A stretch of 61,660 bases of DNA, the filler included, from Basidiobolus ranarum (Eukaryota), in assembly GCA_040143965.1 (NCBI GenBank). It is 15 parts of 15 records of this genome, joined end to end, with 100 filler letters (N's around TTAATTAATTAA, not from the genome) between each part and the next. Parts side by side here need not be neighbours in the genome. Positions count along the whole stretch, not along the records: positions 24,746 to 28,764 come from JASJQH010002156.1; 14 more parts are not named here. One strand, written 5' to 3'. Shown here in pieces: positions 1 through 61,660 of the stretch. A model generated the notes under the pieces. It was not told the origin of the DNA, did not search any database, and saw nothing but the letters and a program-made list of their open reading frames with translations. The translations under genes and the position numbers were made by a program. Each line of letters begins with the position of its first letter. The stretch's first letter is position 1.

Positions 1-387
1 TATTGGCTTTGGAGCATGTATTGAAGACTACGTTCCCGCACGTAAATTCCCAAGAGCCAACCGCGCCTCTGTGATAGGATTACGTTTAGCTACAGTAGGA
101 GTTATGTATGGTTGTTACGAACTTAATACATGCGATATCGGCATCACTGAAACAGTCATGAAGCTTTGGACCGCTTAGATTATTAGCAATCCTTTGTGGG
201 GTTGCTTTCTGTCGCTGAATTTCAAGAGAGGATTTAATATGGATAGTCATTTTTCCTTCCTTAAAAACATATAGATTACTAGGAAAAGTTAACTTGTGTG
301 GTTTTTTATTTTTTATGCAATTAAAATCATATTTTATTGAAGTTGAATTCGAATTTGCTTTTCCTCCTTTTTCTTTCCTATATGGTA

Positions 388-1765
388 TCATTTTCGTTGG
401 AAAAAATGGGTGATCTTTTGGGTCTTTTTCTTGGGACTATCTTTGTCGGCTTCTTGCTTCATGTTCGATAAGTCTCGCTTGGATTGTTTCGTAAGGAGAT
501 CTGGCTCAGTCTTCGTAGTTTGTATAAATTTATCTTGATCAAGCTTGAACGTGGAATCTTCTTTAATAGCTTGCTTGAATTCCGGTTTACAATTTTCTTC
601 TTTTATTTGAACCGAGTTTTCCACCGGATCATTTAGTTTTTTAATGAAATTTTGAATATTCATCTTGCTTTCTTCCAGCTTTTCAATGCATCTTTTGGAA
701 TCGTTGGATACTTTGTTAACCTCTGATGAAACTTTGTACCTATTAAAAATACCCAAGGTTCGTTGGTGAACGTTTAAATCATGCATCTATTAAATTGAAG
801 ATGTTACCATGTAAGATCCTCTTCGTATGGCTTTAGTAAATCTTCGTAGTTTTGTCCCCATTTAGTCTCTGAATTCAACCAAAGCTGAGCTTCCGTGGAT
901 GTGAGAGAAGGGAAAATCACTGGCATTCGGTGATGTAAGAAAGACATAGGCTTTGAAGCATCTGTAGTAACGATTGCAAAAGTATAATGTTGTTCACCTA
1001 CAATTGAAGTGATAATAAGTCAAGTTAATAGTCTGAATAAGTACAAATTCAAAATATGTGCAGGATACATTACCAGTTTGATTAGTTTGAACTTCATAAA
1101 CTCCAGCCATAAGAACATAGGGGGAATTTTTTCTGAAGATATAGTAAGGCTGTCGATTACTTCCTTTTCTCTGCCACTCGTAAAAGCTATGGAAAAATAT
1201 CCAGTAAATATCTAGTTGCTTTTAATAGAGAACATATTGAAATAGAAAATAAATACCCTTGAGTTAGAACTATGCATCTTTTTTGCATCTTAAGCCCCTT
1301 GTTGTCGCTACGAATATTCGTAGGCTGGTGTTTCATCCAAGGTGAGGATAGACCCCATTTCTAAGTGACTATTTAGTATTCATTCGGTATAAAGATTTGG
1401 GAATCAATATTTCACGTACCATAGAAATCAGTACTGGTTCAAAGTTAGGGTTTTTCGGTGCATCGTTCCCTCGTTCCACATGTATAATTGGGCAATTATT
1501 GGAAGGTGCTACGTTGAAACTTTACTCAAAGTTCAATAACCGAATTGTTATACTCGAAAAAACGCGAAATTGTAAACCACAAAGTTTTAATACCTGGGTC
1601 GATACTGATCACGTCCTTGCCACCTCTGAATGTGAAATTCGTTTTGTAGAGTTTGAGGATCCTAGGAGATTGATAATAAAAGAATCCACATTTACTTCAT
1701 ATACTATGTGAATATCCTTCTTTTTAAGGCTCGCGTACCTGTGATAATACTATCCTTCCACACAT
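388..1765 (-). CDS. SRAP-domain (HMCES/YedK-like) abasic-site processing protein, multi-exon
   Basis: Spliced by hand across GT-AG introns. N-terminus is MCGRIVLSQ (ATG at 1765, exon 1 = 1765-1739). It continues through FNVAP, KWGL, RCIVLTQG/FYEW, LHHRMPVI and YKVSSEVNKVSN, then the last exon (ORF 388-786) ending in a PIP-like QKITHFF. The Cys2/Glu/His triad motifs of SRAP are present. Confidence 0.9.
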
Positions 1766-2121
1766 CTTCACTGGGTTTGATAGATTGTGGTATAAAAGCA
1801 AAGTTTATTATGTGCACGAATATATCTCCATGGATTTGAATAAATAAACAGATTTAAACAGGTATATGTGACTGCTAACTGGTCAATAATCACCGGCATC
1901 TCTATGCTAGTTGTAAGTTTCTTTAAAAAAGTATGTAAAGGCGCCGCAATCACGAACAATATTAAATCCAATTTCAATATCTATCCCACGCCGGAGTGGA
2001 ACATGTAAGAGTGACATCTGATGCCCAACGATGTACAACTAATCCACCAAGCCAAAGTGAAAACTCAAAGCGAGTATAGACACACAGCTAAATCAAAGCT
2101 TTCCAACATACTGCAGCATGT

Positions 2122-3521
2122 TTAGGAAGATACTAATTCATCTATCCCAAAAGTCTTCATATCAGGATCGAAAAAAACATACCAATAGTCATACCAACTT
2201 AAACCCAAAATCCATACTCCATCCGTTCCTTGAACACCAGAATAACACAGTTCTAGATTTCTGGTCAACCTTCGCACAGTCTGTAACGACCCCTCAGGAA
2301 TTGCGAATTGACGTCCAGAAAATACAAATGCTACCGCTGGGGTACTGCCCTCACATGGAATGTACCAACCGTCGTTCTCGACAAACTGGGCGCCAGGGAT
2401 GTTTTCATGTATTTGGTTGGCCAAATAACTATCGATTGATGTCAGTGCAGAGCCAGTATCCACCAGAATTAGATCTGCGGCATCTAAAGATACACCATCA
2501 AGAAGTATATCATCGAGCTGTAATTGCCAAGCATGATCGCCTCCAACAATAGGGATGTGATGGATTTCACCACTGTAATGATTTTCGTTCACGTGGCCGA
2601 ATGTTATTTCGGAGTTCTGTCTATTCTTTGGCAGGTACACAGCAAACTGGTGTGAGCAATCCGGGGCTGCCACGCTCAAAGTCTCAATGAAAGAAGTGAT
2701 TCCTATGGTAAATTGCATCTTAACTTGGAGTCTAATTAAAATATTAATAGTAAGATTTACCATTCACCGTCTCGGAATGAAAGCCCAGCCCTAATAGGCC
2801 ATCAATAGGCTCAGTCATATAATCTCGTGATATACTTGTGGCAAGAGCAATCTTCTGACTCTCTATGTTCAAGTTTCCGATGGACAGGCTTTCCTAAATC
2901 AGAGAATATCAATAGATGCACCATGCTATATTGACAGGGAGTGAGGACTCACAATAGCTTGAACTCCTTTGGCAAATGAACTATCTACGTATTCAATTTC
3001 CCAGGATTGACCATCAGGTACAAAGCTACTCGATTTATCTGGATAAAATAAGCGCGGTTTGGATTGGCAAAACTCATTTTCACATGGATTAGCATTGACC
3101 CAAATATCTGCAGATCCCGTGTCAATAAACAATCGAAGCACTTGTGGTGGTGTGCCAATCCCTACTTCTATGTAATACTAAATAAATCCTTTATATTTGG
3201 TTAGGATTTAGCTTGGGTAACGAGGTAACTTACTGCTCCTAATGCTCCAGCCTTGTAGTAGGTTACCGGACTACTTTCTATTCTTACGGGATGGTGCGAA
3301 TAGTCTACAAAAAGAGTTTAGCTATTGAAAAAAGAATCGCCAAGAAATCTCTTACATACCTGAGTTGTTAGTGCTCCAAGCTGGAACAGATATGAAGCTT
3401 GGTCTGAGGCGATGCATTGGTTAGTAGTCCCTATGTGAACTCCAAAAAAGAAGTGATCTTACTCTGGTGAGATGGTCATCACAGAAACGCTAAACCAGAC
3501 TATCAAGCAAACAGCAATCAT
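2122..3521 (-). CDS. Secreted pepsin-like (A1) aspartic protease, multi-exon
   Basis: Two catalytic motifs, FIDTGSADIW (ORF 2926-3141) and LVDTGSALT (ORF 2122-2763), plus DGLLGLGF and WILG. Putative signal peptide MIAVCLIVWFSVSV from ATG 3521. The 5' exon boundaries are approximate. Confidence 0.88.
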
Positions 3522-3962
3522 TGCGACGTTACTTTTTTTAGGCTAGCCTATATATAATAGGCCCCACAACACGCAATGCAAACAATACGTCAAGTGAATG
3601 CATTTGTCACCCATTTGAAGGTAATAATGAACTTACTATACGAAACAGTAGAGTGAGGTAAATATGAAACTTTCGATGCAATCAGATCCATTCAAGAATG
3701 AATGACATATGCTGAGTGATTAAGCTTATGTTGTTAGTGGAATGCCGTTGATAGCGGGCAAGCAAGCATGCAGCTAGGTAACAATTGATATACGAAAGTA
3801 GCATCTCATATGTGCTATCATTTGTTCCAGCAATCTCCTCGATTTGATACGTCTCCAAAGAGATCTGAAACGTTTGGTTTGGGAATATCCCTGAACTCTC
3901 TCTGCTATAAATTGTGTAGAATCAGCAGCAAGAAAATCATCCCACTCGTTTCCAACTTAATA

Positions 3963-4028
3963 ATGCACTTCACTAGACTCATCGTTCTTCTATTCACCCT
4001 TGCTTTGGCCACTTGCTATGCGGCATCT
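3963..4028 (+). CDS. N-terminus (signal peptide) of a secreted protein, truncated by the contig end
   Basis: MHFTRLIVLLFTLALATCYAAS runs into the N spacer. TATAAA at about 3907 upstream. Confidence 0.5.
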
Positions 4029-4128
4029 NNNNNNNNNNNNNNNNNNNNNNNNNNNNNNNNNNNNNNNNNNNNTTAATTAATTAANNNNNNNNNNNNNNNN
4101 NNNNNNNNNNNNNNNNNNNNNNNNNNNN
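4029..4128. other. Artificial contig-joining spacer (first of 14)
   Basis: N44-TTAATTAATTAA-N44, with stops in all six frames. Others start at 8155, 12281, 16405, 20526, 24646, 28765, 32884, 37000, 41115, 45228, 49338, 53447 and 57556. Confidence 0.99.
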
Positions 4129-4661
4129 CTAGCCTCTACTCGCCTATAGAAAGCATGCTTAAATTTGGTCACAACATACTCGACTGAAAGAAATCGAAGA
4201 GTTATCAATATTTTGTGTATTAGCTCTAGCAAGACAGTATGTTTATTCCTCTCGTTATACTACAATTGATAGAAAAGAGTCTGGTTGGTAAATCTGAATA
4301 TTCCTCCAAATATTGAACAAAAACCTCAACTATTCCAAAATTTATGATTTCTTAATTATTTGTAGAAAACAGTTTTAATTCACACTTTTATATTCAGTAG
4401 GTTTCAATTTCATTACTCTCACAATATTGAATGCCATAAGAGATGGTTTTCAACTTTAGTGTTGCAGCTATTCAGTTGGACCTTAAATATACATAACCAT
4501 TTATCTAGTAATCTCTATGATGTTGACGGAGGAATAGTTTGACTTACAAAAGTACCGTGAAAGTAAGAGAAGTGGAAGAATAAGACTTCCTTGCACGTGG
4601 CTTTTCACCCAAGTGTTCTAATGAAGGTGATGTAATGATATAGCATTTCCCAACATATGTT

Positions 4662-5537
4662 TTATAGATGTGAAGTGGTGACAATCAAATCTGCTTTCCA
4701 GGACAAAGTATTGGCCTGATTCTCGGTATCTTCAGAATCCACGATTTCGTCAACATGTACTCTGGACAAACAGCAATAATGAATATTGGGTAGAGCATAC
4801 TTATGAATTGTATAAAATAATAATGGTTTGATGACAGCGCCATGGGTTACGAATATTAATATAGTACGTGTAGATGAGTTATTTACTGACGGGAAAGCGG
4901 TGCTATTGGTATTACTAACAACTCTAGAAACAATCTTTTCAAAGGTTCCTTGTATTCTCCTACACATTTCACCAAAAGTTTCTGGGAAAGAGGCAAGTTC
5001 GGTCCTAGCTGGTTCGTATTCCCAATTAACTTTAAGTGGGAGTTCACCTAGTTCTTCTTTCTCTACCACTTCTTGGAAACCTTTTCGAAGTTCTGTTTTT
5101 CTAGTGGTTGCAATCTCTGATGTAGCTTGTTCAATAAATGCATAGTCACTAGACATCCATTCACCAACCCCTGGTTCTATGTTTAACGTGTATTTAACTG
5201 GAGGTAAACGTGAGGCCTTTTCATTGGAGTGTAACTTCCGATTTTGTTGGGTTAGTCCAGAAGCAATGCATAGAGCGGTCTGTACACAACGTATAAATGG
5301 AGAGGTGATGAAATGCACTTCAGTAGAGATATTTTCGCATGCGGTTTTTTCTGTAAAGCGATGCTCCACGTCGGCGAGGTGAACACCGGTAGCTTTTGCT
5401 TGTAAAAAGCCTTCCTTACTTAGAGGGGGATCGTAGGGAGTAGATGTAGTGTCTGTCCAAGTGGAATCAATATGATCTATACGTTCTCCATGTCGAGCAA
5501 AATAGCAAACCAAATTTGGTATTGAGTTTTGGGTCAT
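4662..5537 (-). CDS. Histidine phosphatase / phosphoglycerate mutase-family protein (Tfc7 N-domain/YOR283W-like)
   Basis: RHGERID, DPPLS, SPFIRCVQTA, EPGVGEW and FVTHG motifs in an intronless 291-aa ORF. Confidence 0.88.
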   Translation of the reverse strand: MTQNSIPNLVCYFARHGERIDHIDSTWTDTTSTPYDPPLSKEGFLQAKATGVHLADVEHRFTEKTACENISTEVHFITSPFIRCVQTALCIASGLTQQNRKLHSNEKASRLPPVKYTLNIEPGVGEWMSSDYAFIEQATSEIATTRKTELRKGFQEVVEKEELGELPLKVNWEYEPARTELASFPETFGEMCRRIQGTFEKIVSRVVSNTNSTAFPSVNNSSTRTILIFVTHGAVIKPLLFYTIHKYALPNIHYCCLSRVHVDEIVDSEDTENQANTLSWKADLIVTTSHL

Positions 5538-6653
5538 ATCACGTAGGTGCTATGATGCTTCAAATAGAATGTGAGGGGGGGGGGTGTAGTATTTGGAATC
5601 AACTTCCAGGGTCAGTATTTAACAATTCTTACCTAGAAGATTTCAAGATCTAAAATTCTACATTGAATGGTTTCTTCACATGGAACAAAAATCTGTACTA
5701 AGCTGTATTACATAAGAGTCCTCATGATCCTTTCGGTTAAATTTGGGGATACTCAGAAACTGGTGTATATATACTGTTAGATTCGAACGAAATCCTGGCG
5801 GCTAGAATGAATTGATTGGATGGATTTTATCTAGGCAGATTAATATTTTCGTTTGACCTAGTATAATGTTCCTTGACAAGAAGAAAGGAAGCAGATGATG
5901 CTTGATATTTCTATCAAATCTCCTAAAGAGAATTGAGAACAAGCAAATGAGTCAAATCCTGCAACGTATTTAGAGACTTGCATTCTGGATGATGACATTC
6001 ACACACTAGCTATCGTATAAAGTTAATGGTGAAGGTTTAGATACAGGCAATGATAACCATTTCTTCTCCATCTATTACAAAGTGTAGAACAGGAGATCAA
6101 TGAAAATATACCTTTGATAGAGAGAACATTCCTTTAGACAATTTTCTGCAGGAGTGTAAAGATTGCCTACCATGGGATGCATGAATGGCTGTGCGTACTC
6201 ATAAACAAAAGACGCAACAGCAAGGTTACCCAGTCGATGTAATGTATTTGTGCGCCAATTAGAAAAGGTAGATTTTATTCAAGGAGCAATGTAAACAACG
6301 TTTTTTCCTTTCAAAGGTGATTGTGATGTTATAAATTACTCACTAGTAGCCTACCAACTTGGCTAAGTGATCGTTGATGCAATGATTCCATTTCGTATGA
6401 GGGATGACATTGTCAAGTAAAAATCCAATAAATACATTGGTAATTGGAAAGATGATGATTATGAATGAGGGTGCTCAATGCGGGAATTGGTAGAGAAAGC
6501 TAAACTATGGTTAAATCTCATAAGAGTAAAGGCTACCTAACTCTTCCTTAAATACTCAACTCTCCCCAAACCAATAAATTACATACCGAACTCAAATGAG
6601 TACATGACAAGTGATTAGAAGGACCAATAATACAGAATATGAGTTATTTGACT

Positions 6654-8154
6654 CTAACCAAACATGACTCTCAAATATAAATATGTAATACAGCCTAGGA
6701 ATTTAAATGCTGATAAGCCAGCCATCGACCAGAATATAAAGTCAAGGTATGGCCTGGTACTAACGTAGTTTCCAGCAATACTTATGATCCAACCATTAAC
6801 AACATCCGATTGGAACGCAAGAATCAACACTACATTACTGAACATCCAAGTCAAAACTGTACGCGTACGGAATAGACGGTAGTAATCTTCCCGCTTTGTA
6901 GCAGCATCAGTTTGTTGCTTCTCTGGCTCAGGCTTAACCTGAAGGTCGGATAGTACATCAGCATACAGAGCGTTTACATCCTGTTTTTCAGTGGGAACTT
7001 CAACAGCGGCTACCTCAATACCTTGCTTATTGGTGAGAGAGGTGACATTGCCGAGATTTGCGGAAGCATTGTTGTCACCTTTGGTACCCCAAGACACATC
7101 ATGGGTATTGCAGAAAGCATAAACCATAAGGATGCATACATAGGACGGGAAGATAAACATATACTGAATGAACGAAGTAAACATATGCCACGGTTCGAAG
7201 TAAAGGAATGATGAAATGAAGTATAACCCGTAAGTAGAAGCAACGGCAATAAAGATGTTCACCGTCTCCTTGGTAAAGGGATGCTTCATTAGGTTGTTGT
7301 AGACATTGGGGTCCGAGAAGTAGATAGTCAAGTTAAAGCCAATGGTATACAGCATGATAGCCATCACAAATGCGAATAGATACACACATAACATGTAGAT
7401 GATTTTCGAACCTTGTGGACGATTTCCTAGTGAGAGTACGAATTGAACAATAATGCCTAACAGAAAGATCTCTCGCACAATCGGATATACGTATTTGGAT
7501 TGGCCGAAGAAAGGATCCGGTTCATTCTCATTCTGGGCTTTGACGTTTTCTTGGCCCATGAAGTAGAATGTAAGGTAGAAGTTACCAAGAGCAAACCATG
7601 AGAAGAACAAATTGATCACATTGTAAATGAACTGAAGCATGAATAACGATTTACGGTAAAGTCCATGATTTGTTCTCCACATTTGAAACCAATGTGCAGT
7701 GGCAAAGAAGGCAGCAAATAATGAACCGTTCAACCAGCGACGTCTTTGTGAAATAAACTCGGGCCAATTATCAGGTACGTCTGTTTCAGCTTTGGCCGAT
7801 TTCACGTACTTTAGTACCCATTTACAATTTTTTTTGGCACATAACTCAAAACACAGAATACGATCTTCAGCAAGATACATATTGGCCTCAAAGATACCAC
7901 CAGTGGCATCAGCTCCATGCATTGTCTCACCTTTAAAGTAAGAAGCAAGAGGTCCAACTCCAGGTGAAGTGTTTTTTAGAGCAGCATAACGGTAAGCAGA
8001 GAAAGCACCAGGAAGTACACTAATATATCCAAAAACGCTTTCTAATGGCTTATCCAGGATGTTGCTCATCTTGTATTCAAAGTTTTGTGCTGCTACTAAT
8101 GGATTCCAGAGCTTGGAACATCCAGAGCCTAACTCAACACAACTCTCACCACAA
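6654..8154 (-). CDS. chs: Chitin synthase (division 1, class I/II-like), 5' part missing
   Basis: QNFEYKMSNILDKPLES, VLPGAFSAYR, YLAEDRIL, QRRRW and HDVSWGTKG motifs, followed by C-terminal TM helices. The frame is open to the spacer at 8155. Confidence 0.95.
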
Positions 8155-8849
8155 NNNNNNNNNNNNNNNNNNNNNNNNNNNNNNNNNNNNNNNNNNNNTT
8201 AATTAATTAANNNNNNNNNNNNNNNNNNNNNNNNNNNNNNNNNNNNNNNNNNNNCCAGTGCTTATAGAAACCTTCTTGGAACCTTGGATTGTAGAATTTG
8301 AATGGTTATATAATGGGGTTCAGATGAGATCGGAAGAGCCCACAGCAGTCTATATCAAAAATTGATGCCCAACAAGAAAGTTACATTAATCTACTTCATT
8401 TAATGCTCAATATGAATCAAAACTCAATGTGGAACTTTTCAAGAACCTTGGTTGCAGAGCATGATGCCTAATTGCACCTCTAAATGCTCTATATTGTAAC
8501 CCAAAAGCAGTAAATGCACATTGCCTGGTTACTGTCAAGGATCTCAGGCCCAGAGACTGTTTGACACAGAAAGTTAAAAGTTAGTGAAATAAACCAATGA
8601 AACCTTTTTGCAAAAGCAAATTCTTCACCTCAAATCATTTATTTTGATCCGGAAAATCAAATCAGCTTTATTCAGCAAGTGTTTGATATAACTACATTTG
8701 TATCTGAGCTCACTTTCACCAGTTTTTTAGCCCCATCACATCAGAGGATCTAGAAGATGATCTAGTAGGAGAAATAAGCCGTGGATTTGGTGGAAAACTT
8801 CTAATAAAGATGCTTATGCTTATCAAACATTCTTGTCAAGCCACAAGCT

Positions 8850-10100
8850 CTAGCCCAAGCATAGGAGTTTCATGAAGCAAAAGTTTGGAAAACAATGTCT
8901 GATGAGTTTTCTTCACTTGCAGAGAGTAACATGCTACCATCATGGAGAAAGTCAAAAGGTTGCAAAAGGTTCTACAAAGTCAAAAACAATGCTGATATCA
9001 CCATCAAAAGGTACCTGGTAAGATTGGTTGCCTGTTGTTGTTCCCACACTCCAGGAGTTGATTTCAATCAAGTGCACTTAATCAGATGGAAATCAGCTAA
9101 TGAAACCTATTTCAGATGACTATCACAGTTAAACTAAGCTATATTTTTGGAATCCAAATCAAAAGTGATAAACCCAACAAGAAAATCATATTGTATCAGT
9201 CAAGATTTGTGCCAGACATTTTAAGACACTGCACCATGAATAATAGCAAGTCTGTATCAATATTGATAGATCCCAATGTGAAATTAGGCAAAACTGAATC
9301 TAATATGATCCACTATAACTCAAACCAAATCAGGAGTTCCACTGTTGGTCCATGTTGGGTAGTTCAATATATACAATGATTGGATAATATGACAATATTG
9401 CAGTGGGAGTGGGAATTTTCAATTAAAACCTCCAAAATCTAGGATCTGAGCCTAAAAATGCAGTTAAACATATACTCAGGGAATAGAGAGGGACTCTAGA
9501 ACTAGTACTGGGGTACTCTGGATACACTATGGACAGATTTTAAAGGCTTTGGTGATGCACACTAAGGACAAAACCTTCACAATGTAAGAACAACATCAGG
9601 ATACACTTTGCTCTGCAGTGATGAAGTTATAACTTGGAATAGCAAGAAGAAGCCAGCCTTAGGACTTTCCACTATAAAAGCAGAGTATAGGGCTGCCTCT
9701 GCTACTACAGAAGAAGCTAGGTGGCTCAGACTATTTTCCATGCTTATGGAGCCATACTTTTGAGTAGCATCAAGCAAGCAAGCAAACATAGCTCTTTTGA
9801 CTACAAAAGCAGAGTATAGGGCTGCCTTTGCTCCTACAGAAGAAGCTATGTGACTAATCAACTTCTTAACAGACTCAGGATACATGTAAAAATGTGTTAT
9901 TACTATATTTTGACATAATCAAAGTTGTATTTCATAAGCTACAAACCATAAATTACAAGCAAGATCAAAACATGTGGATACAAGGCATTTGTGTTAGAGA
10001 AGCAAGACATAATGAAACAATTGCACTTGCTAAATGCCATACAGAAGAAATGATTGCTGACAACTTAGCCAAACCTTTAGATAAAGCACAATTTGAATAA
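8850..10100 (+). mobile_element. Degenerate Ty1/copia pol (RT-RNase H) remnant
   Basis: Broken frames retain YKVRLVA..TPGVDF, IFGIQIK, WNSKKK..LST..AEY, KHVDTRHLCVRE and TEEMIADNLAKPL. Many stops and frameshifts. Confidence 0.85.
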
Positions 10101-10153
10101 TTATGAAATAAGCTTTGTTTGAGAGATATACAAAATAATTAGTTAGGTGGGAA

Positions 10154-10535
10154 AGTTGAAGTTAGGTAAATACAAATTCATTATTTAGTAGTAAGTTCAT
10201 TCATATTGTGTTTATTAAGCACCCAATTCTTTCATTCAAAAACATGTGTTTATTGATCTTATTGATAGAAAAATATGTGTTCATTGCTCCAATTGATAGA
10301 TATATCAATTAGATCACCTTTACCAATTATCTGTATTTTCTCAAACCTGAACAAATCATCTCAAATTTTGATCTATGCTTCACAAGCATATTTGTTACCA
10401 TGTATACTGTTGCAATAGTTTACTTTTGTAGTAACCTACCAGTAGGACAAATTTAATTCAACAAATCTCAAGTGTGAAATTCATAAATCTGAATTTTGTC
10501 CCAAACACTTCCAAATCCTCATAACACATTAGTCA
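10154..10535 (+). repeat. Copia LTR (~380 bp) preceded by a PPT and followed by a PBS
   Basis: Purine tract AGGTGGGAA, then (A)GTTGAAGTTAGGTAAAT...AGTCA. Alignable by eye to the LTRs at 36238-36589 and 11350-11700 (reverse). Confidence 0.8.
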
Positions 10536-10547
10536 GGTAATGAGCCC
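10536..10547 (+). promoter_or_regulatory. Primer-binding site, tRNAiMet anticodon-arm (half-tRNA) type, one mismatch
   Basis: GGTAATGAGCCC versus GGTTATGAGCCC, the complement of GGGCTCATAACC in the initiator tRNA anticodon arm. Confidence 0.75.
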
Positions 10548-10559
10548 TTTGCTAGCAGT

Positions 10560-11130
10560 CCATGGGTTGTTAACCAGTGTTATTACTAATTTTTTTTATC
10601 TACAGAGAAATTTGATCTTGATGTTTTCAAATTTAGAAGTTCAAGATGCAAATGGTGCTTCAAGGCAAGGATCTTAGTGGAATTGTTACAGGACAAGAAA
10701 TGGGATTAAAGAGAGCATCAGAAGCTTTCCTTGCCTTCCACAAGAAGCAGAGGAATACACTCACTACTCATTATATACATTACGGAGAATATCAACAGCG
10801 GCACATACACTCAGTCAAAAATGTTAAGAAAGCTTGGAAAACACTTGAGGGATTATATCAGACTACTAGCCAAGCAAATAGGATATTTCTTAAGCATAGA
10901 CTATACTCAATTCAGATGAATCAAGTCAAATACATGGCTAATGATACAAACTAAGTCAAAGCTATGGCAGATCTGCTCTCATCTATTGGAGCACCTGTAA
11001 ATGAAGATTACACAGTCACATTACTACTTTAGAGCCTGCCAGTCAAGTTCAAGAGCCTCATAATTTCATAGATGAAAGATCCAAGCTAGTAATAGTGCAA
11101 CATATTAGTGCTAGAGTTTGAATAAAGAAT
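10560..11130 (+). pseudogene. Degenerate copia gag (UBN2-like)
   Basis: FKMQMVLQGKDL..KKAWKTLEGLYQTTSQANRIFLKHRLYSIQM is homologous to the gag at 36621. It contains stops and frameshifts. Confidence 0.8.
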
Positions 11131-11349
11131 TCAGGAAATCCTGTTCTCAGCGGAACAATGCATGTTCAGGGACTAAATATCAAGTTATATACAGCAGACA
11201 CTATTATAGATCTGAGCAACTATGTATTAGCTACCTGGCTCAAGATTCAAAACTGATACAACCTAGAAGTCAACAAACTACATTTTCAGCATGCAGACCT
11301 GACCAAAGTTTATAATATAAATGGCTAATCATGGCATAAAAGATCAGGC

Positions 11350-12170
11350 TGATCAAAGTGTTCCATGATGTAGAAAGTGCTTTGGACAAGATTTAGACTT
11401 GTGAATTAGACACTTAAGTTGAATGAATTGAATATGTCCTATTTAAAGCTTACTGTGAAATAGTACTATTGGATGTGCTTAGAGCATAACATACATGCCT
11501 GTAAAGCATGGGTTAAAATCAGAGGTGATTTCCTAAGGTTTTGAGAAATAAGTGAGAATTTGTAAAAGTGATCCAATTTGTATTTCTAGTAATTAGAGCA
11601 ATACACACACATTTTTGAATGGCAGAACTGAGTGCTAAATAATCCCCTTATAAATTAACTAACTACTAAGTAATGTGATGCTATTTACTCAATTCTAACA
11701 TTCCCACTCAACTAACTATTATTAAGTTCTTTTAAACCTATATTATATCTTGAAAATTCAAGTTGTGCATTAGATCAAGATTGGGTTAAGATATCAGCAA
11801 TCATTTCTTCATCAGGCCAATTAAAAAGTTCAATTGTATAATTCTCTCTTGCTTCTCTAACAAAATGATGCATAATATCTATATGTTTTGCTTTAACATG
11901 AAATATAGGGGTTTTTTGCTAATGAAACACATCTTTGATTATTTTCAAATACTATAATAGCACGTTTTTCCTGTATCCTAAGGCTGTATTTAGCATTCTT
12001 AATTGCATAGTATTTTAGGTAGTAAAAGAGGCAGCCATATACTCTGCATTTATAGTGGAGAGTGCTATGGTTGGTTGCTTCCTACTATTCCAAGTTATGG
12101 CTCCATTACCATAGAGAAAAGTGTGCCCAGTTGCTGATTTTCTATTATCAAGGTTTCTTCCCCCATCTGG
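11350..12170 (-). mobile_element. 3' end of a second copia copy in inverted orientation (RNase H remnant, PPT, 3' LTR 11350-11700)
   Basis: The minus strand reads RKSATGHTF..ITWNSRKQPTIALSTINAEY..KAKHIDIMHHFVRE..EEMIADI. Then PPT AGTTGAGTGGGAA and LTR TGTTAGAATTG...TTTGATCA. Confidence 0.82.
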
Positions 12171-12380
12171 GGCAACAATGCGGTTAACTTACCTCATTAT
12201 ACTATTATTTTAAAATAAATTTATTATCTCTCATTATTATAAAAATAGGACTCTTTAGAATTTCTAAAATATATTTAGGANNNNNNNNNNNNNNNNNNNN
12301 NNNNNNNNNNNNNNNNNNNNNNNNTTAATTAATTAANNNNNNNNNNNNNNNNNNNNNNNNNNNNNNNNNNNNNNNNNNNN

Positions 12381-14008
12381 TGATCTCCAGGATTTTGCGT
12401 TTGTTGCTGGTGAATCCCGTCATTGGTGTGGGGAGGCAGTTGTTGTTGTTGGTGTGGAGCAGCCACTTGATAGGAGGTTTGTTGCGGTTGAATTGGTTGA
12501 TCGTTGGCTGGGAGAGGCAATGGCTGTTGCTGTGGAGCAGTATCTGGGTATTGGGATTGTTGTAGTGCTGGGGATATAGGTTGTAGAGGTTCTTGAGTTA
12601 CGCCAGCTACCTCTTGATGAGAGGGCTGAGCGACCGGTGGCTGGGTGGCTTGCGCAAGTACAGTTGGCTCTACAGCCTCAGTGACTCTGGATTCTTGTGG
12701 AGGGGGCTCAATATTCTCAGCCGTATCAGTACCAACAACAGCAGGTACTGTCCCCTGTGTCCCGCCGTTGAATGGAGTCTCCGCTGTAGACTTGGTGAAT
12801 TCTTTGATAGCACTCCACCAATTAGCTAATTCATCTTTGGTGAGGAATTTGAAGACGTATGAGTGCTCGGCTCGATGGAATAGCCCACCAGAGCCCTTTT
12901 CTGCAACTTCAAATGCTAAATTGGCTTCACTATAACCTCTTAGAACACTACTAGGAAGATGAATTGAGAACTCGGGGGCACCAGTTGTGGGATCAGCGTT
13001 AGAGTATCCATGCAGGAATCCAGAAGGAGTAATAAAGCAGTGATCCTTCCTAGCAGATTTAAACATACCACCTTGGCGTTCCATAACTCCATATTTCTTC
13101 GGAACTGTTAGCTGATTTTCTTTATTGGGATAATTGATCGCTTCAATAGATGTTTCAGGAGATTGTGGATCGATTAGAGGTGGCTTATTCTTCTCGAAGA
13201 AGGCATTCCACTCAAGATTTGGTGTTAAAGTCGTAATCGCTTCGTTAGCAACGTTGATTTGCTCGAGCAATTTAGTGGTGTAAGTTGTTCTCCATTTGTA
13301 GTACGATTCTAGAGTTGTTTTTAGGGTTTCTACGATGGAAGCTTCAAAAATTTCAAGAGATTTTTGAGTGGAGATCATTGATTTATGGAAGCCGTTTTCT
13401 TCTATAATCTGTTTGTGTAGCTGCCTTTGTAGACCGTTATATACGAGCCACGGATCTGTGGGTGTAGGTTTAATACTAGCACTAGTATGACTATCTGCGG
13501 CATGGCATGCCTGGTCATATTCAGAGATAATTTTGGCAGAAGTTTGACGCTCTCTACCCAGGTTGCTTTCATGCCCGATGATCTCTTTCTTTGTTGATAA
13601 TAGGCGTGTCTTGATTTCTGCCTTCAATCTACTTAGATTCCCCACAATTTGATCAGTAATACATTTTGCAAACTCTGTATGATGTTCAAATAGTTGTTGA
13701 CTAGTATTATTCACAGCCACGGTAACATCCTGTACCCCGTTATTGCCAACTGGTAATAAATGATGACCTTCTTTAAGAGGAACTTGCAGGGAGTTGAATG
13801 CCTTAGAGTAACCTCTCGCACTCTGTTGCTCGACTTCGGCTATGGTCTGAAAGTACAAGATCAATTGTTTGATGGTAGATTTCCATGCATATAGGCGTTG
13901 CTCAAAGATATCTGAAGGAAGGGCCTCTGCAGCATTAGCAGCTACATCCTCTTTGGCTTCATTAGTACTTCTCTGTCTAAATACACTAGTTTTTCTGGAG
14001 AGTGACAT
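12381..14008 (-). CDS. BAR-PH domain protein (Slm1/Slm2-like) with Q/P-rich tail, 3' truncated
   Basis: RLYAWK..LILYF helical region and TDPWL, followed by a PH domain (GVMERQG..FITPSGFLH..PEFSIHL..WWSAI) and a low-complexity Q/P C-terminus running into the spacer. Confidence 0.8.
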
Positions 14009-15717
14009 CGGTAAGTAAGAAGGTCAAATAAATGCAACTTATACAGGTCAGACGATTTATATAGCAATCTGGATCAGTAAGGGCTGAGGTGGAATAAGAT
14101 GAGATGACAACATCACTAGACTGGTTTCAAAACTAATGACGTTTAAGTTTATTGAACTTCTTGAGTGGGAATTCCAAATCAGGAATGGTGCATGATACAT
14201 GATGTTATTGGAATTACGTTGCCAACATCATTAGCGAATTGATTAGTTGACAATTCAATACATACTGGTAAAAGCGAGACGCCTACTCTGTACTCTGCTT
14301 TGGTGTTTTTGCTCATTTATCCTTTCTTTCGACTAAGATATTGAATTTTGATTGGCTGTGTTGTCAAAGTTAGTATCTGATACGAGATCCAAGGATCATA
14401 AAATCCTAGAGAGTCAGCTTCAGGTGGGTATCTGTAAGAAGCCAATGTAATCATTTGTTGATCCACTTTAATATTTACAATTTGCCAATGTGCTTTTATT
14501 TGTTTATTTGCTAGTAAAGTCTTGAGAAACAAATCAGGCATGTGTAACAACTTGCAGAGCATCGACAGCCATGTCGAGATACAGAATGTTGACCGCATTT
14601 CAAGTGGGCAGCATCTGTTGGCTATGTTGCAGGTTTCATATATATTTATGTATATACGAAATTCACAATAGTAGGATCGCTTTCAAAATGTTGTACTTTG
14701 ACATTCAAATTTTCAAGTATGGATACAGCAGTGGCATTATAACGAGCTAACAAGTTCACAAGATACAAAATAAACTAGCATATGATCAATCTTAACCTAA
14801 CAAGGTCAGCTGGTGCGTTATTAAGAGAAATCTATCCAGAACATGTAATAAAATTTGCACAAGAAACTGTATAACCAGACCAGCTAATCTAACTCTTGCA
14901 CCCACAAAGATAGTTTTTCTCCGGGACTTTCTACCAGCCATGAAATCAAGAATTATATCAATTGGTACAATATACCTTGAGATAATGCATGTCCGAGAGT
15001 AGTTGTTGCTATGATGTATAAGTATCATTTAGTTGCCCTTGCTAACAGAGCCATTTCTGTATTTTCCATCATTAGGGGTTGACTAGAGTACTTTCTTGGC
15101 CGAATGGTAAAAGCAAACCGTTTTCTTTCCTTCGTTCATTTTGAAAACAGACGAACTTGTGAAAATACTCGCAAGAGAACAAGCAGTGAATGCAAAATAA
15201 GTCGAGGGTATTTTATCGTTCTTTCTTGATACTTTTCCGAGCACAACCTTAAAGCAGTGTAAGTGGAGCCTAATAATCACATTTGAATAGCTGTTACATA
15301 TACTTTGATTGCTCGATGAACTCCTACTTTGCAATCACAATATTTAGAAAAAACAATCATATTAGAACTAAATTCATAGCAGAGAACAATCTAGAGTTTA
15401 TTAGAATATGACCTGTGCAAGTAACAGACGTACAGGTAGGCTTTATAATAGGTTACGCATGACCCTTCAATTACTGTTAAAGTATTAATTGCTTCAATAA
15501 ACGTTTCGGTTAAAATGTTTGATCAACCAACAGGGTATATTCAAAATGTCGGGAATATGATTGGAATCCAAGACAGAAATTCCAGTTAAATTGTTTCTAA
15601 AAAAGAGAAAACACTGTAAATATGTTCGATAATTTAAAACACACCCAAATCTTTGTGTAACTCCAAAGAGCAAGGATACAGTTGTGCTAGTCATTCATGG
15701 GAGATATGCTAATCTAA

Positions 15718-16404
15718 CTAACACAACTCACTCCATACCAAAGGAAGGAACACTACACATGCAGTGTATAACACGCTCATTGCTTTGATGATATTTAAAG
15801 GAAGGTATGCTAGAGTAAGGGCAACGGATGTCACTGAGAGGTTCATGGTGCACTTGGAAGATGTTGCGGCAGAAAAGTCGCCTGATAGGGGAGTGGAGGA
15901 GGATGGCCACAATGGAGCAAGAAGCACATGGAAAATAATGCCGTAAATGGCTACAGCATAGAAATGGAACATCAAAACGAGAGGATTGGGAATCAAACTA
16001 TAATCATCATAAAATATTAGTATTTGTTGGAAGATAGCATCATACCTTATGTTCACTTACCCAGCAAGTAGTCCGATGGGGCCAGAGACAGCAATTCCGC
16101 CAAGTTGGAAGTAATTGAAGCATGAAAGTTGGAGAATTCTCAAGTTATCAGCTAAATACAAAAATTGGTTAAATGGAAGTTCAATAAATATATATCGAAA
16201 GATGTTTACAATTTTCAGGAGCAGAGAATAATGAATATAACGCCATAGCAAGAATGTTGATCATTGAGGCGCGAGATTTACGATTCCAGTGATGCTTCTT
16301 CATTTGCTTAATGACTAATGCAGTATCATTGAAGTCTGGCACTTTTTCCTTCGATAACAGATCAGCAGCATGATCGGCAACCCACAAGGCCACGGTCATT
16401 CCAC
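15718..16404 (-). CDS. ERG1: Squalene epoxidase, 3' part, two introns
   Basis: GMTVAL..HWNRK..INILAMALYSLF / LQLSCFNYFQLGG..SGPIGLLAG / PNPLVLMFHFYAVAIYG, ending in ACVVFLPLVWSEL. Confidence 0.9.
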
Positions 16405-17149
16405 NNNNNNNNNNNNNNNNNNNNNNNNNNNNNNNNNNNNNNNNNNNNTTAATTAATTAANNNNNNNNNNNNNNNNNNNNNNNNNNNNNNNNNNNNNNNN
16501 NNNNAGCCTTGGGATCTGCCCTATCTTTCCCGTTGGTTGCAATTGCATGTCTTTGTAATCCTTTTGATACATAATCATATCAGCACCATCACTTCTATTG
16601 ATCACAACGAACACTTTACATATTCACTTACGAAATTTGTAGCAACCTTCGAGGTTACGTATTGTAATACATTGCAGTTACCAGACTCAATCGACCAACA
16701 TTATATAATAATAAACATTAATTCCTGATGTCATATGTATGGTATAGATTTATCCAGGAAGATCTTTATTTTACCTGAAGTCAACCCCGCCAGGAACCAT
16801 CTTGGCAGTATACATATATATGAGTGTATAATGCCAGGCTTCGAGGCGAGTTCCCAATGAAAGATTTTTTTAAGGAGATAATCAGGCTTGGCTACAAAAA
16901 TAGGGGAAGGATGAAGAGGGCAATTCATAAAGATTGATACATCAGTGATAGACAAGTGTAGTATGGGTAAAGTGAAAATTCAACGGAATCCTATATCCTA
17001 ATATATTTACGTATGTAGGCCTATGTCCGTAACATTGCTTGGTATTAGAAAGAGTTTCTACGTCCATGAACAACCTTGCCTCACTTCCTCCATAACAATC
17101 ACAACCTAACCAGAGGAATAATGAGTGATGACCAAAGCACTCAAATGAT

Positions 17150-17569
17150 TATCTTGACGAAAGTTGGCGCACTCATGGAATATTTTGGTGGCTCCTGAGT
17201 GATTACATGATCGATATCAGTGAATCGAAAGTCTTCCGTGGTAAGCGAGGAGATGGACGAACTATCCTCATCCGATGTTTGACTAGTTTCCACCCATTTT
17301 TCTTTTAACCAAGATTTGTAAACTTTGCATAAATTGGTCGGAAATGAACCCAGATTTTTGTTCATATCATTTTGTAAGAAACCAACAAAAGAATCACCAT
17401 TCTGTTCTATCACGTGAATAATATCTCCTTTGAAAAATTGTAAAGCATCTGTGAACTTCTCATCACCATGATAATCGCCAGTTGCTTCGACAACAGATAT
17501 TACTCGACTTGAATAAACATTAATTGAGGTAATGAAACTGCGAGAATTTATGGATTTCTCATCAGTCAT
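17150..17569 (-). CDS. SH3-domain-containing protein (first exon; downstream exons unresolved)
   Basis: VVEATGDY..ALQFFKGDIIHVIEQNGDSFVGFL..GSFPTNLC fits the SH3 consensus. Likely ATG at 17569 (MTDEK). Confidence 0.6.
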
Positions 17570-20139
17570 GCGTAAATAATACTTGGTTCGAAGGCAACAA
17601 GGGAACATGACGGAAACGAAGCCCTTCAAGTTGATTAAGAAGAGAGAAGTAGAAAGCACAAGTTAAAGTATCCGACTGGCTATGCTGTGCGAGTCCCATA
17701 TATATATAGGAATGTTCGGCGATGGTATCTGTCGTTCTGGTGAAAGGATCCCATCCATAAAGGGGGATGTTGTGGGCTTAACATGTATAACGGTGGAACA
17801 AATGAATTTGTAATTAATTATAACTGATTTACACTGCCTCTGGAATTGAGTGACTTTCACAAGTGATCTCCCCTTCAAGGTTTCATTTTCCATCGTTCAA
17901 AATCGAATTCTATCGATGCGAACCTTTGCCAGGGAACTCGTGATAGATGAATCATGGGAAAAACAGATGGAGTCATCAAGAAAAAGAAACTCTCCGTAAT
18001 GTTCAGTCAGCATGAGTGAAAGGGGAATATCAGAAGAAAAGGAGAAATGGGAGAGTGCTAATATACCATGGCCCGAGAACAAGAGTGAAGTGTGTTTGTT
18101 CAGAAGTCAAATTTGGCCAGATGAATTTGCTTTTTGTATGGTATCACTCGTCCATCTACGGTGGCGGGAAGAGCAAAAGATAGTTTGTAGTGGTAAACAT
18201 AAAAAAAGTCAATGGTATGTTGTGTCTTGCTTCTGGAACTTCAGAGCAAGAGAAATTCCATCACATTTAATTAATGTTAAGCCCTTGATGATAGACGCGC
18301 ACGAGAAGGTAGGGCCACATATGTAAGTAAAACCATCCTCTTGAAAGAGAAACATGGTTCGAACAATACTGCACGATAGTCTGAGATTGATGATCATAGA
18401 GATTCATGATTAGCCCATTTCTAGTATTTTTCTGGGTGCAAATAAACTAAATACGCAAAGTTCACTAAAGTCTGCCACACTACTGCAAAGCATAACAAAG
18501 CCATTCTGAATCAAAAGCATCCACTTGTTCTTCATTGGATCCAACCTGATTTGTTGAGAATATATTAATAAGTTGTACAGAATCCTGTAACATCTTCAAG
18601 CATATGGGTGCATATCCACTACCAACCAGACCTAAATTCAGAACTCTTCGATTAAATTGATTGGAAAACAATGGGGATTGCCCCTCTTGCCGACTAAAAT
18701 ACGATCCCCTTGGCCCCGGTATACATTTCCCCACAATTTATTCTTTCACGAGGGATGAATCCTATACGTATTCTTCCAAGGTACTTATGACATAGTCTTG
18801 ACAACATAGCCAAAACTTGTTTGTGAAGTAATAATGCCGTAAACCCTGTAACACATGCTTCTTATGTCTGTACCGAAATAACATGCATTCTCTGAATCCT
18901 GACGCAAACTATCCCACCGCCACTGTGCAAACCTGAACTCGCTCGATATAAATGTGAATGATGCCATAAATTGCCATAATCAATAAGCAGTATATTTATC
19001 CCATGGTAATTCTGTGAGCGATCTTGATCTCAGCCTTTATTATACGTGAATGGTAGTCGGGATTTATCTGGTCTTACTGGCTTAGTTAAGTGGCTTTGTG
19101 CTCAGTATATCTGCCATTTACGCAAAACCCAAATTAAGCTTAGTCCATGCTGATAGTTCAAATTCGCCTTTGGATAATTAAATCAATGTTTCACAAGTGT
19201 ACGCCATGTACTGTGTTTAATTGATGTTTTCTAAAACTGACCCAACCTTACAATACTCATGTATGAACACCACTTAATGTTGATGTCTAATTAGAGCACT
19301 TTGTTTGCTGAACTGAGCTGAGTCAATACAGCAACATTCTATCCACGTAGCACTGTATACAACTCAATATAGGCCAAACGCATGTGCAGTGAAAAAGTGT
19401 AGCTTGTGCGTTGATAAGCATCCTATCAAGAATCCCATGTAGGAGTTAATATAATGCTATGTCCACAACAGACTTAACGTCATTAACCATTTCGTAGGAA
19501 ACTAACATTGTATTCTATGACATGCTCGAGATGAAATTCCAGAAATGATTAGACTAAGGAAGTTTAGTAACTAGTTGGCAAACAGGCTATCTGAAATCCC
19601 TTTCCCTAGTCGATATATAGCCTTTATAAGCGTAATTGAATCCTTTGGGATTGCAATTTAAATTGATTCTTTAATGAATAAAATGCGATAACAAGGCGAT
19701 ATACTAAGACTGTGTTTCATTAACATTTAAGGTTCTTTCACCTAATTCATGCATAATTCGGTTCCTAGCATTGGACAAATATAAAAGTATCGAGCCAATA
19801 GAATCTCGATAATAATAAGTACTCGTTAAAAGACCCAACTCAAACGTTAACTGGTTTTTTAGTAAGCGCTTCTTTTGAATATGATATGAAAGTCAAACGA
19901 AATTAACCGGTTTACCATATTCTAACATTCACTTTCTCCACCTTCAATTCATCTTAACAGTGGGGTTTTCTCAATTTTGCTTTTCCTTTTCTTTAATATC
20001 TAACGCCAAAATATCTATCCAAGAACGTGAACATTTTTGACTTTCAAATATAGCCTACTTAACTTAACCTCTTACACTACTAATAATCCAACATTCACTC
20101 TCTATTTTCAAATATAATCTCTTACTCAAAAAATGAACT

Positions 20140-20525
20140 CCTTATGGAGTGGTGTTCGCCAGGCTCTGGCAAATAAGACTTCACTGTTCACACCTGGCCA
20201 GTCCCATAAGAAACGAGAGTTCAGCTTGCATACCATTAATAAAAGCAATCTATAAAAGAGTTAACTTCCTTTGCTTCTTCAGGTTCCATCAGATACTCAT
20301 GAACCTCACCACTAGGTTCAGTAAGTGTACTGATGAATCTTTCTCTGGCTGGAACTCTGGGAATAGAGTCTACCTTGAAGTAGTTGCTGCTCTTGACTTC
20401 ATTATTGGTACTGGATTTTCCTCTAATGAAAGCCATTATAGCTCCATGCCCCTTGTTTAGGCTTAATGGATTTCCTTGACTATCACAGATCTTGCCATAC
20501 TTGTTAATGGAAGCTCTGTTCTGGT
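20140..20525 (-). mobile_element. Possible degenerate LTR-retrotransposon (gypsy-like gag) fragment
   Basis: CpG-poor broken frame INKYGKICDSQGNPLSLNKGHGAI resembles fungal gypsy gag C-termini. This is a recalled resemblance only. Confidence 0.3.
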
Positions 20526-20625
20526 NNNNNNNNNNNNNNNNNNNNNNNNNNNNNNNNNNNNNNNNNNNNTTAATTAATTAANNNNNNNNNNNNNNNNNNN
20601 NNNNNNNNNNNNNNNNNNNNNNNNN

Positions 20626-21421
20626 ACTTAGCATGCTCTCTATCTTTGGCCGTTGCAGTTGATTTATGAGCCTCAGTGTATTTGTCGGTAGCAGTGGATT
20701 TGTGAGTTTCAGTAGACTTATCAGTAGCGGTGGACTTCTGAGCCTCTGTAGATTTGTCACTTACAGTGGGCTTAGCGGTCTCAGTGGATTTGTCACTAGT
20801 GGCAGTCTTATGAGACTCGGTAGATTTCTCACTATCAGTAGGCTTGTGAGCTTCACTAGACTTGTCACTTGCAGTGGGCTTATGAGTCTCACTAGATTTT
20901 TCACTAGCAGTTGACTTAGGGGACTCACTAGATTTATCACTTGCACTGGGTTTGTGAGTCTCGGTGGATTTATCATTTACTGTAGATTTAGCAGATTCGG
21001 TAGGTCTGTCACTAGCAGTGGACTTGGAAGACTCGGCGGACTTAGCACTGGCGTTGGCAGTTGACTTGGGAGACTCAGTAGGTTTGTGATCACTCTTATG
21101 TGCATTGTACCAGTTGCAAATAGGTGCTTCAAGATTTTTTGCTAATGAAATATCTTTAGAAGTACATTTCGATGCTACAAAGCATTTTGAGCTACTGTCT
21201 AAGAACGCTGTAGTTTTAGCGTCACCATCACAGAGGCAAGCAAGTGATTGAATAAAGTCGACACTGGTTGAATCTTCCGTATATTGAGCAAAGCATTGTT
21301 TACCAGCCTGTACAGTACAAGAAGTTATACAATCACTGGGTGATGCATATGGGAACTCAGTAGAAGCGGAGACAACAGTTGCGACAGCAATGCTGACTAA
21401 AAGTTTAGTAGCAAAATACAT
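20626..21421 (-). CDS. Secreted protein: signal peptide, Cys-rich domain, then 12-aa Ser/Thr/Lys-rich repeats; 3' truncated
   Basis: MYFATKLLVSIAVATVVSA signal. An 8-Cys domain (FPY..CITSC..AGKQC..YTED..FIQSLAC.C). Then repeats of the E-x-x-K-[SP]-T-x-[ST]-D-K-S-[ST] type. TATA-like sequence upstream. Confidence 0.8.
20650..21075 (-). repeat. Coding tandem repeat, 36-nt (12-aa) unit, about 11-12 imperfect copies
   Basis: ESSKSTASDRPT / ESAKSTVNDKST / ETHKPSASDKSS / ESPKSTASEKSS / ETHKPTASDKSS and further copies. Confidence 0.85.
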
Positions 21422-24400
21422 TGTTATGATGAAGAGTTTGATAATGTTTTTAATTGAAATACCTGAGAATACTTATATAGTTTATAAATTTTCGGCATGG
21501 GAAAACTAGTAGTCGAACTTACCATCGTAAAGTGCGCTTGTCATTAAGAGAATTCTGGAACGAAGAAGTGGCAAATGCTATCCAATAAAGTAAAAATAGT
21601 GCATGCAGTTTCATACCCATAACTGAAATCAAGAAGTTTTCTAATTTTAGATTACGCATTAAGCAGAGATGGATGAAAAGATTAGTTGATAAATATACAA
21701 TTCAAGTTGCGGATAATTGGATCCCTATAGAAATGACAAGTATATAGCGGTATTGAATGGTCGAAGAATGTTTGCTTTCTCGATTAGCGCAGAGTATCCC
21801 AATATGAGAGAATCTATTTATGTGTAGTATATTTAGAGTTTGGTTTGTTCATTTTATATAGTAACATTATGACTGAGGTAGATTATTCTCTACTATTACT
21901 GAAGCTTAGTCTCGGATTTCTGTTTCTTACTTAGAATTCCAACTTTAGCGGAGCAACGATTACCGATCGCAGTATAAACCAGGCGCTTAGAAGCTTCTCT
22001 ACACTTATGGCGCCATTTTTTCCTTTTGTGATTATGCTTAATTCAGTAGTTAATTCCAATAGAGAAATTCGATCATTCGGATGGCGTCAAAGTTCCTACT
22101 TCCCGATAAGATTCAACCCTAATTTGATGAATCGGAGATGTAACAACTCTATACAGATATAAAGGGTATGTACGAGTCTGTTCGATTAATATTCTCTCAA
22201 GCCAGTTGAAAGCGATCCGCAAGTACTGTGCCTGCTGATCTATGTTAATGCTTTTAGCCTGGATATGAAAAATGTTACTCCAGGAAAAAACTTGGACAAT
22301 TGTAAGATTGACCTTTCATGGCCAATGCTACTAACCGGATAAGAGTTGTGCCATGAATTCGACATGTATGGTACACCTTTGTAACGGTTTGAGAACATCA
22401 TTTGAATGCCCCATTTTACGAAATGAAGTTTTAACGGAAATCATGATAATTTTATACTTCAAGTCATATCAAATTGGACACATTAGTGTAATAATCTTAC
22501 AAAATTAACAATGACTTGGAAGCATATAGTGAATATGGGCGAAGCTTGTTCAAACGTCTGATTAAAATATTTAAAATTATATAGATCACAGTAGAGGTAT
22601 GCAATTATCTAAAAGTTAGGCCGGCTGTTGAATTAATATGACAACAATGAGTTAATCTTGATGTTTGTTACCGCTGATAAGTTTCAGGTATAGTGTATTA
22701 TTTAATGAAATATGCACTAGTGCTCCTAACTGATTCACTTTTTTGCATAAGATTTACAATTAATATTAGTTTGACATTCAACAAATATATTGAAAATTCA
22801 ATATACTAAATCTTTCATATTCATAGCCAATATAACTTGTTATATATAACTAAAATGCTACTTTTCAGCAATCAATGCATTGAAAGGGACTGGCGAAGCA
22901 ATATTCTCCCTTAGCGTTCTCTGAATTTACTAATTGCTGGTGAAAAAGTGTTTTTATCAGAAATAAAACTTGAAGAAGACATGTTCTGTTTCACTTATAA
23001 TAGCAAAAGAATGCATCCAAAGAAGCTCAATTCAATGGAATTTCTCTTTCAACCAGGCAGATTGTAATTTATGTACTGAAATCATGCATTGGTAGATGTG
23101 ACTGCTCAAATATATTGCTGGGTATCAAATCTCGAATACTATATTAATGCCTATGTAACCATTAGTCAACAGATACTATTTAGTACTCCTGAGGATGCTA
23201 GATCCTATTGCTAAGCTTCACACATTACCTGTGAATGAGTCAGAAATGCCACATACTATTGATCTCAAGTTCGAAGTTTTTGGCAGCTCCAGTAAGAGTA
23301 ATGGGGTCCAGTCACTAGTACCACATGTAAAAGTTCAATGTATAATTTGCTCAATATCTGAGCTAGTAGGTAGTTGCAGAGTAAGCTACAATGCTTTAAG
23401 GTGGTCAGTCCTAATTTTAATTAGATGGAGCTCATGAAAAGTATTTCCTTTCTTGTCACTGACTAGCCTATATAAGGTCAACTCTGACGTCGACCATCGG
23501 ATACTACGTTAATCCATTCGACGAGGTTTGCTTCGGATTTACTGATTATATAAGTTCGCGAATTGCACATGCTAATTGGTGCTGATTCACAGCAATATAT
23601 ACATATATGGCATTGAATATATTCTGTGGCGTGTTCAGCAAATGATGATGAGCCTTATCCTTGCCGAAGGGTCAGTATTCTTTGTGCCACAATATGGTTC
23701 ATGTTTCAGAGTGATCGGATTCATATTTAAGGCCATCAATGTCCTAGATTCTGTGCCTAGGGCGTTTAATTTAGTTCCGGAGACTTATTTGAGTGCTAGT
23801 ACAAAATTTTGGAATTACAAGTCAACGGTCACTATATAGTGTTCACTTTCGGCCAGACCAAAAATTAATGCTGTCTACCACTTAATTATTTGCCGTGCAG
23901 CAACATCAGATTTCTGAATGGATTAATATTTTCGAAAGTCTGAATATAGTAATACTAGTTTAAGAAATTGATTCATTCCAATATCAATGCTTTAAAATAA
24001 TCATGGAATTAGTTTCCTTGTACAATACATGTGGGTTACAGTTGCATAGGCATGTCGAGATCCAACTAGGCTAATTATAATTAACTTCCCTGTCAACCAA
24101 AAAAGAATTGGTGAGCAAACGCATCGAATTATGTAAAATGTATCAAGGTTGTAGGCTATAATGATTCCCAGTATTGGTTTACAACTTGCAAATCACACCT
24201 AATCAGTGTATTCTCTCTCCCTATTTTTGTTTTCTTTTAACGATCGTCAGTGTGATAGGATTGATAAGAGAATCCAATAGTAGAGAAGTCATAGCCTATT
24301 AGCATCTTATTTAACTACTCGCTATTTCGTAAAGAATTAATGTGAAAAAACCATTCAATCATTTATTTACTTCTCTCGAGATAACTGAAAACTTAAATAC

Positions 24401-24479
24401 ACATGAAATCGTATTGAAACAACGTTCACAATTAATCACATCTGCTGTACAATGATACAGTATTTGAAATCTAGAGAAT

Positions 24480-24644
24480 TTATGCCCAATCACAGATGAT
24501 CGATTGACCAAAAGTTCTGCATACAGTACCTGGCGCACAGGCTTGATGAACTAATTTACCATTAGAGCAGATGGTGAACTTGTTGGATTTACCAGAATCA
24601 GCGCATTGGTAAGCACCATCTTTGCATGCAACTGGGGTAGGTTT
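24480..24644 (-). CDS. C-terminal CBM19-type chitin-binding module of a gene truncated by the contig edge (absent from the ORF track)
   Basis: Manual translation: KPTPVACKDGAYQCADSGKSNKFTICSNGKLVHQACAPGTVCRTFGQSIICDWA*. It has the six-Cys C..G...C / C..G / CAPGTVC / CD pattern. Confidence 0.8.
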   Translation of the reverse strand, partial: KPTPVACKDGAYQCADSGKSNKFTICSNGKLVHQACAPGTVCRTFGQSIICDWA

Positions 24645-24745
24645 ANNNNNNNNNNNNNNNNNNNNNNNNNNNNNNNNNNNNNNNNNNNNTTAATTAATTA
24701 ANNNNNNNNNNNNNNNNNNNNNNNNNNNNNNNNNNNNNNNNNNNN

Positions 24746-24856
24746 CACTATCATAAATGTGGGTGCATTGTGTTTAGGGTTAGTTAAAAGTACAGAAATA
24801 TTTTGCAAGCAAGGGGCGCTCCAAATACTGTGATGACTTGTAGCAAAATTTTGCAT
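24746..24856 (+). repeat. 111-bp terminal direct repeat, copy 1 (contig start)
   Basis: CACTATCATAAATGTGGG...CAAAATTTTGCAT is identical to 28654-28764. Confidence 0.97.
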
Positions 24857-25040
24857 AACCTGGTACGTTATTCGGATGGTTAGCAAGCTACATATTATAA
24901 TACCTAGGTATTGAACTTGACCATTAGGTCCATTCGCAGATTCTCTTTCCATTGCACTATTCACTATATCAACAATCATTTCAAAAAAAGAATCTTATCC
25001 AATATAGTGGAGCAATAAAAAAGGGTGTTCAAAAAGTAAT

Positions 25041-25122
25041 CGACACCTGCAGGATTCGAACCTGCGCTCCCATAGGGAAATGCCTTAGCAGGGCACCGCG
25101 TTAACCACTCCGCCAAAGTGTC
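25041..25122 (-). tRNA. tRNA-Ser(GCT)
   Basis: GACACTTTGGCGGAGTGGTT..GTGCC-CTGCTAA-GGCAT, long variable arm, GGTTCGAATCC..GGTGTCG. 82 nt, T5 terminator downstream. Confidence 0.95.
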
Positions 25123-25644
25123 ATTAGCTATGAATTTAGTTTGGTAAAGATATCTTATTGCCTTTTGATTATAGACTTATAGGCTTAGATCTACGACCAC
25201 TTGTGGAAGCTCCGAGGAAAATATAGATTCATACTAAAATCGCTATTTAGGCTTTAATGCTCAATTTTTAAGTCGCTATTTGAGCTTGCTGGGTAAAAAT
25301 CCTTTATAAATTGCTGCGCTTTCGATTTACAAGTCCTCAAATTTGAATGTCGTCATTTTCTCTTTTCTGTCTGTCTTACTGGGTGATATTTGGTTGCCAG
25401 CCGAAAAATATGGTTTGGAAATTTGGTATGTGCGTAAGCAGCACAATAAATGTTGCTTATACCATAGCCTTAGTGTTTAATACTTGACTATAGTTCAATC
25501 TGGAACGCTTCCTGCCACCACCACACTGGGAGTAATATAAAGGAGATGGAATAACATATTGAAATATATCTCGATAGATTGCCCAGCTTTTGATGTATAC
25601 TAATTAGAGGTATTCATATTCACTGTTTTACTATAAAAACATGA

Positions 25645-25717
25645 GCCCGGATAGCTCAGTCGGTAGAGCATGAGACTTTTAATCTTAGGGTCGGGGGTTC
25701 GAGCCCCCCTTTGGGCG
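25645..25717 (+). tRNA. tRNA-Lys(TTT)
   Basis: GCCCGGATAGCTCAGTCGGTAGAGCA-TGAGA-CTTTTAA-TCTTA..GGTTCGAGCCCC..TTGGGCG. T6 downstream. Confidence 0.95.
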
Positions 25718-26046
25718 ATAATTTTTTCTATTTTATTATATTCATTTTGGTGTCTCTAAATGTTACGATGAGGCATGGTTGGTCAAAACTTCTATCTTGC
25801 CAGAACAAACACTTATGAATATCTATCTACTCTGCCACCGGTATACAGTGAAATTTGTATTTTAGCAGTCCGCTCTCTCTGAACGCCTTTAGTGTATACA
25901 TACGTACGTGTGTGTATATCAGTTTGCTGCGATTATATTAGCAAGAAAAGGGGCTGATCGTTACTGCTCAATCTGACTATAAGTATGACATAGCCCATTA
26001 GTTAAAATTAATACAAAATTACTCCTGGATTGTTATATATGAACGC

Positions 26047-26117
26047 GCGCTAGTAGTATAGCGGTAGAATAACTGCCTTCCAAGCAGTTGGCCTGGGTTC
26101 GACTCCCAGCTAGCGCA
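26047..26117 (+). tRNA. tRNA-Gly(TCC)
   Basis: GCGCTAG/CTAGCGC acceptor, ACTGC-CTTCCAA-GCAGT anticodon arm, CTGGG-TTCGACT-CCCAG T arm. Long T tract downstream. Confidence 0.95.
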
Positions 26118-26525
26118 CACTTGTTTTCTTTTTTTTTTTGATTAGGCAAAACAGATGGCTCCTATATATTTAGGATTGGTCTGGATCTTAGCTTATTGAG
26201 TAAACTATTTTACCCATATACCGGCAAGGTCATCCCTGGCCAGCATGCTATAAAAATCCTAACGATGGATAGAACCAAGTACATGTTTAACGGCTAGAGA
26301 AATGGTTCCAGGAAAGTCTACAAGTACATCACAGAATTGAGATACTTTCTTTCTGGTGGTTTAAGTAGCTCGAGTACATAAACACGAGCACAAATGATAC
26401 GCTTAATAGAAGGATAGCATTTTACTCACATAGTTTTTCTCGCTCATTTTATATTGTATGGATACACTGTTTATTACGTATTATCATAACGAGGCTTTTA
26501 CTATTGATTCTAACGATTGCAAGAA

Positions 26526-26597
26526 GGCTTTGTGGTGTAATGGTTAGTACTCAGGGCTTTGAATCCTGTAATCCAAGTTCGATTCTCGGTGAGATCT
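26526..26597 (+). tRNA. tRNA-Gln(TTG), structurally weak (possible pseudogene)
   Basis: GGCTTTGTGGTGTAATGGTTAG..CAGGG-CTTTGAA-TCCTG..CCAAG-TTCGATT-CTCGG-TGAGATCT. C-A mismatch and several G-T pairs in the acceptor stem, A-C mismatch in the T stem. Confidence 0.75.
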
Positions 26598-26839
26598 TTC
26601 GTTTTGCAAGTATCAAACTCTTCTTTTGCTTTTATTGTTCTTTATGTTCTGCTTTTGACGATTTATACATAGTTGATAAGAAAGCTTCGGTTTCAGAGCT
26701 ATTTTGAATAACTCGCATCATTTTTCCAGAATTTGAGCACATTATTTGTGAACAAAAGACATTATGATCCTTCCGAGACCCATACTCAACAGAAAGTAAT
26801 ACGTTCATTATTTAAAACATACACCAGACCTATATATCT

Positions 26840-26911
26840 TCTCGGATAGTATAGTGGTGAGTATCCCCGCCTGTCACGCGGGAGACCTGGGTTCAATTCC
26901 CAGTCCGAGAG
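26840..26911 (+). tRNA. tRNA-Asp(GTC)
   Basis: TCTCGGA/TCCGAGA acceptor, CCCGC-CTGTCAC-GCGGG anticodon arm, CTGGG-TTCAATT-CCCAG T arm. Confidence 0.95.
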
Positions 26912-27104
26912 CTTTTAGTTTTATTTTTATGACCAAAAAAGAGTATTTTTCGAAAGTGTTGGAGCATTTGTAACCATTTAATCTAGTTTTAATCCAATTT
27001 AGTAGATCAAATAAAAATGAGGATATGTGATTTTGGAGAGATCTATCAAAAGCTTACTAAAGATCGAAAGTGATCTCAACTTTAAAGTTACTACTCTTAA
27101 ATCA

Positions 27105-27176
27105 GGCTCTATGGTCTAGTAGTATGATTCTCGCTTTGGGTGCGAGAGGTCGCGGGTTCAATTCCCGCTGGAGCCC
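27105..27176 (+). tRNA. tRNA-Pro(TGG)
   Basis: GGCTCTA/TGGAGCC acceptor, CTCGC-TTTGGGT-GCGAG anticodon arm, GCGGG-TTCAATT-CCCGC T arm. The D loop has AG in place of the usual GG. Confidence 0.9.
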
Positions 27177-27429
27177 GATTTCCTTTTTCCTTTTGACAGT
27201 TGACTCTTTTCTCAAAGCATAACTTGTATCCTAGTGTTTGTTTGTCATTACATGTTAGTAGAGGCCATTGAGTATTGGTGTGAAATCGGATTTTCATATT
27301 TTGTGGCATTTACAATTATAGCCCTCACCAATATAGAGTTCGATGCTTTAGTTATTAACCATTAGTGCGTATACCACAATGCCGTAGACAAAAGATTCAA
27401 ATGGTGATATATTTGTCACTAACCTAGAA

Positions 27430-27502
27430 GCTTCCTTAGCGCAGTTGGCAGCGCGTTAGTCTCATAATCTGAAGGTCGCCAGTTCGATCCTGGCAGGGAG
27501 CA
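27430..27502 (+). tRNA. tRNA-Met(CAT), elongator type
   Basis: GCTTCCT/AGGGAGC acceptor (G1, not A1), anticodon loop CTCATAA, and a normal TTCGATC T loop rather than the initiator ATCG. Confidence 0.93.
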
Positions 27503-27855
27503 ATCTTTTATATATTGCTGATTTTTTGTATGGCTTGGTGTAATTCTTTCTCTGGTTCAGTGAAAGATTCACGAAGAATCTTCAAAACTCTTTTATCTCT
27601 AGTCATGTTTAAGAGATACACTGAACTGGTTTCTTGGCTATTCCAGTGATGGTTTTGCCACAAATGGAGCACTCGATCTCTTTATTTACCTAAGATCGAA
27701 ATTCATTGTAAACGTGTTTGGTTAGTAGTGACAAATAGACAAGCCTGGCGGGTACGTAGTATTGCATCCAAAGCTTCTGCAACAAGACAGTAAAGAAACA
27801 AGAAAACAGAGATGGTTTAATCTTTATTGCGTAACCATTAATATCATTTATAATT

Positions 27856-27929
27856 GCCCCCGTGGCCTAATTGGATAAGGCATCAGACTTCTAATCTGAG
27901 GATTGTGGGTTCGAGTCCCACCGGGGGTG
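27856..27929 (+). tRNA. tRNA-Arg(TCT)
   Basis: GCCCCCG/CGGGGGT acceptor, TCAGA-CTTCTAA-TCTGA anticodon arm, GTGGG-TTCGAGT-CCCAC T arm. Intronless. Confidence 0.95.
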
Positions 27930-28311
27930 TATTTTCCCTTTTTAGTTACAAAACCATCGTTAGGATGCATACCTACATATGTGAGCTCTGTTTATTGTTT
28001 CCTATATTTAGAGCAAGTTTGAGCCTTATTTGCCATGATTTAAAGGTAGAAGCACTTTTGCTGCATTCATTGGATCATGATTTATGGGACATTTGCTTTA
28101 GTTTATCATGTGGGTTAATCACCTTGGAACAAAATGACTCTATATTCTAACCACCTTTATATTTATCTGATATGACAACAATTTAACTGTGGTATATAAA
28201 TGTAGAATCGCATGCTTTCAACTCCCATCACTTCCTAACCACGGAACATCGTCTAAATGTAGGTAAGTCGTTTTTCTTGGATACAAAGAAAAGAATACAT
28301 GCAAAGAAATG

Positions 28312-28383
28312 TTCCCCATCGGGGAATCGAACCCCGGCCGTCTCGGTGAAAGCGAGAAATCCTAACCACTGGACCAATGAGGA
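28312..28383 (-). tRNA. tRNA-Glu(TTC)
   Basis: TCCTCAT/ATGGGGA acceptor, TCTCG-CTTTCAC-CGAGA anticodon arm, CGGGG-TTCGATT-CCCCG T arm. Confidence 0.95.
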
Positions 28384-28653
28384 ATCTTATACCTGTCTTC
28401 CTTGTGGTAGCTATATATAATGTTTTCTTGTATTTAGTGTTCTGCGGAGCATGGTTTGCCTCTCCTTTGGATAATCCATAATGAAAAGTACAGTTTCTCC
28501 GCGCTCTTGATACTAGTGACTTAATCATACTCTGGTAGCTCACACACTTCTCATCGTTACTATGCCTTTATAGCATTGTAACCATGTATCAGTGTATCAA
28601 TCATAAGCGGCAAATACGGTGTCTGGTATGGATTCCATTGATCCTTTTTGGTG

Positions 28654-28764
28654 CACTATCATAAATGTGGGTGCATTGTGTTTAGGGTTAGTTAAAAGTA
28701 CAGAAATATTTTGCAAGCAAGGGGCGCTCCAAATACTGTGATGACTTGTAGCAAAATTTTGCAT
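28654..28764 (+). repeat. 111-bp terminal direct repeat, copy 2 (contig end)
   Basis: Exact match to 24746-24856, giving a period of 3908 bp. Confidence 0.97.
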
Positions 28765-29645
28765 NNNNNNNNNNNNNNNNNNNNNNNNNNNNNNNNNNNN
28801 NNNNNNNNTTAATTAATTAANNNNNNNNNNNNNNNNNNNNNNNNNNNNNNNNNNNNNNNNNNNNCATAGCTCATGAAACTTCAGCAACTCTGATTCACCC
28901 TCTCACTCCACCTCTATAATACACAGCAATAAAAAATAGCCATCCTATGTATTTCCATATATGAAAGGATATCTCATTTGTTTCATCGACTGATCTGCTC
29001 ATCATCGAGTTCTAACTACCAGTCATATGTATTGTGCATCTTGAGATACATGTCATGCTAGAAAGATGTGCAGCCCAGCAAATGACTCCAGAGGATCATT
29101 ATTTTCTCTTTCCACAGTGAGAAATGAGCATTGAAGAGCCTCCAGTGGCAAGTAGGGTTGTCTTTGGTAGGTGAGGTAAGTCATTGCTAAATGTCTTCTT
29201 TAGATTCTCTATCCGTAATTTGACTATCAAATCTCATGTCATTTCAGATATCTTGTGGGAAGGTATGTTGTAGCACAGATACTGAGTGATGCCAGTTGTC
29301 ATATTGTCACAAATACTGCGTCTAATTTTAGCCATGCATGTTTTTCGTTACTAGCAGTAGATGGGGTTGTAAGATTTAGTATGTATGTGATAGCATATAT
29401 GAGCCATTGATCTATACTTGGTTGATGTATAATTATTTTTAAATCGACCTCAGTACATGCATATTCTTAACGGCCAACTACTAATCTGATGTCAGCTAAT
29501 GTATATCTAGCGAATCATTTCTTGTTTGAGATTCTCATTGGCAACATCAACTACATTTAGCCATTGCAGGTATTAAGCTTCAGACTTTTAAGGCGCTGCT
29601 ATGTTTTATAGATAATAAACTAGTCCTTCACTTCCACTACCAAGT

Positions 29646-30570
29646 ATGATACAAGATATGACTGTAGCCCGGGACAAATACCTGAACACGCTCAAGCGCC
29701 CGTACTACATAGCTATGACCACTTCAGGTTCAGATTTCGATGAGGACAGCGAGTATACCTATACTGAAACTGGAAGTTACTTTGGTGGCTGCCGCCCATT
29801 TCTCTTACGAAATGAAGATTGGCCCGAGTGTGGACAATGCGATGAATTGAGTAAGAACGGTTCTCTTACTGATAAGGTCGTTTTATTATACGAACTGATT
29901 CTAGACCAATTCTTTTTCTTTCACTAGTGTCTTTTTTCTTTCAAATTGATCTTGCAAAAGTCTCAGACGAGCAAGAGTTCAAAGAGGCAACCGGTGGAGT
30001 TGGTTTATTGCAACTATTTGTATGTACTGGTGATAATTGTTGCGAGTAAGTGGATTTATATTGAATAGGAAGCAATCAGAATTATTGACTTGTGTCAGAA
30101 CGTTCGAAGCCTTAAACGATGCATCTTTGATTCGGATTCTTTCACCGGAGCAATGTAATGTATCCCCAAACCCAAACAAACTTCGAAAATTCGAGTTATC
30201 AGAAGAGAGCGAGATATTTCCTGAGCGTGAGATTCGATATTGGGCAAAAGGTGGTGAAGATCTACCATCTATGGAAGAACTTGGAGAACTCCTGGAAGAA
30301 GCCAAGCTACCTATGATCGAATATGACGAAAATGAAGCTGACCCAGAATTAGCTATGAGTGGTATTAAACTCCTCGGTTGGCCGAATTGGGTACAATTCC
30401 CTGAGCGTTATAAATGTCGTAAATCTGACTGTACTCGAACTATGACGTTCTTGATGCAACTTGAAAATTCTGACGATATGCCTCATATTTGGGGTGATCT
30501 AGGAACTGCTTATGTACAGCAATGCCCGGAACATAAGGATAGTCTTACGTTTATTTGGCAATGCGGTTGA
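29646..30570 (+). CDS. DUF1963/YwqG-like protein, three exons
   Basis: Introns at about 29851-29927 (GTAAGA..CTAG) and 30046-30098 (GTAAGT..TCAG) join YFGG.RP..WPECGQC..LMSFFFQIDL..GLLQLFVC to KLLGWPNWVQ..C..C..MTFLMQL..WGDLGTAYV.QCPEH..WQCG. Confidence 0.78.
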
Positions 30571-30736
30571 TCTTGTTAGTGAATCACCTATGTCAACCAT
30601 TGTAAGCAAATAATTATAAAAGATGAATTGTGCAAGCGTTTGAATATCTCTTCACAACCCATGCAAAAAAGATGTCACAATTTTTTATTACAAATAAGAG
30701 TATATTACAGAAAGAATCTTTTTGGAGTGAGTAGTC

Positions 30737-31408
30737 TTACCGCTTAATTAGGAACTTCCAACCAAATAAAGCTGCCTTCCTCGCTAAACCAGGAGCCAAA
30801 AAAGCAGCCAACGGTATACGTAATGGAGTCAATAGTTTATGTATCCCAAGAGCGATCAATAGAGTTGATGTCCATGACAATGAACCACTACGCATTTGCT
30901 CCTCGGCCTCACCATTTTCCGAAGGCACTTTACCAATTCCTAAAAATCCGTACCACTTATACAAAGTCTCTCTAATAGGCTTGACATACTGTTCACCACC
31001 CACACGCACCAGCCATAAGGTGAATAGATAATCTACAACCGATACTCCCAGATATGCTACAGAAGCAACCTTTCCATACTTTCTCAAGAAGCCTGGCTTT
31101 TTTTCCTTCTTCTTACCGAGCCCAAATAGAGTTCGCTGAAGGATAGTTGTAGGCAAACGTACTCCCCTGTAGTATTCTAATGATGAATTGATATGGGGAC
31201 GATATGCACCTGATGGTGAGAGGGGAGTATTCCGAGCGGCAGAGTGAAAGTTTGTTACTCTCACAGGTGAGATTGGGAATATGGCAGGTTTAGTTTGATT
31301 CTGGATTACAGTTCGTAAAACGATGGGATTACTTCTATACGATCTAAGAATCATCGTAGACACCTTAGAAACTTTTTGAAGCGTTACCCCTTGTTGAATT
31401 AAACCCAT
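30737..31408 (-). CDS. DUF1279 (FAM210/Nat2-like) mitochondrial membrane protein
   Basis: Arg/Ser-rich presequence-like N-terminus, FLRKYGKVASVAYLGVSVVD and LIALGIHKLLTPLRIPLA..LAP motifs. Likely ATG at 31408. Confidence 0.8.
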   Translation of the reverse strand: MGLIQQGVTLQKVSKVSTMILRSYRSNPIVLRTVIQNQTKPAIFPISPVRVTNFHSAARNTPLSPSGAYRPHINSSLEYYRGVRLPTTILQRTLFGLGKKKEKKPGFLRKYGKVASVAYLGVSVVDYLFTLWLVRVGGEQYVKPIRETLYKWYGFLGIGKVPSENGEAEEQMRSGSLSWTSTLLIALGIHKLLTPLRIPLAAFLAPGLARKAALFGWKFLIKR

Positions 31409-32565
31409 TCTATAATTGAAGTAGGAGCAATATAGTAGTATTGAGGTGGGAATGTTCCGATCATCCAAGTTTTATAGTGTTCTTGATCTGTGAAATTTCT
31501 TGAAAAATTCAACTAAACCTAAAAGTGACGATTCACTGGTGAATTCCCAAATATAGATGATTGTCACAGTTTGCCTCATCATTGATACGATTAGCAAGTG
31601 CAAATCACTTGAACCAAATTCACGAAAGCGAATGATTTCAACCAAGCATTTGTGATAGTGTAGCAACCTACTTGGCCGACGTCATGATGGAAACGTCATC
31701 TTTTCCATTTATCACAGGACAGATACCATTAGAAGGCCATAAGAAACGTGTATACAGTGAATCAACACATCAAATGGAATGTTAATAAATAATCTGTTAG
31801 CCAGATGGTTTGCAAGATAGCTCTAAGGTTACCAGTAATGGCTATGCATAAGTTATCTAGCCACTTGAGTATACGATAACATGAGTGTGTAATATTATGC
31901 TAGGAATGACTATTCAGCAAATCTGTGAGCCCAAAAGAGCACCATTGGCGCGTTTAATAAAGATCGCAATTTTGCCAAGCCTTGAAAGACCAAGTAGTCA
32001 ACCCATCTTGTGTTACTATTTGGTTATCATAGGCTTACTGTTAATGGGTGTTCAGATGAGCAGTAGTTGAATACTTTAATCAGATCTTATTCGGATATTA
32101 TCATACACCTGTGAATTATTTGTAAATATTTGAAAGATGCATTTTGACAATTGCCTCTATCTTTCCATTTTTCCATTCACCTGAATAAGGTAGTATTAGA
32201 CAGCTGAAGCTTTACTTGCCTTCTTTAAAACAATTCACTAAACGGAGTTTTATAAGAATGTATCAGTAATGCATACAATGTCTTGTTCTTTAGCAAACAC
32301 CGACTCAATTGGCACTATGTTTTCTCTAGTTTTGATTTTCACTGTTATGTGAGATTTGTTAGTTTGAGAGGATCAGGGTCTGATGGTGAAGAATACTCAA
32401 GTGATGATCCTTGATCTTAAAAATGGAAAATAATTGAGGTCCCAATCGCGGTGAATGTTATGATTTTGAAAAACGATCCCCAATTTGCTAATGCTAGGGT
32501 GGAATCATAAAAACCTGAAGTGAATTACTAGCTCTACCTCCTTTTCTGTTTAGACATCCGTCAAC

Positions 32566-32883
32566 ATGAGGTAAGCATCTATTTCTAATTCAGTCATCCA
32601 TCAGTTTTAGTTTGGATGGGTTTCCTTGAATTCTATAGAATCTGGTTATTAATGTAAATTTATAGCAAGATCTCCGTCGCCGCTGTCAGAGAATGCGTTC
32701 GCACTCTCATGACCGAATCCCAAGAGAAACAACGCAAGTTCACTGAAACTGTTGAACTTCAAATTGGTCTCAAGAACTACGATCCCCAACGTGATAAACG
32801 TTTCTCTGGAACCGTCAAGCTTCCTCACGTTCCTCGTCCCAAGATGTCTGTTTGCATTCTTGGTGATGCTCATCACTGTGATG
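32566..32883 (+). CDS. RPL1: 60S ribosomal protein uL1 (L1/L10a), 5' part
   Basis: ATGAG, then intron 32571-32665, then C AAG ATC. Gives [42 protein letters not shown]. Confidence 0.97.
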
Positions 32884-32983
32884 NNNNNNNNNNNNNNNNN
32901 NNNNNNNNNNNNNNNNNNNNNNNNNNNTTAATTAATTAANNNNNNNNNNNNNNNNNNNNNNNNNNNNNNNNNNNNNNNNNNNN

Positions 32984-35900
32984 AGTCAATAAATGACCTG
33001 CCACAAGTAGATGTATCATTGCTGGAACAAAATACTCTATGGCTGAAATCATAATTCTGCTTATCTTGATCTATCTTACTAAGAAGTTTGTCTTGCAATT
33101 ATTTAAGTCCTCTGTTCTGGCTTGTTTTTTTTTCTTTTTTGCCAGCAGGCTTTTACTTGGAAGCCAATTTGGATATAGATTTTGAATGTTTTTCAATGGC
33201 ATTGAAATAATCAGATGGTAAGCTTGGTATTTTGAGATCTTGTAGAAACCACTGATGATAAGCTGCAATTGCCATTCATGACCAGAGATGTCTGGCAAAT
33301 TTGTTGATGACTCATCTATGACATTGTCTCAAAATCCGCTCATTTTGTTGATAGGGTGTACCAAAATACTACTCTTACATAGGAGGTGTTCTTTTTTTCT
33401 AAAATAACTTTCTCATGCTGCAACACAAATGTTTAAAGAAGCCCTGCTATTATTGTCACAAATTCTTGTGCTTTGAAAGGCAGAGGCTTCATAGAACAAA
33501 ATATTATAAGCTTGGTCACTATACAAAGCAACCAGCTACATAAAGCCTGGTCTATATCAATGGTAATTAGTGCGAAAAATGACTTTAGTTTTGCCCCCTG
33601 AGTCTGCTAGCTGTGCTTTATCTTGAAGTTTGGGTAACATGGCTGAAAGTTGACATAACATGGAGTTGCCATAGTTGTAGACCAGAATACTGGAGGTAGA
33701 AATACAACTTTGGTTGAACCAGCAAGTCCAGAATACTTTACAGACATACTGCTAGATGTTGACCTTGTGTATTCCAATATTGAAGGTAGTATATCAGAAG
33801 ATGATGAAGAAGATGACTGTTTTGTCATGGACTCTTTGTTATTGGCAAGTATTAGTCCAATCATAACACTTACAATAAAGGAAGCAACTTGGATTTTTGA
33901 GGAGTGGTGAGTTCAATCCAATCTTAGTAACTAGGTGTTTATTGGGTTTGTTATACTTTTATCACCATTGATGGGCACCTGATGCTTGCCACAGACCTGG
34001 CACATGTAGAAAACACTTGTCAATTGTATTACTTGTAATGCTTCAGTAATGTTAATATTTCCATGTTGAAATGGTTTTTGGCATTCACCGGTGATCTGAT
34101 AAACTGAAGTCACTGTTTGCACACAATTGGCAACACTAAAACTGGTAAATGTTGTTCACATTTGGCACACATACTGTTGATTCCATGTTTTAAAGTTTTG
34201 ATGTAATCACTCAAATATAGATCAATGATCCATTACCAAAGTGCTCACCACAAACCCAATGGTGTTACAAATATACTTGATGGATATCAGTACTAGAATC
34301 TCAAAAGTCAAAGTTTCTTTGATAACACAGAGGATCATGCACTTGCATTGGCTCTGGATGGTTTCCCACTAAACAAATATACTGTCATAGAGGCTTCTGA
34401 CCAATAATTCTGATTAACTGAAATTGTCCTCCTTCTGAGTGATATAACAGTCAAAATATTTTGATACTATCCATCATATCTGGGCCTAAATCACCAGTGC
34501 TTAAAGAGTACCTCTTGAAGCCTAAGATTGCTGAATTTTAATAGCTATCCAATGGGATTCAGATGGAGGAATATTTTTTACAGCTAATATCATTGTATAT
34601 ATTGGTGATGCTCCTGCCATCAGTCAACTTTGAGGTGTTTGTGTGCAAAATTCACCATCTTGCTGTATATCTTGTGAAATCAACAGAGTTTGCTCTAGCA
34701 GGCATAAAATTTCCTACTTTCCAAATAGAATACTAAGCCTTATAATTTAATGGTCAAGAGCCCAGTCCAATTTTAACACTTGCACTGATATCAATTCACC
34801 ACGTAGTGAGTTCAATGTCAAACTTGGGATCTGGGTAAGCCTTAGATTTTATTTTTAGAGGGGATCAGCTGGAGCCAGGGCTTCCCATTAGGCACTATGC
34901 ACTGGCTTTTCAATAACATTCCAATATTACTTGCTTGGCTATTTAGCAGGAAATTCAATCTGAATTAACCATACAAGATAGGATCAACTTTCGAATCAAT
35001 TGAGAAAATATATGAAAACCTCAAGATATCATCATATTTTGCTAGAACTCCAATCAATATCCACTTATCTAGGGGTTTATTTAAAAGCACAGACTGCAAG
35101 TATTGGTTTTATATATATTTAAGCAGATACTTTTGAAGATATCTGCATGAGAATTATTAACCTCATTGGGAGTTGTTTGTGGATATTGTTAATATATTCT
35201 CATGGCATCAACTCCCATTGACAGATTGCAGGACCCTAGCAAAAATAAAATGATTTAATCTGGATTGGATCTACCCTTCTGGATTGCAAAACCACTCAAG
35301 AACCATCAAAATATTGGTGGCTTGCATTCTGCCAGGGATTTTGCTGTTAACATGGTAGCTTCTTGATGGTATCTTAATGGTATTCATATATGGTAAAATG
35401 GTGATCCTGATATTTGGCATGCATTCTCTAATTTTTGATAAATTTTGCTACAAACTAATTTTTGAATGGCGAATTACATGGTTTACTGCTATAGGAATTC
35501 AAATCAATATGAATGCCTTAACTTAGATATTTTTTGCTTTGTATTTAAGCCATAATGAGAATCAAAAAATTAACAATCTTGTTGTGTTTAGTCTCTACAT
35601 ATGCACAAACTTGAGCGATCAGATGTAACTCAAAAACATCAATATGCTTTACCAGGAAACTAATGGTGGGAAAATTACTAATCATCTGAATTTTAGAAAA
35701 GCACTGCCACCTAGAAAATAGCTACCTCTTGTTACCATTCACAATGAGAATACGCTCTTGGATTTTGGTAAATTTCTGTAACAAATTCAGTCAATATATC
35801 CCCAAGTTGCAGTCTACCAATGTCTTGCCACAAGTAGATATGTCATTGCTTCAATAGATTACCCCATGGCTAAAAAAATATTACTGCATATCTTGATCTA

Positions 35901-36237
35901 TCTCACCGACGAGTCTGTCTAGTAGCTTTCCTAGAAATATCATAAGATTATCACATATAAAATTAGTCCAAATTATAGAGGTACTTACTCTGTGTCCATG
36001 GATTGGGTTTTGTTGCTGTTATTGAGCTCAAACAATGCAAAAACCCATGAGCATATTGAAAAGAGCCTTTTGTTGGGAGGCTAATGCATTCTGGAGTTTC
36101 CTTCACCCATTGCATTACATCTATCACCGATTTTGCTGATACATTGTTTATCAGATTAGCATGCAGTTATGCTAGCAATTTTATACAGAGTATCATTTCA
36201 CTGCAAGTGTGCTCCATAGGGAACTCCCAGAAAGTAC
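32984..36237. mobile_element. Scrambled, degenerate CACTA/EnSpm-like (Tnp2-type transposase) remnants
   Basis: Plus strand, about 34330-34690: HALALALDGFPL..WPIILIN..PP..ISGPKSP..IGDAPAI..CC..C. Minus strand near 36230: FWEFPMEH.C. Homologous blocks recur in 41215-43800. Boundaries are approximate. Confidence 0.65.
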
Positions 36238-36589
36238 TGTTGAAATTAGGTAAATAGCAACACATTATTTAGTGTTTAGTTTATTCATACTCTGATTATT
36301 TAGTACTCAATTCTGTCATTCAAAAATGTGTGCTTATTGCTCTAATTGATAGAAATATCAATTAGATCACTTATACCAATATTCACTATTTTCTCAAAAC
36401 ATCTCCAAATCACCTCAAATTTTCACCCATGTTTACCAGGCATGTTTTTTATGATCTAAACATGTCCAATAGTCCTATTTCATAGTAAACTATAAATAGG
36501 ACATATTCAATTCAATAAAACTTAAGTGTCTGATTCACAAATCTAAATCTTGTCTAAAACACTTCCAAATCCCCTAAACACTTTTATCA
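36238..36589 (+). repeat. Copia 5' LTR (352 bp)
   Basis: TGTTGAAATTAGG...TTTTATCA (TG..CA), directly followed by a PBS and gag. Homologous to 10154-10535 and 11350-11700. Confidence 0.88.
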
Positions 36590-36601
36590 GGTTATGAGCC
36601 C
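36590..36601 (+). promoter_or_regulatory. Primer-binding site complementary to the tRNAiMet anticodon arm
   Basis: GGTTATGAGCCC directly after the LTR. Confidence 0.85.
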
Positions 36602-36620
36602 CAAGCTAGCTGTTAAATGA

Positions 36621-36999
36621 ATGTCTACCAGTTCTATTACCAACATCTTTGCATCCACAGAGAAGTTTGATGGTGAAGGCTTCCATCTTTGGAACTTCAA
36701 GATACAAATGGTGGTAGAAGACAAGGACCTTTGGGGATTTGTTACAGAAGTAGAAATTGAGCCAAAGGGACCACCAGAAGCCATCCTTGTCTTTCACAAG
36801 AAGCATAGGAAAGCACTCTCTACACTTTGTCCACATCTTGGAGACTCTCAATTGAGGCACATACAATCAGCCAAAAACATCCAAAAAACTTGGGAAACAC
36901 TTGAGGGACTATATGAGACTAAAAGTCTGGCTAATAGGCTATATCTTAGGCGAAAATTGTTCTCAATTCAGATGAATCCTGATGATTCTATGCTTAATC
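36621..36999 (+). mobile_element. Ty1/copia gag N-terminus, open frame to the contig end
   Basis: EKFDGEGFHLWNFKIQMVVEDKDLWGFV..KALSTL..TWETLEGLYE..LANRLYLRRKLFSIQM (DUF4219/UBN2-type). Confidence 0.9.
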
Positions 37000-37101
37000 N
37001 NNNNNNNNNNNNNNNNNNNNNNNNNNNNNNNNNNNNNNNNNNNTTAATTAATTAANNNNNNNNNNNNNNNNNNNNNNNNNNNNNNNNNNNNNNNNNNNNC
37101 C

Positions 37102-37515
37102 AAAGGAATTCTCAAATTTATGGTTTTCATTGGACCCATCTCGTCAATTTTTGATATCTCCACCTTTATCTACATGTGGTATTATTTTGGAGCCAACACC
37201 GCCGAACAGCAATCACTTTTCCAGACTGGATGGTTTGTTATTGGACTACTCACACAAACTTTGATCGTTCACATGATTCGAACCCCTCTCATTCCATTTT
37301 TCCAAAGTCGTGCATCTTTACCATTACTTTGCTCTACTGGTACAGTGATGGCGATTGGGTTTATCATTCCCTTTACACCACTCCGGGATGCCCTTTCTAT
37401 GGTGACTCTTCCAGGGATGTATTACCCATATTTGTTTTCAGCATTACTTGCCTACTGTTTATTGACACAAACGGTTAAAACCATTTACATTCGCTATTTC
37501 CATAGTTGGTTGTGA
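37102..37515 (+). CDS. mgtA: Mg2+-transporting P-type ATPase (type IIIB, MgtA/MgtB-like), C-terminal fragment
   Basis: FMVFIGPISSIFD, LFQTGWFV.GLLTQTLIVHMIRT..IPFFQSRAS and Y..LTQ.VK..YIR...WL* are characteristic of MgtA/B C-termini. Confidence 0.88.
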   Translation, partial: KGILKFMVFIGPISSIFDISTFIYMWYYFGANTAEQQSLFQTGWFVIGLLTQTLIVHMIRTPLIPFFQSRASLPLLCSTGTVMAIGFIIPFTPLRDALSMVTLPGMYYPYLFSALLAYCLLTQTVKTIYIRYFHSWL

Positions 37516-39899
37516 GTTTAATGGAATTCGAAAAATTCAATATTTAGTAAATCCAGATCGTATCTAGTTACGAAGATTCCATTTCAACATTCCATTAAAA
37601 TAAAAACTACCTTGGAAGAGATTTAATGCCTAGATACATCAAGAAATGATTTGGTTAACGATGATTACCTTTATGCCGTAAATAGGTATGAATAAGATTC
37701 ATACGCTAAAGATGGAATGTTCTCTTTTAATCCATGTAATTCAACATATATATATATGAAATGCTTTGGCAGTCTAGAAATCATTATGATGAGCCAGAAT
37801 TCCGCATGAGTGGAATTAGTTAGTTACGTCAGATAGATTAATTTGAAAGATAAAAGATTTGGTTTAAATGAAGATATTTAATAAATTGTAAAGGTGGCAA
37901 GTTTGGATGCGAATATTGCCACTTGAGAATAAATAGCCAAAGATTTTCTATTGAATAGCTTATGGCACAATAAAAATACCGTATTCTGCAGCTATATTTG
38001 CATCAATTAAATTCCAAGTAGAAGCTTCTCTTGATATATTGTAAGAGATACATATCATAATATTGTAGTTATATACACAGTGCATTTTCTAAATACACAG
38101 TACACTTACCCTGTACAAATTTGGCAATGTCACCAAAATGCCTGGCCAAAATTTACCCAAGCAGTTACTAGCATTCCAAATTAATTCGATTTTTTTACAA
38201 TCACCCGGTTAAATAAACTTCAGTTTCTTATGCATGATTCAACTCATTAAGCTCTTAGATCACGTTGTCAGTCATGTGATTATCTTCATTAGAATATGCT
38301 TAATCACTGAACCAATCACAAGCGGCACCTACTTAGCATGTATTTATTTGGTCAAAATATCTGGAGATTACTCAATGTAGCAGCTTGAAATTTTTGATAT
38401 TTGGCCTATTTTAATATCTTGGTTTGCAACCAATTATCTCCTAACGGAGTAGACAATATCAGTGAATACATGGAAAACAATACTGAAATTATAAGCTTGA
38501 GAGGTGTAGTATTGAAAGCATAGGACAATGCTGACTTACTGGAGAAGATACCTACAAAATCAATTAATTATATAAATAGCAAAAACCGTAGCCAGGTCAA
38601 CACAACGCAAATGGACAATATAACTGCGAATAAAGAGACAATCTAAGAGGAAGCATAACTACAGTTTGCTTTAGAGAGTATTGAGGGGTTTGAGAAATGA
38701 AGTTATTTAGAATTTTAGTAGTGATCATTTGTTGACTACAAATAAAGTATTTATACTCTTGGTTGAAAGGTGAAAATACACAGTAGATCTATTTTGAGAA
38801 TATGTGTGGTGAAATGAATTAATATTGGGTTGATTTAGATGACTTTCAAATTCTAAGTTTAATGTTATTATTTCATATAGACTTACCCTAACCCTAGCTT
38901 TTGCACCACTTTTTGACTAAGGTCTATTTGACTCAATAGTGTTGACTGACCTAAATGTTTTATATGAAATAATCGAGTAGATAAAGGCGGGAAAAATAAA
39001 TATGTTTAACATATTAAACCTCAGCAACTGGTTGATCCTGTAGTGGCAAGAGAGCTACAAGCTCAAGTAATACAACACTTACAGATATATATATATTACA
39101 AATAGTGGCTTCTAAGAGAAGCTTAGTTGATCAACTTGCAAACAACTAAGTCATAGCAAAAAGTGAGTTGGCAAGCAAGCAACATTATTAAGTTACCTAA
39201 TATAAAACATAATGAGGTAGCAAGAATGAATTTTCTAATTAAGACTACTATATTCAAAGTCACCAGGTAAACTCTCAAAATCTGATGGAGATTCTATATT
39301 TCAAACTAGTCAAGAGTAAATTGAATACACTTGCGTATGGATACGTGGAAGTATGATAATTTAATCTCGAACTCAATACTGTACTAGTCACTGGCATTTA
39401 ATACAGAGATGATGGAAACTAAAATATCCATCATTGAAATGTTACAACTGGAAGGCTAAGGTAAGACCTTTTTGTGTGGATCGGATTGTACTCACTACCT
39501 TCTAAAATATTTTAACCAGAGGAGGCACTTCAATTTCAATTCCTTGGCAGCTATTTAGCTAAGATCCATGCTTGGTGGCTAAGGAACAACTTGCTCATTA
39601 TGATGCAAAACTTCATGAGGTAATTTAGTTGAAGTTTGTATAAGGGTGGAATTGATAACGCTATATTGAATACTTTGGATACCCATCATGGTCCTCAACA
39701 GAGGATTATAAAAATATATGTAGCCTTTCATCAAGGTCACTATTTGGCTTTACTCCTTCACGATATACAGCACAGAGCCTTCAGCCAATATGTCATGTAC
39801 CTCATGAATAAAGTTATGTGATGAAAATACTCGTAATTATGATAATATAATTACCGAATCATACATAAACTTGCTTACATGATATCCATTTGACAGCCT

Positions 39900-40520
39900 A
39901 TTGCACCCCTTTATGCTTTTGAGTGAGAGTCTCACTTGATTGGTAAGTATCGTCACAATAAGCAACACGATATGCCAGTGTTGGGTAAAGAAAGACCTGT
40001 TTGAACCTTTAGATCTACAGTTCATCATGCTAGACTTTGAGAGTCGGACTCCAACCGGCTGGTTGAAATCTATACATCATTAAATAGGATCTAATAGTTA
40101 TCCTGACACGTATGTTGACACATTATAGAGATGAAATTCATCTAGTATTTTCTGGAATCTCTTCACAGGTTAAGTGATTAACTGGCGGTATTGTTTCCAG
40201 ATAAAAGCTTTTTCCCAGGTGAATAAAAGTTCAAGTAGTGTTCCATCTCGAGGAGCAACTCAAGTATGAAGATTCGAGAGATGGATGGTATTTTTCTTAT
40301 CGTGAAATCTCCCAATCTTCCCAGAGATGTTTGTTTTCCGACCAAAAGGTTTCCACTTCCATGATCTTTGATTTTGCACTACTATGAACAAAGTGATCCA
40401 ATGTTGATGATCCCGTTATCGATATGCACTTCACTGCAATATCTGTAAATGCCAATTATTCTGACTTAAGAGAACCACAGTTATCAATATTAAGCACTCA
40501 TTGTCTAGGATTGCTTCTTC
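39900..40520 (-). mobile_element. Possible degenerate hAT transposase remnant
   Basis: Broken minus frames contain IDN.. and SRWNTT, resembling the hAT TDN and RWNST motifs. Heavily decayed. Confidence 0.3.
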
Positions 40521-41214
40521 GTTTTGACATTTGACACCAATCCATTCAATTCATATATAGAGGGAAACCAAGACTATATGGCCTGAGACATGTAGAGGCA
40601 TTGATTTGCTTTGAATCTCAGTGTTCACTAGGACCTGCTTGTGCTGAATAGAATCATGTGTTTTGGATACGCTACCAGAATGGAAATAATCAATTTGGAA
40701 TTAATTCCAAAGCGATTAATATTAGTTCCAATTCAACCATTTTATGGTTCATACTCTGTTGTTACTGAAACACATTCGTAATGTTTCGATCCAAGTTCGA
40801 GATTAGTCTATAATGTTTACCATAATGGAAAAATATTACTCGGAATGGAAATAAGCATACCATTCAGTCTTAGAAAACTGGAATTCAATATGGAGTGATG
40901 AGACTGAACGAGTGAAAAAGGAAATATATTATGCGTGTTGAATTTACTTCAATTGCCGTTAACATGATTCGCTTATATTTTTGAATGGGGGTGGTTGGGT
41001 GAAGGTGGACAAATAAGGGATTTGAATGGACGAAAAAGGTTAGAAACCAGAAACTCAATATACATGAGCACATGGCTGAGTCCGAAGGTCCTCTTTCGAT
41101 TTGGTGACTGATGCNNNNNNNNNNNNNNNNNNNNNNNNNNNNNNNNNNNNNNNNNNNNTTAATTAATTAANNNNNNNNNNNNNNNNNNNNNNNNNNNNNN
41201 NNNNNNNNNNNNNN

Positions 41215-43800
41215 TATAAATTGCTTATTGTTACACATTCAGTAATTTGTAAGTTGCAAACTAGGGGATGAACTTGCTTTGTCAGTTACCCAAAATCATA
41301 ATTTGGCAATACTAAATTGGGTAACTTGGTATGGGCTGGCCCAATATCTCCAAAAAAATCATCATGCCTGATTGTGGTGGGATAGTGCAATATTGTTCCT
41401 TATAGCATCCAATGGAGTGTTATAGGACCCAGCCATGGTAATTGACAGATCAAGCCAGATGGTGTACTAGCAGGCTGGATTGAGTGGCAAAATCTGACCT
41501 GGTCTAATGGAACAAGTCTATTGATCTTATCTCAAATGGCCCATTCATATTGAGTTTTCAACTATAGAGCTGAGTAAGTAGTATGTGAATTTTTTTGAAT
41601 AGTAAGTTCCTAGTACCTGATGGGAAGCTCTGGCTCCAGCTGATCCCCTTTTGCAATATAATTCTAAGCTTATGGCTAATACCAAGTTTGATGTTAGACT
41701 GACTTTTGGTGAATTTGTATCAGTGATCATGTTGAAATCTGACTGGGCTCTTCATGGTAAAATCATGGAGCTTAGTTTTGTATTTGTATAGTAGTAATGC
41801 ATATGCCTGATAGGGTAAACTACATTGATTTGACAAAATCTGCAGCACAAGAGTGCATTCCCTAACAAAAATAAAATTGATTTAATCCGGATTGGATCAT
41901 CACTGATTTTGCTGATACTTTGTTAATCAGATTAGCATATGGTAATACTGACAATATAACATAGAGCGTCATTTCACCACAGGTGCGCTCCATTGGGAAC
42001 TCCCAGAATGTATAGCAAGGTCCTATAATCTCTAAGCATTGTTAAAGATCCAGCAGGGAATGTATTGAAAACTGGCATAGATTCAATCTATCTTCTTTAA
42101 ACCAGTAATAAAGTTTTTCATATCCAATTGCAAAATCTTTGCACAGTGTATCCGCCTGAGATCTGCCAAGGTGAGTAGATGCTGTAAGAATATATCAACA
42201 ATGTTGACAAACAAATATGGCAAAATCATGGAGGTTAGTTTTGTATTTGGACAGTAGTAATGTGTATGCCTGATTGATTAGACACCATTGATTGGACAAA
42301 ATCTACAGCAAGATAGTGCATTGTGCTTGCAAAAACCTGCAAGTTCACTGATGGCAGGAGTGTCACCAATACATAGAACAATATTTGCTTCAATAAAATA
42401 TCAACCCATTGGAACCGCATTAGATAACTGTTCAAATTCAGCAATCAAAGGCTCCAAGAAGCTATCTATAAGCACTGGCAATATAGGTCCAGATATGATG
42501 GATAGTATCAAAAAATATGACTCTTATATCACTCAGAAGGAGGAACAATTATGTTAATTAAAGTTACTGGCCAGCAAGCCTTTCAACTGCATATTTGTTT
42601 AGCAAGAAACCATCCAGAGGCAATGCAAATGCCTGATCATATGTGTTCTCAAAGTAACCTTGACTTTTCAGATTCTGGTTGTGATATCCATCAGGTATAT
42701 TGGTAATACCATCAGCATTATGGTGAGTACTTTAGTATTGGATCAATGATCCATATTTGGGTGATTTCATTGGAACTATAAGATGGAGAATCAATAGTAT
42801 GAAAGCCAAATATGAATGATATTTACCTGATTTGGTGATTGCCAATTGTGTGCAAACAGTACATGACTTCAGATTTTTCTGATCACCAGTGAATGCCAAA
42901 CAGCCATTTGGACATGAAGGTAGTTTAATTACTGATGGATTATGTGTTGTACAATTGACAAGTGTTTTCTACCTGTACCAGGTCTGTGGCAAGCAACAGT
43001 TGCCAATCAACTGTGGTAAAAGTGTAAGAAAACCAATAAACACCTGGTTGCTAAGACTGGATTGAACTCTCAACTCCTCAATAATCAAAGCTGCTTCCTT
43101 TAGAGTAAGTGTTATGAGTGGACTAATGTTTGCCAATAACAAAAAGTCCATAACAAAACTGTCATCTTCTTCTCCAACTTCTGATAAACTACCATTGGTA
43201 CTGGAATAACCAAGGTCTGGAATATGTTTATTCAACACGTGGCACCTCTCAACAAGCCAAAATGCCAGGAAATAAAACTGGCAGCTTTCCAACCTCATCA
43301 GATAACTTCAAAGTGTTGAATTTAGACCCAAACCTGAAGGCAAACAAAAAGCCCCACAAACACCAAAAAGCACTCTCAGTAGCATCACACTACAAGGACA
43401 TATAAAATAGTCACAGTGCTTGAGCAGTATTTTCAAAAGTATGAAGGGAAAAATGGAGTACAAATATGCAGAAAGTGGCTTCAGAAGAAGAACTTTCAAC
43501 TTGACATTCAGTCTGGTGTTGACCATGAAGTTATCTGGGAAGAAATTAATACAAAGTGGCACAACATTGCAGGGTATTTGCCAGATAGCTAGAAGAATGT
43601 TGATTCAGCAATGTTAATACAATGGTGGGCTTTGCTGGAGATATTGATACAAACTTGTGTTGGATTTGAGCTAAACTTTGGGTATGAAGAACTCTATAAA
43701 AATATTTGGGAGAATATATCAAAGAAACTAGAGATTTCAAAGGTGACAAATTAGCATTCAAGTGGTAACTGTGTAAAATTTGAGTTATGTTTTTGCACAA
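41215..43800 (-). mobile_element. Degenerate CACTA/EnSpm-like transposon remnants (same family as 32984-36237)
   Basis: The minus strand gives DQAFALPLDGF and YTFWEFPMERTCG..PYANL. About 42600-43230 is an inverted homologue of about 33770-34370 (EEDD.FVMD.LLLA.ISP.ITLT.KEA in both). Confidence 0.65.
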
Positions 43801-44092
43801 GTGTTGATCCAGAGTTCTCTGGATTGTAGTCAATTGTGAGTAGCTATTTTGCAAGATCTTTAAATCTTACTCCTGAAACTTCAAAAATTAATTAAAATGA
43901 AATCTAACTTGATGGTTTTATGATGGTAAGTAAACAATCATTCCAAATAGATTAAAATTGCGATGGTTTTTCTGCAATAACAATTCTCAAATTTCTTTTA
44001 GGGGCTCAATCTGCATTTCTTGGTGGGTAATAATAGCTAAGATTTTTCTGATTCAGGTAAGCTTGGCAACCAGAGAAAATGTTTCATCACAG

Positions 44093-44340
44093 TCAATGCC
44101 AAATTTCCAAGCATAGCCTAACTACTAATCTTGCTTTATACAGGTCAATCAATCCATCTGAGTCAAGTTTCAGTTTCAGCACCCATCTATTACCAATAGT
44201 TTTTCTTCCAGTAGGTAATTCCTCAAGTATGCATTGGATATTCTTGATTAGGGAGTGAATTTCATCATTAGTTGCTTTTCTCCATTCTGTCGCTTCATCA
44301 GATATCAGAGCTTTTGTCAAATTTTCTGGTTCCAAAAATG
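44093..44340 (-). mobile_element. Ty1/copia reverse transcriptase N-terminal fragment
   Basis: EPENLTKAL..EWRKATNDEIHSL..LPTGRKTIGNRWVLKLK..DG..YKARLV. Confidence 0.85.
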
Positions 44341-45327
44341 CTATATGTGTAAATATATTCTACCCTTTTTCTGAATTGAATCCGTTGATTTCATACTCTG
44401 ATATGGGACATCCAGAGTCTTTGGTGGAATGGTCAGATGTTTCACTTACAAGATGTTTCCGATTTCTATTTGGCAGGATTTCTGAGACCAGATTTCCTGA
44501 ATTTTTTGTACAATTAAATACTTGTTCTTTTGATTGTATGCTTGCAATGATTATTTGCTTCCAATGTCCACTATATTGAGAGTAGGATATTTCTTAAGTA
44601 CATGATTGGTAAGAAAATTATGGCCTTGTTTCTGTGCCCAACCTCCTGATTCTTGAGTGACTGCAAAAATATCTGTTTCATGATTATTATATTTTTCATA
44701 GGCAGAGATAACATGCTGATTTGCAGAAGCTTGTTACAAATTATCAATATCCTCAGAATAATTATCAGATTCTCTGGTATCATGTGATGCATTTCCAGTT
44801 TTGTCAAATGTTTCACTACTCTTATGGCTGCTTGATTCCACAATATCATATAATAGTTTGTCTTCTTGGTTTCAGTACTTGCAGTGAGTCTTGGGATAGG
44901 TTTATTGCTTGTTGGTTTTTTGCTAGGAATATTCATCACAGTAATTGATAATTATTTGAGCTTTGTTATAAATTCATTGATTGCTGATGTTTTAGACCAT
45001 GTCCCAGATGTGATATTTTCTAAATTTGGATAATGTTAATAGATAGTTTCAGATTCAAAATTTGGCCTAATTCCAGTATCTATTTGCAATAATCATTTTC
45101 CAAGTTCTTTTAAGTACTTGTTAGCTCAAGATAGGTTTCAGAACTCATTAATTCAGAATATGAGCATCTGAGAAACTGATTTTCAGCCAAGATCAAATTC
45201 CCTTGATTAGAAGATCTGAGATCTTTTNNNNNNNNNNNNNNNNNNNNNNNNNNNNNNNNNNNNNNNNNNNNTTAATTAATTAANNNNNNNNNNNNNNNNN
45301 NNNNNNNNNNNNNNNNNNNNNNNNNNN

Positions 45328-45679
45328 TCCCAAAGACGGTGGCCCCAAGGATGGCGGTAATCCAAAAGACGGAAGCAATGGCAATCCCAAAGATGGTGGC
45401 CCCATGGATGGTGGTAACAACTCCGCCAATGGAAACCCTAAGGGAGGTGACAACGGTGACTCTAAAAAGAGTGATAATCCTAAAGATGGTGGTAACAATT
45501 CTAGCAATGGCCCAGATAGCCCTAAAGATAGTAACCACAATGGAGGCGGCAATAATAGTGGCAATAATCCACCTCCTAATCCACCTCCAAGTAAGAAACC
45601 GCCGAAAAAGGGATGTAACCGCCTTATTAATCTCAACCTCAATCTTTTGGGACTTCCTATTAAAGCTTGTCTCCTCTGA
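45328..45679 (+). CDS. C-terminus of a Gly/Asn/Asp/Pro-rich protein with a short Cys-bracketed hydrophobic tail (5' truncated)
   Basis: Repeated PKDG(G/S) motifs and a PPPNPPP linker, ending in GCNRLINLNLNLLGLPIKACLL*. The frame is open from the contig start. Confidence 0.6.
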
Positions 45680-46040
45680 TCATATTTCAAGATGCAATAC
45701 CGTTAAAGTTAGAATTAGACATATCAATTTGATAGAAGCGATGCCTTGGCCAACTATGCCATGTTTGTTCATTTGAGTCAACTAAAGCTCATAGCTGATA
45801 ATATTTCTTAAGAATAAAGAATCTTACCCACTTGAAGTCTTTTACAGTTTTGCATTGCAAGTGCAAATAAACGCAATTTCGAAACTTCCAAGCATAATAT
45901 CAATCAATTATTGCCTTATAGCTTGACATACTCCAAGATAGACTGAATTACAGATTTGTAAGTTAAAAGTGAGTTTTATTGGTACCACGGAATCATAATG
46001 TGAAGAATATAAGTTAAACTCAAGACTTTGGATGTCAAAG

Positions 46041-46919
46041 TTAGCAAGTACCCAAGTCAGTCCAGACATTTTGCTTACCAGGAATTTCATTTTGGGTCCA
46101 CCATTTTGCTTGCCAAAGATGCCCATTATATGTAACCTTTTGAGCCCCGTTGTATGCGGTGCTAGCTTTCCATTCCCCTACACCATTACAAGGGCCAGTT
46201 CCGGGATTTTCGGTGGTAGTTGGTGCAGATGTCGTAGTAGCACTTGTAGTGGTAGAAGGCTTAGTTGTAGGATCAGGATTGGACCCGTTGTCAGTGGGGC
46301 CAACGGTAATGGTAGGCCGTTGGTCAAGCAGTTCTCGACCGTCACCCTGTCCAAGATTCATCTCTGGAATGGTAGGATATCCAGGCAGATTAGCAACTAA
46401 CAACTTAGGACCAGTAACCTTACCACCAGGAGTGCCACCCTTGATTTTGATGTCAATGCAATTCATGTAGTACTCACGGTTACCTACAGCATTAATCCAT
46501 GTCCAAGCAAAAGTCAGCCGCTCGCTGGGAGGGGCTGTAGCAGGTAGAGGAACATCGAATTTAAGCCCATTTAAGAAGCAGTTACGAACGATAGTCTTCA
46601 ATACTACGAAAGTCTTGTCATTATCGTAAGATAATGCAAATTGACAATGACCACCACTGTGTGTATTTCCCTGAGGAAACTCGACAGAAATTGTATCACC
46701 TGCATTAAAAGTGTATTCAACTGGACCTGCCTTGTATCCTTTACATGGAAAAATCCCCAATGGACCGTTCATATCATAATCTATATCACCAATAGATTGA
46801 TAATATTTGCTGAAGGTAGACTTGCGTGGTGCTGGCGATTTTATCTCCATATGACACGAGACAGAGCCAAGTAGCATAGAGACGCACACTGCCAATGAAG
46901 AAAAAGTGAAAGCTCTCAT
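46041..46919 (-). CDS. AA11-type lytic polysaccharide monooxygenase with Thr-rich linker and C-terminal CBM5/12 chitin-binding domain
   Basis: The signal peptide ends just before His1 (SC-HMEI..PAPR). FPCKG, HSGGHCQFALSYD and FAWTWINAVGNREYYMNCIDI follow. The tail is W...TAY.G..KVTYNG..WQAKWWTQ..PG...VW. Intronless. Confidence 0.9.
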   Translation of the reverse strand: MRAFTFSSLAVCVSMLLGSVSCHMEIKSPAPRKSTFSKYYQSIGDIDYDMNGPLGIFPCKGYKAGPVEYTFNAGDTISVEFPQGNTHSGGHCQFALSYDNDKTFVVLKTIVRNCFLNGLKFDVPLPATAPPSERLTFAWTWINAVGNREYYMNCIDIKIKGGTPGGKVTGPKLLVANLPGYPTIPEMNLGQGDGRELLDQRPTITVGPTDNGSNPDPTTKPSTTTSATTTSAPTTTENPGTGPCNGVGEWKASTAYNGAQKVTYNGHLWQAKWWTQNEIPGKQNVWTDLGTC

Positions 46920-48804
46920 TATTCGATACGAAATTACTTATTGAAAGTGGTAGTTATTGAAATATTTAGGACTGAAGTCATACTTTTATAGATCTACAAA
47001 CTCGAGAAGGTCTACTCCAAGCTGAGAGAATTTAAACATAACAGAGTCGAGAACTCATTTGAGACGTGCTCCGGTCACAAGCTGCCTCTTGGACCGAATA
47101 CTTCCAGTTTGACTTACTTTGAAGTTGTCGTGCTTTTTGAGTAACTTTAATATTTACTACATATGTCAATGATCGTTCAACCGTACCGGTATCTATTTTC
47201 GTTTCAGAGGACTACCTTATGAAAATTTATGTGTCTATAGCATGTAAATTATCAACACTGGCTTCAGAGTTCAACTCGCCTCGATCATTTCAATAAATGA
47301 ATATATATAGTATATACGACATGGAAATGCGATATTCCATGCAACTAGCTCATAGAAAAATTAAACACCGCTTCAGCTGAGTAGCAGTAAAATGTGGGTG
47401 TTGAGACCAGAAGACATGGATGCGCATTTACAATGGCATTCTAAAAACTAAGAGATATATCTGCTTTGGCCATTGCTGAGCAATTTCTAAAATAATCTAC
47501 AAATATGGCAAGAGTAGGTTCATTATAAAGCGTGGGTATGAAATTCCAATTTGAGGTATATTTAACAAATAGTGTTACCTTAAAACTGGTTAAATAGAGT
47601 TATTGCACTTACTTTTCCATTGCTCGCCAGAAATAAATAGAGAAAATAAAAGCAGTGTGTGAATCCCAGGTAGCTCAATATACCAAATTTCAATACATCA
47701 TTGTTGGCCAATCCCACGAGCATTTCTAACACAAATCCCAAATCTTCTAGGCTGATTTAGAAACATATACTAAAGACGAACACAAGAAATATGCAGGAAT
47801 AAACTATCGAGCTCTTTTCGTATAGTTTCCATGTAGATATTCATAGAATTGTAAGCGTTGGGTAAGATGCTTATTATACGGTCCAAGGCAGGAACCTATT
47901 TTGAGTGCTTTGGCTCGCACCTGGACTAAGGCAAGCATGCACAGTATACTCACTCTATCGGAGCATAGTCTCTCTCTCAGTAGTAAGAGTGGCAGTCTCA
48001 TTATTACTCTCCATGAGCATACTCTCAGGTAGGACCGTAAACCTCTTCATTTACCGCCGATTGCCACAAATGATGAATCCCACGTGGATAGACTATTAGC
48101 CAGCTAATGACGACATCTGTGATATTGCAGCGCAGAATGTAATGGAGCTTTAGTTCTAGGCAACTCAGTTGTCTCTATTAAAGATTTGATCAAATTGTAG
48201 CCAGGCCTATTCAGTCAGTATCCAATCTCTTTAGAATATTTAGTTAAAAAAATCTATACTTCTAAATCCAAGTACGTAGCGATGCACACAGTACACTTCC
48301 ATTCGCTTGCTACATATTGGAGTGTACTTTGGGAAAATAAAGATGCTTTTCATGATCGATCTGCCTCGCCAATTACATATATACTAAAAGATACATAGAT
48401 TGGAGTTTTGAATTGTATTTGACCTCGTCAGTATAATGCCAATCTTATACTTGTGCGTCACCATACTTGATTTTATCACCACCATCAGATCTGAAGACAC
48501 AAGCTACCCAATCAACCAATATTCTGCATTCTAGTCTAACATCATGGACTATGTGTAGGACAATTGACTTCTTTCCCTCTCTTATTTCTGGCTAAAAATA
48601 ATCAGCCTCATCGGATATCCACCATCTTTAACACTACAAATCATCCCATTCTTGATACATTAAGATGACAGTAACAATACTACTACGCGTCACACTATCT
48701 TCCGGCTCAGTTGAATTTTAAGGTAGGAATTTATTAATAACTTGTCTTATTATTATGAATTCCTGGTTGACTATTCGACAAACTCAGAAAATGGACGACT
48801 ACAT

Positions 48805-49215
48805 CTATTGAGCATATGAAGGATCAATTTCAGCGGTCTTTTCTAAGCCGTATCCTTTGCCAACTCCAATACCACCGGATCCACTACCGCCGACGTCACC
48901 ATCTCCACTAACCTTACCACGATCTAATCCTGCTTCCCCGGATGCACCAAAGTTACCCTTGATGCCTCCACCTAATCCTGGAACGAATTTACTCTTGTAT
49001 CCACCTTGTCCAATTCCTCCAACTGATCCTGCGCCACTGGCAGAGATGTTCTCTTTGAGATAATCAAAGATTCCCTTGGCAAAAGATTGGATGGAGGCAT
49101 CTTGAGCATTAGCTTCCATAGCTCCGGCTTCAACAACCATTTGTTCTTGGGGAAGAGCGAGAGCAACTTGGCTGAAAGCAATAGCTCCGAGAACAACAGC
49201 AGCGAAAGATTTCAT
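48805..49215 (-). CDS. Small secreted glycine-rich protein
   Basis: MKSFAAVVLGAIAFSQVALALP signal peptide and a Gly-rich C-terminal half. TATAAA about 95 nt upstream. Confidence 0.75.
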   Translation of the reverse strand: MKSFAAVVLGAIAFSQVALALPQEQMVVEAGAMEANAQDASIQSFAKGIFDYLKENISASGAGSVGGIGQGGYKSKFVPGLGGGIKGNFGASGEAGLDRGKVSGDGDVGGSGSGGIGVGKGYGLEKTAEIDPSYAQ

Positions 49216-50195
49216 GTTGAAGCCAAGAGGGTCCGATGCGAGGACGGCAGAGAGTGGAACGAGGGCATAGAGGTAAGTATCAGATGCAACAAATTGATTT
49301 GATTTATAGGTTTGCTGTGGGCAGTTGTGCAGGTCTCNNNNNNNNNNNNNNNNNNNNNNNNNNNNNNNNNNNNNNNNNNNNTTAATTAATTAANNNNNNN
49401 NNNNNNNNNNNNNNNNNNNNNNNNNNNNNNNNNNNNNCAATGCCAAACCAAATGGAGGAGAGCGTTTCTTTAATCCTCTCACAGTAGTGAGCGCTGTGGC
49501 CATAGCACTAACTGGATATTATAATTATTAAACTCGCATGTTAAATGAAACAAGGAAGTAATAAAATGGATTGGAATCCTAGAGTGAATAAACTGTTAGT
49601 CTTTTATACGTGCATGAAATGGACTTGTGTATGGCAATTCAAGTCACAGCATTATGGTCAGTTTACTTGTATATGAACAACAAGAATCAGTTCTATGTAC
49701 GTGACATATTCATGTGATTAACATTTGTAATCATAGTCAACGTAGAGGTTTTATCTAATCATTATATAATCACAATCAACCCAGAGGCCTTCTCGATTGA
49801 CCGTATCAATATATACAATACAAATCACAGATCAAGTAGCTAAATCCAAGTAGGATTGCAATCAACAAAAGGTCAGCACCCAGAATTTCAGTTTAAAATT
49901 CAGAGATTGGTGGGAAACCATTGGTTCCTACCTAGCTATTCGTTTCACTTCATTGGATAGTAAGCTACAGAATTTTGGGTAAACACATGGAAAGTCTCTC
50001 ACTTGGCCAACCTTACCATATATGGTTTGTTTGTACACAAACCTCTTGCCCCAAATCCATTGCTTATTGGGAAAGTAGGGTTAGGTTGATCTGAGTTAGT
50101 GAGATTAGAGTTGGCGAAAAGAGCCTTACATCTACTACTATGGACTACCAATTGCCTCACTCTTGCTATGAGATAATGTTCGTTCGTATGTATAT

Positions 50196-50263
50196 ATACA
50201 CTATATACAATACACTCAATACATACACTATATACAATACACTCAATACATACACTATATACA
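50196..50263. repeat. 27-bp minisatellite, about 2.5 copies
   Basis: ATACACTATATACAATACACTCAATAC repeated in tandem. Confidence 0.8.
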
Positions 50264-51188
50264 CTACTGCTAGTATAAGCCACCATTGGTTCACATGAAA
50301 TGAATAGAAAATAGATGAAGCTAACGCATTCTTAGAGTAAACAATGAAGCCTAGATGAAATCGGAATCAGAATCAGGAATAGCACACAATTTCCATCGTA
50401 GGGAGTGATTTTCGAAATAGAATCCATGACCAAACTGCTAAAAATAGCCATCTACCGATTTTGACAACAACTACTCTTTTTACTCTATCTAATCCTCTAC
50501 TTGAGGTGATCCGTCTCAATATAGACTGGACATATTGATCAGTAAAGGCATATATTTGTATTTCAATCATTCTGCTGTTCGATTGTTTCTATGTTCCATT
50601 GGTCGCTTCATGCGTTTCAAGCCTAAGGCTATGATGTTTACTACGGGAATGGTGGATTCTATTTATGTTTTCCAAACGAAAAAATCACTTTACAAACAAA
50701 ATGGCCTTCCATATAAGTGCAATTCAGCGATCGCAGATAGCGGTGGTCTGGGAAGGCATTTATTATAGAAAGGCAGTGGGGGACGTGGATATCCGACGTA
50801 AAAACATTGATACCTTTCGAGGTATTCATTTGTGGTTCACTTATAATAAATCAATCATTCTTCTTTTTTCTCTTTCTCTCGTTCTTTCTTTGATTTATTC
50901 ATCAGTACTCCCTGCTTACCTATCCCTTCGCTACTAGTGACTGGTAAACATATTAGGCTTTACTCTAGAGAATAATAGACCTTAATCTTCCTTCCTTCGT
51001 TGATATCGATTGAAAGTGAGCTGCAAGATTTTTTGCATCTACTCTCTGCGACAGCTTTGACTTCGCTGATACAATTTGTGTAGCTCAATAATATAACTGG
51101 TAAGTTTTATTGACCTTGTGGTTATACTCGGGCGATAAATCGTTAACAAAACTTGTGTGTAGCTTTTTAGATATTCATTGTGTTTAAA

Positions 51189-53446
51189 ATGAGCTCACCC
51201 ACCACAACATCATACGATATGGTAACCCTCTCTCCATCTTCGGAGGATGCCATCACTCATGTCCTACAGGAGAATTTCCAACGGGATAGTGTATATTTAA
51301 AAATCGGTGCTCACGTACTTGTTTCTTTAAATCCTTTCAAAGAGCTACCCACATGTGGCGATGCCGAGCTAGAAGAGTATGTGGCCGATCTAAAGGATAC
51401 CAGACCTACCATTGGGGATCGCTTGAGGCCTCACATATTCCAAGTCATAAACAATGCATACTTGGAGATGCGCCGAACTGGTTATAATCAATCCATAGTT
51501 TTTAGGTAATTTGAGGGAACAAATTTCCAAAATATTGGATCAAATAGTAACTGACATTTTCTATATCTAGTGGAGAGACAGGAAGCGGTAAATCTACCAG
51601 CAAATTACTTGCTTTACGAGCTCTAGGTAAAGTTAGAGAATCTTCGAAAAAGGAAACTCATGTTGTGAAACTCATCACCAACGCATGCAAGATCCTGGAA
51701 GCATTTGGAAATGCTAAAACCTCCAAGAATAACAGTGCCTCTCGCTTTGGAAGCTACATCGAGGTACAGTTCAACGAGCGTGGGCGTATTCTAGGTTCCA
51801 AATTTTTGGAGTATTTACTTGAAAAATCTCGTGTGACAAATTTTATTCACGGTGAACGTAATTTCCACATCTTTCACTATTTACATAGTGGTGCCTCCAT
51901 CAATGAAAGTGTTAATTTCCAATTCACCGAAACCGCACAGTACAATTACCTTCCGCAGAGCCCTTCTGACCCAAAACAAGAAGATGCTCTTAAATTCGAA
52001 GAACTTCGTGAATGCATGAAATCCCTTGGACTTAACAAAAAATACCAGAGTCAAATATTTCGTTTACTAGCTGGTATTATGCATTTGGGTAACATTGTTT
52101 TCGTCGACCCGCACAATAAGAATACCGAAGCTGCATCTGTTGAAAATGTAGAGGTTTTGGATACGGTAGCCGAGTTCTTCGGAGTTGAAGCGGTTGCTCT
52201 TGAAAGCATCTTGACCTACAAATCGCAAATGATACAGAAAGAGATGTGCACCATTTTCCTTGACGCTAATCAAGCTGCAGTTCAAAGAGATAACCTGGCC
52301 AAGGCATTATATTCGTTATTGTTCAGTTGGATTGTGGAGTTCATCAATAGTAAGCTATGCTGTGAGGAACAAACGAACTTTATTGGATTTGTCGACATGA
52401 TGGGATTCCAAACCCCAGCTATTGACTCCTTCAATCAATTTTGTGTGAATTTTGCTAACGAGCGTCTACACAACTTCTTCAATTATCAAATATTTGAATT
52501 GAACAATGCCGATTACCGTGAACAGGGAATCCCAGTCCCCAGCACTGCTTAGTTCGACAATTCTCCTTGTATTGATCTCATGATGAAGCCTAAAACAGGG
52601 CTTATCTCTATCATGGATAGCCTTGCCAACAAATCTAAAGCTGACGTTTCCGATCAGGATTTGCTTGAAGCTTTTGATCTTGCTCAGAATAGCCATGACA
52701 ATTACATTAGTCCTCCGGGAGAGTCTCGATCTGCTTTTGCGATTCGCCATTATTCTGGTAAGGCTAGCTATCCAATCCAAGGATTCATGGAGAAGAACCT
52801 CGGAAGCATTGGATCTGACTTTATTGGCCTCTTCTGTGGCGGATCCGATGTAGCCTCCTCTACCAATACATTTATTGCCGGTCTGTTCTCCGATAAAACT
52901 GTCTCTTACCAATCGCATCCCAGAAATAATTCCACCATCATTACCGCTCAGCAATCTGCAGCTCCTACTAGAAAGCCTTCGACACGTCGTACTAGAAACA
53001 ATGACAAAGAATCCAAAACCAAAGTTAACTGTGTCGCCACACAGTTCCAACAAGCCATCGACGATCTTGTCGATACACTTGGGGAAACCACTCCTTGGTT
53101 TGTTCTTTGCCTTCGCCCCAGTATTGATCAGGTCCCGAATAGCTTCGATTTCCACCATGTTAAATCCCAAGTTCGTCATTTGGGCCTCAGCCAAGTTATC
53201 GAGCGTCAGAAAATTGAATATACCTCCTCAATTTCCTATGAAGATTTTGTAGCGCGTTATGGAAATCATATCGATTTACATGGGCCTATATCTCGCGAGA
53301 CATTGGGTCAATTCCGCTCGGATCTCGGATGGTCAGATACTGACATGGTCTTGGGTAAAACCAAGTTGTTTTTGAATTTCTCGGCCAGGAAGTATTTGGA
53401 GGATAATTTACGTACAGCGGAAAATGAAGATTATCAACGCCGTAAA
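51189..53446 (+). CDS. Myosin motor domain of a class V/VII-type myosin-chitin synthase (myosin-17-like); in-frame TAG at 52550-52552; 3' truncated
   Basis: Exon 1 has LVSLNPF and PHIFQ. Intron 51506-51570 is followed by P-loop SGETGSGKS, LEAFGNAKT..NNSASRFG, ERNFHIF, FCVNFANERL, IITAQQSAAPTRKPSTRR and TPWFVLCLRP. The QS..P.R.PS.RR segment is typical of chitin-synthase myosins. The synthase domain itself is not in the contig. Confidence 0.85.
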
Positions 53447-56400
53447 NNNNNNNNNNNNNNNNNNNNNNNNNNNNNNNNNNNNNNNNNNNNTTAATTAATT
53501 AANNNNNNNNNNNNNNNNNNNNNNNNNNNNNNNNNNNNNNNNNNNNCTATGCTTGATAAAATACCAGATTGAAAACCGTCAAGTCATCTTAACTAACTTT
53601 GAAACATGTTTAACTATCTAAACTCAAACACACGGTACAATGCTAGCTATTTCAATTGTATTCTTGGTGCTCTTCTATAGGATGCATGCAGCCGTGGGCT
53701 ATTTACAAAGACATATATGAAGTGCCCAGTCGAAATTCCCGTTGTATTGTTACGTTGCGACCCAATGACCGGATCAAGTATGACATTGGACGAAGAGAAC
53801 ATCCTCCATCCCTGTGGACAGCCATAGGCGATGAAACTTAGTACTCCATTCCCGTCTTGACAGCTTTAGTCATTGGAGTGACCGATGAAGATTAAAGAGT
53901 TTTAGTATTGTCTCCCTTTAAGAGCTTGTTCAACCCTGGGTACTTGACTACCCCATTGAATTTGGTACAGACAGCCTCGGAAAATGAATGACCTCTTTGT
54001 CGGTGTTATTTCGGTGATGTGATTCCACCTTCTGTACCAGCGGTTGGAAATTTATTCCGATATCTCTGGGTATGGCACCAAATTAATATGGAATTAACAT
54101 CACATTATCCTTGTGGGTGGTTCTCCAAAAGATTACAATGTATATTATATTATAACATTAACGCCATTAGCATGTCTATTTTTGGTAGTTGATCATTACA
54201 TATGATGTATTCATCCACAAAACAGTGCTTCCAATCTCTTGTTCCATGGAGTATAGCAGTGATTTCAAAGATAATATTGAATTTATTGTGTGATATAATA
54301 GACAACCATTTCATACTACTCCCGATTACTTAAGACTAGCACCATCCTTTACACAATTCCAAAAGAGGACAAAACCGCCCAGGTCCTAGTGGAGAAGAGA
54401 GTTTTAAAAAACACTACTACATATATAAATATATGAGCTATGATTATTATATGTTTCAACAACTGAATATTATAATCTAGACAAGTATGTTTTGACTGTA
54501 CGAGAGAATTCATAGAATTTGTCCCATTGAAATGATTTAATTGCAAAAAGTATCGGCATATGTAAATTTTACAAATGAAGAATGGAGTACTAGCTATGTT
54601 ACACTATGGCAAGAGATATTTATATGTTCCAACGGTGTTGCGATTGAGTTCAAATAATATTTACTCTTGGAGATGTTTTGCTGTCAGCAAATCAATCATA
54701 AGCTCACTATTTTTTCTACTGCGCAATTCTTCAGCATTTTGTAATTATTACTGGGGTCATATGGGCTTTTTATAGGAGCCTTAGAAAAATAGAGTTGTGA
54801 ATAGTGTGTGAGATAAATATCTATTGACCAGAAATAAAGCATTTATACTCTTTGATGAAGTTACCATGAACTAACAATGTGATTGTGTTTCAAACATCTA
54901 TGGGAATATATTAAGCTATCTTTGCAACAATGTAGATGACTCTGCTTTCTGGTACAACACTGCTAATTTGCACATAGTTCACATATATAAAATACATGTT
55001 CCACTGTTTAGCTCAGTAATACTGGACTCAATAATGTTAGCCATCTTAGATGTGATATATTAAGCAGTTAGGTGTATAAAAATAGGGATTACAAATATGA
55101 TAAAGACAACACACTTCAATAATTATTAACAATGGTTGTCTCCAGAGAATGTAGCATATCAAGATTGGGCTAGTCTCTCAGAATCAATCAATAAAGGATG
55201 TTAAAGAGGTCACCACACTTACATACTTGATATTTACCTACATTTAATGAAGAGCACCTGATAAAAAAAGGTGCGTATGTAAACAAAGAAGTGGTTATTT
55301 CAACTGAAATTGGCAGGAGTTAGGCCATTTTCTAGTTGTCAAATGCATTAAGATATGGTATTAATGCCTGAAAGTTTGGTATATGTCTCCGGTTTCAACA
55401 AACATATTCATCAAGATAAAACCAGAGAAATTCAGATCAAATATTATCTATACTAACTACTACCAACAAGCATATTAGTTACCAGAAACATGTCAACTGA
55501 AATAGTAATCCAAGCTTTGACTTACGTAGTTGATCCACGGGCCAAACAATATCAGCTGCGTGCTATTGATTTTTGTTTCTATGACATTGAAATAGTGAGC
55601 TTACTTTTAAAGTTTAGTACCTTTAACATATTTATTATATCTACCTTTATACATCCAACTATTTCATATATCACAACAAAGTTAGTTGGCATCATTCAGT
55701 CAAGTATTACTTAGTTGAGAACTGGAACATATTTTTCATATACATGTGAATTATTTGGGAATTAGCAATGGCATGTTGGAAGTTTCAAACTTGTCTAAAA
55801 TGTCTCAAAATAGCTCATTTTACTCCTACGGATGTTCTGAGCACAACCCCATTGTTGGGTTTCTATAATTCTACTAAGCAGTTCAAATATTTTACTTTGC
55901 TTCAATAAATTGTTAGCTCATGAGTGCAACCCAACTCCATTTTTCTAAAGCTCCTCCAGGCAGTCCAGGCTTGTTTGATTAGTATGAACAGAATACAGGA
56001 ACAAATGACTTTCACTTGTATGAAAGATAAGACTTGTTCTCACAATTTAAATAGAAATGTAATTCCACACACCCCAATGTTCTAATAATCATAATCATGT
56101 TCTCTATATATCAGCAGAATGTAATTAAAAGACTGTGCTCTGTTTACTAGATGCTTTAAGAGGCTTCATCATCCAAGTGCGGATCTGATGGAAAAGATAA
56201 GAATATCATAATGTAGTACTTTAAAGATACAAAGCCATGTGAGGTTACTTGTCCCAACATAAAGAACTAAAACCATGTTTACTTGCGAAAGACATTTCAT
56301 AGATTATGAGATCATAACAGATTCCCTATCCACAATTAGCCATTACTAAAGCCTTTTGGCAACTGTTAATATTATTTCTATCACAAGCTTAGCAACTGTT

Positions 56401-58021
56401 TCTTGGCTCTCTGTCAAATCAAGTAAAATTTCAAAAAAAATTGACCTGATATTATGATGATAGCTCAATCTAGAAATTTGCAATCAAAATAGTGAATCAG
56501 CTGTGAGCCATAGTGTACAGGTATGGTTGAATCTATTTTTGATATATTTAGACAATCCATTTCATTATCTAAGATTGCAGCCATAGTGTTGAAAGTGATT
56601 TACCTTCTTTATAATAGCTTGCTTTACGGTACCCAGAAACCCGCCATAACGTACTACCTCTTTCACATGGTTACACCAGCTTGTATACCGTGCCTCTAAT
56701 ACCAGAACACTAGCTAGCAAGAATCATTCCAAATCATTCAAAAAAATGCAGCATCATGTATATACATAATACCCTAACATGAAGAAAGCCTGATAGTACT
56801 CTCATAATGTTTACTGTTTAATGTAATAACCACACTCCATTGATAGGTGGTCAAAACTTGTATCAATGGTCCATCTTCTTGACCAGACCCTTACCAGCTG
56901 ATTCTCAATCAGTGATACATTCACATCAAAAAGGTATACCATACACCATATTCGGACATATAAGAACATGGTTGGCAAAATAAATTTCTAATTGTTTAGG
57001 GTGTTTAGAGCTAGAATAATTTTGGATAAGAGATCCAGAGCCACTCGCTAATGTATGGTGGGTAGATTTGCATGCAAGTTTGGAAATTACTTTAATGTAT
57101 ATCACCATTACAATAATCAATTTTTAATATACCTCTCTATTCTAGGTTTAGACCGCTAGTGAAATTAAGCTATCACCTACAACGACAATCACTAGGTAAG
57201 AATGTTCCATTCATTTTATGCGAAAAATTCATCCAAGTTAGGCAGGGTGAATTTGCTCGAATTTTCTAGATATCCTAGAGGCCGTGGAGTCAAGGTCATA
57301 TTTGACATTATTGTAATTTAATACATATTGCTGCCAGAAATTGGTCCGCTTTATGCCTTGAAACTAGATTACGGAGCAATCTGGGGCCATTGCTAACTGC
57401 AACGAACATTCAGGATGAAATCAATTCTCCACAACATAGGGTAAATTATTTAAGCGATGCATTGGTGCCTTTCATCTCATTTCCACCGTCACTCCAATCG
57501 ATATACAATAAATGCAAAGAGAACCCGACACTAGGTGTAGCGAAAGGTAGCTTATNNNNNNNNNNNNNNNNNNNNNNNNNNNNNNNNNNNNNNNNNNNNT
57601 TAATTAATTAANNNNNNNNNNNNNNNNNNNNNNNNNNNNNNNNNNNNNNNNNNNNGTGACTAATATTTCTTGGTTAAAAGAAGTATGTATGTGTAAAATA
57701 ACTAAAAGAGGCGATATATATCACGGTATCACCATTGTAAGGGGAAGGAGTAAAGAGGATAAATCTTGATTACCGAATTAGTTGATAATGCGATTAGGAA
57801 CATGACTTCAAACTGACTTGTGCTACTTACAAGAGAATAGCTGAAAATAGCTTCTTCCAATCACTTGTCGAATAAGAAGGGTGTGGTAGTCGAGGCCACT
57901 TAATTGGTTGATCACAAATTTGAGGAAAGTTTGCTAATAGCTTGGGTCAGTAAAAAGGGTTCGGGCATATATATATATAGAGTCCTTCACAGAATAATAT
58001 TAATCATATCTAACAGCACAG

Positions 58022-59545
58022 ATGTCTGGAGATCAGCTTGCAAATCTTAACGATACTAAGTTAACTGGGTGGCATTTACGTGCTATCATTGTTGCTGGTA
58101 TCGGTTTCTTTACTGATGCCTACGACATTTTCATCATTAATCTGGCTGTTCCTATGATGGGCTACGTTTATTATGCTGAGAACAATAATAAGGTTCCTAA
58201 ACAGTTCGAGGGTCCATTGAAAGGTGCTACAGCTTTTGGTACATTGATCGGACAACTACTCTTTGGATATCTTAGTGACAAACTCGGACGCAAGAAGATG
58301 TACGGTTCTGAGCTGATCATCATTATTTTTGCTACATTCTGTTGTGCTATTGCTGGGTCCTGGGGTAAAGGAGTGAACGTCATTGCTGTTCTTGCTCTTT
58401 GGCGATTTATTCTTGGAATTGGTATTGGCGGTGACTATCCGGTTAGTGCCGTCATTACTTCGGAATTTGCATCCACAAAACGTCGTGGTATGATGATTTC
58501 CGCAGTGTTTGCTTCCCAGGGTATTGGAATTCTTGTTGCCGCTTTGTTCACCGTGATGATCCTGGCTTGTTTCCAAACTCTCATTCGTGAAGATCAAGCC
58601 AACTTGGACTATGTATGGAGATTGATGCTTGGATTCGGATGTGTCCCTGCCATCTTCACCGTATGGTTCCGTTTAAATATGCCTGAATCCCCTCGTTATA
58701 CCATGGAAGTTAAGGGTAATTCTGAGCAAGCTGCCAAGGATCTTGAAGCAGTATTGGGAGAACAGGATAAGAGTACACAAATGAATGATTTCTCTCAGAA
58801 TGAGAAATTAGGACAAGTTGTACCAGTTTTTGCTAACAACGAAGACACCTTCACTCAGCACTTCGGCAAGTGGAAGAACCTAAAGGTATTGCTTGGTACC
58901 TCCCTGTCCTGGTTCTTCTTGGACATTGCCTTCTACGGTCTTTCCCTCAATCAGTCATATGTCTTGCAAGCCATTGGGTACTCCTCCAAAGGATTATCAG
59001 CATATGATGCCATGTGGACAGAAGCAATTGGTAACATGATCATCTCATTAATGGGAACCGTACCTGGGTACTGGTTTACTGTATTCCTCATTGAGCGTAT
59101 GGGTCGTATCAAGATCCAGTTGATGGGTTTCATGATGCTTACCATCATCTTTGTCATTCTATCTGCTGGCTTCAACAAGATCCGCGACACAGCATTGGCT
59201 CTTTTCATCGCTCTCTTCACTCTCGCGCAATTCTTCTTCAACTTTGGTCCTAACACCACCACCTTTGTACTTCCCTCGGAAGTGTTCCCGACTCGGTTCC
59301 GTTCTACCGCTCATGGTATCTCTGCTGCCTCTGGTAAGCTTGGTGCCATTATTGCCACTTTCGGTTTCAATCAATTAGTAGAGATCGGTGGTGCCGATGG
59401 TGAACACGCCTTCCTCCCACAGACATTAGGTATCTTTGCCGGTATCATGTTCCTCGGCTTCTTGACCACCTTCTGGATCCCGGAGACAAAGGGTAAATCT
59501 TTGGAAGAGATCTGTGATGAGATCGAGAACTCTGACAAGAAATAG
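58022..59545 (+). CDS. PHO84: High-affinity phosphate:H+ symporter (MFS)
   Basis: AGIGFFTDAYDIF, DKLGRK, GIGIGGDYP.SA.ITSE, PESPRY, WFFLDIAFYG, NFGPNTTTF..P.E.FPTR.RSTAHGISAASGK and PETKG motifs. Intronless, 507 aa. Confidence 0.96.
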   Translation: MSGDQLANLNDTKLTGWHLRAIIVAGIGFFTDAYDIFIINLAVPMMGYVYYAENNNKVPKQFEGPLKGATAFGTLIGQLLFGYLSDKLGRKKMYGSELIIIIFATFCCAIAGSWGKGVNVIAVLALWRFILGIGIGGDYPVSAVITSEFASTKRRGMMISAVFASQGIGILVAALFTVMILACFQTLIREDQANLDYVWRLMLGFGCVPAIFTVWFRLNMPESPRYTMEVKGNSEQAAKDLEAVLGEQDKSTQMNDFSQNEKLGQVVPVFANNEDTFTQHFGKWKNLKVLLGTSLSWFFLDIAFYGLSLNQSYVLQAIGYSSKGLSAYDAMWTEAIGNMIISLMGTVPGYWFTVFLIERMGRIKIQLMGFMMLTIIFVILSAGFNKIRDTALALFIALFTLAQFFFNFGPNTTTFVLPSEVFPTRFRSTAHGISAASGKLGAIIATFGFNQLVEIGGADGEHAFLPQTLGIFAGIMFLGFLTTFWIPETKGKSLEEICDEIENSDKK

Positions 59546-60762
59546 ATATTGACGATCTTGTACCATTATCATCACCGGGACATCCAAGAATATCCTGTTG
59601 ATTTATACTCTACTTATGAAATTTTTATTACAACTCGCACTACTCAAACATATTGCATCGAAATATGCCTCACGTACAGGCGTTTCCTCTCATGTACTCA
59701 CCATTAACTTTGTACAGATACTGACTTTAATTCAGCTTACCTTTTACCAACTTTCACCTGTTTAATATATAGAAGCAGTTAACCATATTATTAAATAAAT
59801 TACCGTCAAGTGTACTTGTGTGTATTTAATCCTTTTTCTTATACTAGGAATTACACAACATTCACATATTCTGTCAAATTATGATTGACTTAAGATTCAT
59901 ATTCGGTGTTCCAGATAGAGGGAGAAGATAACTTTGTTCCGTGTGAGTCTGTCTTGCTAACATAATTCTTTAGTTTAGTCAGTGATTTGTAGTAGGATCG
60001 ACACTATTAATGTCGGTATGTTGAGGGAAGTGGTGCTCCATAGATACTGGTGACCTATATGTGACATGGTAATTTCCGTTATCATGGATGATGATGAATT
60101 GACTGATTAGCTTTATTTCGAATGTGTTATTTTTATAGGGTTGATGAGGAGAAAATCGAGTGTCATTCCTGCCGGATTTGGGAGTGTGACAATTTTTGAA
60201 ACTTATAACCTATTTCCGATGTTGGTTCATTTCGAAATTTAGATCTAAGATAGAATGATAGTAGGGAATTGCCCTAAAAGTTAGTAACGCTTCACTAGAT
60301 AGTCTTGCATTTTAGTAACGGTTTTGGCGAATGTGAGGCGTGTAGGGAAGATATGAAGGTAAATCTTGATGAAGGTCGAGGTTTGGCCATAGGCTATATG
60401 TGTGCAAAATGTTGAATTGATTGGAACAATATATTATCTCCAAAAGTGCCATAGCTTTTTGTTCATTAATCCAATATTTTAACACATTGTGTTACAGTGC
60501 TTAGATCAACTATTCTTTAAATAGTGGTTTCTCTTAGAATTGATATGTGTTATCAGTCGCGTAGCATGCTATCTTGAACCGTCCGTGAATATTGCTCAAT
60601 AATACTAAGTCGTAGATCTTTCTCAACAGTCGACCATCAATATAAGCTTCCTTCAGATTCCAGTTGCCTTCTTTGGGTTCCTTCTCTGTTCTTTTATTTA
60701 TCATAAATTATGCTAATGTTTCAGTGACGTTCTCGTTTGATTTATGGTGTTATTTATCCTTT

Positions 60763-60819
60763 GTGGTAGCGCGTCAGTCTCGTAAACTGAGGTCGCCAGT
60801 TCAATCCCGGCAGCAGGCA
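60763..60819 (+). pseudogene. 5'-truncated tRNA-Thr(CGT)-like sequence
   Basis: GTGGTAGCGCG-TCAGT-CTCGTAA-ACTGA-GGTC-GCCAG-TTCAATC-CCGGC-AGCAGGCA. The anticodon arm is perfect and a B box is present, but there is no adjacent 5' acceptor strand. Confidence 0.65.
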
Positions 60820-61660
60820 TTATGTTTCTGGAAATTCCGACTCAATCAAATATAACAGATAAAAAACAATTAGGTTGATAACTAGCTGTACTCAAATATG
60901 TTGACTATGAAAGACCGACTGTAAATGACTTTTGTGATGGAAATGCTTATTCTTACGGTATGGAGTTAAGGGTACGGAGAAGTAAATAATATAGATTAAT
61001 AGCTGTGACGACTAGAATTTCTGAACTTAAAGTAGTGATGGTGGAATTTCCTGTACTACTTATGTCATCCACTACATTGGCGAATTCCTGGTTGAATGTG
61101 AGTTATCTTTAATTGAGTTTGATACAAGGTTTGATCGATGACTTGGGCTTGATCAAATTAATATGAATCGGATAAAGCACTACTTTCACTTGATGACTTC
61201 CCAGTAACTTGATCTAACAATGCTTGATCAGGGTGTAGTTGAGTAATATTTAAATATTTCAGTGCAGAAGAAAGTGAAGGGGAGGATTGTTGGTCTTTGG
61301 AGGGTATAGCTTGTTCAGATCCCCCTTGTTCCTCATCAGCCTGATCAGGTGTATTCTCAGATGGACTTTCTAGGGACTCTTCTGGAGTTATTGTAGGTGG
61401 ATCTATATCTGTTTCATTCTCCTCGCTAGGGTTTTTCTCATCCTGGTTTTAACCAGGTAGTGGCTGTTCATCAGGTTGATTTTCAAATGACTCTTCTGGC
61501 TCCGTTTATACTTCAGCCCCTTCAGACTGTGGTTGTTCATCGACTTATGACTCCTCCATCAATATTGGCAGACTTTGGGTTAGAATGCCAGTCATTTCTG
61601 TTGGTTGGTACTGTTGGGCTTCAATCTGGTTATTTTGTTCTGGCACCATTTGTACATAGG

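What the first reader, a model, noticed from the sequence alone, without database searches (positions are those of the whole stretch)
24746..28764. A 3.9-kb self-overlapping unit made only of nine different tRNA genes: probable tandem (or circular) tRNA array in a fungus
Seen: the contig begins and ends with the same 111 bp (period 3908 bp). It contains nine different intronless tRNA genes: Ser-GCT, Lys-TTT, Gly-TCC, Gln-TTG, Asp-GTC, Pro-TGG, Met-CAT, Arg-TCT and Glu-TTC. They are separated by about 190-520 bp of unique AT-rich spacer, each has an oligo-T stretch downstream, and there is no credible protein gene. On circularisation the two minus-strand genes (Glu, Ser) become neighbours across the junction, giving one minus block and one seven-gene plus block. 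Known: assemblers emit such end-overlapping contigs for collapsed tandem repeats or circles. tRNA genes are dispersed in model fungi, while multi-isotype tandem arrays are best known from Entamoeba and some animals. Inference: this is the repeat unit of an rDNA-like tRNA array or an extrachromosomal circle. I know of no description of one in early-diverging fungi.
Basis: partly seen in the sequence, partly recalled or inferred. Interest (0 to 1): 0.85.

Follow-up and report, generated by a model that had tools for sequence, protein, structure and literature searches.

The report
Self-overlapping nine-tRNA-gene contig in Basidiobolus
A 3.9-kb piece of a Basidiobolus fungal genome assembly carries only nine different tRNA genes and closes on itself, which most likely marks one unit of a head-to-tail tRNA gene array of a kind not yet reported in fungi, although its copy number could not be measured here.

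Summary
The window is 15 separate ~4-kb contigs joined by N spacers. Only contig 24746-28764 begins and ends with the same exact 111 bp (period 3908). It holds nine different tRNA genes (2.3 per kb) and no credible ORF; the other 56 kb hold none. All nine lack an encoded CCA and have a T-run downstream. Seven of nine have a full B box. Eight of nine fold canonically; Gln-TTG is degenerate. A neighbouring contig places the assembly in Basidiobolus (99% identity to a B. ranarum protein).

The best reading is one collapsed unit of a head-to-tail nuclear Pol III tRNA array (0.6). Rivals are a one-copy cluster flanked by a 111-bp direct repeat (0.22), a 3.9-kb circle (0.1) and foreign DNA (0.04). 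Nothing here separates them: no genome, reads or relatives were available, and six collection scans or searches plus one protein search found no counterpart.

The closest known cases are the Xenopus 3.18-kb/8-gene repeat, Entamoeba arrays and the human 1q23.3 tRNA repeat. Seven literature searches found no fungal case.

One extra observation: all five mcm5U-class wobble-U tRNAs sit in the unit (post hoc P about 1e-4 to 2e-3).

Interest is moderate: a new member of a known kind, with copy number unproven.

The parts
24746..28764 (.). Whole self-overlapping contig (4019 bp). One period is 3908 bp (24746-28653), of which 661 nt (17%) is tRNA gene and the rest is AT-rich spacer (34% GC).
24746..24856 (.). 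First copy of the exact 111-bp terminal repeat.
   Evidence: 100% identity, spacing 3908
28654..28764 (.). Second copy of the exact 111-bp terminal repeat. The contig ends here, so identity beyond it cannot be seen.
25041..25122 (-). tRNA-Ser (GCT), long variable arm, canonical cloverleaf, T5 at +6.
   Evidence: (61.3 bits)
25645..25717 (+). tRNA-Lys (TTT), T6 at +5, TATAW at -13.
   Evidence: (67.2 bits)
26047..26117 (+). tRNA-Gly (TCC), T4 at +7 followed by T10, TATAW at -13.
   Evidence: (65.4 bits)
26526..26597 (+). tRNA-Gln (TTG), degenerate. The acceptor stem has one C.A mismatch and several G.U pairs, the T stem has an A.C mismatch, and GC is 43%. Possibly a pseudogene or a weak gene. 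T4 at +5.
   Evidence: (39.2 bits against 58-70 for the others)
26840..26911 (+). tRNA-Asp (GTC), T4 at +2, TATAW at -9.
   Evidence: (63 bits)
27105..27176 (+). tRNA-Pro (TGG), T5 at +8.
   Evidence: (58.4 bits)
27430..27502 (+). tRNA-Met (CAT). It has a G1-C72 pair and a TTCGATC T loop, which I read as elongator type by recalled criteria. T4 at +4, TATAW at -22.
   Evidence: (61.1 bits)
27856..27929 (+). tRNA-Arg (TCT), T4 at +3, TATAW at -7.
   Evidence: (70 bits)
28312..28383 (-). tRNA-Glu (TTC), first T4 only at +20, TATAW at -36 and -8. On the closed unit it lies 565 bp from Ser(-) across the junction.
   Evidence: (61.1 bits)

Best explanation
The contig is one collapsed repeat unit (3908 bp) of a head-to-tail tandem array of nuclear tRNA genes in a Basidiobolus genome.

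Each of the nine genes is its own RNA polymerase III transcription unit. Each has internal A/B-box promoter elements (a full B-box consensus in seven of nine), usually a TATA-like element just upstream, and its own oligo-T terminator. No mRNA or protein is involved.

A short-read de Bruijn assembler folds all near-identical units onto one cycle and prints it once, with the two ends overlapping. I infer that such an array would arise and stay uniform by unequal crossing-over and gene conversion, as with rDNA or 5S arrays, and that it multiplies the gene dose of these nine isoacceptors together.

Shown: the gene content, the Pol III signals and the self-overlap. Inferred: that more than one copy exists, that the copies are chromosomal and tandem, and that they are expressed.
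For: (1) Exact 111-bp identity of the two contig ends, period 3908. This is seen in 1 of the 15 contigs of the window.
(2) Nine different tRNA genes in 3.9 kb (2.3 per kb), against 0 in the other 56,241 bases.
(3) The two rare properties fall on the same contig. That is what a tDNA repeat predicts, and it matches known tDNA repeats. Those are the Xenopus 3.18-kb unit with 8 tRNA genes (title only, in the reference list of PMC1635290), Entamoeba units (PMC2652664 passages) and the human 7.3-kb unit with 5 tRNA genes in 9-43 copies (PMC4041453 passages).
(4) The genes look like live eukaryotic Pol III units:
- 8 of 9 have canonical cloverleaves.
- None encodes CCA.
- T4 or longer lies downstream of 9 of 9, P = 4.6e-6.
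- The B-box consensus occurs 7 times in the window, all inside these genes, against 0.41 expected.
- TATAW lies in -45..-1 of 6 of 9 genes against 2.33 expected, P = 0.011.
(5) There is no protein gene and no other Rfam family in the spacers.
(6) Spacer k-mer composition is close to that of the other contigs: r = 0.93 for 3-mers and 0.89 for 4-mers, against 0.95-0.98 and 0.89-0.95.
(7) Recalled, not tested: SPAdes prints closed cycles with an overlap of k bases, and 111 is a k value that some wrappers choose for 150-bp reads.
Against: No depth, read pairs or long reads could be examined, so a copy number above 1 is not shown.

The assembler and its k are unknown. With k below 111, a single copy flanked by an exact 111-bp direct repeat gives the same contig shape.

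No second, diverged copy of any spacer exists in the other 14 contigs.

No related array was found elsewhere:
- two metagenome scans;
- one viral-contig scan;
- one prokaryote-genome scan;
- plasmid and phage blastn, which gave only single-tRNA-sized matches covering 2% of the query.
These collections hold few or no fungal genomes, so the blanks say little.

One of the nine genes (Gln) is degenerate. That fits a drifting or silenced array, but equally an ordinary decaying cluster.

The set is not simply the decoders of the commonest codons. In 2392 codons from six ORFs, AAA, CAA, GAA and GAT lead their families, but CGT exceeds AGA, GGT exceeds GGA, CCT exceeds CCA, and TCT far exceeds AGY.
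Confidence: 0.6

Rival explanations
1. A one-copy (or 1.03-copy) tRNA gene cluster flanked by an exact 111-bp direct repeat. The assembler, working with k below 111, could walk from the unique middle into the repeat on both sides and stopped there. It printed repeat-cluster-repeat, and there is no array.
For: A de Bruijn graph cannot tell this topology from a tandem repeat (inference). The contig ends exactly at the repeat on both sides. No evidence of high copy is available. The degenerate Gln gene fits an ordinary decaying cluster.
Against: This needs two independent rarities on one contig. The first is a cluster of nine different tRNA genes without any other gene (2.3 per kb against 0 in 56 kb). 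The second is a perfect 111-bp direct repeat 3.9 kb apart in non-coding DNA. The 111 bp match nothing else in the window and show no transposon-end features. 111 is odd, and I recall it as a k value in use.
Confidence: 0.22
2. An extrachromosomal 3.9-kb circular DNA that carries only tRNA genes. It is either a stable episome or circles excised from a chromosomal array by recombination between units.
For: A closed cycle with a k-sized overlap is also how assemblers print true circles (recalled). 1 of the 15 contigs shows it. Circles commonly arise from tandem repeats (general knowledge), so this can coexist with the array reading.
Against: There is no replication or partition gene and no ORF above 98 aa. 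No similarity to any plasmid or phage record extends beyond single tRNA genes. I know of no stable tRNA-only episome in eukaryotes (recalled), and the literature listings showed none. An origin cannot be recognised from the sequence.
Confidence: 0.1
3. The contig does not belong to the fungus. It would come from a contaminating eukaryote with array-type tRNA genes (such as an amoeba), or from a virus or bacterial element.
For: The window is a chain of unlinked contigs. Only the contig at 57656-61660 was tied to Basidiobolus, by 99% protein identity. The spacers have the lowest 3-mer correlation of the 15 contigs (0.932).
Against: Spacer GC (34%) and k-mer profile lie at the edge of, not outside, the range of the other contigs. 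The genes lack encoded CCA and carry Pol III terminators, so they are not bacterial or phage type. There are no matches in viral, prokaryote, plasmid or phage collections beyond single tRNAs. No short tandem repeats of the E. histolytica kind are present. A tRNA-Met-like relic 86% identical over 51 nt sits on the Basidiobolus-assigned contig.
Confidence: 0.04

Closest known systems
Xenopus laevis 3.18-kb tandem tDNA repeat with 8 tRNA genes (Muller, Clarkson and Galas 1987; seen only as a title in the reference list of PMC1635290, plus that review's sentence on Xenopus repeat clusters encoding several isoacceptors)
   Same: The unit size (3.2 against 3.9 kb) and gene number (8 against 9) are nearly the same. 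Several different isoacceptors share one unit, each gene is a separate Pol III unit, and the unit has no protein gene.
   Different: It is an animal, not a fungus. Tandem repetition there is proven experimentally, here it is only inferred. The original paper is not held, so gene content and copy number could not be compared.
Entamoeba tRNA gene arrays (PMC2652664 abstract and passages; bioRxiv 10.64898/2026.07.06.736064 abstract)
   Same: Tandem units are made only of tRNA genes (some also carry 5S), with mixed isoacceptors and both orientations in AT-rich spacers. This is a microbial eukaryote.
   Different: Entamoeba has 25 unit types with at most 5 tRNA genes each. [quoted passage not shown] E. 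histolytica and E. dispar spacers carry complex short tandem repeats; here there are nine genes per unit and only three trivial tandem repeats (2.1-2.4 copies of 7-9 bp) in the spacers. Whether other units exist in this genome is unknown.
Human 1q23.3 tRNA variable-number tandem repeat (PMC4041453 abstract and passages)
   Same: It is a multi-isotype unit with five tRNA genes on both strands. tRNAs are its only transcripts, and the tRNA genes make up a small share of the unit.
   Different: The unit is 7.3 kb and GC-rich, has a CTCF site and transposon fragments, and is present in 9-43 copies measured by PFGE. Here the unit is AT-rich, has no recognisable extra element, and its copy number is unmeasured.
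Schizosaccharomyces pombe centromeric tRNA gene clusters (one sentence in review PMC1635290 and the title of Kuhn et al. 1991 in its reference list)
   Same: These are the fungal precedent for many tRNA genes packed into repeated chromosomal DNA, where they act as heterochromatin barriers.
   Different: They are embedded in large centromeric repeats with other sequence, not in a 3.9-kb unit made of tRNA genes alone. No centromere context can be seen here.
Arabidopsis chromosome 1 Ser-Tyr-Tyr array (PMC2886086 abstract and PMC7544208 abstract, both from search listings)
   Same: A head-to-tail repeat of a small multi-tRNA unit (27 triplet units). By title and abstract start, clustered tDNAs there are epigenetically silenced, which is one possible fate for this array too.
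   Different: It has three genes of two isotypes per unit, made by local duplication. Here there are nine different isotypes with no duplicate.

Membership tests
Eukaryotic nuclear tRNA gene (Pol III type 2 transcription unit) | Cloverleaf that matches the tRNA covariance model | tested here: met
   9 of 9 lie above the Rfam gathering score of 29 (39-70 bits). 8 of 9 have canonical ARAGORN cloverleaves and Gln-TTG has stem mismatches.
Eukaryotic nuclear tRNA gene (Pol III type 2 transcription unit) | Internal B box (consensus GGTTCRANNCC, recalled) | tested here: met
   There are 7 exact matches in the 61,660-base window, all inside the array's tRNA genes, against 0.41 expected. Gln and Met differ from the consensus at one position.
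Eukaryotic nuclear tRNA gene (Pol III type 2 transcription unit) | 3' CCA not encoded; oligo-T terminator just downstream | tested here: met
   0 of 9 genes have CCA after the discriminator base. T4 or longer lies within 30 nt of 9 of 9 genes and within 8 nt of 8 of 9, P = 4.6e-6.
Eukaryotic nuclear tRNA gene (Pol III type 2 transcription unit) | Expression and aminoacylation | not testable with these tools
Tandem tRNA gene array (Xenopus / Entamoeba / human 1q23.3 kind) | Unit made of tRNA genes and spacer only | tested here: met
   Nine tRNA genes are present, no ORF exceeds 98 aa, and no other Rfam family reaches its gathering score.
Tandem tRNA gene array (Xenopus / Entamoeba / human 1q23.3 kind) | Head-to-tail junction between successive units | tested here: inconclusive
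   The exact 111-bp terminal overlap with period 3908 is compatible. The contig stops at the overlap, so sequence continuity past it is not seen.
Tandem tRNA gene array (Xenopus / Entamoeba / human 1q23.3 kind) | Many near-identical copies (depth well above single copy) | not testable with these tools
   No genome is held and no runs or reads are available.
Tandem tRNA gene array (Xenopus / Entamoeba / human 1q23.3 kind) | Conservation of the unit in related species | tested here: inconclusive
   There were 0 hits in two metagenome scans, one viral scan and one prokaryote-genome scan. No fungal genome collection is on hand.
Extrachromosomal circular DNA / episome | Covalently closed circle without chromosomal flanks | not testable with these tools
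   Only the self-overlap is seen. It does not separate a circle from an array.
Extrachromosomal circular DNA / episome | Own replication or maintenance function | tested here: not met
   There is no ORF above 98 aa. Nothing resembles plasmid or phage records apart from single tRNAs covering 2% of the query. A non-coding origin cannot be excluded.
Prokaryotic / phage tRNA array unit | At least 20 tRNA genes at 2 or more per kb (definition in the abstract start of PMC4758250, search listing); bacterial-type genes | tested here: not met
   Density is 2.3 per kb but there are only nine genes. The terminators and missing CCA are of eukaryotic type. Only single-tRNA-sized matches of about 77-82% identity were found in the plasmid and phage collections.

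The most novel reading that the evidence does not exclude
Basidiobolus keeps a high-copy, Entamoeba-like array (or episome) whose unit is a deliberately balanced cassette of nine isoacceptors. The cassette includes the complete set of mcm5U/mcm5s2U-class wobble-uridine tRNAs (Lys-UUU, Gln-UUG, Glu-UUC, Arg-UCU, Gly-UCC), so the supply of Elongator/Trm9-dependent tRNAs would be amplified and regulated as one block. In addition or instead, the array could be a structural chromosome element, as at Entamoeba chromosome ends or S. pombe centromeres, in a fungus that I recall as having very many chromosomes. This would be the first rDNA-like tRNA array in the fungal kingdom, and the largest number of isotypes per unit among the comparators I could read.
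Probability: 0.12. Interest if true: 0.8.

Novelty: new member of a known kind. Interest (0 to 1): 0.5.

Why it matters
If the array is real, fungi join Entamoeba, frogs, mammals and plants as lineages that have independently put mixed tRNA genes into homogeneous tandem repeats. Basidiobolus would then be a culturable system for three questions. Why do such arrays form: dosage, co-regulation of a modification class, or chromosome structure? How is Pol III transcription handled on repeated units? How does a defective member, here Gln-TTG, get carried along by concerted evolution?

There is also a practical point. Short-read fungal assemblies collapse such loci, so tRNA gene counts for these genomes would be underestimates.

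If the locus turns out to be single-copy, it is still an unusually dense nine-isotype tRNA cluster for a fungus, but of modest interest.

Tried and rejected
1. Whole genome: none is held.
The decisive depth and junction test was therefore impossible.
A gapped Asp...Pro pattern with spacing 210-240 gave 0 hits. A 49-nt stretch of the Ser-GCT gene gave 0 hits.
5. Other collections. The Asp...Pro pattern in viral contigs gave 0 hits. The Ser stretch in GTDB genome contigs gave 0 hits.
6. blastn 'distant' of the whole contig against plasmids and phages. This gave 128 and 114 records, all single-tRNA-sized pieces covering 2% of the query, and none covering 80% or more. I rejected a prokaryotic mobile-element origin.
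7. Junction-side ORF. I hoped gene callers had recorded it in another assembly. The protein search with window 24746-24979(-) found no candidate. The other spurious ORFs were not searched and not scanned against Pfam.
8. Hidden Pol III genes or tRNA relics in the spacers. The Rfam E-value mode showed only sub-threshold tRNA look-alikes lying on the tRNA genes themselves. No orphan B boxes were found.
9. Entamoeba-style short tandem repeats. Only three trivial rows with 2.1-2.4 copies were found.
10. 'The unit holds the decoders of the commonest codons'. Rejected as a full explanation, since it is true for Lys, Gln, Glu and Asp but not for Arg, Gly, Pro and Ser (six ORFs, 2392 codons, introns ignored).
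11. The Xenopus 1987 paper is not held.
I replaced it with a script that splits the window at the N runs.

Full report
**What the window is.** The 61,660-base window is not one locus. It is a chain of 15 contigs of 4005-4028 bp, sorted by length and separated by N...TTAATTAATTAA...N spacers. The finding is the seventh contig, 24746-28764 (4019 bp). Everything below therefore rests on this contig, its 14 unlinked companions, public collections and the literature.

**Checking the observation.** The first and last 111 bases of the contig are identical, 24746-24856 = 28654-28764, with spacing 3908. None of the other 14 contigs has a terminal overlap of 11 bp or more.

ARAGORN finds nine tRNA genes: Ser-GCT(-), Lys-TTT, Gly-TCC, Gln-TTG, Asp-GTC, Pro-TGG, Met-CAT, Arg-TCT (all +) and Glu-TTC(-). 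Rfam RF00005 finds the same nine loci. No tRNA gene lies in the other 56,241 bases, also when introns are allowed. Density is 2.3 genes per kb, and 661 of 3908 nt are tRNA.

Spacers are 193-522 bp inside the contig and 565 bp across the junction. The ten ORFs of 50 aa or more reach at most 98 aa, and six of them overlap tRNA genes. The Rfam E-value mode shows nothing else in the spacers. Tandem Repeats Finder gives only three trivial rows.

**Are the genes real, and of what type?** Eight of nine have canonical cloverleaves and score 58-70 bits. Gln-TTG scores 39 bits, with a C.A mismatch and several G.U pairs in the acceptor stem and an A.C mismatch in the T stem. It may be a pseudogene or a weak gene.
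- No gene encodes CCA and none has an intron.
- A run of 4 or more T lies within 30 nt downstream of all nine genes, and within 8 nt for eight. A random 30-nt spacer window has one with probability 0.255, so all nine gives 4.6e-6.
- The B-box consensus (recalled) occurs seven times in the whole window, all inside these genes, against 0.41 expected.
- TATAW lies within 45 nt upstream of six of nine genes, against 2.33 expected (P = 0.011).
- The Met gene has G1-C72 and a T-loop beginning TTCGA, which by recalled criteria marks an elongator, not an initiator.

These are eukaryotic nuclear Pol III transcription units, not organellar, bacterial or phage genes.

**Whose DNA?** ORFs on the companion contigs match chitin synthase, myosin head, BAR/PH, MFS sugar transporter, histidine phosphatase and CBM5/12 families; 6 of the 7 ORFs scanned had a match. 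The intronless ORF at 58022-59545 is 99% identical to a Basidiobolus ranarum protein, and the 11 best hits are all Basidiobolus.

The tRNA contig is not physically linked to these contigs. Its spacers have 34% GC and a 3-mer/4-mer profile correlating 0.93/0.89 with the pooled others, whose own range is 0.95-0.98/0.89-0.95. This is at the low edge but not foreign. A 5'-truncated tRNA-Met-like relic, 86% identical over 51 nt, lies on the Basidiobolus-assigned contig.

blastn against plasmid and phage records gives only single-tRNA-sized matches covering 2% of the query. I take the contig to be Basidiobolus nuclear DNA, with a small residual doubt (0.04).

**What the self-overlap means.** This step is inference. 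A contig with identical ends is what a de Bruijn assembler prints for a closed path: a true circle, or a tandem repeat whose units collapse. I recall that SPAdes prints such cycles with an overlap of k bases, and that 111 is a k value chosen by some wrappers for 150-bp reads. This was not checked.

The same shape also arises if k was smaller and one copy is flanked by an exact 111-bp direct repeat. The walk from the unique middle enters the repeat on both sides and stops at the branch. The graph topologies are identical and only depth or long reads separate them.

I weigh the readings as follows. The one-copy reading needs two unrelated rarities on the same 4-kb contig: nine different tRNA genes with nothing else, and a perfect 111-bp repeat 3.9 kb apart that matches nothing else in the window. 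In the array reading the two belong together, as in every known tDNA repeat. My estimates are tandem array 0.6, one-copy cluster 0.22, circle 0.1 (which may coexist with an array) and foreign DNA 0.04.

**The search for relatives gave nothing.**
- A gapped Asp...Pro pattern and a 49-nt Ser-GCT stretch found nothing in JGI metagenome contigs.
- The Asp...Pro pattern found nothing in viral contigs.
- The Ser stretch found nothing in GTDB genomes.
- A protein search with the junction-side ORF, in case another assembly's gene caller had recorded it, found no candidate.

None of these collections is a fungal genome collection, so the blanks are weak evidence.

**What the set of isotypes says.** In 2392 codons from six Pfam-supported ORFs (introns ignored), AAA, CAA, GAA and GAT lead their families. 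But CGT exceeds AGA, GGT exceeds GGA, CCT exceeds CCA, and TCT far exceeds AGY. The unit is therefore not simply the set of most-demanded decoders.

Six of nine anticodons begin with U (P about 0.017 for 14 U34 species among 45). The unit also holds all five of Lys-UUU, Gln-UUG, Glu-UUC, Arg-UCU and Gly-UCC. These tRNAs carry wobble uridines of the mcm5U/mcm5s2U class made by Elongator and Trm9/ALKBH8 (passages of PMC5900570, plus recalled yeast data).

A random draw of 9 from 45 species contains all five with P = 1.0e-4. It contains at least 5 of a wider class of 7 with P = 1.8e-3. This was noticed after the fact, so it is a lead and not a result.

**Comparison with what is known.**
- The closest case in size and content is the Xenopus laevis 3.18-kb tandem repeat with 8 tRNA genes. 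I saw only its title in the reference list of PMC1635290, plus that review's sentence on Xenopus repeat clusters. The original paper is not held.
- Entamoeba has 25 unit types with up to 5 tRNA genes each, making up over 10% of the genome (PMC2652664 abstract and passages). [quoted passage not shown]
- Human 1q23.3 has a 7.3-kb unit with five tRNA genes in 9-43 copies (PMC4041453).
- Arabidopsis has a 27-unit Ser-Tyr-Tyr array (abstract in a listing).
- S. pombe packs tRNA genes into centromeric repeats (review sentence).
- A 2010 survey states that large tDNA clusters arose independently many times (PMC2888827 passages).

Seven searches of the paper library listed no tandem tRNA array in any fungus. 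The Basidiobolus genome paper mentions tRNA only in other contexts (PMC7466969 passages). Supplements were not seen, and subscription journals are largely absent from the library.

**Verdict.** The sequence facts are solid. The interpretation 'array or circle' is the best reading but is unproven. If confirmed, it is a new member of a known kind: the first such array in fungi, with nine isotypes per unit. Interest is 0.5. The bolder reading is a high-copy, functionally composed cassette for the mcm5U-class tRNAs, or a chromosome-structural repeat. I give it about 0.12, and it would merit about 0.8 if true.

Noticed in passing
window 25645-28383 (genes Lys-TTT, Gly-TCC, Gln-TTG, Arg-TCT, Glu-TTC): The unit contains all five tRNAs of the mcm5U/mcm5s2U wobble-uridine class (Elongator and Trm9/ALKBH8 dependent), and 6 of the 9 anticodons start with U. 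The post hoc chance is 1e-4 for all five and 1.8e-3 for 5 of a wider class of 7.
   Followed up: partly
window 26526-26597: The Gln-TTG gene is degenerate: 39 bits against 58-70 for the others, with a weak acceptor stem and a T-stem mismatch. It keeps a T4 terminator and most of its B box. It may be a defective member carried along in the unit.
   Followed up: partly
window 60764-60819: A 5'-truncated tRNA-Met-like relic lies on the contig that carries the Basidiobolus PHO84-like gene. It is 86% identical over 51 nt to the array's Met gene and has CGT in the anticodon position. ARAGORN and Rfam do not call it.
   Followed up: partly
window 8255-12280, 32984-36999, 41215-45227: These three contigs share long stretches of 73-85% identity in both orientations (up to 985 bp). 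This is probably a dispersed repeat or transposon family.
   Followed up: no
window 58022-59545: The PHO84-like phosphate transporter has many close paralogues or alleles in Basidiobolus records, at 99, 91, 91, 85, 83... % identity. This fits a duplicated or polyploid genome. The 99% hit sits on a 6098-bp contig, so the window is a different contig, allele or assembly.
   Followed up: no
window 24746-28764, upstream of the tRNA genes: TATA-like elements (TATAW) lie within 45 nt upstream of 6 of the 9 genes, against 2.33 expected (P = 0.011), mostly at -7 to -22. This suggests upstream promoter elements, which I recall being used by Pol III genes in fission yeast and plants.
   Followed up: partly
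whole window: The window is an artificial chain of 15 length-sorted contigs. Neighbourhood in the window therefore carries no genomic meaning.
   Followed up: yes
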